A stretch of DNA of 63,810 bases, filler included, from Reticulomyxa filosa (taxonomy: Eukaryota > Protista > Foraminifera), in NCBI GenBank assembly GCA_000512085.1. It is 17 parts of 17 records of this genome, joined end to end, with 100 filler letters (N's around TTAATTAATTAA, not from the genome) between each part and the next. Parts side by side here need not be neighbours in the genome. Positions count along the whole stretch, not along the records: positions 50,434 to 52,535 come from ASPP01027305.1; 16 more parts are not named here. One strand, given 5' to 3'. The translations under genes were made by a program, and so were the position numbers. This document shows, piece after piece, positions 1 through 63,810 of this stretch (position 1 is the stretch's first letter; the number at the start of each line of letters is the position of its first letter). The notes under the pieces are model-generated. The model did no database searches. It had not been told where the DNA came from and worked only from the letters and a program-made list of their open reading frames with translations.

Positions 1-36
<36 letters not shown>

Positions 37-82
37 AGAATAAGTGCAATAAACAAAAATTGCACAATGAATATAGTATAGT

Positions 83-3000
83 ATGTATAAAGAAGCACAA
101 AAGAGTGGGAATTACAATGCATCGGAATTACGCAGAGCGTACAAAACATTGAATAACTGTTGGTTTGTGATCTTTCCGGCAAAAGTGAAAGCGCTGACAG
201 ATGCAAGCGTCGGGGGCAAATTCGGCAGTGACCAATCAATGGATTTTGCGATGGAGTATAAAGAGTTTGCTAAATACGTATACGAGTACTTACCTCGCAA
301 CGTACGCAACCTTTCCGTGTTTCGCACGCAATGGCAACAAAATGGAGTGCAAAACGGGACGCACTGGAATTGGATACCAATGCTCGTAATAAACATGCCC
401 CATCGCATTGCTACGTACTTATCCAACGACTTTGCTACAATACAAGGCCGAGTGACAAGCTTTGCGTCCATGCTCTCTTATTACATTGGCTTTTCCACCT
501 GTCGCTTATCCACTCCCATTTTGTCGTCGCTTCATTCTTTGCGACACTTAGTTATGATGTTGGCTTTTGTCATTGACATCATCTTATTCTTGTTATTCGC
601 CTTGTGCGTTATGCTTATGCACGCATTGCTCGCTATTAAGTACTTTTTTTTTTCTTTTCCCCTTCTCCTTTTTTTCTCCTTTGCTGATAACAATAAAAAT
701 ATATACGTATACGTGTGTATACGTATATATTATATGGACGCAGTTTGGAGACACGTGTGTTTGAATTGGGGATTATACGTATGCTTGGTATTAATCGAGT
801 ATCGGTTGTGAAGTTGTTGTTCTCAGAGGTATATACGTATACATATAAAATATGTACGTATATATATATTACGTACACAAAAACGTGCAGAGAAGTATGA
901 GAGAGAGAGAGAAGAGGGGAGGGGAACAAAATAATAATAAGTCATTAATGCGGTCAATCCCAGCGTGGATAGTTGGAATAATTGTCGGAGAAATCGGCGT
1001 TGTCCTATGCGTTGGATGGCTAAATCAACTAACTCGCCTGACGCTGCCCCTTATCATTACAACCAACGGCTGGTACCGTGCTGTGATGCTTGGCATCGTG
1101 GCTCCAATCTTTGCTTCCATATTTCCGATGAAACGCTCACTACAAATAAATTTACACGACGCAGTTGACGTTCAGCATCGTCAACCTGTTAAAGTTGTCG
1201 AATATACCATTGAGCGAAGCTCAGGCAGTCAGTTTTGCAACTAATATTTGTATATATATGTTAATGTATACGTATACATGTACATACATGCACTTATACG
1301 TTCATGTATGTAAGAATACCAATGCCATTACTGATAATCTCGTGTATACTCGTCATATTTGGATTTGGCATTTACTATTTCTTGCCATTGGCCTTCATCT
1401 CTAGTAATTTGTCTTTGTTGTTAAGCATGTTTTTTTTGTTGACGGTCGCAATGTTGACTGGTCTGTTGCTGGTGATGATCAACATCCAGCGTTTCGTTGA
1501 AAGATTATTTGTAGCCTTGTTATTGTTTTGGGAAAAAATACAAATCACAATTTTCATACTTCGAAATTTGGTATGTTCCCAATTGTTTTGTTTCCTTCTC
1601 TTTTGTAAAAAAAAAAAGGTGAACAACTTATCAATATCAAATAAAAACTCAGATTTCGCATAGACAAAGAAATAGTAAAACCACATTGATGTATAGCACG
1701 TCCATAGGATTTATTACAATGGTTTCGATTATGTGTCGTGTTCAAATTGTTTCAATTTCGTTATGTGTTATTTTTTATATTTTTAAAGTTTATTTAAAAG
1801 AAAACTTGGTATTACTTTTATAAATAGTCAAAGACACGTTGCTGAACATGGAGCTTACATGTTTGCAACTTTGATCGAAGAAGAGGATCTAGTCAATGAA
1901 TTAGTAGAACAATTAAACAAAATGCCTTGTATAAGCAGTTTTTCCTTCCGTCCGGATCTCTCTCTAACGTGGAGTTAATGCGCACAAAAAAGATTTTTTT
2001 ACAAATTTACGATTGTCAATTTTTTAAATACTTATTAAAAATGTGAAATTAAAATTAGAAGGTAAAAATTTTGTTCCAAATACATTATAATTTGGGAAAA
2101 CACAGCACAAGAAACCCAGGTATTTGATTACAGCAAGATAAAGTCACACAACGTGCGCGTTGAACTCTTCACACCTGACTATTCCAATACAGCTGTTAGC
2201 GACTTATTTAGTATCAACAAACAGATCAATACGCATTTGACTGTAAATCAAGTGGTATGTCCTTCGATTTCAAAAAGAGACAGAATACATATGCATTTGT
2301 AATTTATAAAGAAAAGTGCCCCTGTTTTTTACTCAGCTGTACACCGCAATGGGATCTCAGCAGTGGTTGACAAGTGCCAAATTAAAAAATGCGCTCGATT
2401 TGTCAACACTAAAGTCAAGGTTTTTTTTAAATTTAAACAGTTACAAATTTGTTATGATTGCACTGTTACTTCGGAAAAAAGTAAATATGAAACTTCAAAT
2501 TAAGATTTTTACTAATATTCTTGTGCTTTCATGAATTTAGACAAAAATTTAGTGATGCAGTCATCATCTTTCGTCAACGTTATTCCTGGATATTCCACAC
2601 TGGGAAAGAGTATTACAAGCACACCTGGAGTAGGTGTCTCATTTGCAACAGCTTTACGTTTAATGCAGTATGATGGAAATGATCTGCAGAGTGTGGAAGA
2701 CATTGGCTTGCAGTTATTTCATTGATTTTATATCTTTTTTACAATTGCCACTAGTTTCTCAAAAAAAAAGGTTTTCAAAAAACGCTTGTATGTTTTTTCG
2801 ACATCAATTTTTTAGAAATATAATTATTAAATTCAGAGCAAATACAAATGACAACGAAAAAAATGAAGTGATCCAACTTCTAGAAGAATACACTGTGTCA
2901 CAATGGGATTATCGAACCTCTGCAAGTAAAATCAACACAGTCAGTGAAATCATGGCTTTAATTTTCAACAACTCAGCATACGTTGTCTTGTTCTTGTGTC

Positions 3001-3356
3001 TTTTCAGTTTAATGGCATCAATGTATGTTAATATATTAGAGCAAACCAAAGAAATAGCAATACTGAAAAGTTTAGGCTTTACCACTTGGCAAATTTGCCG
3101 AGTGTATGCTTATGAAGCACTAATTCTGGTGCTTAGCAGTGCAATTTTAGGGATTGGAGTGGGTGCAACTGTGGGTTTTACTATGGGAGCACAAATGGCG
3201 TTGTACAACGATTATCCAATATACATTGAAATACCCTGGCAGCTGCTTCTCAATGTGGTCATTGTCTCTTTTGTTAGTGCCGTTTTATCTGTCGTTTTAC
3301 CATTACTCGACTTATCACGTAAACCAATTTCACAAATTATGAGGATAACTATTTGA
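83..3356 (+). CDS. Multi-exon FtsX/MacB-type ABC permease-domain membrane protein (5' partial)
   Basis: Two FtsX-like TM modules: 'ETRVFELGIIRMLGINRVSVVKLLFSE' (730-830) and 'NILEQTKEIAILKSLGFTTWQICRVYAYEALILVLSSAILGIGVG...PWQLL...KPISQIMR' (3030-3356). GT-AG introns link the ORF pieces. Confidence 0.85.
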
Positions 3357-5978
3357 ATTTTTGTTTTCGTTATGGTTGTTCATGTTTATTTATTCTTTCG
3401 TTATTTATACTCAATTGAATTTCATTATAAAAGCACGTTTTCAGTTATATTTAATTTATTTTATTTTTTGTTTCGCTTCGTTTCTGTAGATTTTGTCGGT
3501 ATCACACTAATTGTTTAAAAAATGTCAGTTTGAATTACTACTTTATGAAAATAATAAAATTTCCACTAAAAACAAAGGGAAGTACAAAACTGAGCTTGCT
3601 TATTGTTTTTCTGTACACACCATAAATATAAAAAAAAGAAAACCGAGGAACGTAGTGAAAGTGTTAGACCTGTTCAAACACAAACTACAAGCCAAAATAT
3701 TTTGAATTTAGTGCTTTGCAACGTCCTACAACCTTGCCAATCATTTTTACAAATATTTTTGGAGAAGTGGTTTTTATGCGAGAAATATCATTATTCAAAA
3801 CGTAAAATAACATAATCTTTAATCTTTCTATTACCACAAGTGGCAACTCCATCAAGAACAATTATTGCTTTTCTCACCGAATATAAAATATTGCGATTAA
3901 AAGATCGAAAATGCGATCAGCAGTATCGGTTTGAATGCGTTCATTTTGGAAAAATTAAAAGATATTGACAAAACATTGATTAGCTTTATATCTTTCAAAC
4001 AATTTTAAGTTAAAAAAAAATTCTTCTTTACAAGATAACTCACACCACAATCAACACCAGTTTTTCATGTCACAAAAAAAAAATTTCATCAAAATATCAA
4101 ATTTCAAAAAATTTTGCTCCTTATGAATTATGAAATCATAATAGTGCAAAAATAACCTTTTCGGTTATAAAAAACTATTTCGCATCACTGCAAAAACGAC
4201 TGTTCATCGACAAAAAAATATTTTTTACAGAATTAAAAAAACAAATACACATACAAACAAAAATCAGAAGATCATTCGTCCTCAAAGTTCACTCGGACGA
4301 ACGTGACAGTATGCTCATCATACAAAAAACCAAGTTTTACAAGTAAAATACTTTATCTTTGCAAGGCTGCTGTTCTTGCTTTGATTGTTTTCTACTTGAA
4401 AAACCAAATTACTTGCAGTGCAAAGACAAATGCGAAATATTTGTTTTGCATTTAAAAAAAACAAAGAAAACGAACAGAAAAACAAGTGTAAATCAAAAAA
4501 ACTCAGCTGACGACCTTGTAAAAAGGATAAACAACTTTTAAGCAAAAAATGTTTTAAGTCTTTTTTGCAAAAAATTTGTATGATTACATGTTTATTTGCC
4601 GTTTTATCAATTTTTTTACGACAGTACTTGCTGTAATGATGCCACGTAGCAAAGACTTTGTCATAAAAGCACTTTTTAAAAACAGTTGCATTCTTTGTAT
4701 CATTTGCATTATTTATTGTCAACATCATATTTTGTACAAATAAGATACGCAATAAAAAAATTGATATTGCTATCTGTCTGTGTAATAATCTCATGTTATC
4801 TTTTGATATTTTCAACTCCTTTTCGCTTGAGAATATCTTAGACGACGCGAGATGAAAATGAACTTTTAATATGACCGTCAAACAACTTGTTGCTTCTGTC
4901 GTCTTTAAGCCGGTCACTGACATAAAACAGTTTTTTTTGCAACTAGGCTATTTTTTGTTGTTTTCTATCTTGCAGCATGGACAAAACTAGAAACTGAAAA
5001 GTTGACAACGACTGTAACACGTTATTGTATTGCAAGAAACTTTCAACTGATTTATTTTTTATTGCTCTGTTGATGATATCGAGTATGTGCTTTTTATATT
5101 TTGCATACGGTGTGTTTACATGCGGTCTTTCTGGCCATTACATTGTTTGGCAATACTTGAGCACTGACAACCAAAGCTAAGCAGTAACTACCTTTTCTTC
5201 AAAATTTCTACGTATATCTTCAATGAATCTTGCATGTTTTGTTTTTGAATTATTGTTCATTTTCCTTGCAACGTTGCAATTCACGTTAAGCCTACAGTTT
5301 GAAATACACTGTGTATGCGACCAAATCTAAACACTTGTACGTCTTCAAGAGGTGCACATACAAAGGGTTGAAGTTTTTTTCCCCCTCCTCCCTTCCCCTC
5401 TAAAAAAAACGGGCCAACAACAATTCCATTAAAAGCTGTACTGCACTACCAGAGTCACTCATCAAAGAGCCCCTAAACACGCGTTTACAAAACAATGGAA
5501 GACAAAATTCAGGTAAGTGGAGCCGATATCCTGATTGAGTGTTGTGCAGACACGAAACTTTCTAGAAAAGATGTTTTGACATGCAAAAAAAAAATAAAAA
5601 AAAAAAAAAAAAACAAAACAAAAAAAAACATTAACAATAAAAAATTTGGACATTGGAAATAAAACTTGGTCCGTGTGGATGGTTGTAACTTGTGATCCAT
5701 TGGGATGTTGTGCGCACAACTATGGTATGTGGATGTGTGTTGTGACAACAAAAGAAGAAGAAGAGAAGAACAAGGGCAACTAGCAACTGGTAACAAAAAA
5801 TACAGAAAAATTGTGTTTCGATGTTGATTGGATCAATTTGTTTTGCGGATCTCGCAGAAACCATTCAAACCCAGCTTTGTGAGTGACAATCCAGAGTATG
5901 ATGGGGCACATCGAGCACAGCCTCAGCAGCAGCAACAGTCTGTCAACACATTATCATTTACCAAAACATTTGTGGTAT

Positions 5979-6016
<38 letters not shown>

Positions 6017-6116
6017 NNNNNNNNNNNNNNNNNNNNNNNNNNNNNNNNNNNNNNNNNNNNTTAATTAATTAANNNNNNNNNNNNNNNNNNNNNNNNNNNN
6101 NNNNNNNNNNNNNNNN
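6017..6116. other. Artificial contig linker N44-TTAATTAATTAA-N44 (first of 16; others start at 9511, 12176, 14999, 19106, 21388, 24517, 29298, 31388, 32975, 40536, 41642, 46991, 50334, 52536, 53958)
   Basis: Identical 100-bp units whose core gives stop codons in all six frames; genes are truncated at these linkers. Confidence 0.98.
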
Positions 6117-7270
6117 TTTTTGTGGTGTGGTGACTTGTCTCGTATGAAAACTAAGAGTAAATACGCAAAAATGAATGACGTATATACTTGTAATATAATC
6201 TATGAAAAGAAAGTTCCAACAAAATTCGGGGACAAAAGAAAATAATTTTGAGAATCAAAACTTTTTTCCTCCCAGTTCCAAAACAACAGGGATCAAATGT
6301 TTTGCAGCTGCTTCAGAAACAATTTTTCCGACGTGGCAACTGCCAGTGTAAAATATAATACCAAATTTTTGCTTCAAAATCTCCTGGTTTTGAGATACGC
6401 CACCCAAGACTACTTGATAACATTCTTCATCTAAATATTTCGGAAGCAGTTCTTTTACAAGTAATGCGACATTGTTAGTTATCTCTGACCTTTTTTTTTT
6501 AATTTACAAAAAAAAAATATGCATACAAATATATATGCATATATCCAGTTAGTTAATGTAAGTCAATAGCAAATAGCAAAAAAAAAACAACATACGGTCG
6601 AAGCACCACAGTGCATCCAGCAGCGATGGCTCCTGCAAAAGGAGCAAACAGGACCTGGACAGGGAAATTCCAGGTTGACATTATCAACGCGCATCCTCGA
6701 GGAGTGCTATGAAGCTTGTATAGTAATTATGCAAATGTACACAGTGGATTGTTGGATTTTAAAAAAAAAAAATCCTTTGAACACAACTGAGCAGGCAAAC
6801 AAAAACAAAAACAAAAAAAAAGAGGGAAAATTTGGATACTTCTCCAGTGTCAGTAAGGAATGCAGGAGGCGACGATACTTTCTTCGGTTCCATCAATTTA
6901 TCTAGATTGTTGTGGAGATAGGAAATTTCCGATAAGACGTAAGAAATTTCTGTACTGACCACTTCATTGTATGGCCTATGCATATGACTTTGGATACGTT
7001 TCACCCATTCTTCTTGATTTTCTTCTATCATTTTGTGAAGTTGCATAAGCTGCTTTTTGCGAAATTCCGCAGGCAGGGTTTTCCCTTTCTTGAATGCTTC
7101 TTGACAAGACTTCACGATCTATTTGATCATCACCGGCGTGTGCTCAAAGTTACGCGTAGTCAAGCAAATCACCAAAAACATTATTACCACAAAACTTTTG
7201 GTATATCTGTAAGCGGAGTTTCTGCAATTGACGCATTTTTATCAATTGTCACACCAAGAGACCTGCTCAT
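6117..7270 (-). CDS. Aldehyde dehydrogenase, ALDH3/fatty-aldehyde type (multi-exon, 3' partial)
   Basis: ATG at 7270 (MSRSLGVTID...). Exons give 'GKTLPAEFRKKQLMQL', 'PRGCALIMSTWNFPVQVLFAPFAGAIAAGCTVVLRP', 'SE', 'IFYTGSCHVGKIVSEAAAKHLIPVVLELGGK', the ALDH NAD-binding and catalytic Glu motifs. Confidence 0.93.
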
Positions 7271-7794
7271 GTTTGTTGCGTTCACTCAAATCAAAAAGAT
7301 TTTTCCTTATGAACTTTGAGACACTTCTTGTTCAAAAAAACTACCTGTAGAACAAAGAACAGTACATTCATCAACCAAGGCGAGACCAAAAAAATGTGTA
7401 TACTCTACACCTTGTTTAATATTTTTCCTTTTTTCAATCTTGGTCAGTCTTACTATTATTTAATTGTCCGTCGTTTTGGTACTCTATGAATTGAAATTAT
7501 GTAAGATAAAAATGATAAAAATTTCTGGAAGAGAAAATACATCGAGACAAGAGAAACAACAAGTCACAAAGGTTTTGAATCACAACAAAAGTACGGAGTG
7601 CTCATTCCCAAATAATTTATTATGACAGTGCAAGTAAGGAAGGCAGCCAAAAAAACAAAGCCAACACTCAACCCACAAACGATGTACCAACACCCCATCA
7701 CACTGAAAAAGTTTATCTATTATGAAGTGTTATATATCGCTTTTTTGTATTTACTTCCCAAACTTGCAAAGCTTATTTTGGACATTAATTTTCT

Positions 7795-9390
7795 TTACAC
7801 ATTTGGTCTGAGTTCTCCACCCAAAGTCGAGGCAGTAGCGCGTGCATTGACTCTTTCTGGATCATAAGTTCGTGCCCTTGTAAGAGCTATATCATTGCGC
7901 TCTTTGTTCTGTTTCTTCGTCTTATCAACCATTATCGGACATTGTGCCATGATTTGCCAAAGGCGACGACTTACTTGCCTTTTTTTTTTTTTTTTTTTTT
8001 TATAATTAACCAAATGTAACACAATATACCGACAATTTTTTATTAAAAAAAAAAATAATTGAAAAGAAGAAACAATAATAAACTTCAGTCCAGCCTCTGG
8101 AAACGGTGAAACGTCAATGAATTCATCCGGGGAATGTTGTTCCTTATTTGCTTTGACCTGTTCAATTGCGGTCTTGACAAGCTCAGTAGCCGTATCGGAC
8201 ACTTCACGAGGTATTTTTCCTCCAGACACTGATTTATGGGCCTTGGCAATGATTTTTTCAAAGCATAGCAAAAAGCCCTCTCTACTTTCTAAGAAATAGC
8301 GACAGATTTTGAAAATGACCGCGTGATAACACTCCATGCCAGGAGACTCGAGCAGCCCCTCCAAGTAATTTGCGGCCACTTTTGCGTACGAATCAAAAAA
8401 GTGAGTGGTCAGCATAGGACAGATTTCTCTCAAAAACGAGTCCTCTTCAATAGTGGTACGACTTTTGGCCAATTCGCGGAACTTGTGGCTCAATTTTTTA
8501 CTGAATACACTCAACATTTCCGCAAGTCTGCGGAACAGTCGCGGCAAATCGGTTAGTTTTTCCGGAGAGTGACGACTGTGATAACAAATATAGGGCAATA
8601 TCGACAGCAATGCCAACAATGGCCTTAAATTGGTGCGGTCCATTATATTATCCATTTTTGTTATCAACGCATCTTTCATCATGTTGAAGCACATGTCTTC
8701 AATTCGAGGTCTTAAAAATCCCTTTTGCATTTTTTTTTTATAAAGATTATAGACATTTGACACACATATGTACGTATATACATGTGTATATACAAATATG
8801 TATGTACATATTACTTGTAATAAGTATTGTTGTACTCCTTCGAAACGTGGAGTCCACTCTTCACAGTAATTCCAAAAGTTTTCTGGCAATCCATCTCTTT
8901 CCACGGCTTCCATTTGCATTTCTATTTCCATGGCAGCGTTTTGCTTTCTCGCGTCCTCGTCGTTGTAAGCCATGTCATCCATTGGTATGGCATAGGAAGT
9001 GTCCACGAAATCGGGGTCGTTGCTTTCTTGCGTGAACGAGCGATTTGGCTTTTCAACCAACGAGTGCGTCGAAAGATTGAGGTGATTGGCTTCGATAAGT
9101 TCTGCTTGTGGGGTGTCGACGTTTCTGTCTTGCTTTTCATCGTGTTCTGTTGACACAGAGATGAGCATTTTCACTGGCGACTGCTGCGGCGTGTCCAGGG
9201 CCTTTGTCTCCTCTGCGACCTCGTCCTTGCTCTTTTCGTCAATTTCCAATTGCAAAGCTTGTTGAGTGTCGTCTCTTTCGGTCACTTTCCTGTCTTCATC
9301 CCTGGTTTCCCAATCGCTTTCCATTTCCACAAAGTACTGTGGGTTTTGGGCTGGGTCCAGGTTCAGTCCAACCAATTCCAAACCTGTATA
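7795..9390 (-). CDS. C-terminal part of a Furry/TAO3/MOR2-PAG1 family protein (5' partial, introns)
   Basis: 'PRFEGVQQYLLQ|GFLRPRIE', 'RPLLALLSILPYI' and 'FLREICPMLTTHFF...YLEGLLE' resemble the MOR2-PAG1 C-terminal region; helical-repeat character. Confidence 0.6.
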   Translation of the reverse strand, partial: YTGLELVGLNLDPAQNPQYFVEMESDWETRDEDRKVTERDDTQQALQLEIDEKSKDEVAEETKALDTPQQSPVKMLISVSTEHDEKQDRNVDTPQAELIEANHLNLSTHSLVEKPNRSFTQESNDPDFVDTSYAIPMDDMAYNDEDARKQNAAMEIEMQMEAVERDGLPENFWNYCEEWTPRFEGVQQYLLQVICTYIFVYTHVYTYICVSNVYNLYKKKMQKGFLRPRIEDMCFNMMKDALITKMDNIMDRTNLRPLLALLSILPYICYHSRHSPEKLTDLPRLFRRLAEMLSVFSKKLSHKFRELAKSRTTIEEDSFLREICPMLTTHFFDSYAKVAANYLEGLLESPGMECYHAVIFKICRYFLESREGFLLCFEKIIAKAHKSVSGGKIPREVSDTATELVKTAIEQVKANKEQHSPDEFIDVSPFPEAGLKFIIVSSFQLFFFLIKNCRYIVLHLVNYKKKKKKKRQVSRRLWQIMAQCPIMVDKTKKQNKERNDIALTRARTYDPERVNARATASTLGGELRPNV

Positions 9391-9449
9391 ACACAACAAC
9401 AACACCATTGAAGAATTTGATTTTCAAAGCTATTAAAAAAGGTTATAAT

Positions 9450-9502
<53 letters not shown>

Positions 9503-9510
9503 ATATATAA
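9450..9510. repeat. (TA)n microsatellite at contig end
   Basis: Run of tatata... directly before the linker. Confidence 0.9.
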
Positions 9511-9649
9511 NNNNNNNNNNNNNNNNNNNNNNNNNNNNNNNNNNNNNNNNNNNNTTAATTAATTAANNNNNNNNNNNNNNNNNNNNNNNNNNNNNNNNNN
9601 NNNNNNNNNNAAAATATTGTAAAACAAGCACCTCACTCAAAATTGAATA

Positions 9650-10198
9650 CAGTATTGTATCATGTTCATTTGACCAAACAATTCGAATTTGGAATATAAA
9701 TTCTGGAAAAGAAATAAAAAGATTATAAGGACATTTACATTGGTTATATGATGTACAATTTTCACCTGATGGTCAAAAACTTGTATCATCGTGTAATGAT
9801 GGAACAATTGGAATATGGGATATAGAATCAGGTAAAATATTGAATACATTACAAGGTCATGAAAAAACTGTAGTAAGAGCATTATTTTCTCCAGATGGAT
9901 TATTTATTGCTCATGTTCAGTTGATAGTACAGCTAGATTATGGGATGTTAAATCTGGAAAAGAATTAAAAAAATTGGAAGGACATTTAAATACTATAATG
10001 GATATTACATTTTTACCAGATGGTTTAACTTTTATATCTTGTTCAAAAGATGGTACAATTCGATTATGGGATGTAAAATCAGGACAAGAAATACAAAAAT
10101 TACATGAAAATCGAATGTATTTAGGTTTAGACATTTCATTAGATGGTACAACTATTTTATCATCTGCAGATAATGGAACAATTCAATTATGGGGATAA
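9650..10198 (+). pseudogene. 3' end of a WD40-repeat gene with an in-frame stop and a frameshift
   Basis: 'SCSFDQTIRIWN...RL*GHLHWLYDVQFSPDGQ', frameshift near 9910, then 'GHLNTIMDITFLPDG...IRLWD'. Confidence 0.8.
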
Positions 10199-10363
10199 AA
10201 TATTACAAAAATGATAAATAAGATATTCTATTCTTTAAAAATTATTTCCTTTAATTTTCTTTTCAAATAGTAAAACTTTCTTTTTACAAGTTTTAAAAAG
10301 TAAACTCTTTCTGGGTCCCTATCAAAAGAAAAAAACTTTGTGTGTGTGAAACACGTCATAAAC

Positions 10364-12175
10364 ATGAGTGATGCTAAGGAAGATAAAATAAAAGAAGGAT
10401 ATCAACCTAATACGACTTTAGCTTCTTTTGAACAGCAGACATGCTTTGATAAAAATTGGGTTTTGCAGTTAAATCAACAAGAAGTAATTAATCATTGCAT
10501 TTGTCTAATTTGTAAACAAGTTGCCAACAATCCAGTTGAAATCAATTGTCTACAACATGAAGATATGGATGAAACATTAATTGCAGGAGAGAATTGTTTG
10601 AAACAATTTCTTATCAATAACAATAATACATGTCCAGTACAACCTCATGATAATTGTCAATATTCCATAATTAGACCAATGAAACGACAGATTAATGATT
10701 TAACTGTAATATGTCCAAGACAATTTCAACAAGAATTACAAACATCTGAAAGAAATGGAGAAGGACAAATGTCTGAATATATGACAACGATGTGTGATTT
10801 CAAAGGAAAAATAAAAGATTTGAATGATCATTTGAATAAATCATGTTCTTTGAAATTATCACAATGTTGGTTTAAACTATTTGGATGTAATCATTGTTGT
10901 CTAGAACAAGAATTAAAAAATCACTTAATTACAGCAATGAAATATCATTTTGATTTAGTTATGAAGAATTTACATTGACGCAACAGACCATTCAACGATT
11001 ACAAGTTAGATATATTCTTTTTCTAAGATCTTTTTAGGAAAAAAATAAATATATAGGAAGAAACAAGACAACTGCAACTTGAAAATGAAAGATTAAAAAA
11101 AGAAATGGAATTAAACGAAAAAAGACAATATGAAGAGGTTTTAAAGATACTTAATGAAAATTCTACTTTGAAGCAACAACTATTGCAACAACAGCAAGAC
11201 ATTCTCAATTTCAATGATCATCAGGTATTTTTGCATAATAATCGATAAAAACAAAACAAAAAAAAAAGCAAACATAAATAATATTATAATAAATATTTTT
11301 AATAGAAAACACTTCTCACTGAAATTGAAAAATTAAAACAAGAAATAAAATCCAAAGATGAAATAATTTTGGAAAAGGAAAATGAAATAAAACAACAGAA
11401 AGAGAAAATTAATAATGAACAAAAAGAAAATAATAATAATAATAATAATGACAAATCAACATCTATTTTTGATAAATTTCGTTCATCATCCAAATTACTT
11501 AAAACATTTGAAGGACAAATAGGTAATGTATGGAGTATCGATTTATCAACATTTGATGATGATCAATTCATTTGTTCTGGAGGTGGTTGGGGATTTCTTT
11601 TGTGGAATGTGGAAACTACCAAACAAATACAAAAATTTAAAGAAGGCTCATGTTATATGAATTATACAAAATTCTCACCATATCATTATCATAATTATCA
11701 TCGCAAGGTAATTTGTTCTTCACAAAATAATAAAACAATTTGTCTTTGGGATATCAAAAATGACAAACCATTTCAAAAATTTCATGGACACTCTGATAAT
11801 GTTTTTGGTATTGAATTTTCTCCATTTAATAATGGTCGATATTTATGTTCTGGATCTGTTGACAAAACTATTCGTTTATGGGATATTGAAACATCTCAAT
11901 CATTATATAATTTCATTGGACATACACGTAGTGTTTGGTGCGTTGAATTTTCACCATTACAAAGTAATAACAATAATAAAGTCAGTAGTATTGGTGTAAT
12001 TGGTGGTAATGGATATACTATTTGTTCTGGATCTGGTGATGATACTATTTGTATATGGGACATTGAAACTACTAAACAATCAATTATTTTTAAAGGACAT
12101 CAAGATACAGTAAGAAGTGTAAAATATGGAACAAATGAATTAGGAATTAATGGTAGTGCAAATACAATATTATCT
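10364..12175 (+). CDS. RING-like/TRAF zinc finger + coiled coil + WD40 protein (3' partial; one 1-nt frameshift near 10970)
   Basis: 'CLICKQVANNPVEINC', 'CDFKGKIKDLNDHLNKSC', 'CWFKLFGCNH' and 'HL...MKYHFDLV' (TRAF zinc fingers), Q/E/K-rich coil, then GH...WD repeats. Confidence 0.85.
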
Positions 12176-12275
12176 NNNNNNNNNNNNNNNNNNNNNNNNN
12201 NNNNNNNNNNNNNNNNNNNTTAATTAATTAANNNNNNNNNNNNNNNNNNNNNNNNNNNNNNNNNNNNNNNNNNNN

Positions 12276-13343
12276 ATATCCCACAAACGAACACTTTCAT
12301 CATCTGATCCAGATAATACTGTATTTAATAATTCATTAGATCCATATTTTACAGTATCAACATCATCTTCATGTCCTTTGAGTACAATTAATTGCTTGGT
12401 CGTTTCAATATCCCAAACACAAATGGTTGTATCATATGATCCAGAACAAATTGTATATCCATTTCCACCAATCACACCAATGCCATTACTTTCACTGTTG
12501 TTATTGCCATTTGTTTGTAATGGCGAAATATCCAAACATCGAACACAATTTTTATGTCCATTGAAAACGTGTAAAGATTTGTATGTTTCAACATCCCATA
12601 AATGGATAGTATTATCACCAGATCCAGAACACAAATACCTACCACCACTAAATGGTGAAAATTCAATGCCACAAACATAATTTTTGTGTTTATTGAGTAT
12701 TTTCACTTGTTGATTATTTTTGAAGTCCCAAAAACGAATTGTATGATCGAGCGATGAAGAGCAAATGACATTTTGACGATAATAACGATAGTGATATTGT
12801 GAAAACTTTACACAAAACACATTTCTTGAATGTTCATTGAATAATTGAATTTGTTTGTTGCTGTCAACATCCCATGCACGAACTTTTGCATCACTTGATC
12901 CAGAACATATTAAGTTGTTGCCATCAAATGTCGAATAATCAATACCCAACACATAATCAGTATGTCCACAAAAAGTCTTGAGTAATTTAGATGATGAACG
13001 AAACGTGTCAAGCATGAACACTGTAGCAGCCTGTGTTAATAGTTATTATAATAAATAAATAGTTGAATATTTTACCATTTTAAATACAAAAATAAAATGC
13101 AATAAAGTATAACATATTTGATAACAATCTTGTCAAAATCATTAATCCATCCTAATTTAATATTTAATACTCGAATCCAATATTTAATAGTTATTTTAAC
13201 TTCATCTTCTTCTGACGGATATATCTTAAATCACATACAATCAAATCTTAAAAGACAACTGGCTTTTTGAAGAATATGCTTGAAATGAAACTTACAACTG
13301 GTGCGTATGTTGAAGTCACTTTTTTACTGGGAGAATTGCCCAT
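12276..13343 (-). CDS. WD40-repeat protein with a possible N-myristoylation start (3' partial)
   Basis: ATG at 13343 gives MGNSPS. Linker exon 'IIKYWIRVLNIKLGWINDFDKIVIKY'-like, then GH...WD repeats paralogous to 11369-12175. Confidence 0.88.
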
Positions 13344-14542
13344 TTTTTTTAACCTTCGTTGTTATTTCTTTGATAATGATGTAAGATAAAAGATCTGAAC
13401 TTTTTTTATCGAAAAAGGGCTTGCCAAAACTACGACACGCAGATCAAATTTTATTTTTCAATAAAAGAAAAAAGACATTCAAACACTTTTAACAAAAGTT
13501 TTAAATGAACCAAGTCTGTAAAATAGTAATTCTGGCAAATTTGTGCATTGTAAATGAAATAAATAATTTGTTTTTTAATAAGAAAAATCATTTGAATACG
13601 CTGGTCACTTTTTTAAGCGAACAAATGAACTGCCTCATTTTAGCATACAAGTTTTACTCTCGAATCACAAAGAGAATTCATAAGACAAAGCCTGTTTTTG
13701 ATATTTTCAAAAATATATCTTTTTTCTTATAAAGTTGTACATTATGTATTCATATGCTTTTTTCTGGTCAAATTCTCATTCAATTATGTGCATTTTATGT
13801 CATTAAAAGAATGTATCACAAAGAAAAAAACTTCTGCTCCAATTCTGCAAAAAGTTTTTATTTGAAAATTATTGCCTACCAAAAACGTTTTTTTAATGAC
13901 ATTGTTGACACTGTAAGTCATGCTCAGGCTTTCAAAAAAGCCTCAGCACAAAAGGCCTCAGAATAAAACATTTTTAAAACGCCCTTTCCCCTCTTTAGCA
14001 ATGTTCATCGTAAAAGCGCAACAATTGCGGAAAAAGCCGCCAATTACGTATACGTCCAAACGTGAATTAATTTTTTTCTTTTTATGTTTTTTGTTCAAAA
14101 ATTAAGGAATTAAAGTCCGTACTTTTACAAGTTTACTTGAACGGACAGTGATATTTCCCTTCCAAGCGCACGAATGCATCAAATCCAGGTTAAAATAAAT
14201 TTCCCTTAAAACATAATTCGTCATCTAATTCATTTTTTTTTTGTTGAAATTAGCACATCCATTACACTTAGTAAGTTCTTCTACACATAAAGAATAAATA
14301 CTTCATTCTCAAACACAAAAAAAAGTAATAAATTTATTTGTTACCAAATCTTTCCATACTCTATGATACAAAGGAAGATGTTTGAATTCGTATCATTGTA
14401 AAATTTTTTTTGCGTTCGTTTACTTTTATCTTTAGACTTTTTAAAAATAACAAGTGTTTTATTGACATGTAAAACAACTTTTTAACTTTTTTAAAAAAGG
14501 AACAATCTTTTTGAAAAGACAAAACTTAAAAAAATCAACAAA

Positions 14543-14887
14543 ATGGGTAATCGAAACACAATTCATTTTCAAAGTTTGAAGGAGTTGCCTACTTCACTTT
14601 ATCAAGCTCAATGTGTGCTGCACAAACACGAAATCCTCATTTGTGGAGGTTATGAACAAAGAGCTTGTTATTTTTATCATAAAGTCAAAAACGAATACAA
14701 GTTTATCTGTGAGTGTCCAAGTAATTTTACACTAAATGGACACTGTGTAGTGAAACTAGTAGATAACAACAATAAAATCACTTTGTTGTCTTTTGGTGGA
14801 TATAAAGGGACAAAATATACATTGATGATGAAATATGTAAGTGTTTGGAATAATATATCAAACAAATCAAAAAATCTCAAAAGATAA
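14543..14887 (+). pseudogene. Truncated Kelch-repeat gene
   Basis: 'LKELPTSLYQAQCVLHKHEILICGG', 'GHCVVKL', 'LLSFGG'; stops after about two blades. Confidence 0.75.
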
Positions 14888-16499
14888 AGTAAAGACTGAT
14901 AATTTGTTATTTGTTCCAATTGTTAACCTTTTATTTATAAATTTTGAAAAAATTTTAAAAAGATTGATTTAATCTGCTGTATTTAAAAACAATGTTATNN
15001 NNNNNNNNNNNNNNNNNNNNNNNNNNNNNNNNNNNNNNNNNNTTAATTAATTAANNNNNNNNNNNNNNNNNNNNNNNNNNNNNNNNNNNNNNNNNNNNGC
15101 ATGCAATAATGTTAAAAGTTTAAAATAGTTTATAAATGATTTCATTCGCATTATTCTGAAGATTTCAATAAAGTATTTCTAAAAAAGGGATAGTTCCATT
15201 TTTTTTCATGTTTTTACGTTAAGTTAAAGAAGTTTGACAGCTGTAGGGTTCGGCATGAACGTTATTTTTGGTTTTTTTAGCATTGACTAACTGAAGTGAA
15301 AGAACAGCACATTCAAAGGTGTCAATTATCGGTCTGCCTGCAAAACTGAGTTGTGATTTGGAAGCTTTATTTTTTAGCGTGTGTATCGTAGATCAAATCT
15401 TACAGTTTCGACCATGTCAAATTCTTTATCGGCAAATACGTATCCTTTCCCTCTGTAATTGTAATTGTGATTTGTTTAGTAGATTTGGATAAAGTATTGA
15501 ACATAGTTCAAACGCATCCACAGCAAAAGTGAGTGGTTATTTAAATTGTAACTTGTTCATCATTGCGCTTAGTTTGAGAAATCAATCACTGCGAAGATTG
15601 CAATTGTATGATATTCAAATGTAAAGCAATATATCTATTTTTGAAATATGTTACATATATTTACAAATTGCTCACTCTCTTTGGTATAGTCATTGTAGCA
15701 ATCTATCAAATGTGTAAAATTTAGGAATTAAATAATAATCTGCCACTGTGGTTTTCGGCTTATGTGAGGCCTTTTCTTCCAAGTGGTTCATGTTCGTATA
15801 ATCATACTATTTTTTAATTCAAATTTTCATCAAAGAAAATTCCAAAACATGATTTTTTTTGCACAATTTTTCTTTTTAAAAAAGTTCGATTTTCCGTGTT
15901 ATTGTCATTTTCTTCGCTGTAACATCATCATTTTAGAAAGGAAAAAAAATAGTCAAAACGGCACAATTTACTTCAAAAGAAAGATTAAAACTAGAAAAAA
16001 GAAAAACAATTTTGTTTCAAAATTAATCCTTAAACTTTACAAACAAGTATTGTAATGACACTATATTTTGAAGAGGAAATGTAGATGCCAACGAATTAAA
16101 AAATTTGCTGTATGTGTTTCTATTGCAAAGTCGAAAAGCACTCTTTTCGTCAAGTACCTTTTTTTAAAAAAGGGAAATTCAAAGTTCAAATAAAAATTAG
16201 GTGAATATATTACTAAAAAAAGAAGAAAGAAGCAACCTTGAAAAGCGGCTATAATGTGGTGTTTGCTGTATGGAACGAAAAACCATATGAAATTAAAACA
16301 GAAACAGTTGACGGAAATGGCTAAAAACACGCCAGCGTCAATGACAATGGTAATAACAGAACGACAACAAGGACAATAAAGACACTGACCTGGACAATGA
16401 CGTGGAACGAAATACGGACATTGACAACCATACTTGCCGTTGAAGAAGTACTATTCAGAATCCTCTTGTTTGATCCATTTGCGCAATTCTTTTTATTAT

Positions 16500-19105
16500 C
16501 ATTACAATGGTAACATTAAAGATTTGGAGCCAACCAAGATGAGCAAATGGAAAATGGAGCCTCTTGAATGGATATAAAGAGAATAGTGGAATTGATTTTT
16601 GACATTGACTGCACTGACACAATAGTGTACTGATTGGAGCTGTGCAAAAAAAACAAACAAAAAACTTGAGTGGGATGATATACGAGAATATGTACAAAGG
16701 CCGACGCAATGCATTGAAATCTGAACAGAAAAACTTGGTGATTGATTGTTGTCGATCCAAACGGATGTGTACATTGCCAAAACCTTCCTCAAATGTTCTC
16801 ATTGTGCATGGACAACAAAAAAAAAGACGGCAAGTCATACCTGTGTCTCCAGTCGTTCAATCTCATAGAGAAGCATAGGATTTATTCGTTTTGACTATTT
16901 CGCTGCAAGGTTCACAATGATGGCAATAAACGGGACAATCAATATCAAAACCAGAGCCACTCCGAAAGTATACGTAAAAGTGGGAATACGTGTTACAAAC
17001 CTTTTTTTTTTTTAAAGACACGATAAATTGGAAAACTTCACTCATCTTTTCCTTAAAGCAATTGCAATGCAATTGAATGCAAGCCAAAAGCATTTGGACG
17101 ATGTTTTCAAATGTTTGAGTGGATTAAAAGATGAAGCTGATTATGTTTGTGCATTATGTGAAAGATAATCTGAGACCATTTCAACAAAATTGAATAATAA
17201 ACAATTTGAGAGTGCTTTCATTAATGCGTTAAAAGATAAAAAAATTTATAATGCAAGGTCACTTGGAATAATTACAACAAAAGCGAACGCGAAACAGTTG
17301 GGTGTGAGTTTCAATGTCTTGACAAATAGTTTAAAAGATAAAAGATGGAAATATTCGTAACTCATGTGCAAACTCACTTGAAATAATTTCAATGAGAAAA
17401 ATTGGAAAAGGTGTTAATACTTTGATAAATGGAATAAAAGAGGAAAATGCATATATTCATAAATCAGGCATAAAAAAATCACTTGAAACAATTTCAACGA
17501 AATGAGTGAGAAACAGTTGGAAGGGGTTTTCAATGTTCTTATTAATGGATTCAAAGATAAAGATTACCATATTCGTAGTTCATATACAGAAGCACTTAGG
17601 AGAATTAGCAGCAAAAGTGAATGAGAAATAATTGGAAATGATATTTAATAAATTAATGAATGGAAGATAGAGATGAACATGCTTGCAAAATTACTTGGAA
17701 CAATTTCAGCAGAATTGGCTGATAAACAACTGGAAGAAATTTTCAATGCTTGTATTGGAATCGTTTTAGATTATGTGTAGAAGCACTTGAAGCAATTCAG
17801 GACAATGGAATAAATTGCTGTGTTTTTGACGCTTTGATGTTTATTCTCAAGCTTTCGATAGACACAAATAACAACATGGATAAACAATTGATGGAAGCAT
17901 TTAAAAGGATATCAAAGAAAGTAAACAAATAATTGTATTTCTTGATGATACATTTGTCGAAAATGGCAAATATATATGTATATATGTACATGGGAGGCGA
18001 ATAATGCATTCACAAAAATCTCAGAAGATATGCAATAATCGGTGGATTGAAAGAGAATATTCAAATGGAGCATACAAAAGAAAAGGAAAAAGCATTAATT
18101 GTATTTGGAAAGTAATTAAAGATATAGACAAGACATTATTGGTATTTGGTTTGATGATATTTGATCATCGTATTCAATTGAATTGCAATGATGATCATAT
18201 CAATGTGGATAATTTGAATGAGTTTATAAAATATTGTGGGGAATAGGCCATTGAATGGAAATTTCCAATTCATCAATCAAAATGGAATGACGACAGTAAT
18301 ATTCCATGATCATTGTCTAAAAAATTGAAGAAGTTTCTAATAATGAAAATGTATACAAGTAACTTTACGCTGCTGTTCACGAAGTAAGTAAAGTCTGTAT
18401 ACTTGTCACAATTTAAATTGATATTGCAAGATTGCAAAATTAGCATAAATGATTTATGTGATGAATATTGACAAACCCCCATTGCATTTGGCAATTAACT
18501 ATCGATGCTGGAATATTGCCCGTTATTATATTGAACAAGGTGCAATACATTGATGTCAATGCGCCCATGAGAATCTCTTTTGAAAAAGTCATGGAATTGG
18601 CTTGGGAACACAAAAAGGATCAAGATAACAAAAAATATATTCAGACGCAAAGTAAGTGGGTAAATTGACGTTAAAAAAAAAAACAAACTCTATATCCAAT
18701 GAAAGGATGATTATGTGAAAAGACAAATTGATTGATAAAGATGGTGAAATCAAAATCATTGATGACAAAAAAATTATAAAAGAAATATTAAGCAAATATA
18801 GTCTAGTGTATTGTGCCGTCAGTTGAAATACATATTCATTAAAGCGGAAAATTCAAGAAAAAAATATCACTGAAGAAGGTAATCCATCCTTTTTTTTTAA
18901 TCTCTGGAATATTTTTATTGTTTAAAATATGTACTGAATTAAAAATGGAAAAGGCAAATCAGATGCAATTACCCATGTGGTATAACATTCAGACACGCCT
19001 ATGAAAAAGGAGTGAAAGAGTTGCACGTTCAATTGACAATTTATTGGGATTATATTGCAGTTGAAGAGCTTAAAAACAAGTGTCCAGGTTTTATGAGTGA
19101 TTGGA
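16500..19105 (+). pseudogene. Heavily degraded HEAT-repeat gene (C-terminal half of the NACHT-HEAT family)
   Basis: Recurrent 'LETISTKLNxKQL...VFNxLINGxKD' units with many stops and frameshifts between 17080 and 17800. Confidence 0.65.
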
Positions 19106-19399
19106 NNNNNNNNNNNNNNNNNNNNNNNNNNNNNNNNNNNNNNNNNNNNTTAATTAATTAANNNNNNNNNNNNNNNNNNNNNNNNNNNNNNNNNNNNNNN
19201 NNNNNTTTTTGGAAAAAAAAACGAAGGCCGCGTTCCGGCAATATGTAAAGTTTTTATGTTTTATTAATGGTCTTTTTTTTCTCGACATTAGCTGTATGAC
19301 TTCATTTCAAGACAACAATCTATGATCTATTCGTTGTTTTGTTTATTTTTGCTCAAGTTGACGTTGTTGTGACAAAAGTGTCTTATATGATCAAATCGA

Positions 19400-21387
19400 T
19401 GATATTTCACGTGTACTGACCAGGATGAGATTTTGTTCTATGGAAATCAAATCGAGTTACAGACTTTTGTGTTGAAGCGAATAGCATTTATATTTAAAAA
19501 AAGATATATTATATAATCAATGAAAGATTGAAATCGTCTTTATTAATAAAAAGGGTACATTTTTTAATCTATAGGTGGAAGTACAGCATGGAGTGATGTT
19601 ATCTCTGACCTTGTAAGTGTGATAGCTGGGGGTTATGGAAGTTGGGGTCATTATGACAAACCCCAAAATGGTTTATTGCTTTGCCAACGGTATACATATT
19701 AATATTTAATTTGTTTTCTTTGTATCGCGTAGATGTAACCCAGCACCAACTGCGTGATATTTGATATAAAGCTCTCGCGACTGCAAATGACACTGGAGGT
19801 CAGTCCCATTGATTGGGCAAATTATAGTATTGATGACATGCTCTATGTCGTGGACAGCAGTTTATCAGCGTATGATCAAGACGAAAATGGAGGTTCCAGT
19901 TTCAGTGCTTTTTTTTTTCAGATGAAAAAATACTTACTGGAAGAGGTTTATTGGGAAATATATTTGATTGGCTCCAATCTGAATTTGGGGGGGGCAAAAG
20001 ATTTATTAAACGGTGAAGATGTGCATTGGTATCGCAAACACAAAATATTAATTCTTTGTCGCTGCGATTGTGCTTGCCAGGTATATTTGTCATAACTGTT
20101 TACTTTGTGATGAATGAGTGAAAGTGAATACTTTGCATTGTATTGCCAAAGTGATATCTGTCCAAAGTTGCTGTCATCAAAAAAATAGGTGTGCGTATTG
20201 ACACTGGATATAGTCTCCCATCAGCAATTCCAGCATCCCTGTTTCGCCGAGTGCTTTTGGAGATTGATTATTATAGTAAATGTGATGTCCCTAACTGCGG
20301 CAATGGCATGTCGGCAGCGCTCCAAAATTCGATGCATTGGCAATAGTGCGGCTTAGTGCATGCACACTTGGTATTTCATTCCCTTTCTCTCCAACAATAT
20401 ACCGCAGTTGGAGTTTGAATCGGATGAAGAGTTTCATTTGAGCTCCAAGCGTTTATATTTTGTGGCACGTGCACGTCTGCAAATAAAGTGTACATTTGTA
20501 CATATATTCCTCGTCTGCTGTCAGTGTGCGTGTGTGTGTGTGACAAGCAAGGGGTTTATGCACCACACAATAATCCGACCTTACGTCATACAGTATTACC
20601 TCCAACGACTAAGCCGGTTATCGAAAGTACATGGAGTTTCAATCAATGGACCTTATGCTGTCTTCACATCCGGATCAAGTGTATATTCTTTTTTTTTTTT
20701 TTTTAAAGAATACATGCTCCAAAAGTTTGGATGTGTTCACCAGTGCACATTCTCGTTCGGATTCATCAAGCATATTTTCTCATACTTGGTCGCCCGACAT
20801 ATCAAATAGACATTGTCTACAGTAGCAAAGCTATTATGTAACACAACGTGCTTTTTGGAAGAGTGCTCATCTCTTGGCGTAGAAATGCAAAAGGAATTAA
20901 ATGGTATGAAGTTTCAATTCATCATGTGGTTTTCACGAGAATTAGCTTATGTTTAAGTTATGCACTAGAACAAGTCTTGATTCCATTTGGCCCAGTCGAG
21001 ACTGTTCAAAAAAAAAAAACTTGTGATCGTCGACAGTGTCGTCACATACGAACGAACATTGGCTGTTGTCATCCAAATCACCAACAGAATTCTCTTCGTT
21101 GTTGCAATCAAAACAAGCAAGCCAAACGTTGACACTCACACTGACGATGAATTCTTATTTAGACCCAATTGCTGACGAAATGTATGGAGTGTGACATTTC
21201 CGCAATGGTCTTTGCGCTCGCAAACTAATGATTGATGATTGAGCCACACCTGGCCGAAAAGTTGTTTTTGTGATTGACAATCGAAACACGTGAAGTCCCA
21301 TGAGTACTGACTTCTCAACCAACAGTGGACACAAAGATATCGTCAACACGTGACCAAACTGGAGTTCCAACACACAATCAAACGGAA
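19400..21387 (+). pseudogene. Unidentified fragmented coding-like sequence
   Basis: Higher GC than the flanks, several medium ORFs on the + strand (19754-20095, 20360-20809, 20848-21132), no recognisable family. Confidence 0.3.
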
Positions 21388-21487
21388 NNNNNNNNNNNNN
21401 NNNNNNNNNNNNNNNNNNNNNNNNNNNNNNNTTAATTAATTAANNNNNNNNNNNNNNNNNNNNNNNNNNNNNNNNNNNNNNNNNNNN

Positions 21488-23627
21488 AGCATATGCAATA
21501 GGTTTCAAGAAGGTGAAATCGGGGAAATTGAAGCAAAACATATATTCAGAAGAAGAGGGCAAATCTCCAGGAGGATTGGAGAGCGAGAGAGATGAGGATT
21601 CAAAAGGGAAGTATTGTAATTGGAAAAATGATTTCGTGTCGGTGAAAAGATTGATATTTGGAAGTTACATCAACTTACTGTTGCTAGTGGTTCCGTTTGC
21701 CGTCATGAGTTCTTATTTGGATTGGAGTCCAACCGTCGTCTTTTTTTTGAACTTTTGTGGAATGATACCTTTGGCGAGCATTTTAGGGGATTCCACGTAA
21801 TCTTTTTTTTCAAAAAAAAAAATTTTTTTAGAACTATGTCTCTCCCCCTTTTTTTTTTTTAAAAAAAAAATGTATACATATGTTATATTTAATGAACATA
21901 AGCAACACACATATGACAATTTGCTTACACATATTTTTTTAATTATTGCTTCTCCTCTCATATGTTCCTATCTTCACTTTTTTTTTAAAAAAAATACTAC
22001 ATTTGTGGTGTGACAATTGAATAGTGAATGCTTGGCTGAACATGTAATGGGCAATTTTTGGTCGCACACTCACACACATACTTTTATTTATGTGTTTATT
22101 TGCTTATTTAAAATGAAAACAAAAATGAATAAATAAATAAAGCTCGGTGAAACTGTTGGAGGTCTACTCAATGCAACATTTGGAAATGCTGTTGAGGTAT
22201 GTTTGAAATGATCGATGTTTCAATGATTTTTTTTTTTTTTTTTTTTTTTTTGATGTTACCAAACCAATAAAACAAATAAGTTAAACAAAGAAAAGTGATA
22301 ACACACATTGACAACTCATACACAGTTGGTGGTGATGCTATTGGCATTAATAAAAGCAAAAACCTTTCAGAATCACGGGAAGAAAGACAAACGCGACACA
22401 ATGATAATAGTGGTCCAATTTTCTTTGATTGGAAGTATATTCAGCAATTGCTTGTTGGTGCTGGGGTGCTCTTTTTTAGCTCATGGCTTTACTACTGATG
22501 CCCATTTTAATGTGGCCGCGACTAGCGCTAATGTTGCCTTGCTCATGCTTGCTTCATTTGTTATGATTTTACCATCTCCTTATACGGGTATATCATACAT
22601 ACACTACTGTGATGTACATATGTATTTAATATTTTATGTTTGCTTATTTTTACTTTGTAAATATATTTTAAAATAAAAAAGGAAGCAATTTACACGATGA
22701 ACTAATGGTATCACATGCTGCGGCGATATTGCTGTTGATAATGTATATATGTTTGTTGATATTTGTTCTGGTGACACATAAGAAATTGATCGAAGGTAAG
22801 ATTGACAAAGAAGAAGCAGACAACAATCCAAAGGGCGCCATTGCACTGCATCATGAAAGGAAAAAGCAAAAGGAAGTCCATGAACATGAACATGAACATG
22901 AACACGAACATGAACGCATTGGAGTGGAAATGGTCGATTCTTCCGATATCACTATTGTCAATAACATAAATACCACCAAAAATGGAGCTAACAAGACCAA
23001 TGAAAACGATCAGAAGGAAAACGGCGATGACGAAGAAGACGATGATGAGTTGGAAATGTCTTTGGTTGGCAGTACGACATTACTATTTGTTAGCACTACG
23101 TTGGTGGCATTACTGTCCGAATATTTAGTTGGGTCCATTGAGCCCATGTCAAGACGGGCTGGAATTACAGAAGCTTTCATTGGACTTATTTTGATACCTA
23201 TTATCGGTTTCGTTTTGAAAATATGCACATATATAATTTTTTTCTTTAAATGTCTAATATAACTACAGGTAATGCAGTGGAACATATTACTGCAATAAGG
23301 ATGGCAACCAAAGGCAAAATGGATATTTCCTTGTCTATTGCAATTGGAAGTGCTACTCAGGTTGCCATGTTCATTGTGCCACTAGCTGTCATTGTTGGAT
23401 GGATTTTAGACATTCCAATGACATTGGATTTTCCTCAATTTGAGGTGTTAATGTTCATTTACAGTTCCATTATCATATTTGCTTTGGTGAACAATGGCTC
23501 GTCCAATTGGTTGAAAGGAGCCATGCTTTTGTGTTTATATGTGGCCATTGCTGTCGCCGTGTGGGACCAAGAAGTTGACAGTACCACCAACACCACCAGC
23601 GATTCCAACAATGATTCAACCGGCTAA
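21488..23627 (+). CDS. CAX: Ca2+/H+ exchanger, CAX/VCX1 family (multi-exon, 5' partial)
   Basis: 'GMIPLASILGDST|ECLAEH|LGETVGGLLNATFGNAVE', 'SLIGSIFSNCLLVLG', 'GNAVEHITAI...KMDISLSIAIGSATQVAMFIVP', 'GSSNWLKGAMLL'. Confidence 0.96.
22879..22914 (+). repeat. (CATGAA)x6 coding repeat giving (His-Glu)6 in the CAX central loop
   Basis: catgaacatgaacatgaacatgaacacgaacatgaa, in frame. Confidence 0.95.
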
Positions 23628-24002
23628 ATTTTTTTTAAACCATTTTTAACAACCCTCTGTGTTTCGTTTAAAACAATAACAAAGTTTGTGTCATAAAATC
23701 ATTTTGTTTACCTTTCGAATGACTACACAAAACATATTTTTTTTTGGTGGTTGACGGTTGAATATGTCATGGAATCTTCGCTAATGTGTGGTGATTAGAA
23801 ATCAACACCTTTTCCCACTCTTTTCTTTCCAACATCAAACATGTTTCACACACTTTGCAGATTCACTCACTGTGTTGAGAAGCGCGAATTCTCCCACTTA
23901 AGGTGGGTCATTCAAAACACAATTTTTTTAAAGAATAAAGCAGCTTAGTCGATCATAAAAAATTGTTGTGATTTACATTACTTTTTATTTAAAGAAAAGT
24001 AA

Positions 24003-24487
24003 TTATTTACACAAAAAGATAAGAAGAGGGCCAATAAACATATTGGCAACTGTAGTCAAAGTAAATATCCATTCAAAGACGCAAGTAACACATTTGATTT
24101 GATGGATAAATAAATGTTGTCTCTTTGCTTCATTACAATATTCTTTTTTTGTGCACAAAATATTGTGGGCATCAAAATATCGCTGTTCTTTTGACTTGAG
24201 CTGATCTTGTGCAAACCAAAATTGCATAATGGTATATGCAATTACTTGGCTCATATTATCGTCTAGTTCCACCATGAAAAACAGTGCTACGCTATTTAAA
24301 ATGATATCCTGCACATTTTGGGCAGCAGCAATCACACAAAAGCAGCCCACCACCGACAAGGACAGCACGAGCAAATTGATGATATATCCTAATACAACGT
24401 ATTTCATTTCCAACACAGGGATATTTAGCGCTGATTCCAATATCCAAGGAATCTTTCTTCCTTTGTAAGCCTCACGAAGCGGACCTT
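24003..24487 (-). CDS. 3' end of an uncharacterised multi-pass membrane protein
   Basis: Hydrophobic helices and a 'DIILNSVALFFMVELDD' motif; convergent with CAX. Confidence 0.6.
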
Positions 24488-24616
24488 TTTTTTTTTTTTT
24501 TTTGATATTGTAGTTGNNNNNNNNNNNNNNNNNNNNNNNNNNNNNNNNNNNNNNNNNNNNTTAATTAATTAANNNNNNNNNNNNNNNNNNNNNNNNNNNN
24601 NNNNNNNNNNNNNNNN

Positions 24617-25423
24617 AGAATATGACAAAGCAATTGAATATTATGAAAAAGATTTAAAAATTAGTTTGAAGACATTGAGATATAATCACATTAATATTGC
24701 TACTTCATATAACAGTTTGGGAATTGTTTATCAAAATAAAGGAGAATACGATAAAGCAATTGAATATTATGAAAAATAATTAAAAATTGCATTGAATAAA
24801 TTGGGATCTGATCACACTAATGTCGCTGGTTTATACAATAATTTGGGAAGTACTTATATAAGTAAAGGGGAATATGATAAAGTAATTAAATATCATAAAA
24901 AATCATTGAAAATTAGATTGAGTAAATTGAGATCTGATCACATTGATGTCGCCAGTTCATACCACAAGCTGGGAAATGTTTATCAAAATAAAGAATAATG
25001 CGATAAAGCAATTAAATATTATGGAAAATTATTAAAAATTAAATTGAATGAATTGGGATCTGGTCACATTAATATCGCTGATTCATACAACAAACTGGGA
25101 TTTTTTTATCAAAATAAAGGAATATGATATAGCAATTGAATATTGTGAAAAAGCATTGAAAATTAGATTGAGTAAATTGGGATCTGATCACATTGACGTT
25201 GCTGCTTCCTATGAACATTTGGCATAGTTTATTGTGGTAAACAGGAATGTGACAAGTCAATGGAATTTGGAAGGAAAGCGTTAGATTCGGGATTGAAGGA
25301 ATTAGATAATCATCCATGAACGCAAACAAGTGTTATGAAAATGAAATATCGATTTATACTCAAAAATTTGGTGAAAATCATCAAAAAACACAAGAAGTAA
25401 TGCTAAAAATGAAAAATTTGTAA
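24617..25423 (+). pseudogene. TPR-repeat (kinesin-light-chain/TPR_12 type, 42-aa units) gene remnant
   Basis: Repeated 'YDKAIEYYEKxLKIxLxKLGSDHxxVAxSYNNLG' units with an in-frame TAA (about 24777) and frameshifts. Confidence 0.85.
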
Positions 25424-27318
25424 TGTGTTGATTTGTTTAAATAAAAGATTTGGAAAAAGAAAATTTTATGCTGTTGTTATTTACAAAGTGCAGTCAATTT
25501 GTAAGGCAAGAGAACATTGAAACTTTTTTTGTTAAATTTTTCATGTTGTTCCAGCTTTTAGAAAAAGTTGATCATCAATCTTATTAACATGGCTAATCAA
25601 GACAAAACTCTTTTGGAATGTTGAAGGAATTACACACTTCACTTTCTCAACCTTATGTGTGTTATACAAGCACGAGATCCTAAAAAAAAATTTTTGTCAA
25701 CCATTTCTGTCAACAAAGAAATATATCGTTAGTATGAAAGTGAGTATTAAAAATTTTATCACATAAACAAATACGCCCAGTTTCAGATGTTTAAAAGAAA
25801 ACATAAAGCAAATGTTTTTTTCTTCTATGTTCTGCTTGCTTCTTGCTTCTATCACAAGACAATCCATTATCACAAAGTTAGCCACTAGATTAAGCTCTTA
25901 TTATTCCTTTTTAAAAAAATAATTGTCAAGTCTGTTCTGCAAGTTCTTTCTCCAATACAATTCAACAGAGATCATTAAATTTTGTATGGTTTGAGATGTT
26001 TGAAAATTGAATACGTCATTAAATTTTTATAAACGGATATTTCTATAACAGATACATGATGAAAATTGAAATTTTTTTATTAAGTAAACAAAACAATTTT
26101 ATTCATTCAAACAAAAATAGTTTTGTTAAAGTTTAAATTCTTTATTATCGTTTGGAGCGTTCGGCGAAACTAAAAGAGTTAACTATAACTATAATATAAC
26201 ATCGAGTTGCAACAATGGAGCAATGTCCTGAAAATTACTAACCGCTCTGATCCAAAATCGGTCTCAAAAAAAAAGACATTAGCAACTTCACTAAAGTTTT
26301 CGAAGTTGTTGTGTGCATTTGTAGTATGTTAGTATGTATCCAATATTGCAGTTGACGCTTCCATTTGCGGCTCTCTCAGCTGAAGCAGAGCCAGAAAGCG
26401 AAATAGAGCAAAAGCCGATAGACTGGAAGCAACTAACACGACACTCAAATAGCGTGAGCCAGAAACAGACAATGGAGAGTTGATAACATAGAGACGAAAA
26501 AGGGGCAGTAATTATTTTCAAAAACTTAATATATCAGCACAGCGAATGGAAATGAACATGGGTCTTGTAGATATTTTGGACAATTCCATTGAATAAATGT
26601 TGTTTTTTTTCGCTAAATGTTGTACATTTATTTAGCTTTATACAAAATGCTTTTTTTTTTAAGATTGGTTTTAGTGAGTTGCCTCGTTTGCTATGAGTAT
26701 CAATAACCAAAAGATGTTTGATCTTTACACTATCACAACAAATAGCTTCAAAAGATCCTCCATTAGATTTTTGTAAATTGATAAAAAATACATTAGTAAA
26801 CGAATTTCTAGCCACTATTTGTAGGCATTCACAGTATTGCATCCATTCTAATACCAATCCATTACCATTGCTATTGCTATTGATAACATTGCTTTGTTTG
26901 AATATATGTTTGCCACGGATGAATATTAGCATTGGTATCAATATTCGTATTAGTGTGTGAAGAAGGAAGGTTAGTACAGTTTCCTTGCTGTGGATGATCC
27001 ACACTACTACCATCACTACCACCACAGTCATGTCCATTCAGGTCAGATGAAGCAGGTAATTGAATTGATATGTTTATTGCAAATTATTATGTCAATCTTT
27101 TTTTCTTTTTTTTTTTTTTTTTCTCCTTTTACTTGTTGAACATAATTATTATGTTACTTTTTTTTTCTTGCAACAATTTTATTTTCAAATGTTTTTCGTA
27201 ATCAAAAGATAGATTTTTGTAATTTAAAAAAATGTCAACTTTTTTGTTAATGTAATTTACTTATGTTATTTTTTTTTTTTTTGCAATCAACCTTTTTTTT
27301 TTTAAAAAGCAAAGAAAA

Positions 27319-28290
27319 ATGGCTAATTCAGCCTTTGAAAACTTGGAAAGATCTCCCATTCCATTTAATCAGACTCAAGGCATTTCGTATCAAAACGAAA
27401 TTCTTCTTTGTGGAGATCAAGACAAAAGGGATTGTTATTCTTATCATACAATCAAAAATGAATACAGGTTAATATGTTATTATCCAAATAATATTAATTT
27501 ATTTGGACATTGTGTATTGAAATGGGAAGAAAGTAAAGATATAATAACTTTATTATCATTTGGATCTTCCAATAATAAAAATTTTATATTGGTTATGTCT
27601 TATTCAAGTGTTTGGGATAATGTTGATGAAAATTACAATGAAAATGAAAATGGTGATAAGAATAAATGGTTGTATTTAAAAAATAAAGATGGTAATAATG
27701 TTACATTTATTGATAATGATTACAATTTAATTGGCGCAAGAGGACTAATTGGTGGAAAAAATAAAAATTTATTATTTATTACTTATTTAAGTAATATATT
27801 AGCGTATTTGATTTAAATCAATTTAAATTTATTAAACACTATTGTTTACCTATTATTAAGACAATTTGTTATCATTGTTTTATATTAAAACAAGAAAGTG
27901 AAAATGATATGATTTTATTTTGTGAAACAATAGGATTATTAATAAAATATGATGAAAAAAAAAATGAATTTGAATTTTATGATTTACCTATTTGTGATAA
28001 TATTAACAAATATGCATATTTACATTTTAATAATTCTATTTTCCTATTTGGTGGGTATCATGTGGATATTAATGCAAATATTACCATTTCAAAATTAATT
28101 TATTAATATATCATAAATGAAAAACTTTGGATAAGAATGGATCAAGAATTGCCGTTATGTTTAGCTGATTCAATCGCATTATTAAATAAAAATTATATAT
28201 ATATAATGGGAGGAAGCAATGAATCGTTTAAATTATATATTAATTTGAAAATTAATAAGAATTATTTATTTGATTACAAAGAACTTGTAC
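27319..28290 (+). pseudogene. Kelch-repeat gene with frameshift/stop
   Basis: 'PIPFNQTQGISYQNEILLCG', 'GHCVLK', 'GARGLIGG', 'FLFGG', 'YIMGG'; frame breaks at about 27800 and 28106. Confidence 0.75.
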
Positions 28291-30111
28291 GTTTATTTAT
28301 TTAATTTTGAATTTTTATGTGCTGTGATAATTTATGAAACTGTTCAAATGCACTTACATAATTTCATGTATTCCCTTCAATTGTGATGTATTGATCAATT
28401 TCTGTCAGATAACTTTGCCGATTTCAAAAAACTTGTATCTAAGCAGAACGTATGAAAGTATATTTATTTGTTTATTGAGACTGGTAATTTTGTTGAAATG
28501 AAACAGCATTTGCATTTACTACACATTTTTAAAATTTTCCATATTTTTCTTTTTTCAACGCTGTTGCTGTTTGACAGTGAACGTAGAGCGTAAGGATGAG
28601 TTATGTGTTCTTGTGATTGAATTTTTGTAAAGGTATCTTTTACGTAAAAACATCTCCACAAAAAAAATAGCAATAACAAATTGCAAGCCAGATAATGTCC
28701 ATACATATTTCAAATTCATCAATCATTTTTTGTTCTTCCTACTTTCATTTGCACAGTTATAACTCAAATTATGCAATAACATAATTTCCAGAGTTTCGAA
28801 AGAATAGTTCTTTTCTATTTCTTTCTTTTTTTCAACATTTAACGAGCAATTGTACATAAATGATATTAAGAATGTAATAATATGTTTTAAATGTTTTTAT
28901 TCTTTTTATTGATTCTACGCTGTGAACATTTTCCTGTCTTTGCGTCATTTTTATGCTCGTATAAAATGATGTTTTTCTAAATAATACATCAATTATTTTT
29001 ATTTCAAAAAAATTCGAGTATTCGATATGCTGAAGAAATATGTCTCTTTTATAATTACAAAAAATCCGATATTGAAGATAACTTTCAGATACTCAGAGCC
29101 GCAATGGATACAGTTGTATTCATCTGAACGAGTTGCAATGAGAAAAGTACACTTATTCAAAGAGATATTCAAAATATTCGAAAAAAATGTCAAAACAAAA
29201 AAGTCTATGAAATTTGTGTTGCATTTAATAGTAAAGACATTAATTAAAATCAAATTATGAATAGATTTTGGAGTGATTCAAAAGGTGCAGACATTGANNN
29301 NNNNNNNNNNNNNNNNNNNNNNNNNNNNNNNNNNNNNNNNNTTAATTAATTAANNNNNNNNNNNNNNNNNNNNNNNNNNNNNNNNNNNNNNNNNNNNTAA
29401 GTAAAACGTAAATTGAGAAGAAAGGAAAGGAAAGAGACAAAGGAAAAAGAAAGTTTAGCCTACTGGGGATTCCTCAGTTCCATTTATGTTCAAGTATTTA
29501 TAGTAGGGACTTGTCCTACAAATGTAAGAAAACACACACAAAAAAAGTATGGAAAAATAAGTTTTGTTAGTTGTTTTCTAAGTCAAATGAATTTCCTTTA
29601 CACTGCACCTAATAAAAAAACTTGCTTTTCTATAACTTCAAATTATATGCTAAAATCTCCATTTTAAAGATGAATGCATCTCACTCATAAAAGTGTTTTT
29701 TTAAATGTTGGCCAAACACACATATTCACTTCATTTATTTTTCGATCAAATTAAAAAACAAAAATTTTTTATAAAGACATAACGTCTTTTTTTAAGATTG
29801 AAAATATTTTTTTCAAGAAACAGCGTGCCAGATGTCCATATTCCGATTATATTAAATTGACACATGTGATACTAATGCTGATGAAAACGGCACTAACAAC
29901 ATTGCAACACCAATATCTTTTTATTTTAGAGTTACATCCGTATTTGCTATTGCTTGAAGATCGAATAGTTATATAATGTCATTCTACAAACACATCAAAT
30001 TGTATAAAATGTTAAAAATATATTTTAAAAAATATAAAGTGTACAAAGATATATGTTTTGCTAGGAACTCTTGACTTTGCACGTCACCCAACGCATGGCC
30101 AGATATAATGT

Positions 30112-30345
30112 CTACATTATATCATAACATGCACCAAGTGACCATTGGCCAACGTTTTGCAGTGTATATCGCAACCGTTCGTGACAGCTACAGTACCTTG
30201 GTGCTTCCATAACAAAATCGCCAAAATTTGAAAGAACAGCACTGTCTGACATTTCTTCCGGACTTTTAACTTGTGTTGCTGTCAACTCGAATATGGTCGT
30301 CCATCTCGCCATCATTTCACAAATTCCGTCCTTAAAGTTGGACAT
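30112..30345 (-). pseudogene. Possible HOOK/Girdin-type calponin-homology N-terminus remnant
   Basis: 'MARWTTIFELTATQVKSPEEMSDSAVL' loosely matches the W-x-x-x-F...eLsDG pattern; the frame closes early. Confidence 0.25.
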
Positions 30346-30805
30346 TATGGCAGCAAGACATAAAAAACAATGACAACGATAACAAAAAAGATCTTCAATC
30401 GTTGTGTAAAATGTTCACTTTCCTTTTTTTTTGTAAAACTGTGTTTAGTTTGTTTTATGCGCTTTTACATAAAAGTTTCAAAGCGACACCAACTTCTTAA
30501 AAAAAATGTTGGAGAAAAATTTTGAAAGTGCAATTTTGCATTGATAGAACGAAGATGATAAAGTGAATAAATAGTCCTAAATTGGAAAGTTCCTTTTTCA
30601 AAAGGACACACTGACAGTGTGTAAACACTTGACAGAAAATGGAAAAAATATGTTCCACAGACGCCTACAAGAAAAAAATAAGAAGCCTTTTGATATTTCC
30701 AATCCCAAGGTGCGTAACATTTAACAAATTTTGCAAAAAACAATATCTAACCAAAGATTTTTTTTTTTACGTGAGAAGTGTTTGATTTTACCAGTGGGCA
30801 GCTTC

Positions 30806-31350
30806 CTACATGATAAGACAGCCAGATGACTCTTTGTCAGTACCATATTTTTTATTCCATGTCTGAAGCTCCTTTTCGTACTCAACACATTTATCTTCAT
30901 ACCATTTCGGAGGCCATCGATGTTCCTCCACATACTTTTTGTTATCTCCTTGCAAAAGTTCAAACTCTTTTCTTTTTCTGAGAGGAGCATAATTGGTGCT
31001 GATGAAATGCAAGCAAAAATCACTGAGTTGTCTTGCATTGTGTTTTTGAGCCAACAAAAGTAGTCCAATGACATCAAAGTTGGACTTTTCAATTTTTTCT
31101 GTGCACGCCTTTTCAACAACTTTGCTCATGCGATATTCACACCACGAAAGCAAGCGAGAAACTCGGAAGCGATTGCTTAACATTAACAAATCCAATGCGT
31201 GTTTGTCTTCAAACTCGGCATGATCCGAGTACAAATATTGCAAAAACGATTCAAACACGGGCTTTTTGACGTCTGGAATCAGTACTTTCTTTTCTTTGCT
31301 TTCTTTGTAATGACCGTCCAACATGGCTTGAAATACCTCACATCGACACC
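30806..31350 (-). CDS. RHOBTB: RhoBTB-family protein, C-terminal BTB domain and tail (5' partial)
   Basis: BTB 'FESFLQYLYSD...LLMLSNRFRVSRL', 'AQKHNARQLSDFCLHFISTNY', the RhoBTB-typical 'EEHRWPPKWY' and a terminal CaaX box 'CLIM'. Confidence 0.88.
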
Positions 31351-31487
31351 ACGGGATTATCTTTTGTATTGTTTTTTTCCAAAAAAANNNNNNNNNNNNN
31401 NNNNNNNNNNNNNNNNNNNNNNNNNNNNNNNTTAATTAATTAANNNNNNNNNNNNNNNNNNNNNNNNNNNNNNNNNNNNNNNNNNNN

Positions 31488-32165
31488 AAACAAAAAATAA
31501 TTTTCATTGGTTCGACCGCCGAAAACGTAAACCCATTGTCCGACGGAATCAATGAACGCAAAGTGGTAGTCTCTGCCCGTCCGCAGACATGTCGTGTCTT
31601 GCAACACTTCGTTGCCGTTAAAAAAAAAAAAAAAAAGGGGGAGAATGCTAAAATTTTGATGAGAATGCCAATATAACAAATGAATATATATATATATATT
31701 GGAAAGGGTAATTAGTTATACCATACTTATCCCATGTGGAAATACTGTCTTTGCTGGTGTCGTATGTTATCACGTCGGTACAGTACTGTGCGTTCACCCC
31801 GTTGCCGTTGTCATCTGGGGTATATTTGCCCACTATCATATACACCGTTTTGTTCAGTTGTCCAAAGGCCATGTTGGCACGAGGAGTGGGCAGACGTGAT
31901 GTATACTGCCATTTAGAAACACCATCGTCTAGATTTTTTTGTTATTGTTGTTGTTGTTGTAAAATCTTCTTTTTACTTGGTTTTTTTTTTTTTTGAAAAG
32001 CAAAGTCAATACGAAAACAATAAAAGGGTCCATTTAAGTGTTCCCAGAGGCAAAGAGAAGGCCAATTGCTTTCCGAATGCAAACACCTGGACATGAAGTC
32101 ACCACTGCAAACGAATGACGGACATGTACAACTGACACTAAGAAAAGCCAAAACAGCTGCGACAT
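31488..32165 (-). CDS. Secreted Kelch/beta-propeller protein (3' partial)
   Basis: ATG at 32165 gives signal-peptide-like MSQLFWLFLVSVVHVRHSFA, spliced to 'KWQYTSRLPTPRANMAFGQLNKTVYMIVG' and 'GRDYHFAFIDSVGQWVYVFGG'. Confidence 0.65.
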
Positions 32166-32582
32166 GACAACATTCGATGGTAGAGTTTTTTATTCCCTTC
32201 AGGTCACTACTCAAAACAAACTTCTCACGGAGACCAAAGCACTTTACAGGCACTGTGCGTGCAAGAAAATTAATAGTTACATGTCTCTGCCTTCACCTTT
32301 TTCCCTCCACCAGTCAGTTTCTGAAATATATTTACAATTAGTTACTCTTAACTGGTAATCTGTCCAAATTGTATTTTGAACATAGTAATAAATTGAAGTC
32401 ATTATCAAAATTAAGCAAGACTGTTTAAAAAGATTCATTCATTTAAAAAATATACATAAGAAGTGAGAACGTAAGTTAGAGTTTGTAGAGTTGAAGAAAG
32501 AGACAGAAGGAACAAAGTGTTCGTTATTTCGTTGAACTTGTTGACAATAAAAAACTCTTTGTGTTGATTAGAACAGCTAAAA

Positions 32583-32974
32583 ATGTCAAGTGTGCTAGAC
32601 TTGAAAAGTGGCGACACTCTTTCGGTTGCAACAAAGTATTATTCAAGTGAACTCTCAAAAAGACCTTTGTCAACACTGTTAGGTTACGAACTTGACAGAA
32701 AAAATATAAAGGAAACAATAGAATTATTGAAAGTATTAGAAAATGAAATAATAGGAGTATGGTTATTATCAAGACCAATAAGATCAGGAATAGGAAAAAA
32801 TAGATTTGATCATTGGTGTGTTAAAATACACACAGGACAAACAATTTTAGAATTGGATTTTGGAGAAAGACAAACACAAGGAGTAATTGGTTTTTATCAT
32901 GAAAATGCAATACCAGCATTATCATTAGATTCTTTGTATTATAGAATAATTATTGAAAAAAAAGATAAAAAAGA
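32583..32974 (+). CDS. Uncharacterised protein (3' partial), possibly permuted papain-like (LRAT/PPPDE-like)
   Basis: Open frame to the contig end with 'VWLLSRPI...FDHWCVKI...LELDFG'. Confidence 0.45.
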
Positions 32975-33329
32975 NNNNNNNNNNNNNNNNNNNNNNNNNN
33001 NNNNNNNNNNNNNNNNNNTTAATTAATTAANNNNNNNNNNNNNNNNNNNNNNNNNNNNNNNNNNNNNNNNNNNNATTTCAAAAAATCATATTTTTCATCA
33101 ACCTAGAAAAAACTTATTATAAAACCAATTTCATATTTAAAAACTACAAAATTAGTATATATTTTTTTTAAAAAAATATGTTTAAATCTTTATTTTTCAT
33201 TGAGAAAATCGATTCTCTTCATATAATGCCATTTAGTTATTGCATTTTTTTTTGTAATATACTGTATATTTATGTATATATGTTGTATATGAATTTTTTT
33301 TTGTCAAAACATTGTCATCTTCTTTTAAT

Positions 33330-34330
33330 TGAATTATTATGTTATTTGTTGTTGCAGTGGTGTTCCATTTTAATATCGATCGTGGTTTTCTGTTGTATTT
33401 TTGATACTTTAGCCAGTGCCTTACAATTTGCCCAAGTTCATAATATTCATAAAGATAAGTTTTGTTTCTGTTTAAACTTTGGAATACTCAAAGAGTCTTC
33501 TTTGTCGCTGTCGTTTTCCCAAATCCCTTGTGATCCTTTGCTTTTTTCTGTGTTGCAGTTTCTACAATAAACTTTGTCGTGAAAGGTCTAGCGACTAGTT
33601 TGTACTATCATTTTCATCATACGTATTAGAAGATAATCATGCTGACTGTGACTTGACAATGGAAGCCACTTTGGAGGCAGAAGCAGATAAGACACTTTTG
33701 GAACATCATTATTCGCTAGCGTCGATATTGTGATACTAATCTTGGCTGACTTCGGACTTACCGGAGTACTTGCAGTCACATTCGACGTTGAAATGGTTTT
33801 CGAAGATGCAATAGACTTAGTATTGATCATAGTTGTTGTAGTCGTAGTCATATTATTGTCCATTTTGCGCAGATGGCTTATTTGTTGATCCTCTGCCACT
33901 GGCGTTGCCATGTCTTTCTTTCTGAACTTATTGTAACCTTCGTGCTTACTGGCGTAAACAGAACTGCGCTCACGCGTTGCTAAACGAAAATGCAGACTCT
34001 GGTTGATTCGGACTCGTCGACTCCGGTCTTATTTTTGTCTCTTGGGTCGTCTTGACTCTCTTTTCAGTTGACATCTCATAGTTGCTTTCATTGCCACTGC
34101 TATATCGAAATGCCATTAATTGCGTTGTTATTAAGGTCGTTCTTCCCTTTTTTATTGCTTGGGACGATAACGACTTCGCTTTGCTTTCCGTCGTGGCTTT
34201 TTCCGACCTTTTTGCTATATTTGCGTTTGTGTCAACATTCTCGTTGCTTCGCATGTTCACACGTGGAGACAACTCTTCATCACTTGCTTCCTCTTTTGTT
34301 GGGTGGTATGTCATTGGCTTGTGAGAGGTG
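33330..34330 (-). pseudogene. Low-complexity Ser/Thr/Lys-rich coding sequence with frame breaks
   Basis: Consecutive minus-strand ORFs 33970-34314 and 33588-33911 with disordered composition. Confidence 0.4.
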
Positions 34331-34660
34331 TTTCTCCGCTCACGCTCATATAACAGTCACTTTAACTTTTTAAATTTTATTTGGGGTATCGTCGGTACGC
34401 AAAATTAGTGGATAGAGAAATTAGTCTTTGATATCTCTACACCTCAAAACACAAAAGCTTTAAAAAAATAATACTAATACATATTTATTTCATTTTATAT
34501 TGAAACATGATCTTTATTTGATTAAAGATGTTTATTTCTGTTTCTAGAATAATTTTGTGACAAAAAAAAAGGTAAAGATCGACAATAATATTTATCAAAA
34601 TAAAGGCACATTTTTGCAAACAAGTAACAAAAAAATTTTATCTTATATTGAAATGTGCTT

Positions 34661-37600
34661 CTACTCCAGTTTCCATTGTTGGATTGTTTCATCAACTGAT
34701 ATTGAAAAGGTTTCACCGTCTGGTGCAATATATTTAACAGATTCCCCTTTGAATTCTTGTATTACAGTTTCTGACTGCGCATGCCATAATTGGATATTAT
34801 CCTTCAAACATAACATAATGATTGTGCCATCCGGAAAAACCGAACGTCGTTTATTTTAGAACGTCCTTTCAAGCTAGTGGATCTTCTCGACTCCAAATCC
34901 CACATTAATGTTTCTCTCTTTGAATAAGACACAAGAGAACGACCATCGGGTGAAAATTGTACACCTGTTTTGTGTTTATGAGATGACTCTTTTCCCAGAA
35001 AGATTTTTTTTTTGATTTTACATCCCATATTTGGACTGTTCCATTTCTATAACCAAAAGCAATCATTCCCCCATCTGGTGAGAATTGAGGAGTTGTCACA
35101 CAAGCTCGAAATTCAGTAATTTGTTCACCTAGCGTATTCCACAATACAAAGGTATTGCCTTCTGAACGTAATATCATTTTGCCATCAGGTGAATGTATTG
35201 GAGCTGAATGTCTAGTTTTCTTTACTGCAGTATTTTTGACATGAGGAGCATCCCGAGAATTCTTGTCATCGGACGGACATTTTGGTTTAAAGCATCTTCC
35301 CTATTTATTGTATTAATTATTGTCACATATCTTCAACAATGAAACAAATATTACCACGACATACCACGATATACTTTGCAATGATAATATTAAGGTCATT
35401 AATGCAATAAAGTGAACTGGTCCACCATTTCATTATTTTGTTAACTTCTTCTGTTTTCTTTTATAAATATTATTTATCACAACATGTGTCAATTCTATGC
35501 TTTATAAAGAAGATAGCACAGAGAAAATACTTAACTTTTAATTTTTTTATTGTAGGTTTTTGCATTTCGTTTAATTCTTCTTTGATGCTATTTATACCTT
35601 TTTTAATTTCTCTTTTGATCTCTAGCGACTCTCTCTCTATCCATTCTCTCTCTAGTTTTGTCTCTTCAGCCATCAATTCCTCCGTTCTCTTTTTTATATG
35701 TATGGAAAGTATACTCTCGTTTGCTCCTCCGATAACATGTATATATTTGCCTCTGTTCAATACTGCAACGCAATATCTTAATGGTATGGGTAAAGTTTGT
35801 TCAAGTTTTGTCCATTCATGTTTTGTAATGGAATATCTGTGCACTTCTCTTGAAGTACTATCCTTATTTTTTCCACCAAAAAACAAAATGAAATCACTAA
35901 TACAAACAAACCCATAGCAGCTTAATGATCTCATAGTTGTGCACACTCTTGCAGTAAAAAATATAAATATGTTCCGATCTTCTTCATACTCAATTTCTAA
36001 TCCTTTATCTTTGTGAAACAATAACATGTTGTGTATATTTGTATTATCCTTCAATTTTGATGATGCAGGCACAAAACAATGATCTCTCATTTTATGAACT
36101 GGTAACACGGCATGTTTAACAACTCGAAATGTATGTAGATTGAATACAGTAATATTATTTGGAAAATTGGTGATAAACAATAAATGATTGTTACTTCCAC
36201 TAATTATTGCTCGTGCTCCACGATAATCACCATCACTCATTCCAATATGAACTGGCTTGTTATTATTGTCGGTAAAAGGTATCCATTGATTGGAATGATT
36301 TGTCTTATGTCGATTGTTCCAAATACTACTGTATTGCATCACTAATGTATGTTTTGCTCCAAAAAATAACAGAGTAATTCCATCTGAATTATTCTTGTTT
36401 AGCTTCACACAATAGCCGTCTCTTTGGACATTATCTAGATTGCAAACATGCTTGTACTCACATTTAAGTGTATGATAAGAATAGCACGCATTTTCTACAA
36501 AAATCAATATTTCATCATCATGGGAAATGCATTGATGTTTATACATTGAAATGGGCAAATCAATCAAAGGAAAAAAGGGTAAGCATGCATCAACCTCATC
36601 AGATGGATTATCAACCTCATCAGATGGGTCATCATCATCATCATCATCATCATCAAATGGGTCTTTCTCTCCAAACGGTAAGCCGTCACAAATAGTCAAT
36701 AGCATTGATTTTTGTATTGGAGTGCCTTTTTTCAAAAACCCTTTATCAAAAAGAAACATATAAAACGAATTAACATTATCATTGCAGCAACGTTGGCTCT
36801 GAAATTTATTTTTCTGTGTTTTATATTTTTCTTTGTTGATATTGTCCTTCTCCCATTCTTCGAGTAGAGACAAGTTTAGAAAATTTTCTTCAGTGTTTGC
36901 TTGGAATTCTTTTGATATCAGATAAATAAGATTCATATCATCGAAAAAATGCTTTCCTTTCTTTATTTGGATTGCTAGTCGTTTGAAGTAATCATATTTG
37001 GCTGATGTGAGGAACGCTTTTTGTTCTCTCATATCTACTTTTACATTAAACGTGAATTGTTTTTCATCATCTTTTTGTTGGACTTTATCAATTGCCTTGA
37101 ATGATCTTGCAAATACAATTCTATTGCCATTGTTTGGAGATATCCATGATAAACAACAGCTGGCAATGTCAGGTGCCCTTCTCATAGAATAATGAAAATA
37201 TAAAATCATTTCGTCATCAGAGGTATCTTCATCTTCGCGAAAATCGGAAACAGATACATATGTGGTAAAATATCCTGGCTTGAATTTTTGTTTATATTGT
37301 CGTAATTTCACTTTGCAATACAGATTTGTATCAGTCTCTTCGATCCTTTCGTACTTGTGCAGAATGCGAATAGCTTCCTGCAAATACCAATCCAAATAAG
37401 ACCATTTTTTATACTTGAATTGCATTTGATCAGATATGAATGCAGCATAACATGATTCATTACAGTACAGCAATAGTGCACACAAGTGATGTAATTGAAG
37501 TGGATATCCCATATATTTATGCAGCTCATGATAATATAATTCCTTTATTTCATCCATTGTTAGAAATATACTTGGATCGTGTTCAATATAATCACTTTCA

Positions 37601-38968
37601 TAATCTGTGTATTCAATCTTATGTAAAGCAACATAAGCTTCATGGAGCATTTTGTCAATAGCATCTTCAACAGATAAATTCGGATATCCAGGATCTTGAA
37701 TAAGTTTGTAATTTTTCGTGTCACATATAGGCAGAGACGAATAAGGATTGGACGCTGCAAATCTGCTTGGTAAAATGTCTGCACTGATAGTGTGTTTGTA
37801 GTGGACAATATACTTATCCATTGGATAATGAGAAATATCACATAGCGATGAGTGTTCTTTTTCTTCCCATTGTTGGCACAATTCTTCCACGGCCATACAG
37901 TGACCATTACAAGGCTCTTTGTGGATTTGCGAATCGTTGTCTTCCAACATGATCTCGGGGGAATTGAATTTCTACGTTTGTATGTATTGTGACTATTTAA
38001 TACTAAATTCCCTATTTTTATTATTTGTGAAAATGTATATTCGACCACAATTAACAGAAAAAATATTTGATAGATGCTCTCTCTCTGTAGCATTTTCCGT
38101 GCGAAAGTACCATGTGCCATTGAGAATAAGACAGGCCCACTTGGCATGCGTGACATTATCGATAGGGTCGCACGATTCAATATGAACATTGAATTTCAAT
38201 GATGCTTTTTTGTTATCATCAATTCGTATCATTTCTATTTTCGATTTGTTTTCATCAAATAACATAAGTGCTCGATGTTGATAATTAAATACAGCTGTAT
38301 ATTTGTTCCATTGTTCGCTTTCTTGCATGATCACAGTCTCTATTTTAACATTTAGTGGTCTATATATATTTATATTTATTTATATTTATTTATATTTTTA
38401 TATATTCAAAGTGTTATTTTTTAAATATTTTTAAACATGCTTTCAAGAAATAACACATAGCTTTAGATTAGCCCATTTATAATAGTGATTCCACAACGAC
38501 AATAATTCGACATTCTTTCGGTAATAGCAATTTCCGTCTTTTTGAATTCCAAATCCCTCCAGGCAATATATTACATTCATTAGAGTATCATCTTCATCTA
38601 CATCCAAACTTTGACACTCCGTTTTTACAGCTTTGCGTAAATCGTGTTCAGTGATTTGATAAGATGCATTCTCTGCTAGATTCGTTAAGAAGCGCCATAA
38701 TATATCTTGACAAATGATCGGTGTAGGGTTTCTATTGTGTTATAGAACAGTGAAATTAAATTCTGCAATAAATACTTTTTCTTAGTTAACCAGTGCTATG
38801 TATGTTCATACAAAAAGCTAACTTCTCGGGACCAGGGATGTCTTCCGAAGTCAAATCTGCAAATGTGTCAGCGTAATTGTCTTTATTCGCTTCAAATTGT
38901 TTCTGGATCTTTGACATGCTTGTCCTAGTAAAGGTTTTGCTTAAAAGCTGTTGTTTGTTCATGACCAC
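34661..38968 (-). CDS. Mosaic protein: N-domain + PH-like + ADP-ribosyltransferase-like + Kelch + WD40
   Basis: PH-like exon (38334-38050, ending 'WYFRTENATEREHLSNIF'). A 2.5-kb exon carries ART-like 'ALLLYC...LYC...GYFTTYVSVS...MILYF...LSWISP...IVFARS' and Kelch blades 'GARAIISG', 'FFGG', 'HVIGG'. Linker exon 'IMKWWTSSLYCINDLNIIIAKYI', then WD40 exons with two homopolymer frameshifts; stop at 34661. Confidence 0.75.
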
Positions 38969-39359
38969 TTATTATTATTATTAATATTTATTATTCCGAG
39001 CCTGAAAAAAAGGAGTACACGAACCAGTCGCTCGTTGTCACAAAAACCAAAAGAAGAACAATATTACAAATACAAAAAAAGTGCAATTAAAATAAATATT
39101 GAAAACGTGGTGAAATATGTTTTATTTATGAATAAGTGAATAGTTGTTGTCAATGGATGAATGTAATATATTGAAGAAAACAAGAAATTAAACAGTGTTT
39201 CATGCATGAAGTAATATAATTAGTTTTTGGAACCGAATGTAACTACATATTACACGTAAGTAATCCAAAAAAAAAAAAAACATTATAATCGAATTTGCAC
39301 AAATTATGGAGAAAGAAAAAAAAAAAAAGAAAAAAAATCTTAGTTTTTAGGATTCAAGA

Positions 39360-39870
39360 CTATTTATTGCTATTGCAAATATTGCACTGTTTAATCGGAA
39401 AACAATAATAATAAGAAGCAGAAAAAATACGCCCATTATATTTTTTTTGTCGATGAAACATTTTAGATTTGGAACTAGGATGTCTGGAGGTGCGCAGAAT
39501 CCTCTCACATGCGTGTATGTCTTTTGGACAATCAGAAGACACTCTATCTAAGAACAATTTGCAAAAAACATCGTAAAACTCAGATGAAGTGAACCATCTC
39601 GCAATAAATTCACTTTCGGCCATGGAAGCTATCACATTTGTTACAGTGTCTTGTTTCCTTGTTTCCGTCTTTTCATCCTCACTGCTTTGTGAATCAGGAC
39701 GAGGTGGGTCTAACACAATTGATGTTATCTGAGTCTTTCCACGCATAACAGGATTTGATTTACGTGGCAAGGTCTCTTTTTTATTTTCAGAGCCATCTCG
39801 TTTCAACTCTTTTTATGTATGTACAAAAGTCAATTTATACATACAACGCAAAAAAAATATATATATACAC

Positions 39871-39902
<32 letters not shown>

Positions 39903-40430
39903 TGTATCGCTTGATTTCCCCTGACATACTCGAATCTTTCATACAAAAATGAACAACAATAAAAAAAAAAATACCCTTAAACTCACCGTCTTCATCACTG
40001 GCAATAGAAGAAGAGGAAAAATCAGAATAATCTACTTCCGATCTTTCCTTTTCTTGGTAGTCCTTGTACCTAAGTTGAGCATTTTGAACAAATGTATCAA
40101 GTATAGGAAAGGGATCTCTCCCTTCTTTTTCTTTGTCCCAAATGCAGCCCCCTTCTTTCGTAGATTTTGTGAGTAGCAGTCTTTCTAACCGTATTTCAAT
40201 GGTCTCCCACGTTGTTGCTGGGAAACACAAATGCAGTGAATAGTACTCGTACAATTCCTTGCATTTGTTAATTATGTTTTTCATGCTCTGAGGAGATTTG
40301 TTGTTTTTCAATTCATAAAAATATTGGTCTACAAGACCAATGCCTATTTCTTCTACTTTGTCGACCACTATCCCTTTGTCCTTTCTTTCATTTACGAGAA
40401 AGAAGACATAGTCTTTATCCATTTGATGTT
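39360..40430 (-). CDS. 3' part of an uncharacterised protein (at least two exons)
   Basis: ORFs 39835-40422 and 39360-39806 separated by a (TA)n-containing intron; no family recognised. Confidence 0.55.
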
Positions 40431-40444
40431 CTCTTGCATGTTTC

Positions 40445-40475
<31 letters not shown>

Positions 40476-41741
40476 GATTTGGAGTGAGTCTGAAAAAAAA
40501 ATAAAAATAAAAATAAAAAAAAATGCAAACTTGAANNNNNNNNNNNNNNNNNNNNNNNNNNNNNNNNNNNNNNNNNNNNTTAATTAATTAANNNNNNNNN
40601 NNNNNNNNNNNNNNNNNNNNNNNNNNNNNNNNNNNGATGTGGGTGATAATGCCTACAAGTATCCGGCATTATACATGCGACTGTAGAGAGGCAATACGGG
40701 CATTGTAAAAAAAAAAGTATATAGTGCGTGGTGTGATAGGTGACGGTTAACAGTCATGAATCTTCAGCGTCAGAATCACGCTCCACCAACTGATCTTGAT
40801 TTTTTATTTTTTATGAAGTGGTCTAAATTTTTAATAGGTCCGGTGCCTCCAAACTCAAAAAAAATATCTCAAACATTTTTCTTTTCTCATTAAACATTCC
40901 GTTTGTAAATTTTAAACTCATTTTGATATCTTCTAGATGTTATTGCATTAAAGATTTATTTATAGTTAGAAATGATGAGCCAATGTTCGCCAATTCTAAA
41001 CTGACGCCTTTTCAAATATTCCACTGTTTTAAGCCTGCTTCAAATTTTAAGTGAATGTTAAGTTATTTAACAATATAATGCTGAACTTTGTCTAAAACAT
41101 TTAAAGAAACGAAAATCTGAATTACACAATGAAAGAATGCATGTCGATCATACAACAGTTGATTAATTTGCATTTGACATTTCATGAGCATATTTATTAT
41201 ATGAAATAATTATCACAATTGAGTTCGAAGATTGATGGTAAGATTAAGCAAGACAATTCAATTTTGACATAATAAAGTACAACACATTTTTTTATTTTTA
41301 AATAAATATATTGATACATCTCAGAAATAAGCACATAACAAAAACATTTTTCAATAAATTTTTATCTATTGAAATGTCTCATAGTTGTCAAAATTACGTA
41401 TTGAATGATTGGAAAGTGTTTTTTTTTACATAAACACAAACAATGGACTTAGCTTTGTTGGGTATTAAACAAAAAATAAATCAGTAATTTGTTTTCAAAA
41501 ATACATTGAAAATTGTGCACCTAAAAAAAATGCTAGTAAATGAACGCATTAAAGCTATCTATCTTTTTCTTGTGTTTGTCTGAGGACGTACATAAACACA
41601 AATTTTAAAAAAAAAGCAAAGGAAGGAAAAAGCGAAAAAGANNNNNNNNNNNNNNNNNNNNNNNNNNNNNNNNNNNNNNNNNNNNTTAATTAATTAANNN
41701 NNNNNNNNNNNNNNNNNNNNNNNNNNNNNNNNNNNNNNNNN

Positions 41742-42456
41742 AATGCCAATGCCAATGTCTCTTCTACCACTGCAACAGCAATAACTGTGGCTAGTAGACA
41801 CGATTGGGATGAAGAGTACATTAGGCATGTTCTCGTTCCCATGTGGCGAGAAGCCATGCAACTAAGTCGAGATACACAATGCATGCAAATCAATGGCCAG
41901 TCCATGTACTACAAAGTGTGGCAGCCATTGTCTCACTCGCAACATCGTCACCACTCCACGCAAACGCCATTGCTTTTAATTAATGACTGGTAAAAAAAAA
42001 AAAGGAGCATTACAATTGTTTATTGTGCATGTGAGGTCCATACGTATACATATATGTATATGTATATGTATATGTGTACGTATACGTATATAAATAATAT
42101 AATGTCCTCCTTCTTCCTTAATTGTTCCAGCGGAATGGTGAAAGAAGACTGGGTAGACTTTGTGTGGCACATGCGAAGAAATCGGCAAGTGGTAACGTAC
42201 GACTTACGAGGCTATGGCCAAACGGGCCTGCCTTCGGGCCAATCGACGCAGTCGATGTTCAGCACGCATTTGCTAGCGTCCGACGTTGCGTCGTTGATCG
42301 AGATGCTGTTTTTCGACCGCCGCACAAACACACAGCAAAAGGTGTTTGTAATGGGCGTGGGACTGGGGGGACTGGTTGCGCAAGTGCTGGCGATCCGATT
42401 CGGGTGCAGATTGTTGCAAGGGATTATTATCTCCGGAGTGTGTATCACTACCAATC

Positions 42457-42492
<36 letters not shown>

Positions 42493-43867
42493 GTAACGAT
42501 GGCAGTAGTATTTGTCGTGGTCTCATTGGTCAGAGTCCATACTATCATTGGCATTGCGAGCGTCAAAACAAGGCTATGTCGTCGCCATTGTCGTCTCCAT
42601 GGACGATGGAAAAGACAATAAACAATGGTCAATCGGTGCCAACTGGATACGATCCTCAATTCCATTATCTTCGTCGCTGTGTGGAATGGTGTGACCGGCC
42701 TGCCATTCGTCTGTTCCCCGAAAACGACAACAACAACGACAACGATGACGATGACGATAATGATGAACTGTTACGGCAACAGAATACGTATCCGACCTAC
42801 ATGGTCGAGGTGTATACGTTTGGCGACGGCGAGGATGGCAGTGATGATAACACGCCGCAATGGGTAAAAGGATACGATGTCGACTATCCTTTTGTCTTTC
42901 AAGCCACTTCGTGCTTGAGTCGCATGTACAATCGTCCTGTACAGGGTTTGAATGCGCTGATGACAGGCTTCCTGCGAGACATCAAAGAGGGCGTTTATCA
43001 CATTCAAGACTTGGATGTCCCTTTGCTCGCCATTTACGGCGAACATGATCAACTGACTCCGCTGGATCGTGTTCAAGAGCTTATTAAAACCGTCGGCTCC
43101 ATTGAAAAGGATTTCCATATCATCGAGTTTAGTTTGTTTTAAATGCAATTTACAAAACACATGTTTTTAATTCATGTCATTTGCTTACAAAGAGGAGCAG
43201 GTTCCTTGTGGTGGCTGACACATTGCAAAGAAGGCGCCAATGCTGTTGATTCCTTTTTAAATCAGTTGGAACAGTTGCGTCGATATTCATTTTGTTTGCT
43301 TTTTTTTTGTTATAACATTTTCTCCCTCCGTTTTTTTTTTTTTTTTGCAATAGAAACCAAATACGATTGTATGAAATTAATATCGAAAGTTTGGAGCCAA
43401 CGTACTCCAACAATGGAGGGTTGCAAAGTGATGACAGGCTTGTTTTAAAAATCGCTTCCGATGCATTCGTAACCGACTCTGGAAATAACCACTTTTGTGG
43501 ACAGCATACTCTGCCTTTTGCTGTCCACCAAGCCTTTGATCAGCCTGTCACGCTCACATTCGAGGTGCTGCATCCATTGCTTGGTGAAACAAATATCGAG
43601 TTCACAGTAGTCAAGATCAGTTCCGACAATAAAAGTGAGGAGGCGTACGCACCCCAATCCCAAGTTCAAGGCCAAGCCATTGCCACTGGCATTGTGTGCA
43701 CAACTCAACATTCGAATCAGTTGGTCAATGTTGATTTGATGGCCGTTGATTTCGACCATGGACAGGTGCAAGAAAACAACACTTTTGGCTCTTTGAAAAT
43801 ACGACACGGAGTTGTCTCCGACTTTTCCAACTCCAAATCACGTCCTAGTCAAATTGAAGTGCTTTAA
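41742..43867 (+). CDS. Alpha/beta-hydrolase-fold protein lacking catalytic Ser and His, fused to a C2-like beta-sandwich (5' partial)
   Basis: 'PLLLINDCGMVKEDW', 'VVTYDLRGYGQT', 'VMGVGLGGLVAQ', 'VPLLAIYGEHDQLTP', 'IIEGAGSLWW'. The C-terminal exon (43367-43867) is beta-rich and resembles the domain preceding GDPD in Gde1/GPCPD1. Confidence 0.8.
42456..42491 (+). repeat. (AAT)n coding microsatellite (poly-Asn)
   Basis: aataataat run in frame within the hydrolase exon. Confidence 0.9.
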
Positions 43868-44559
43868 TTTTTATTTTTTTTTAAATATTATATATATTCA
43901 ATTAAAATAAATAAATACTCAAAATGTCACTTTCTATGAAAAAGTAGTCTCTTTTTTCTCCTCCTCAGCGTTAGAGTTACTTTTCCATGGCTCGATTTTC
44001 CTTTTTTTTTCTAGTCTTTTTTTGTTTTGGTTGATTACTTTTACTTACAGTTTTGTTTTTCATTTTTATGTTTTTCGTTATGAAATTGCAAACACTGATT
44101 ATTAAAAAAAGGTAAAAAATTCCTTGCTGTCTTACTTCAAAAGTTCAAGCAGAACTTACTTAAAAAAGGACGTTCAGTCCAATCCAAAAACTCAAAAAGA
44201 CAATGTCAAAACAAAAAAAAAAATCCGAACAATGTCAAAGCGTTATCACTTTAACACCTCTTAATGATGGCACATACATAAAGCTTATTTTGAGAAAGTT
44301 TTTGAACACACAGTAAACAGAAATTTATTTGTTCGTGACCAATTTCTAAATAAAATTATAATAAAAAAAAAGAAAACAAGACGCAAAAAATCTCGACGAT
44401 AAGGTTTGCCAAACGAGTAAATTTCTATTCCACTTAGACATTGTCTTCCATTAGATAAAAATGGTGTCAATAAAAAATGAACCAAAAGAGCTATCTATTT
44501 ACAAGCCTAAAAAATTCCATGAATTGAGTTTTGAAAAGTTAAAAACAATACAGATTGTC

Positions 44560-46178
44560 TCAGATTTCTGATTTTCCATTGCAATAACTAATTTTCTTTT
44601 GGTTAATTTCAATATTTCAATTTTTGAATCGTTTCATTTTGGAATTTTTTTTTGTTCAAAAATTAAACTAACTACACATTATATTGCATATATCTTTTTA
44701 TAAATTCCAATGCTATTTTTGCAATTGATTTTGCATCTTTCATGAATATTTATACCTTTGTCAACAAGTCCATCCAATTGTTGTTTATTTAATTTCACTG
44801 ATATCACACAAAGTAAGTCTGCACACGTCCAACGATATCTCTTAAAAACTTGTTTGTAACATTGGACAACAGCATCCGAAGTTTCTATTGAAATACACAA
44901 ATACTGTAATAATTTTAATCGATCTCCATCAAGTGTATTAAATTTTTGAATTATCTTAATTTGATCGATGATACACAAGTGGAAATGCGATTCTATCACT
45001 TTATTCAATGGTCTGTCAAGACGGTCAATATAGTTATAAGCTCTTGGAATGTCAAATGAAGGGAATATACTGAATAATTTGGTTGTGATAAATGTTTTGA
45101 TTTTGATTCTTGTGCTTGAACAAATCCAAATGAATTAATTCGAGACCATTGAGATATCACTGAAATATCTTTACATGGATATTTAGTACTGTTTGTTGAA
45201 TTTCACAAGAAATGATTAATTGTCTACATTTTAATCATTCCCATGTAATTTCATTTCAAACTTATTCAATATCTTGTTATCATTTAATTTTTTATTCAAT
45301 CCATTTCATATAACTTTTCAACAATGTCTCATACAATTTTAAAAGAATCATTTCATTCCATTTATCATCATTTGATTTATCTTTTCTTGACAAATAACAA
45401 AATAATCTCAGATACAATGGTATATGACTCAATAATTTTAAACTTTGATTATTGTTCAATTTCTTGATCAATAAATCTGATTCATTGCTATTTTTGATAT
45501 AATTTTGAATATCTTGTAATTGGAATTTAATAACATTCAACAAATTGTATTGGATCGACTTGTGATAATTATGGAATAATTTTGATTTAAAAATGCAATG
45601 TTGCAACCATGATTTTAGGTTTGTATTTATCCATCTAATAATAATAATACATTCATTGAATTAATAATGCATTTTGTGTCATTTATATTCCATTGATAAT
45701 GATTGATCATAAGTATTCAATATAATCATTACTTTCATTTTTCTTTTGATCACCACTATTGTCGTTAATACGATGAAAAGCATTGATAATTTTTCTCAAA
45801 GGGATGAAATTGATGATTCCATATTTGATAATTTCCCCACAAATATGCAATTCTTTGAGATAATACACTTTTTCCATTCCCTACTTCTCCTCGAATACTA
45901 ATGTGACATATTTTCCAAATATCTGGCAATTCGATATTTTCATAGATTAATGAATAATCTAATGAATTTGGCCATTTTCCTTTTTCTCCTTTTTGTTGAG
46001 TCAAAAGAGTCAATCGAATGTCCAGGATCATCAAATAATGGAACCAATATCGCTTTAATTTTTCTTTGATTGAATTTAATTGTTTATTTTTCACTTTGTG
46101 CTTTGTTGTCTTTTTTTCTTCTTTATTACTTGAAGTTTGTTCAAGGAGATCCTCTTCTGCTCCTAATTGGCCACCCAT
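44560..46178 (-). pseudogene. Degraded NACHT (STAND NTPase) + HEAT-repeat gene
   Basis: Walker A 'ISIRGEVGNGKSVLSQRIAYLW' (45867-45890), 'LLSHIPLYLRLFC', 'LYETLLKSYMKW', HEAT-like 'CADLLCVISVKLNKQQLD'; many stops and deletions. Confidence 0.8.
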
Positions 46179-47109
46179 GGTGACTTTTTCCTCTGAAATG
46201 TTTGAAAAATTTTGATGAAGGGGCTTGTTTAGAATTTTTTTTTGTCAACTGGATTTTTTGTACAAATAAAAATATTGACAAGTGTCTAGTTTTTTTTTTA
46301 AAAATTATGAATAAAATCTTCCGATTTGTCATTCTTTGAAAGAAAGGAAAAGCTGATTTGCATCAAAACAATTTTATTTGTTAGGATTCTTCATCTAGTT
46401 GATGTAAAATTTTTTTGTTTGTTCAATTTGAGACTTATTTGCTACTTGAAAAACTAGAGTCATATTTTGAAGAAAGTGCTGTTATTATACAACAATTCCT
46501 GTATCTTTAAAAAAAAGATATAACATGCTGCCATTTTGACGTCCAGTAAGATTGACTTTGTTCATCAATAAATCATTTTGAAATATATTTGATCAAAAAA
46601 ATAGAACCACAGTAATGCTATTATTTGTGAAATCTCCATCGCTTATTTGTTTTTGCTCATACTCTTTTGAATTGTTTTGTTGTAAATTAAAATTTCTAGA
46701 CAAAAAGTGCTTGACTAATATCAAAAGTTACATCAAATGTATTTTAAACATTGCATATTATCAAATAATTTTTAAGCTTTTGCAAAATTTCAATTGGATA
46801 TTTTTGCAATCAATAATATTCTTTACAGATTTCATTGATGATATATGAAAAATTTGTAAAGTATTTGAATGTGTACTGAGAATGGACTCCATTTCAATTG
46901 TATGGATACGATTTTATGTGAATGTATCTGTCGTGCATCACCTGAGCCTGATACAATCATGTTGTCATCTGAAGAAATATTTATATATCANNNNNNNNNN
47001 NNNNNNNNNNNNNNNNNNNNNNNNNNNNNNNNNNTTAATTAATTAANNNNNNNNNNNNNNNNNNNNNNNNNNNNNNNNNNNNNNNNNNNNTTTTTTTTTT
47101 TTTTTTTGT

Positions 47110-47292
47110 TCACACTTTTTTTTCTTTCGCCTTTGCGGCTTTCCCTTTTTGTAATGCGCAACCTGCAGGGCCTTTTAACACTAGGGACCAGGGCTTGCTC
47201 ATGTCGTCATCCTGTGGTCTAAACGATATTATCAAGGGATGCTCACTTTTCTCTTTTTCCCAAATGGCCAGTCGTTTTTGAATTTCTGTCAT
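47110..47292 (-). CDS. N-terminus of a ubiquitin-conjugating enzyme (E2/UBC-like) protein (3' partial)
   Basis: 'KRLAIWEKE...ISFRPQDDDMSKPWSLVLKGPAG' fits UBC helix 1 and the W-x4-GP motif. Confidence 0.55.
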   Translation of the reverse strand: MTEIQKRLAIWEKEKSEHPLIISFRPQDDDMSKPWSLVLKGPAGCALQKGKAAKAKEKKV

Positions 47293-49732
47293 ATTGTTCG
47301 TGTTTTTGTGGCACGTTTAATGCAAATTCTATACCTGTTAGGACCCTTAAGGTAAAGTTTTCAGTACAGAATAAATAACTTGCAAAACTTTGAAAAGTAT
47401 TGATACTTTTGTCAACCTAATAAAGCTTTACTAAAACCAATATCACATTTAAAACTTTGACACTTGATACTCTAAAAAATTAATATTTGACAAACTGTAA
47501 GACTTTCTTGCAAAGATTAAAATCAAGTAACATTTTTTTTCTTTCAAGAAAACAAACACTAAAGAAATATCTTTGTAATAGTAAAGAAATTATAATTTAG
47601 AAAAACTCGAATATTCCCGCCATAAACACAACAAGTTAAATGATGAAATCAAAATATAATGTGATCAAATCCCAACTTGTTTATTTGAAGTTAATTTGAC
47701 TTTGCTTTCTTTCATGAATAAATCTAATGATATATGTCTCAGTCATTACATGACAAATATTAAATAAGATATAATCTGTCACATTATGTCAATTATATAT
47801 TAATTGAATCAGCAATTTACATTTACAATATTTGACATTTCTTTATTTTCTTTATCGACAGTAATCTTCATTTATTTATTTTTTAAAAAAAAACATCATA
47901 TCATTAGATCAAACGTAAAATAGTGGTCAAGTGAGAAACTGAGACAAAGTGTGGATACACTGTCTTCACACCAACATAGACAGATTGTTAATGTACAAAA
48001 TTTCAAAATGGAGAAAAAAAAGTGGAACATGAAAAGCGCGATCCAGATCGCAGTTCAGAAACAGAACTATTATGGTGATCGCTACCCTGAGCCAGAACAA
48101 ACGAAGAGCCCCAGGCTCAATAACAAAAAAACAAACATAAAACATTAAATATAATATCAATCTTTTTTTGTTTAATTTAAATTAATTTTGATTTCTCGAT
48201 TTTTTTTTTATTAAAGTTTTCATGCATTAGAAAGACAAAATAGTGAAATGGCTAGACCACAGCAGGATGAAGAGATTCGGAACATCATGTCATAGCACAT
48301 ATTGTGTACTCACAATGAATGAGTTGCCTTTTCACCTTTTGCATTATCTATATTGATTTCTTTTTTAAAGAGATTTGTTAAATTAAATATTGTTTATATT
48401 ATATATTAAATTGGTTTATATATAAGTGTAAGGTTTGGACAATTTGGTTTTTTGTTTTGCTTTTACGCGCGCTAAGTCATATTTGGATATGGTGGCAAAC
48501 TGGTATTACATGTTTTAGCGCTAATGTGAGACTTGCATTCTCTAAAAAAAATTATATTTTTTGAATTTTCATTAGTTGTGGCTTGTGATATCTGCCTATA
48601 ATAAGTTTTCTTTTTTTCCCTTTACTTTACTAATATTATATTCTGTTAATGTGAATTTTGCAAACTTGATTTTGTGATTTTAGCGAATTTGCGCATTGTA
48701 TTTTTAAAAATGACGTAAATCTTATGAATATCATATAATTAAGATTAGTGAATCTAAACAAACTATTCGTTCAGCAATAGTGAGATTGCATAATGATCAT
48801 CAGAATATGGATTTAATTTTTTGAAATATTGTTTCTTTATTTTCATTTTTGTCTTGAGTATCGTAACTTATCTTCTTATTTAATTTACTTTTTATTGAAG
48901 ACTAATCACAGTAACCATTCTTTGGTAATCTTACATAAGTTTATTTATTTTTGGTTTCTTTGATTTATCTGTTTTATCAATTTACAATATATGACTTAAA
49001 ACATGTAAATATAACTAGACTTCATGATACATAGTCTATAACTATGCAATGTTTATAAAATTATACGTTAAAAAGCATAAATATGTAGATATCTTTTTAA
49101 GAAATTACATTAGTAATGCAATATTATTATATTCACTACCACACATATTTGCACGCGATTGCAATATGACATATTGTGTGTACAATCACATAGATTGTTA
49201 GTTGCGAACTTAGTTATTTGCAAGTACATCCAGTTTTGTAGAACTATCTTATTCAAGACACATTTACCTACATAGTTTGCGTTGTACTGTAAATGAAAAA
49301 TTGTGTACACAAAATATCTTGATTGTCATACTTAAATTACTAGATTAAGCCATAATATATGGTAAGTAAAGAATAGTATTTATTGATTAGTTCAAACAAA
49401 TATACTATAATTTTTTATAGTTTGTTTTTTATTTGTATTCGTATACGCAAATAAATAAAAATGTGCTGAAGATATAATTATTTGTGTGAAAATAGCCAAA
49501 TTATAAAACTAGTACTATTAACAACATTGACAAAAAGCGGATGGAATTTCAGCTAAAGAAATGGGTAAGTGAATGAAAATTGCGAAAGAACAATTTATTT
49601 AAGTTTAGGTAAACGAATGTTGTTACATGAAAATAAAAATGCACCGTAAAACGACAAGTGCATGAAGGAAAAATAAAATGTAAAATAGTTCCATTCTTCA
49701 GAGAGGAAAAAAATAAAGAAACAGAGATCTGT

Positions 49733-50210
49733 TTACAAATAGAATCCATTAGGAGGATTGAACTTTGATCCCAACTCAGCGAGTCGTTGATGTGCCTTAA
49801 TGTAATCTTGGAACCATCTCTCACGATCACTGGCATAAAGTTGGGTGTATTTCTTGAAGTTGTCATCAACAAACAAGACCTTATCGGTGGACAGTTGCAA
49901 CAACTTGTCTTTGTCCGAGTCTTTCACCTTTCAAATAACAAGCACATCACATATATTACAAACAAACACTAACATAAATTTTGAGTTTGTTTTTTTTTTT
50001 TTTTTTTGCAACGAGGAACAAAACTTTGTCAAAGTTGAAATACTCGTCATCAAAGTCCAGCCAATGTACAGTAAAACTGCGACCTCCAGACATGCCAAGC
50101 CCTTCTTTTCCATCGTGTCTAGGTTTGTGTGGCGCTTTGGTAAATTGGGTGGCTTTATTGGGTCCGTAGCCTTCCTTCACAGTTCCAGAGCGCTCCGCAA
50201 AAGCACGACC
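49733..50210 (-). CDS. Class I haem peroxidase (ascorbate-peroxidase-like), C-terminal exons (5' partial)
   Basis: 'GRAFAERSG', 'GGRSFTVHWLDFDDEYF', 'LLQLSTDKVLFVDDNFKKYTQLYASDRERWFQDYIKAHQRLAELGSKF'. Confidence 0.92.
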
Positions 50211-50433
50211 TGGAGAGAAAAGGAGGGGAGAAAGATAGCATCAGCATTGTCATAAACATACAAATGTTTATGTATAGACACAACCAAGTTTCAATTGTGG
50301 TACATGTCATTTTTTTTTTTTTTTTTTTTTTTTNNNNNNNNNNNNNNNNNNNNNNNNNNNNNNNNNNNNNNNNNNNNTTAATTAATTAANNNNNNNNNNN
50401 NNNNNNNNNNNNNNNNNNNNNNNNNNNNNNNNN

Positions 50434-52138
50434 AAGGAGGCGTATTACCTTATAAGAAATTCTTCAAAGAAGAAAATATGGCTGAAATACGGTTTGCGAT
50501 TGAACATTTCGAAACGGCTGTAAAAAGCATCCGTTCACAATCGAAACAAAACCAACAATTGGAAAAACAGAAATCACAATCGGAAGAAAAGATCTCAGAG
50601 CTACAAGGGACCGTTGAATTAAGTAAGGAGAATGAGCCGACCACATTTACTATTTCCATGGGTACCAAAACAGAATTCAAATTCATTTTTCCTGACTATG
50701 CAAAAAATTTTTTTGTAAACTGCGAGCTAGAGAGCGAATGGGGGACAGTTCATGTTACTCACAGCTTTAATGTTGCTTACAAGATAAATGGAAAAAGCCG
50801 CCAAAAATCGATGGATTTTAAAAACAAATACAAGGACCAGAGCACCACACAAAATAAATTGTCTGTTATGAATGAATATGATATAGGAGAGAACATTTCA
50901 GGCAATAGTTCCAGAGATAATAACATGCCTGATCCGAAAACTCCATATTCACTTTTTATTCAAGCAGAGTTTGGCCAAGACGGTATAATCACCAGGATAG
51001 CAAGCGCAGACGATGGGGAGGATGAGAAGGACAATACACTGTTTCCTATGCATAATCAAGCAAAAGAAGTAGCAGAGGATATTTTATTCTGCATTGATAT
51101 ACTTAAAAAAAAATACTGCCAGATTTAGAGAAAATGAAAAGCACGGATGTAACATATAATACACTCAATCAAGCAAAAATAATGCTTGTTAATACAATTG
51201 CGCGCTGGGGCAGAGATCTTAGACATGCGATCCAAAAAAGCAAGAGCTCTCATCAATTGAAGAATATACCATTCCTATCTATGGTACCGAGCAATCTAAA
51301 TAGCTTAACCTTCTCTGAACTGTTTCGAACACAATTCATTACTATAGTGGAGGATGTAACACTTAGCGCGCTTGGTAAGATTTGTGTATTTGGAGGTGCT
51401 GGATCTAAAATCCTAAAGCCTATCGATGAATGTACTGTACTTGTAGAGCATCATGCTCAAGCAGGCAGTCTACTTTCAGTCGTAGCGCCTGCTATATATG
51501 GAAAAGTCATCATCAAATCCGCGTACTGGGAGGAGACGATCAAGGAATTTGAGAAGATAGACCCAGAGAAGATGACAACAGATAAAAAAACACGACAAGC
51601 AAACGGAAATATTTGGTTTACCTCGATGTTGGGCACAGAGAATAGCAAAGATATGGATGATGCCATCTTTGGCGGTACATATAACCTCATTACTACTGAA
51701 CAGATTTTGAAATTAAGAATCCAGTCCCTCGGCTTAGCTCATCAAGTCCAAATCTTAGGGAAAGGATATTTCATTAACCGAGAGTCAAATAATATCAAAC
51801 AGCTTGTACGTATTAGCAAGACAAGTTGTATTGGCTATCAGTTGTTGCCTATTAATCTTCATGACCATTGTGTTGGTGTCATTATCTGTGGTAACCAGCT
51901 ACATTACATTGACCAGAAAACAATCCTATGTCAGATCAATTAAAAGAGATCTTTCAACAAGCTGGCTTCGATGCTCAACAAATTCTGTCTGAACGACAAC
52001 AATATGCGGAAACTGTGCTCCTGTCTGGATTGAAACTTGTGTCATGTACTTGGGAGCAGATCTTTCTCTCAAACTGAGGCTGTTGCTTGTCACGCAGAGC
52101 TGTTTGGCTTATCTCCCTCTCTGAAGCATAAGAATTAA
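50434..52138 (+). CDS. Intronless protein with a C-terminal CE-clan/Ulp1-like cysteine protease (putative deubiquitinase); four 1-nt frameshifts; 5' partial
   Basis: Frame open from the contig start. ORFs 50478-51128 and 51134-51943 join across an A9 run. Reconstructed tail: 'LLPINLHDHCVG...HYID(P)ENNPM...ERQQYA(x)NCAPVWIE...YLG...SQTEAVACHAEL'. Confidence 0.65.
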
Positions 52139-52635
52139 AGGAGTAGTTAGTTTGTCATCAAAGCAAATTTTAAAAATTTTGATTTCTTTGTTGAATTTTT
52201 TTCATTGCTTATATAAAGGAAACTTTTAAAGTAACAGTATTGTAAAAAATGTGCAATTTTTTTTTTTGTATTAGTATACATACTCACTCTTGAGGTATAC
52301 ATTTTGTCATTATGTGCTCTTGGCACTATTTCCTTTACATAATATTTACTTTGTTTGTTTTTCCTTTGGTTTGTTATTTGTTGAAGATTTATTATTATAT
52401 CACTATTTTCATAAATATCATTCATTATTTTTTTTTCTCTTGAAAGTTTCCATCATTAGAGACAATCAATATTCTAATGAAAAGTCAACATTTTTAAAAA
52501 AATATTTAGTTTCCAAATATGTCGATTTTCTTTTCNNNNNNNNNNNNNNNNNNNNNNNNNNNNNNNNNNNNNNNNNNNNTTAATTAATTAANNNNNNNNN
52601 NNNNNNNNNNNNNNNNNNNNNNNNNNNNNNNNNNN

Positions 52636-53957
52636 AAAAAAAAAAAAGGGTAAGTATGCGCGGGATCGGGAAAGCAAAAGAAGAAGAAAGAGAAGAGCAA
52701 AAGGATAGACCTCGTTTGAAGAGGGTTCCATCACAGCTTGGGGTAAAGGTGATTGAAGCACCTCCAACACTCCTTCCGGGGTCTGCACTTGTTGCTCAGT
52801 TCTTAAAGTACCATTGCCATTACCATTATCATTACCATTACCATTACCATTACCATCACCATTATTGCCGTTGATCCCATTGGATATGTCATTATTGATC
52901 TCAGTGGGATCGATCATAGACAGCGGCTGTTGAGCCACGTGATTTGGACTTTGACTGTCACTGCGGCTGTGGCGACGCGTTTGCAGATGAGTTTCGGACA
53001 GAATGCCACTACTTGTCGAGCGATCCTCTTCCACAAATGTGTCATCGGCAAACATTGAAAATAACCTTCATTTTATAAAAAAAGAAACACATATACACGA
53101 ACTTGCAAATCCATTTATTTATAATGCAATACAAATAGAAATCGAAACTTATGGAGCAGTCGATAGAGCGGCTCAGTCAACTCAAGTGTTTGATCTTTTT
53201 CCAAATGATTAGGTAAAAGCGGAAACACTCTCGGATGCAATGTTAAATCATTTTGATAGTGGAAATGTGCCAATATTTCCCAACATCTGTCCCATTCCTT
53301 ATTTTTGGCGAATTTCGACATCAAATGTCGAAACCCAGCAATTGTCACACCACCGACTTCAACATATTCCGTACTCTTCTCATCCAACCGCTGCAAAAAG
53401 TCGTTAAACTGTGGTCGAGTTAATCTCTCTTCCAACACATTGCGCTTTATTTATTTGTTATTTATTTTTACTCGTTGATATTTGTATATTGACATTTGCA
53501 TATTTTTCACCGGGCATATTCCACATAAATATAATATACATATACATATAAATATATGTATATGTATATGTATATGACATGCTATATAGTTTTCCTTTTT
53601 CTTAATGTCCGAAAACAGAAAAAATAAATAAATAAATAAACACAAACAAACAAACATTGAATTGTTCCAATTCATCGTAATTCAACACCATATCTCCATC
53701 TTCGTCTAACAGTCGAAAAATACGATTGATGGCCGCCTCAAATGACTGTTTCAACTCTCGGGTGTATGGATCAATTAACGTCCATCGTGGAGACTCTTTG
53801 CACTCGTGCAGCGTTTGTTGGATCATTTCTCGCATTACACCCAACCCTGTTTGTGCCACGGATGAAACATACCCCGCTTTTTCAATCTAAGTCATCCCAC
53901 AAATTACACATTTTCCTTCCATTACAACCAAACTAAATTTATTCTTTTTTTTTTTTT
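52636..53957 (-). CDS. Miro (mitochondrial Rho GTPase)-like protein, EF-hand region (partial at both ends)
   Basis: 'LIDPYTRELKQSFEAAINRIFRLLDEDGDMVLNYDELEQFN' (EF-hand 1) and 'GVTIAGFRHLMSKF...WEILAHFHYQNDLTL...LELT' (EF-associated segment). Confidence 0.85.
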
Positions 53958-54057
53958 NNNNNNNNNNNNNNNNNNNNNNNNNNNNNNNNNNNNNNNNNNN
54001 NTTAATTAATTAANNNNNNNNNNNNNNNNNNNNNNNNNNNNNNNNNNNNNNNNNNNN

Positions 54058-57000
54058 AATTTCAAAGATGAAAACAACAAACAAGCAAAACAAATAAATG
54101 AATTAAAGGAAGAAAATAAAAAACAGAAGGAACAAGTGGATTGTTTGAAAGAAGAGAATAATAAACAAATGGAACAAATCAAAAATTTGGAGAAAGAGAA
54201 CGAGGAACATATAAATGAAATGAATGTTTTAAGAGAAGAGATTAAACAACATCTGAATCAAATAGACGATTTCAAAGATGAAAACAAGAAACAAGCACAA
54301 GAAATAGATGATTTAAAGGAAGAAAATGAAAAACAAAAGAAGCGCCTGGACAGTTTGAATGAACAATTAGATCAAATCAAAGGCTTGGAGAAAGAGAACG
54401 AGAAACAAAAAAAGCAGATTAATGACTTGAACGCAGAAAATGGAAAACAGCTAAATCAAATTAACAGTTTGAAAGATGAAGACTATAAACAAATGGAACA
54501 AATCAAAAATTTGGAGAAAGAGAACGAGAAACATAAAAGTGAAATGAATGTTTTGAGAGAAGAGATTAAACAATATTTGAAACAAATTGACAATTTAAAA
54601 GATGAAAACAAGAAACAAGTAAAACAAATGGATGGAATGAAGGAAGAACATAAAATACAAAAGAAACAATTGGACCAAATCAAGTCAGAAGTTACAGCAC
54701 AAAATTTTTCAGTGAAAGAGCTGAACAAACTTTTATCAGATCCAAAAGTTGAGTACGATTACTTTTTACAAACAGAAACTTCCATTATTCAAATAATTAA
54801 CAAAAAATGAAATAGATTCGGTGGATGAAAAACGACAAATTGGGTATAATAGAACCGGCTCTTGTTATTGCAAATCTCAATGATGCACAAGCTTTCCAAA
54901 CACCCCAAAGATGTTTTCATGTTTTGAATTCTGATTTGTCTAAACAACTTGTAGATGTTGGGGTAATTTATCTTTTATATTTTTGTATCTTTTTGAAAAG
55001 CATCTACTCGCTCCATTTGCTATTCAAATATTTAGACAAATAACTCTCCCAAATTATTGAAAGAGATGATCCAATCTTTGATGTCGTATTGTGCCAAATC
55101 AATGTCCTCTCAAAGCGTTTAGCTTCATTTGTCCCTTTAAAAAAAAACTACTATTTTGTTAAAATTGATATCCAAAAAAAAAAGTTGTCAATTGGGGCTT
55201 TGGTGTCTTACGAAATTGAAAGTGGATGGCTTTCGGCATCAAAATGTACAAGATATGCCCATGTGGAGAAATTTTTCGTAAATGGAAAAGACCTTCTGCT
55301 AGAACTAAGCAACGGTTATAAGGATGTATGGACTGCTTTCAGAGTTTTGTTTGTACTTTTCGATTTTTGTTTTGATTTAAAATACAAGCAATAAACTTGA
55401 TAGGTAATTCCAGAACATTTGGTCACTCCAATTCCTCAAGTTATTCAACAATATTCTATTTCAGCTATAACGAATACAATAACAAAATAATATCGATAGT
55501 GTATATGTGTTTTTTGGCATAGATGAAATTGAAAGAAAACGAGTTAGCTATCTAATATTAAAAACTTTGAGTCAGAGTTTTCCATATGTATTCGTCATTT
55601 AAAACAATCACAAAAAACAGAGCCTCGAATACTTTAAGCGATACCATTCGAGAACGTGATGAAACCATTTCAAAGTTGAATACGCAAAGCAAAGAACTGA
55701 ACGAGGTCAGAGAGCTCTTAATTATGCGAAGCAAAGAACTGAACGAGGCCAGAGAGTTCTTAATTATGCTCCAACATAAAAAACAAAAAAAACACGTAAA
55801 CTAAAACATTATTTCGTTTGTATGTTTGTTTCAAAAGTAAATGTGAAAAATTATCCCAGCAACTCCAAAAATTTGCACAAGAAATTAAAGACCAAAAAGA
55901 CAAAATCGATTCATTAAATGTTGAAAAGTCAGCCATGTTTGAGAAAATTGAAGTCTGCGATTCACTTAAACAGTTTACCAGTTATAACACACCTCTCACT
56001 TTAACTTTGTTGGCATTAGCCAAATGTGCGAAAATTTTTTATACATTTACCACATAAATTATTGAAATTATATTGTTGTTTGGCACAAATAATGCAGAAC
56101 AAATGCACAATTGTCCAGTGAAGTGCGAGAGTTGGGGGAAAGAATTTGCAAACTAACAATTGGAGTAGGAATTGAAAGTGAATTTCCATCAGTGAATAAT
56201 ATTGCAACAACTTATAAAGGGATAAGTGATAATTATCGATTAAATTTGACAAGTGAAATCATAACACAATTAGAAGATAATGAAAAGATTAATGAAAAGA
56301 TTAAAGAAAAGTATGCAATATCATTCTTGGCAAGATTTTCGCATTGTGTATCATTCTCAGTATTGTTGTTATCTTATCAATTTGTAAATTCGTATTGGGA
56401 AGATCAATTACAATATTTGCAAACATTATTTGGAATAAATAAAGAAACTGCACAAAGATATTTTCAAACCACTTTTCAAGAACAATTCAATTCTTCATTC
56501 ACACAATTACATCAACAAGGAAAACAATTCATTAATTTGAATCTGAGAGAATTGCTTAGTAAAGAAAATCAACATTTTGGACATTTATTTGATTCAATTG
56601 ACAATAAAATAACAGAACAAGAAGAAAAAGAAGGAGGCAATAAAATGAACAGTCAAAAAAATAAATTGATTGAATCATGTTTACGAAGTATGTGGAGTTG
56701 TGTATTATCAAGACCTTCTTTAAAACCTTATCCTTTGGAATCTGCTTCAAATCCTCAATTAAATCATGAAATTCAATCTAAAAATATTAAAATTGTAAAG
56801 GAATTTTTAGGAAATGAAGATGATTGTAGTAATATTGGCTATTTTACTTGGCCATCTTTAATTCTGTGTGATACTAATGACTTGTTAAGTATCCCTATTA
56901 CTGCCTGTTACACTAGCTTCGATGTCACTGCATTCAATGGAAACAATGCTCCGCAAAGTAATACCCAATCTGATCGTCAAACCACTTTAAATGATCAAAG

Positions 57001-58011
57001 TACAAGTTGCCCAAATGTAGCTGATAATATTGAAAAGGTGTGCCTTTTTTTAATTAAGAAAACAAAGTGGAACAGACAAAATAAAAGTATAAACTTGCAA
57101 CAATACAAATGTACTCATAGGATGTTAATACTATCGAGAAATCAAAAATCGAATGTGATAGTAATAGAATTTCTGGGTCAGTCAAGGACACAGTTCGTAT
57201 ATGGGATCTAGAACCGCGCAAAAAACTTAATATTTTCAATCAATATACCAGCTATGTGGGCCGTGTAAACATTTTACCATATCGTTACTATAAGCGTCGT
57301 AGAGTTCCTTATTCAACACTAAACGATACACTCGATTTTTTTGGGGATATCGAAAACACTGAAAGGATGTGCAACAGATACATTGATGATATATATGCGT
57401 TTGAATTTTCACCAGTTAATGGTAATCAATATTTGTGCTCTGGTTCTCGTGACAATATCCTTGATCTATGGGATGTTGAAACATCCAAATTATATATTTT
57501 CAGTGAGCATAGAAATACTTTTAGATGTGTAGATTTTTCATTACAAGACAGTAATAGTAATGATAAAAGTGGCAAGATTGGTACGATTAGTGGTAATGAA
57601 TACACCATTTGCCCTGGATTATATGATAATATCATTCGTTTGTGGGACACTGAAATGTTGCAAAAATTTATTGTTTTCAAAGATGAAAATTCTGTGACAG
57701 GTACAAAATATGAATTACGTGGATTAGGAACTAGTGGTACAAATACAATGCCTGAATTAGACGATAACACTGTTCATTTATGGAATAGTCAATCTGACAA
57801 GCAAAGTCCAGTGTTTAATGGGCATAAACGTGAAGTATATGCTGTTGAATTTTTTCCATTTGCAGTAAATAATACTGAAGTTTATGGTAGTTCAAATGTG
57901 ATGTTTTCTGAACCATTTGTTTTGGATATTCAGCAAATAAGAAAGAATTGTGCACCATTAATGGAGATCAAAGATTACAGACCTTGTCTTAATTTTTCAT
58001 TAAAAGGGTAA
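54058..58011 (+). CDS. Coiled-coil repeat + MIEAP-C-like domain + degenerate WD40 protein (5' partial)
   Basis: 14-aa E/K/Q/N repeats (54058-54750). Exon 56111-57037 has 'LIESCLRSMWSCVLSRPSL...IGYFTWPSL'. A phase-0 intron (GAAAAG|GT ... CATAG|GAT) joins it to WD40 repeats 'EFSPVNGNQYLCSGSRDNILDLWD'. Confidence 0.65.
55687..55769 (+). repeat. 42-bp tandem duplication (2 copies) across an exon/intron boundary
   Basis: aagcaaagaactgaacgagg(t/c)cagagag(c/t)tcttaattatgc occurs twice. Confidence 0.9.
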
Positions 58012-58979
58012 AAGAAAAAGGAAGGCAAAGAACACAGGTTAGTTTCAACTTTTAGATATTTGTGGAGAAATTTTGTTTGAATTTTAAGATAATTTGTCGC
58101 CAGGAGAAAAGAAAGTATTTCTTAATACCTTACTGGCAATGAGAAAATTAATTCAAAAAGAAATATTGCATATTTTGAACACATAATTTGACGAAATAAT
58201 TAAATAAAACAACTAAAGATTTTTGATAATTCAACAATGTTTAACACTTTATTCCAGTACCCTGCATTTCAATTTTGTCTTGCAAGCCAAATTCTTACAA
58301 AATATTCATCTCAAGCGTTTCACGAGTTTGTAGGGCAGCGCACTACCAACTAAGAAGGGGCTTTGAACCTTTTTATATATGTTTAGATTTTCTAGACAGT
58401 GAAAACTTCATACCAAACACAGAAAAGTTTAAATTATGAAAGTCATCAACAAATTTGTTCATGCAGTTACCCCTTTAAGTAGGTTTTCTCTCACGAGGAG
58501 ACTCAACACAACCGTGTGTGCGTACAATAGGATAGGAATGTGCACAACAAGTAAACTAAAAGAACTCTTGGCTAATTGAAGAGACAAGAGCCATTTCGAA
58601 AATTACCTTTATCTGATTATGTAAGGATAACAAAATTGCGCTGTAGTAGGTTTGGTAAATAAAGCAATTGCATGGCTTTTGAAAGATTGTCATCATTGAT
58701 TGGTGTGATTACCTTGATCCGGTACTTAATTCATTGTAGTGACATTACTTACGTCACAATGGAGTCAGATTACTCCAAATACTTCACTTTGATTAAACGA
58801 TACATGGGAAAGTATCTATGCATATGTCAAACATTTCAAAAAATTGAGAAAATTTTCTAATTACAAGTGACAAAGGATTGCAATGCTAAAAATCTAATGA
58901 GTTGAGTTGCTATTTTTAACAATCTCTTGATTTTCAAGTTTTTGCAATAAACGTTATACTTTTTTCCTTAATAAAAAAC

Positions 58980-61267
58980 TTATGATTCTACTTTTAATTC
59001 TTCATTTTCAAACTCTTTACCAATTTTGACAACGTCCTCTACACATTCATCTTCAAATTTAACAATAGCAAAATCAAAATTTCCCGTTTCAGGATGCTTA
59101 TATAATAATCGAACTCGGTCATTTTTCAAAATGAATGTAATTTGGAAATCGACTTGTTCAGAAAAGGGTTTTTCAAAAAACATTATAAATTTTTTGAGCA
59201 GTTGGCACTTGCTTTTATCATCACAATATTGTATTCCATCTTTATGTTCAGATTTATATAATCCGAATTCTACAGACGTCTGTTGCCGTGGAAGAACGTA
59301 CACGTCGTTGTATTCCTATCCAAGTAAGTTTTTTTAAACTATGTATTTACATTTAAAACAAGAGGGTATTTGATAAACACGGCCTACGAAACTTTTCCAT
59401 CTTCATATTTGTCATCCCGTCGAATAATTGTATCAAAACATCTTTTGCGAAGAAATCCAGTTGACGACTCAAAAGAGCTAACTTTGTGATCATCATGAGG
59501 ATCCCAAGGGTTCCATGTCCAATCAACACTCAATCCTAATGTTGAAAATGCTCTGAGGAATGATAGCTTTTTTTGATTGATGGCCCAAAGGACAGAACCA
59601 CGCACGACACTTTCATGTGCATTGTGTGGTCGATAAACTTTCAGAGGATCTTTCCGTTCACTGAAAAGTTTTTCTAATCTTGGAACAATGTAAGGACAAT
59701 TGGAAAAGCCTCCGGTTACTATCAATACTTTTGGTTTCACTCGTTCATGATCCAAAAGTTTTGAAACCAAATCACAAATACTGCGCAATACTTGTTCATG
59801 CAGAAATAACCATGTTTCATAAGATAGCACCAAAAACGTTTCACCCAGCAATCCTAACTGACTGATAAATCACAAAACAAAACAAAAATAATTCGGATGC
59901 ACATAAAATTTTTTTTCCCTGACTTGGATTTTCCGTTAATCTTGTGTGCTTGCAATTTTTCTCTAACAGCAGTAAGACTCTTGCACTCTGTTTCCAAATG
60001 ATCTTTAAAGTGCATATCTAATCTCACATTCCATTGCTCATTCACAGGCAATGAATGCTTTGCACTCCAAAATGTATACTTTTGTTGGAGCCATGCTTGC
60101 GGATTGCTTTTTTTATTTGTTCGAGCGTCAAAAACCATAAAAATAGAAATTTGCACACTTTTTTTTTTAACTCTTTTTGAAATTTAGGAATGACGGTGTC
60201 TCCAAAAATATCCGAAAGCAAAGCCTCAAATGCTTGATCTACTGCCACACCTCCAATTTCCAATCCATCTCGATGGTGTGTTTCCTCCATCATCCCATCT
60301 TCCAAAAACTTTAAGCAAGCAGCATCAATTGTGCCGCCACCCATATCCAATAGCACTATTTGGTCACTGTTTTCATGTATTTCAATTTGTTATTATTATT
60401 TTTTTGGAGTCACAAAAAAAGTAACTCTTTCACAAATTTCAATCTTTTTGATTCGTTACTCTCGTCTTTTTGAGTGTTGATTACATCAAATGTTGCCGCG
60501 ATGGATTCAAAACATATTTCGACATGGTGCATTCCACACTTATAGCCACATTCTCTCATTGTCTCTGTATTCTAAATGTTAGATTTTTATTTGTTTTCTT
60601 GTTTTATTTTAAAAAACAGAAATACAAGTGATGTACTTCTTTTTTCTTTTTAAATTAACTTCGTCGTCCCAAAGCGCAGGGACAGTCAACACATACAATA
60701 CTTTCTTTGGGTCAAGGGGTCGATAGGCCTCTCCGAATGCATTTTTTCGAGTCACTTCCACTTGTGCTAATGCTGTCTCTTTGATGGAATTTAGCATCAA
60801 GGTAAATAATGACGTTACTGGCATTTCAAATGTATCACTGTTGTCTTTTATTTTCATTGACCGAAATTTAGTGCCTTTTAATGCATCTAGCTTAAAGTTT
60901 GCAAAATATGCAAACTTGCTCCGTTCTTCTGGCTATATTTGTAAATGTATTGATAAAAAACGGAGCCACTCTTTTCCTTTTTTTCTTTTGTGCTGTAGCA
61001 ACTCATTGAACACAAAACAGTTAGTTGAGAATATTTTTCCTCTGCCTTGAAACCCCAACAATCGACATCCTTTGTTTCGCGGTTCAAAAGCAGAGCTGAT
61101 AAATTTTTGCTTTTGGTATAATCGGTTGTTTGTGTACAACCGTCGCTGGGCTTAATTAAATCTATTCTAGGAATACTTCCAGGTTTTGCATGTTCACATG
61201 CTACCGCTGCAGAACCAAAAGAGCCCAAATCTATTCCAATCAGTTGGTCAAATATTTCACTGGACAT
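58980..61267 (-). CDS. Divergent HSPA12-like (atypical Hsp70) protein, multi-exon
   Basis: 'IGIDLGSFGS', 'YVLTVPALWDD', 'ICFESIAA', 'LLDMGGGTID', 'GGVAVDQAF', 'LIVTGGFSNCPY', 'SVVRGSV'. Confidence 0.88.
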
Positions 61268-61602
61268 GGTGTAGATAAAACTGGTCAAAGCAACAAAAAG
61301 GTTTTACGTTTGAAAAAGCAAATTAACTGGTTAGTCTTTAATTTCTTGGATAATTAAATGTATAATAAGTTTTTTGATAAATAAATTGCAACAAACTGTT
61401 GCGTTTATTTTAAAATAAACAAAAGATATTTTTGAATAGCCAAGCTCTATTTCTAAAGTATTATTTCTCTAAATCAAATAAAACATTGATAGAACACACA
61501 GCAGTCCAATTAATTTTTAGTATTATCAAGTGTTAAAACTTGGTTACTGTTTACTTTTTTTCCTTTCTGTTGTGGCTCGTTTGTCAAAGAGTGAAATTAA
61601 AA
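61268..61602. promoter_or_regulatory. Putative bidirectional promoter between the two Hsp70-12-like genes
   Basis: 335-bp AT-rich gap between divergent ATGs (61267 on -, 61603 on +). Confidence 0.5.
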
Positions 61603-63810
61603 ATGGACGTTGATTTGTGCTTTGTTATAGATTGCACAGGCAAGGAAAAGAAATGTGTAAAGATACTTATTGCAAGAAAATCTGTTTGCTTGCAACTGTG
61701 TAGGTTCAATGACCGGTTGGATAAACGGATGCAAGAGCGATATCCAAAATATTGTAACTCAAATATCAAATGAATATTCGTTTATCACAATGAAACTAGC
61801 ATGCGTGGGTTACAGGTATGCTTTTGCTTTTTTTGTTTTTTTTGAATAATAAAGCAAACAAATGTCACTTCAGAGATTATGATGACATTCCCCAATTTGA
61901 AGTCCTGGATTTTACAGAGAATATTGATGAATTTAAAGATTTTCTAGGGAAATTGAAAGCAACAGGAGGGGGAGACGACTGTGAAGATGTTATAGGTGGA
62001 TTGGAAAAATGTGTGGGACTTACATGGTCATCAAAAACCAAAGTGTTGTTTCATATTGTTAAGCCTTTTTGGATTGATTTATTTAAGAAGGACGAAAAAA
62101 AGTAACTCCAAAAAAAAAAACAACCAACGGAGGGGATGCAACTAATAGGCAGATGCTCCTCCACATAATCGCATGTATCATGACGGAGCCGGAGACAATC
62201 ACCCAGACGACACAAAACGAGATCATAACGTGGTCTTGAGAGCACTCCAAAAAAAGAGAAACCTGCGATATTACATTGGAAAATTAAATGATAGCTTGAA
62301 TAAAGTTTGGATTGAGTAGGGTGAACAGAAAAAAAAGATTATACAGGAAAAGGAATAACCTTACATTTGAATTTATGTTTTCTAAAAATAAAAACAGATG
62401 ATTCGAGTGTTTAAAAAAACTGGCTACGAAATGAATCTAATAGTAGAGGAGCATGAGATGCCCGATGTCAAGAATTTGTTTGAGAGTGTGGTACGATCTG
62501 TGACAGATGCGATTAACGCAATTCGCGTTTCCAAAAAAAGAGAGTTAATTTTTATGTTTTTCTTTTTGGGAGTAGCTTTTTACAACAACTTTGATAACAA
62601 AAAAAATGGCCAGGCGAAAGAAAACAGATGTTGGATTGCTTCGTGGCAAGCGCAAAAGACCGTCGTTTAAGGCATTTGTAGGTATTGACTTTGGAACTGA
62701 TGGCACTGGAGTTGCATACAGTTTTTCCGATGGAAAAGTATACACAAAAAAGTGGCCAGGGCGTATGCTAGCAGAGAAAAACAAAACCAACTTATTGCTT
62801 GATAAAGATGGCAACTTTGTAGCATTCGGACAAGAGGCAACTGATAGATATACTTCAAGTGTCGATAGTTCCTTAGAATTTTATGAAAGATTCAAAATGG
62901 CTCTATATAGTTAGGCTCTAAATTTTTTTAATTAACAGAGTGGGTAAAATGATATAACAATAACAATAGATAACATGCCAGATGAAATAGGTGATGGTAA
63001 ATACGACGACGATACAAAAGAGCAGGATTTGGAGCCTTATTTGATAGCTGCAAACGGAAAGAAGAGAAAGACTCTGGATGTGTTGAAGCAAGTATTTACA
63101 TTTTTGCGAGAAAGTATAATGAAGATTCTCAGAGACTCTACATTAGTAGAAAAGATTGAAGAGGTGCAATGGGTGGTCACTGTGCCTGCCATTTGGTCCA
63201 ACACTGCAAAGAACAGCATGAGAGAAGCTGCACTTCTTGCGGGATTAATAAGCGACTCAATTTCTGATCATTTACTGATTGCATTCGAACCAGGTGTGCT
63301 TCATTTTGTAATGTAGCTCGCCTATCCCTCCAAAAAAAATAAAAAATGTATTATGCCTAATGGCCATTAAAAATAGAGTGTGGGAGTGTCGTCGCGCGTA
63401 GATATTGCCATGGCCTTAAAAAAGGTGACAAGTACATTCTGTTGGATTTGGGTGGAGGCACTGCCGATATTGCTTGCCATCGTGTGTTGGATGAGAAAAG
63501 CGTTTCGCAAATCTATGCTCCAAGTGGTGGGCCATGGGGTAGCACGTACATTGACGATGCCTTTTGGGGACTGCTTTGTGAGATCTTTGGAAGAGAAATA
63601 ATGGAAGAGTTCAAAACCAAGTATTCAAACGAACATGTGCAATTGATAGAAAATTTCAGACTAGCCAAACATTCGTACAATCCAACCTCGCCTGATACGC
63701 CAAAGATAAAGGTAGGCAATATGATAAGCTTTATGAAGACGCATAAAGTGAGCTTGGAGGATATCGGCAAGAAAGTGAAAGAGCACAAATTGAAAGACAA
63801 AAGTGGTATC
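61603..63810 (+). CDS. vWA domain fused to an HSPA12-like Hsp70 domain (3' partial)
   Basis: 'MDVDLCFVIDCTG|SM', 'VGYR|DYDD', 'ATGGGDDCEDVIGGL', 'I|ADAPPH' (vWA), spliced in frame to 'VGIDFGTDGTG', 'FKMAL', 'WVVTVPAIWS', 'IAFEP|ECG', 'LLDLGGGTAD', 'GGPWGSTYIDDAF'. Confidence 0.92.

Follow-up and report, generated by a model that had tools for sequence, protein, structure and literature searches.

A RickCE-like protease gene family in the foraminifer Reticulomyxa filosa and its probable origin in a Rickettsiales-type symbiont

CE-clan deubiquitinases (DUBs) are among the best-known means by which Rickettsia, Orientia, Wolbachia, Chlamydia and Legionella rewire the ubiquitin signalling of their hosts. 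In the assembly of the foraminifer Reticulomyxa filosa (GCA_000512085.1) an interrupted coding region whose last part resembles such an enzyme is present in contig ASPP01027305.1. This contig occupies positions 50,434 to 52,535 of the window, that is, of the whole stretch of 63,810 nucleotides that was analysed and to which all positions given here refer. The locus raises the question of whether it encodes a protease of the bacterial effector type and, if so, whether it belongs to the foraminifer itself or to a bacterium sequenced with it.

The gene copy in the window and its four breaks

Three-frame translation identified a single coding region on the plus strand from 50436 to 52135, followed by the stop codon 52136-52138. 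It is composed of five stop-free pieces, all on the plus strand (50436-51125, 230 aa, its 5' end open at the contig edge; 51107-51940, 278 aa; 51913-52074; 51993-52121; and 52034-52135, which runs into the stop), with four one-position frame changes between them and no in-frame stop in the 565 codons assigned to the pieces. The breaks were placed by tblastn with R. filosa paralogues and by DNA alignments to three paralogous contigs. The initial annotation had proposed that one frame could be restored at four named sites; the breaks lie exactly there, and four related R. filosa contigs of the same assembly bear out every junction.

The first frame piece of the N-terminal orphan region (50436..51104, plus strand) is 31-34% identical to the R. 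filosa protein RFI_32086 and the ORF of contig L002. As this piece is open to the 5' edge of the contig, the gene start is absent from the window; in L002 a fuller paralogue extends about 35 residues further upstream than the cut end of the window gene. The sequence AAGGAGG at 50434 was considered as a Shine-Dalgarno site and rejected because it falls within the conserved reading frame. Break 1 (51105..51113) lies inside an A9 run, where the DNA alignment has a one-column gap against L002 and the tblastn HSPs switch frame. The second part of the orphan region (51110..51514) aligns among L001, L002 and the window and is unmatched in bacterial loci.

The protease domain follows on the same strand. 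Its first half (51515..51913), which holds the catalytic His and Asp, is 65-69% identical to intact paralogues and ends at break 2 (51913..51914), a CC pair directly 3' of the Asp codon that shows a one-column gap against L001, L002 and L004. The middle of the domain (51916..52008, motif ENNPM.DQLK...) contains the oxyanion Gln and is 75-81% identical to L001 and L002. Two codons ahead of the catalytic Cys, break 3 (52008..52009) falls in a GG pair, again with a one-column gap, here against three paralogues. The Cys segment itself (52011..52061, NCAPVWIE...) is 100% identical to L001 and L002 across 14-17 residues. At break 4 (52062..52063) two bases stand opposite one paralogue codon in the DNA alignment, and the C-terminal tail with the stop (52064..52138, SQTEA..H.EL...) aligns to the paralogues P0001 and P0005 and to the bacterial motif LSQEEAI.YHS.LLE.

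As written in the assembly, the window copy is a pseudogene. All four breaks are one-column gaps relative to in-frame paralogues, the frame shifting in the same direction each time. Programmed frameshifting was considered and rejected, since only break 1 is at a slippery run and no Euplotes-type +1 stop-codon context exists at any of the four. The breaks may be real, and we give a chance a little under even to their being sequencing or assembly errors in a locus that is intact in the living organism, a reading compatible with either origin of the gene. The uniform size and direction of the gaps, all of them at short or long single-base runs, would agree with such errors, as would the complete lack of nonsense codons, the low dN/dS that the window domain still has against its paralogues (0.25-0.5) and the highly fragmented state of the R. 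filosa assembly. Moreover, contigs L003 and L004 are near-identical over about 330 bp and yet a one-base gap breaks L003, so that such differences do arise in this assembly. However, a stretch of 150 bp holds three of the breaks, at runs of just 2-3 bases, which is atypical of homopolymer error, and decay does happen in the family, since the truncations or breaks of other copies are at other sites. In trees the broken gene was represented by its pieces joined with X at the breaks; folds and profile searches were made with intact natural paralogues or single pieces.

A clan CE protease domain with relatives in Rickettsiales

The protein of this family has about 600 residues, an N-terminal part of about 400 and a C-terminal part of about 170, and the latter is a CE-clan (Ulp1-fold) cysteine protease domain of the RickCE-like type. 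The initial annotation had placed the catalytic His, Asp, Gln and Cys at 51866, 51911, 52000 and 52014, and these positions are exact, the codons being 51866-51868, 51911-51913, 52000-52002 and 52014-52016. In the intact paralogue P0001 the same residues are H83, D99, Q128 and C134, with the spacing His-16-Asp-29-Gln-6-Cys; this order, with the Gln about six residues before the Cys, is that of MEROPS clan CE. The four residues are invariant wherever they are covered in the alignments of R. filosa and bacterial sequences (A7, A8), as is N-C-x-P-xx-I-E between the R. filosa sequences and their bacterial relatives. The domain would be a thiol protease, its triad formed by His, Asp and Cys and its oxyanion residue by the Gln, and is predicted to cleave the isopeptide or peptide bond that follows the Gly-Gly at the C-terminus of ubiquitin or of a ubiquitin-like modifier.

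A model of the intact paralogue shows the Ulp1/adenain-like alpha/beta fold of the clan, both in the order of its secondary structures and by comparison with the PDB. In an exhaustive structural comparison with this intact-paralogue model (pLDDT 52), the top 28 of 48,161 PDB representatives were all CE-clan or Ulp-fold enzymes, with Z between 4.2 and 8.2, which agrees with the CE-clan order and fold proposed initially. A structural match of the C-terminal domain had been suggested as a check on that proposal, and in the intact paralogue the CE fold was indeed found with the bacterial DUBs on top: OtDUB of Orientia (6UPS, Z 8.2), RickCE of Rickettsia bellii (5HAM, Z 7.1) and the CidB DUB of Wolbachia (7FIU, Z 7.0) were the best fold matches, over about 114 aligned residues of a low-confidence model, and SENP/Ulp1 structures scored 4.2-5.2. 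A second AlphaFold model, made from a longer construct, was poorer (pLDDT 47) and was set aside. Foldseek and the ESM Atlas also returned CE and C48 proteins, no Foldseek E-value being 0.001 or lower.

Sequence searches of the PDB with the 278-aa piece, P0001 and the family profile gave chance matches only, and in them no similarity of the family to OtDUB, RickCE or CidB was detected. Neither Pfam nor NCBIfam matched any of the five window pieces. For Pfam PF22179 (RickCE_cat) neither the R. filosa sequences nor the pieces of the window gave a match, even with E values of up to 10 allowed, and for PF02902 (Peptidase_C48) the best score was 14.5 bits (E 0.032), in one paralogue only and below the cut-off of 20.7.

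The kinship with RickCE-like proteins was found through significant homology to the members themselves. By tblastn against 72,556 plasmids the domain matched only plasmids of Rickettsia and Megaira (E 3e-22 to 7e-9, up to 39% identity). A scan of bacterial genomes gave matches in Tisiphia, Megaira, Rickettsiaceae, Midichloriaceae and one Legionella, and hhalign against the bacterial domain gave a probability of 99.9% (E 3.6e-31, 145 columns, 38% identity). The Rickettsiales-style kinship claimed at the outset is therefore borne out by all three, and a motif of the kind cited then (Q.Y.NCGP..IE...YL.G.R.SQE.A..H) is the bacterial consensus in our alignments. Against PF22179 the bacterial relatives reach 22-28 bits, and two exceed its cut-off of 27. 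Early scans of bacterial genomes, metagenomes and viral contigs with the 278-aa piece or with patterns drawn from R. filosa only had found nothing, the patterns being too strict; the scans succeeded once bacterial sequences supplied a shared pattern.

Over about 150 residues the RickCE-like domains of Rickettsiaceae modular proteins (PF22179) are 31-39% identical to the R. filosa domain. Examples are UCM86434.1, from plasmid pRiCimp001 of the Rickettsia of Culicoides impunctatus, WP_282487221.1 and WPX99843.1 of Ca. Megaira polyxenophila, and UCM94756.1 from the Megaira of Mesostigma. Both groups have the same His, Asp, Gln and Cys and the motifs YIDPENN.IP, Q.Y.NC.P..IE and LSQ.EA..YH, and in both a longer protein has the domain at its C-terminus or close to it. 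In the bacteria these are large modular proteins of 980-5,200 residues, encoded on plasmids in 4 of the 17 loci found, and their annotated N-terminal modules (AAA ATPase, GTPase, SecA-like or RPE2) have no match in the R. filosa N-terminus. NCGP in the bacteria corresponds to NCAP in R. filosa, and the bacterial pair His-Ala or His-Trp to His-Cys. The family also differs from the CidB/CifB toxins, as no PD-(D/E)XK nuclease module was found in its N-terminal part with Pfam or NCBIfam, and no cifA partner gene lies beside it on any of the five contigs.

Ulp1 and SENP1 have the spacings His-16/17-Asp and Gln-6-Cys, as in the R. filosa domain, and SENPs carry Trp after the catalytic His, where R. 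filosa has Cys. The eukaryotic Ulp1/SENP/DEN1 enzymes (PF02902, MEROPS C48) are of the same clan and fold. We considered that the gene might encode an ordinary SENP/Ulp1 SUMO protease, or a Ulp1-like protease borne by a transposon or giant virus, with no bacterial link. This would be favoured by the best ESM Atlas folds, which belong to Ulp1 proteins linked to transposons in plants (TM 0.56) and to an NCLDV C48 cluster, by the weak Pfam C48 match and by the presence of a multi-copy family beside a transposon relic. Nevertheless the sequence homology to Rickettsiales is decisive (E 3e-22 by tblastn, 99.9% by hhalign), the SENP/Ulp1 structures score well below the bacterial ones (Z 4.2-5.2 against 7-8.2), no real relative of the domain was found in phages, viral contigs or BFVD, and the family has no transposase in frame with it, which makes this reading very improbable.

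A gene family with a fast-evolving N-terminal part

At least five diverged copies of the gene exist in R. filosa, the one in the window included, and most are broken or truncated. These copies, like the Rickettsiales symbiont known in this host (PMC10847448), lay beyond the view of the initial annotation, which was made from the sequence alone. The four related contigs have 75-80% DNA identity to the window and 72-95% among themselves (blastn), and the protease domain is intact as an ORF in two of them. The public annotation misses or fragments most copies, and the introns in its gene models of the family look spurious. An exhaustive HMMER search of 1.84 billion representatives with the 278-aa piece as query gave the R. 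filosa proteins RFI_12209, RFI_39514 and RFI_32086 as sole matches, the bacterial relatives being missed because this query is without the Cys half; a search for homologous proteins within a range of lengths set by the query also returned R. filosa proteins only. A further member of the family, RFI_35183, is named in UniRef as a "Ubiquitin-like protease family profile" protein.

The two parts of the protein have evolved differently. Among family copies dN/dS is 0.18-0.26 in the domain and 0.56-1.0 in the N-terminal part. Purifying selection acts on the protease domain, where dN/dS is about 0.2, and the N-terminal 400 residues or so evolve nearly neutrally. The initial annotation had called this upstream region unrecognised, and so it is: no match was obtained in Pfam, NCBIfam, the PDB, plasmids, the ESM Atlas or the flanks of the bacterial loci, and in all searches it is a fast-evolving orphan confined to R. 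filosa. Outside the protease, the family is best conserved in a block at about 51385-51455 (motif VFGG.GSKILKP...LVEHH), with 87% DNA identity to L001 over 71 bp.

In an unrooted tree four R. filosa copies group together with 100/100 support, and the stem of their clade is long (1.7-1.9 substitutions per site); the grouping argues for a single origin of these copies. The supported splits leave bacterial sequences on either side of the clade. As the tree is unrooted, the direction of transfer is read from the taxon distribution only, as obtained with searches that are blind to eukaryotic relatives at about 35% identity.

Host nucleus or symbiont

That the gene is either a symbiont effector or an integrated copy was the pair of alternatives put forward initially, and this pair still stands as the correct one. 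The first would mean that the five contigs come from the Midichloriaceae symbiont or another bacterium of the culture, and that a partly decayed effector family has been mislabelled as host DNA. Rickettsiales genomes can hold repeated, decaying genes and AT-rich spacers; repeated pseudogenes are frequent in them, and one bacterial locus of our set (L014) has an internal stop. In addition, the gene is without an intron, its outside relatives are all bacterial and mostly Rickettsiales, and R. filosa was sequenced from the same DNA as its Midichloriaceae symbiont, whose genome has 1.31 Mb and 37.5% GC (PMC10847448), close to the 38% of the gene. The R. filosa reads of Glockner et al. 2014 were used in that study too, and rRNA contigs of the symbiont reached about 90-100x coverage in the reassembly.

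The flanks speak against this. Downstream of the stop, the plus-strand segment 52139..52267 is common to paralogous copies (L001 is homologous by blastn to 52218 and L004 matches 52194-52267) and is probably a 3' UTR or else belongs to the unit that was duplicated. The copy-specific flank that follows (52268..52535, no strand assigned) is AT-rich, with 20-25% GC against 38% in the gene, has long T runs and no recognisable gene, and promoter- or terminator-like sites in the flank are no commoner than in shuffles. On each contig 0.3-1.6 kb of flank is nearly free of open frames, whereas bacterial loci with this domain are 70-100% open frame; taken together, 4.5 kb of family flanks have 21-28% GC and an open-frame cover of 12%, the median of 41 bacterial and metagenome loci being 85%. 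No second gene was found on any of the five contigs. Moreover, a Tc1/mariner-like relic with the eukaryotic signature W..V.FSDETKI.L abuts or lies near three copies, and the contigs are all of 1-3.4 kb, as is usual in the host assembly (N50 3.6 kb). The long stem, the identity of at most 39% to any bacterium, a Midichloriaceae MAG included, and the absence of the N-terminal part from all bacterial data searched also count against a bacterial location, which we hold to be rather unlikely.

Nuclear integration after horizontal transfer is favoured, and with good probability, because the flanks are rich in AT and poor in ORFs, a Tc1-like relic stands beside some of the copies, and these have diverged and been truncated in various ways. 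The flank and relic evidence thus leans to integration, as the initial annotation did. Giant proteins encoded on plasmids of Rickettsia-like symbionts bear domains of this type, for which reason a transfer from symbiont to host is probable. We propose that the domain may have passed once from a symbiont of the Rickettsiales type to the nuclear genome of the foraminifer, where it would have been fused to, or have grown, a host-specific N-terminal part, and would then have been amplified to at least five diverged copies, the protease domain remaining selectively constrained throughout. To this explanation as a whole, from the RickCE-like protease and its transfer to the host-specific N-terminal part, amplification and selection, we give a probability of about 0.65.

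Bacterial-type CE or OTU DUB genes have been described in the arthropod genomes of Armadillidium vulgare and Ooceraea biroi (Gillespie et al. 2018, PMC6133264). As in R. filosa, a CE domain of the effector type of intracellular bacteria is there found in a eukaryote assembly (PMC6133264). However, the arthropod genes are still close to their donor, within insertions that can be recognised as Wolbachia or prophage, whereas the R. filosa family, in a protist, is at most 39% identical to bacteria, amplified and joined to a host-specific part. A metagenome contig with the ciliate code (L035) bears the same domain, 56% identical to that of Megaira. It is a tentative suggestion of ours, and one we would not put above possible, that an effector-type DUB domain was taken into the foraminifer nucleus, joined to a new N-terminal region, expanded and kept by selection, and that together with L035 this points to repeated passage from symbionts to protists and use there.

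Foraminiferal genomes are barely explored. The R. filosa assembly is hereby flagged for a check against that of the symbiont. If true, the transfer would be a clear case of the flow of effector domains from symbiont to host outside arthropods, and would give the foraminifera a documented gene family of symbiont origin. If repeated passage is also true, RickCE-type domains would go from symbionts to protist hosts and serve there.

Reading frame and copies of the gene family

In the stretch 50434-52535 a coding part (50436-52138, 38% GC) is followed by a very AT-rich tail of 23% GC. Three-frame translation of the + strand resolved the coding part into five stop-free pieces whose frames alternate: 50436-51125 (230 aa, still open at the edge of the contig), 51107-51940 (278 aa), 51913-52074, 51993-52121 and 52034-52135, this last being followed by a stop codon at 52136-52138. 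Together the pieces account for 565 codons, none of them a stop. The initial annotation had described a single coding region with four one-base breaks, and this is confirmed in full since tblastn and DNA alignments with in-frame paralogues show a one-column gap at every junction (the A9 run at 51105-51113, 51913/14, 52008/09 and 52062-63), always shifting the frame in the same direction. The catalytic codons that it listed, His 51866, Asp 51911, Gln 52000 and Cys 52014, all on the + strand, match exactly those assigned here. The 5' end of the gene is cut off by the contig edge, and the paralogue on contig L002 extends about 35 residues further upstream.

With the 278-aa piece as query, an exhaustive HMMER search returned only three real relatives, all from the Reticulomyxa filosa assembly GCA_000512085.1 (RFI_12209, RFI_39514 and RFI_32086), and a word-based search added a fourth, RFI_35183, named in UniRef as a 'Ubiquitin-like protease family profile domain' protein. 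The four family contigs (L001-L004) measure 1.0-3.4 kb, with DNA identities of 75-80% to the window copy and 72-95% among themselves, and none carries an intact full-length gene. The fullest paralogue, L002, is near full length, with a 406-aa ORF and one frame change near 2908-2926, and runs off its contig end. In L001 the frame changes at least twice, yet the protease domain reads through as an intact ORF; L004 has lost its 5' part and retains the domain as an intact ORF of 238 aa. L003 (780-1170) is almost identical to L004 (237-628) over about 330 bp and diverges completely upstream, and its ORF is broken by a one-base gap. These two may be alleles or recent duplicates, or a single locus that entered the assembly two times, once with an erroneous indel.

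That gap matters for the trust that can be placed in single-base gaps of the R. filosa assembly. The breaks of the window copy are possibly sequencing or assembly errors, the living organism having an intact gene at the locus, although we hold this only tentatively. It would agree with the L003/L004 difference, with the lack of any nonsense mutation in the window copy, and with the fact that all four breaks are gaps at single-base runs shifting the frame the same way. Real decay is favoured by the crowding of three breaks, all of them at very short runs, into 150 bp, and by the clear truncation of other family copies.

In the in-frame segments of the copies, Nei-Gojobori estimates gave a dN/dS of 0.18-0.26 for the protease domain, at dS 0.4-0.9 (window versus L002, 0.52), against 0.56-1.0 for the N-terminal part. 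These ratios indicate that the domain was under purifying selection while the copies diverged and that the N-terminal part was barely constrained. The N-terminal region of about 400 residues, initially reported as unrecognised, indeed matched nothing outside R. filosa in the searches made.

In the public models, RFI_32086 (L002 1706-2926) splices out, as an 'intron', 45 residues whose counterpart in the window is conserved coding sequence, and RFI_35183 has a 5' exon without counterpart in the other copies. The annotated introns of the family look like gene-prediction artefacts.

Relationship to Rickettsiales proteases

Searches and fold predictions were run on intact natural paralogues or on single window pieces. 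With P0001, an intact R. filosa paralogue of the protease domain, tblastn against 72,556 plasmids matched four records, all of Rickettsiaceae: the Rickettsia endosymbiont of Culicoides impunctatus, which aligned to 90% of the query at 39% identity (E 3e-22), Ca. Megaira polyxenophila, with two records, and Megaira of Mesostigma, with one. The proteins concerned are 978-5,225 residues long, and the match falls at their C-terminal end or close to it. When 185,579 species genomes of bacteria and archaea were scanned with a pattern, 13 loci at 27-37% identity were obtained; they belong to Tisiphia, Megaira, Rickettsiaceae MAGs, a Rickettsiales MAG, Midichloriaceae, one Legionella MAG and one unclassified proteobacterial MAG, and metagenomes contributed 24 further loci (28-43%). 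In the joint alignment of R. filosa and bacterial sequences His, Asp, Gln and Cys are invariant and long motifs are common to both, namely those that the initial annotation had proposed.

In Pfam the window pieces and paralogues all fell below threshold, Peptidase_C48 reaching E 0.03 on one paralogue; the bacterial members scored 22-28 bits with RickCE_cat (cut-off 27). When the alignment from R. filosa and the bacterial one were compared profile to profile, the probability was 99.9% (E 3.6e-31). The proposed label of Rickettsiales-style CE-clan protease is therefore justified by homology and goes beyond mere resemblance.

In a homologue from Rickettsiaceae MAG bins.46 (L014 5001-5510) an internal stop was observed within the CE domain; decayed copies of the domain thus occur in bacteria too.

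The AlphaFold model of P0001 has low confidence (pLDDT 52) and presents the order of strands and helices expected for clan CE. Its comparison with all 48,161 PDB representatives placed CE-clan or Ulp-fold enzymes, without exception, in the first 28 rows, OtDUB being the best (Z 8.2), followed by RickCE (7.1), CidB (7.0), SseL (6.2), ASFV pS273R (5.8), ChlaDUB (5.7), and SENP, Ulp1 and adenain (4.2-5.2). The modelled fold thereby supports the predicted CE-clan structural match, and CE and C48 proteins were likewise among the Foldseek and ESM Atlas matches.

Probable nuclear location and origin of the family

A Midichloriaceae symbiont of 1.31 Mb, 37.5% GC and 1,445 genes was sequenced together with R. 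filosa (Castelli et al. 2024, PMC10847448). We consider that the family is probably integrated in the R. filosa nuclear genome (about 70%). That the contigs derive from the symbiont or another bacterium appears unlikely, although the copies have no intron, as would suit such an origin. Their flanks (4.5 kb, five contigs) have 21-28% GC and an open-frame cover of 12%, against a median of 85% at 41 bacterial or metagenome loci of the domain. Moreover every family contig is host-sized (assembly N50 3.6 kb), and the family is distant from all sampled bacteria, a Midichloriaceae MAG included, the searches for relatives having left out the genome of the symbiont itself (Zenodo deposit).

A relic of a Tc1/mariner-like transposase also speaks against bacterial contigs. 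It directly adjoins the 5'-truncated copies in L003 (543-794) and L004 (112-234, inverted) and recurs in L001 (2701-2811), 1.4 kb downstream of the copy. It comprises a match to Pfam HTH_Tnp_Tc3_2 (E 2.8e-4), an in-frame stop and then 'WKKVMFSDETKINLY', the typical W..V.FSDETKI.L signature, and is probably a dispersed repeat of R. filosa by which one of the copies was truncated. Among the rRNA contigs of a reassembly of the R. filosa reads there are high-coverage ones 100% identical to Euplotes aediculatus rRNA, besides several bacteria (PMC10847448, Supplementary file 7, sheet 'Reticulomyxa'); DNA of other organisms may be present in the read set and possibly in the public assembly too.

Unrooted trees were built from the four R. 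filosa copies and bacterial sequences, with the window pieces joined by X at the breaks. The R. filosa copies form one clade (support 100/100) whose stem is long (1.7-1.9 substitutions per site), and bacterial sequences fall on either side of splits with moderate support (85/87 and 94), a shape that fits a single acquisition followed by amplification. Since the trees are unrooted and the searches are blind to eukaryotic relatives at about 35% identity, the direction of transfer is read from the taxon distribution only.

Another relative occupies positions 1-1536 of metagenome contig Ga0102912_1000351 (L035; 8,549 nt, 23% GC), where the domain is 56% identical over 197 aa to a plasmid protein of Ca. 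Megaira polyxenophila NDG2. Only the ciliate nuclear code makes it readable: the longest open frame reaches 79 aa with table 11 and at least 512 aa with table 6. The frame has 32 in-frame TAA/TAG against 10 CAA/CAG and no TGA, and two of the TAA/TAG codons stand exactly at the conserved 'QQ' preceding NYANCGPEVIE. This looks like an independent transfer of the domain from a Megaira-like symbiont to a ciliate-type nuclear genome.

The initial finding is thus real and its interpretation essentially right. A literature search found no paper linking Reticulomyxa to RickCE-like CE-clan proteases. The domain is of this known kind, to which the R. filosa copy adds a member, and its interest lies in the location, namely the genome data of a foraminifer with a Rickettsiales symbiont, where it forms an amplified and selected family.
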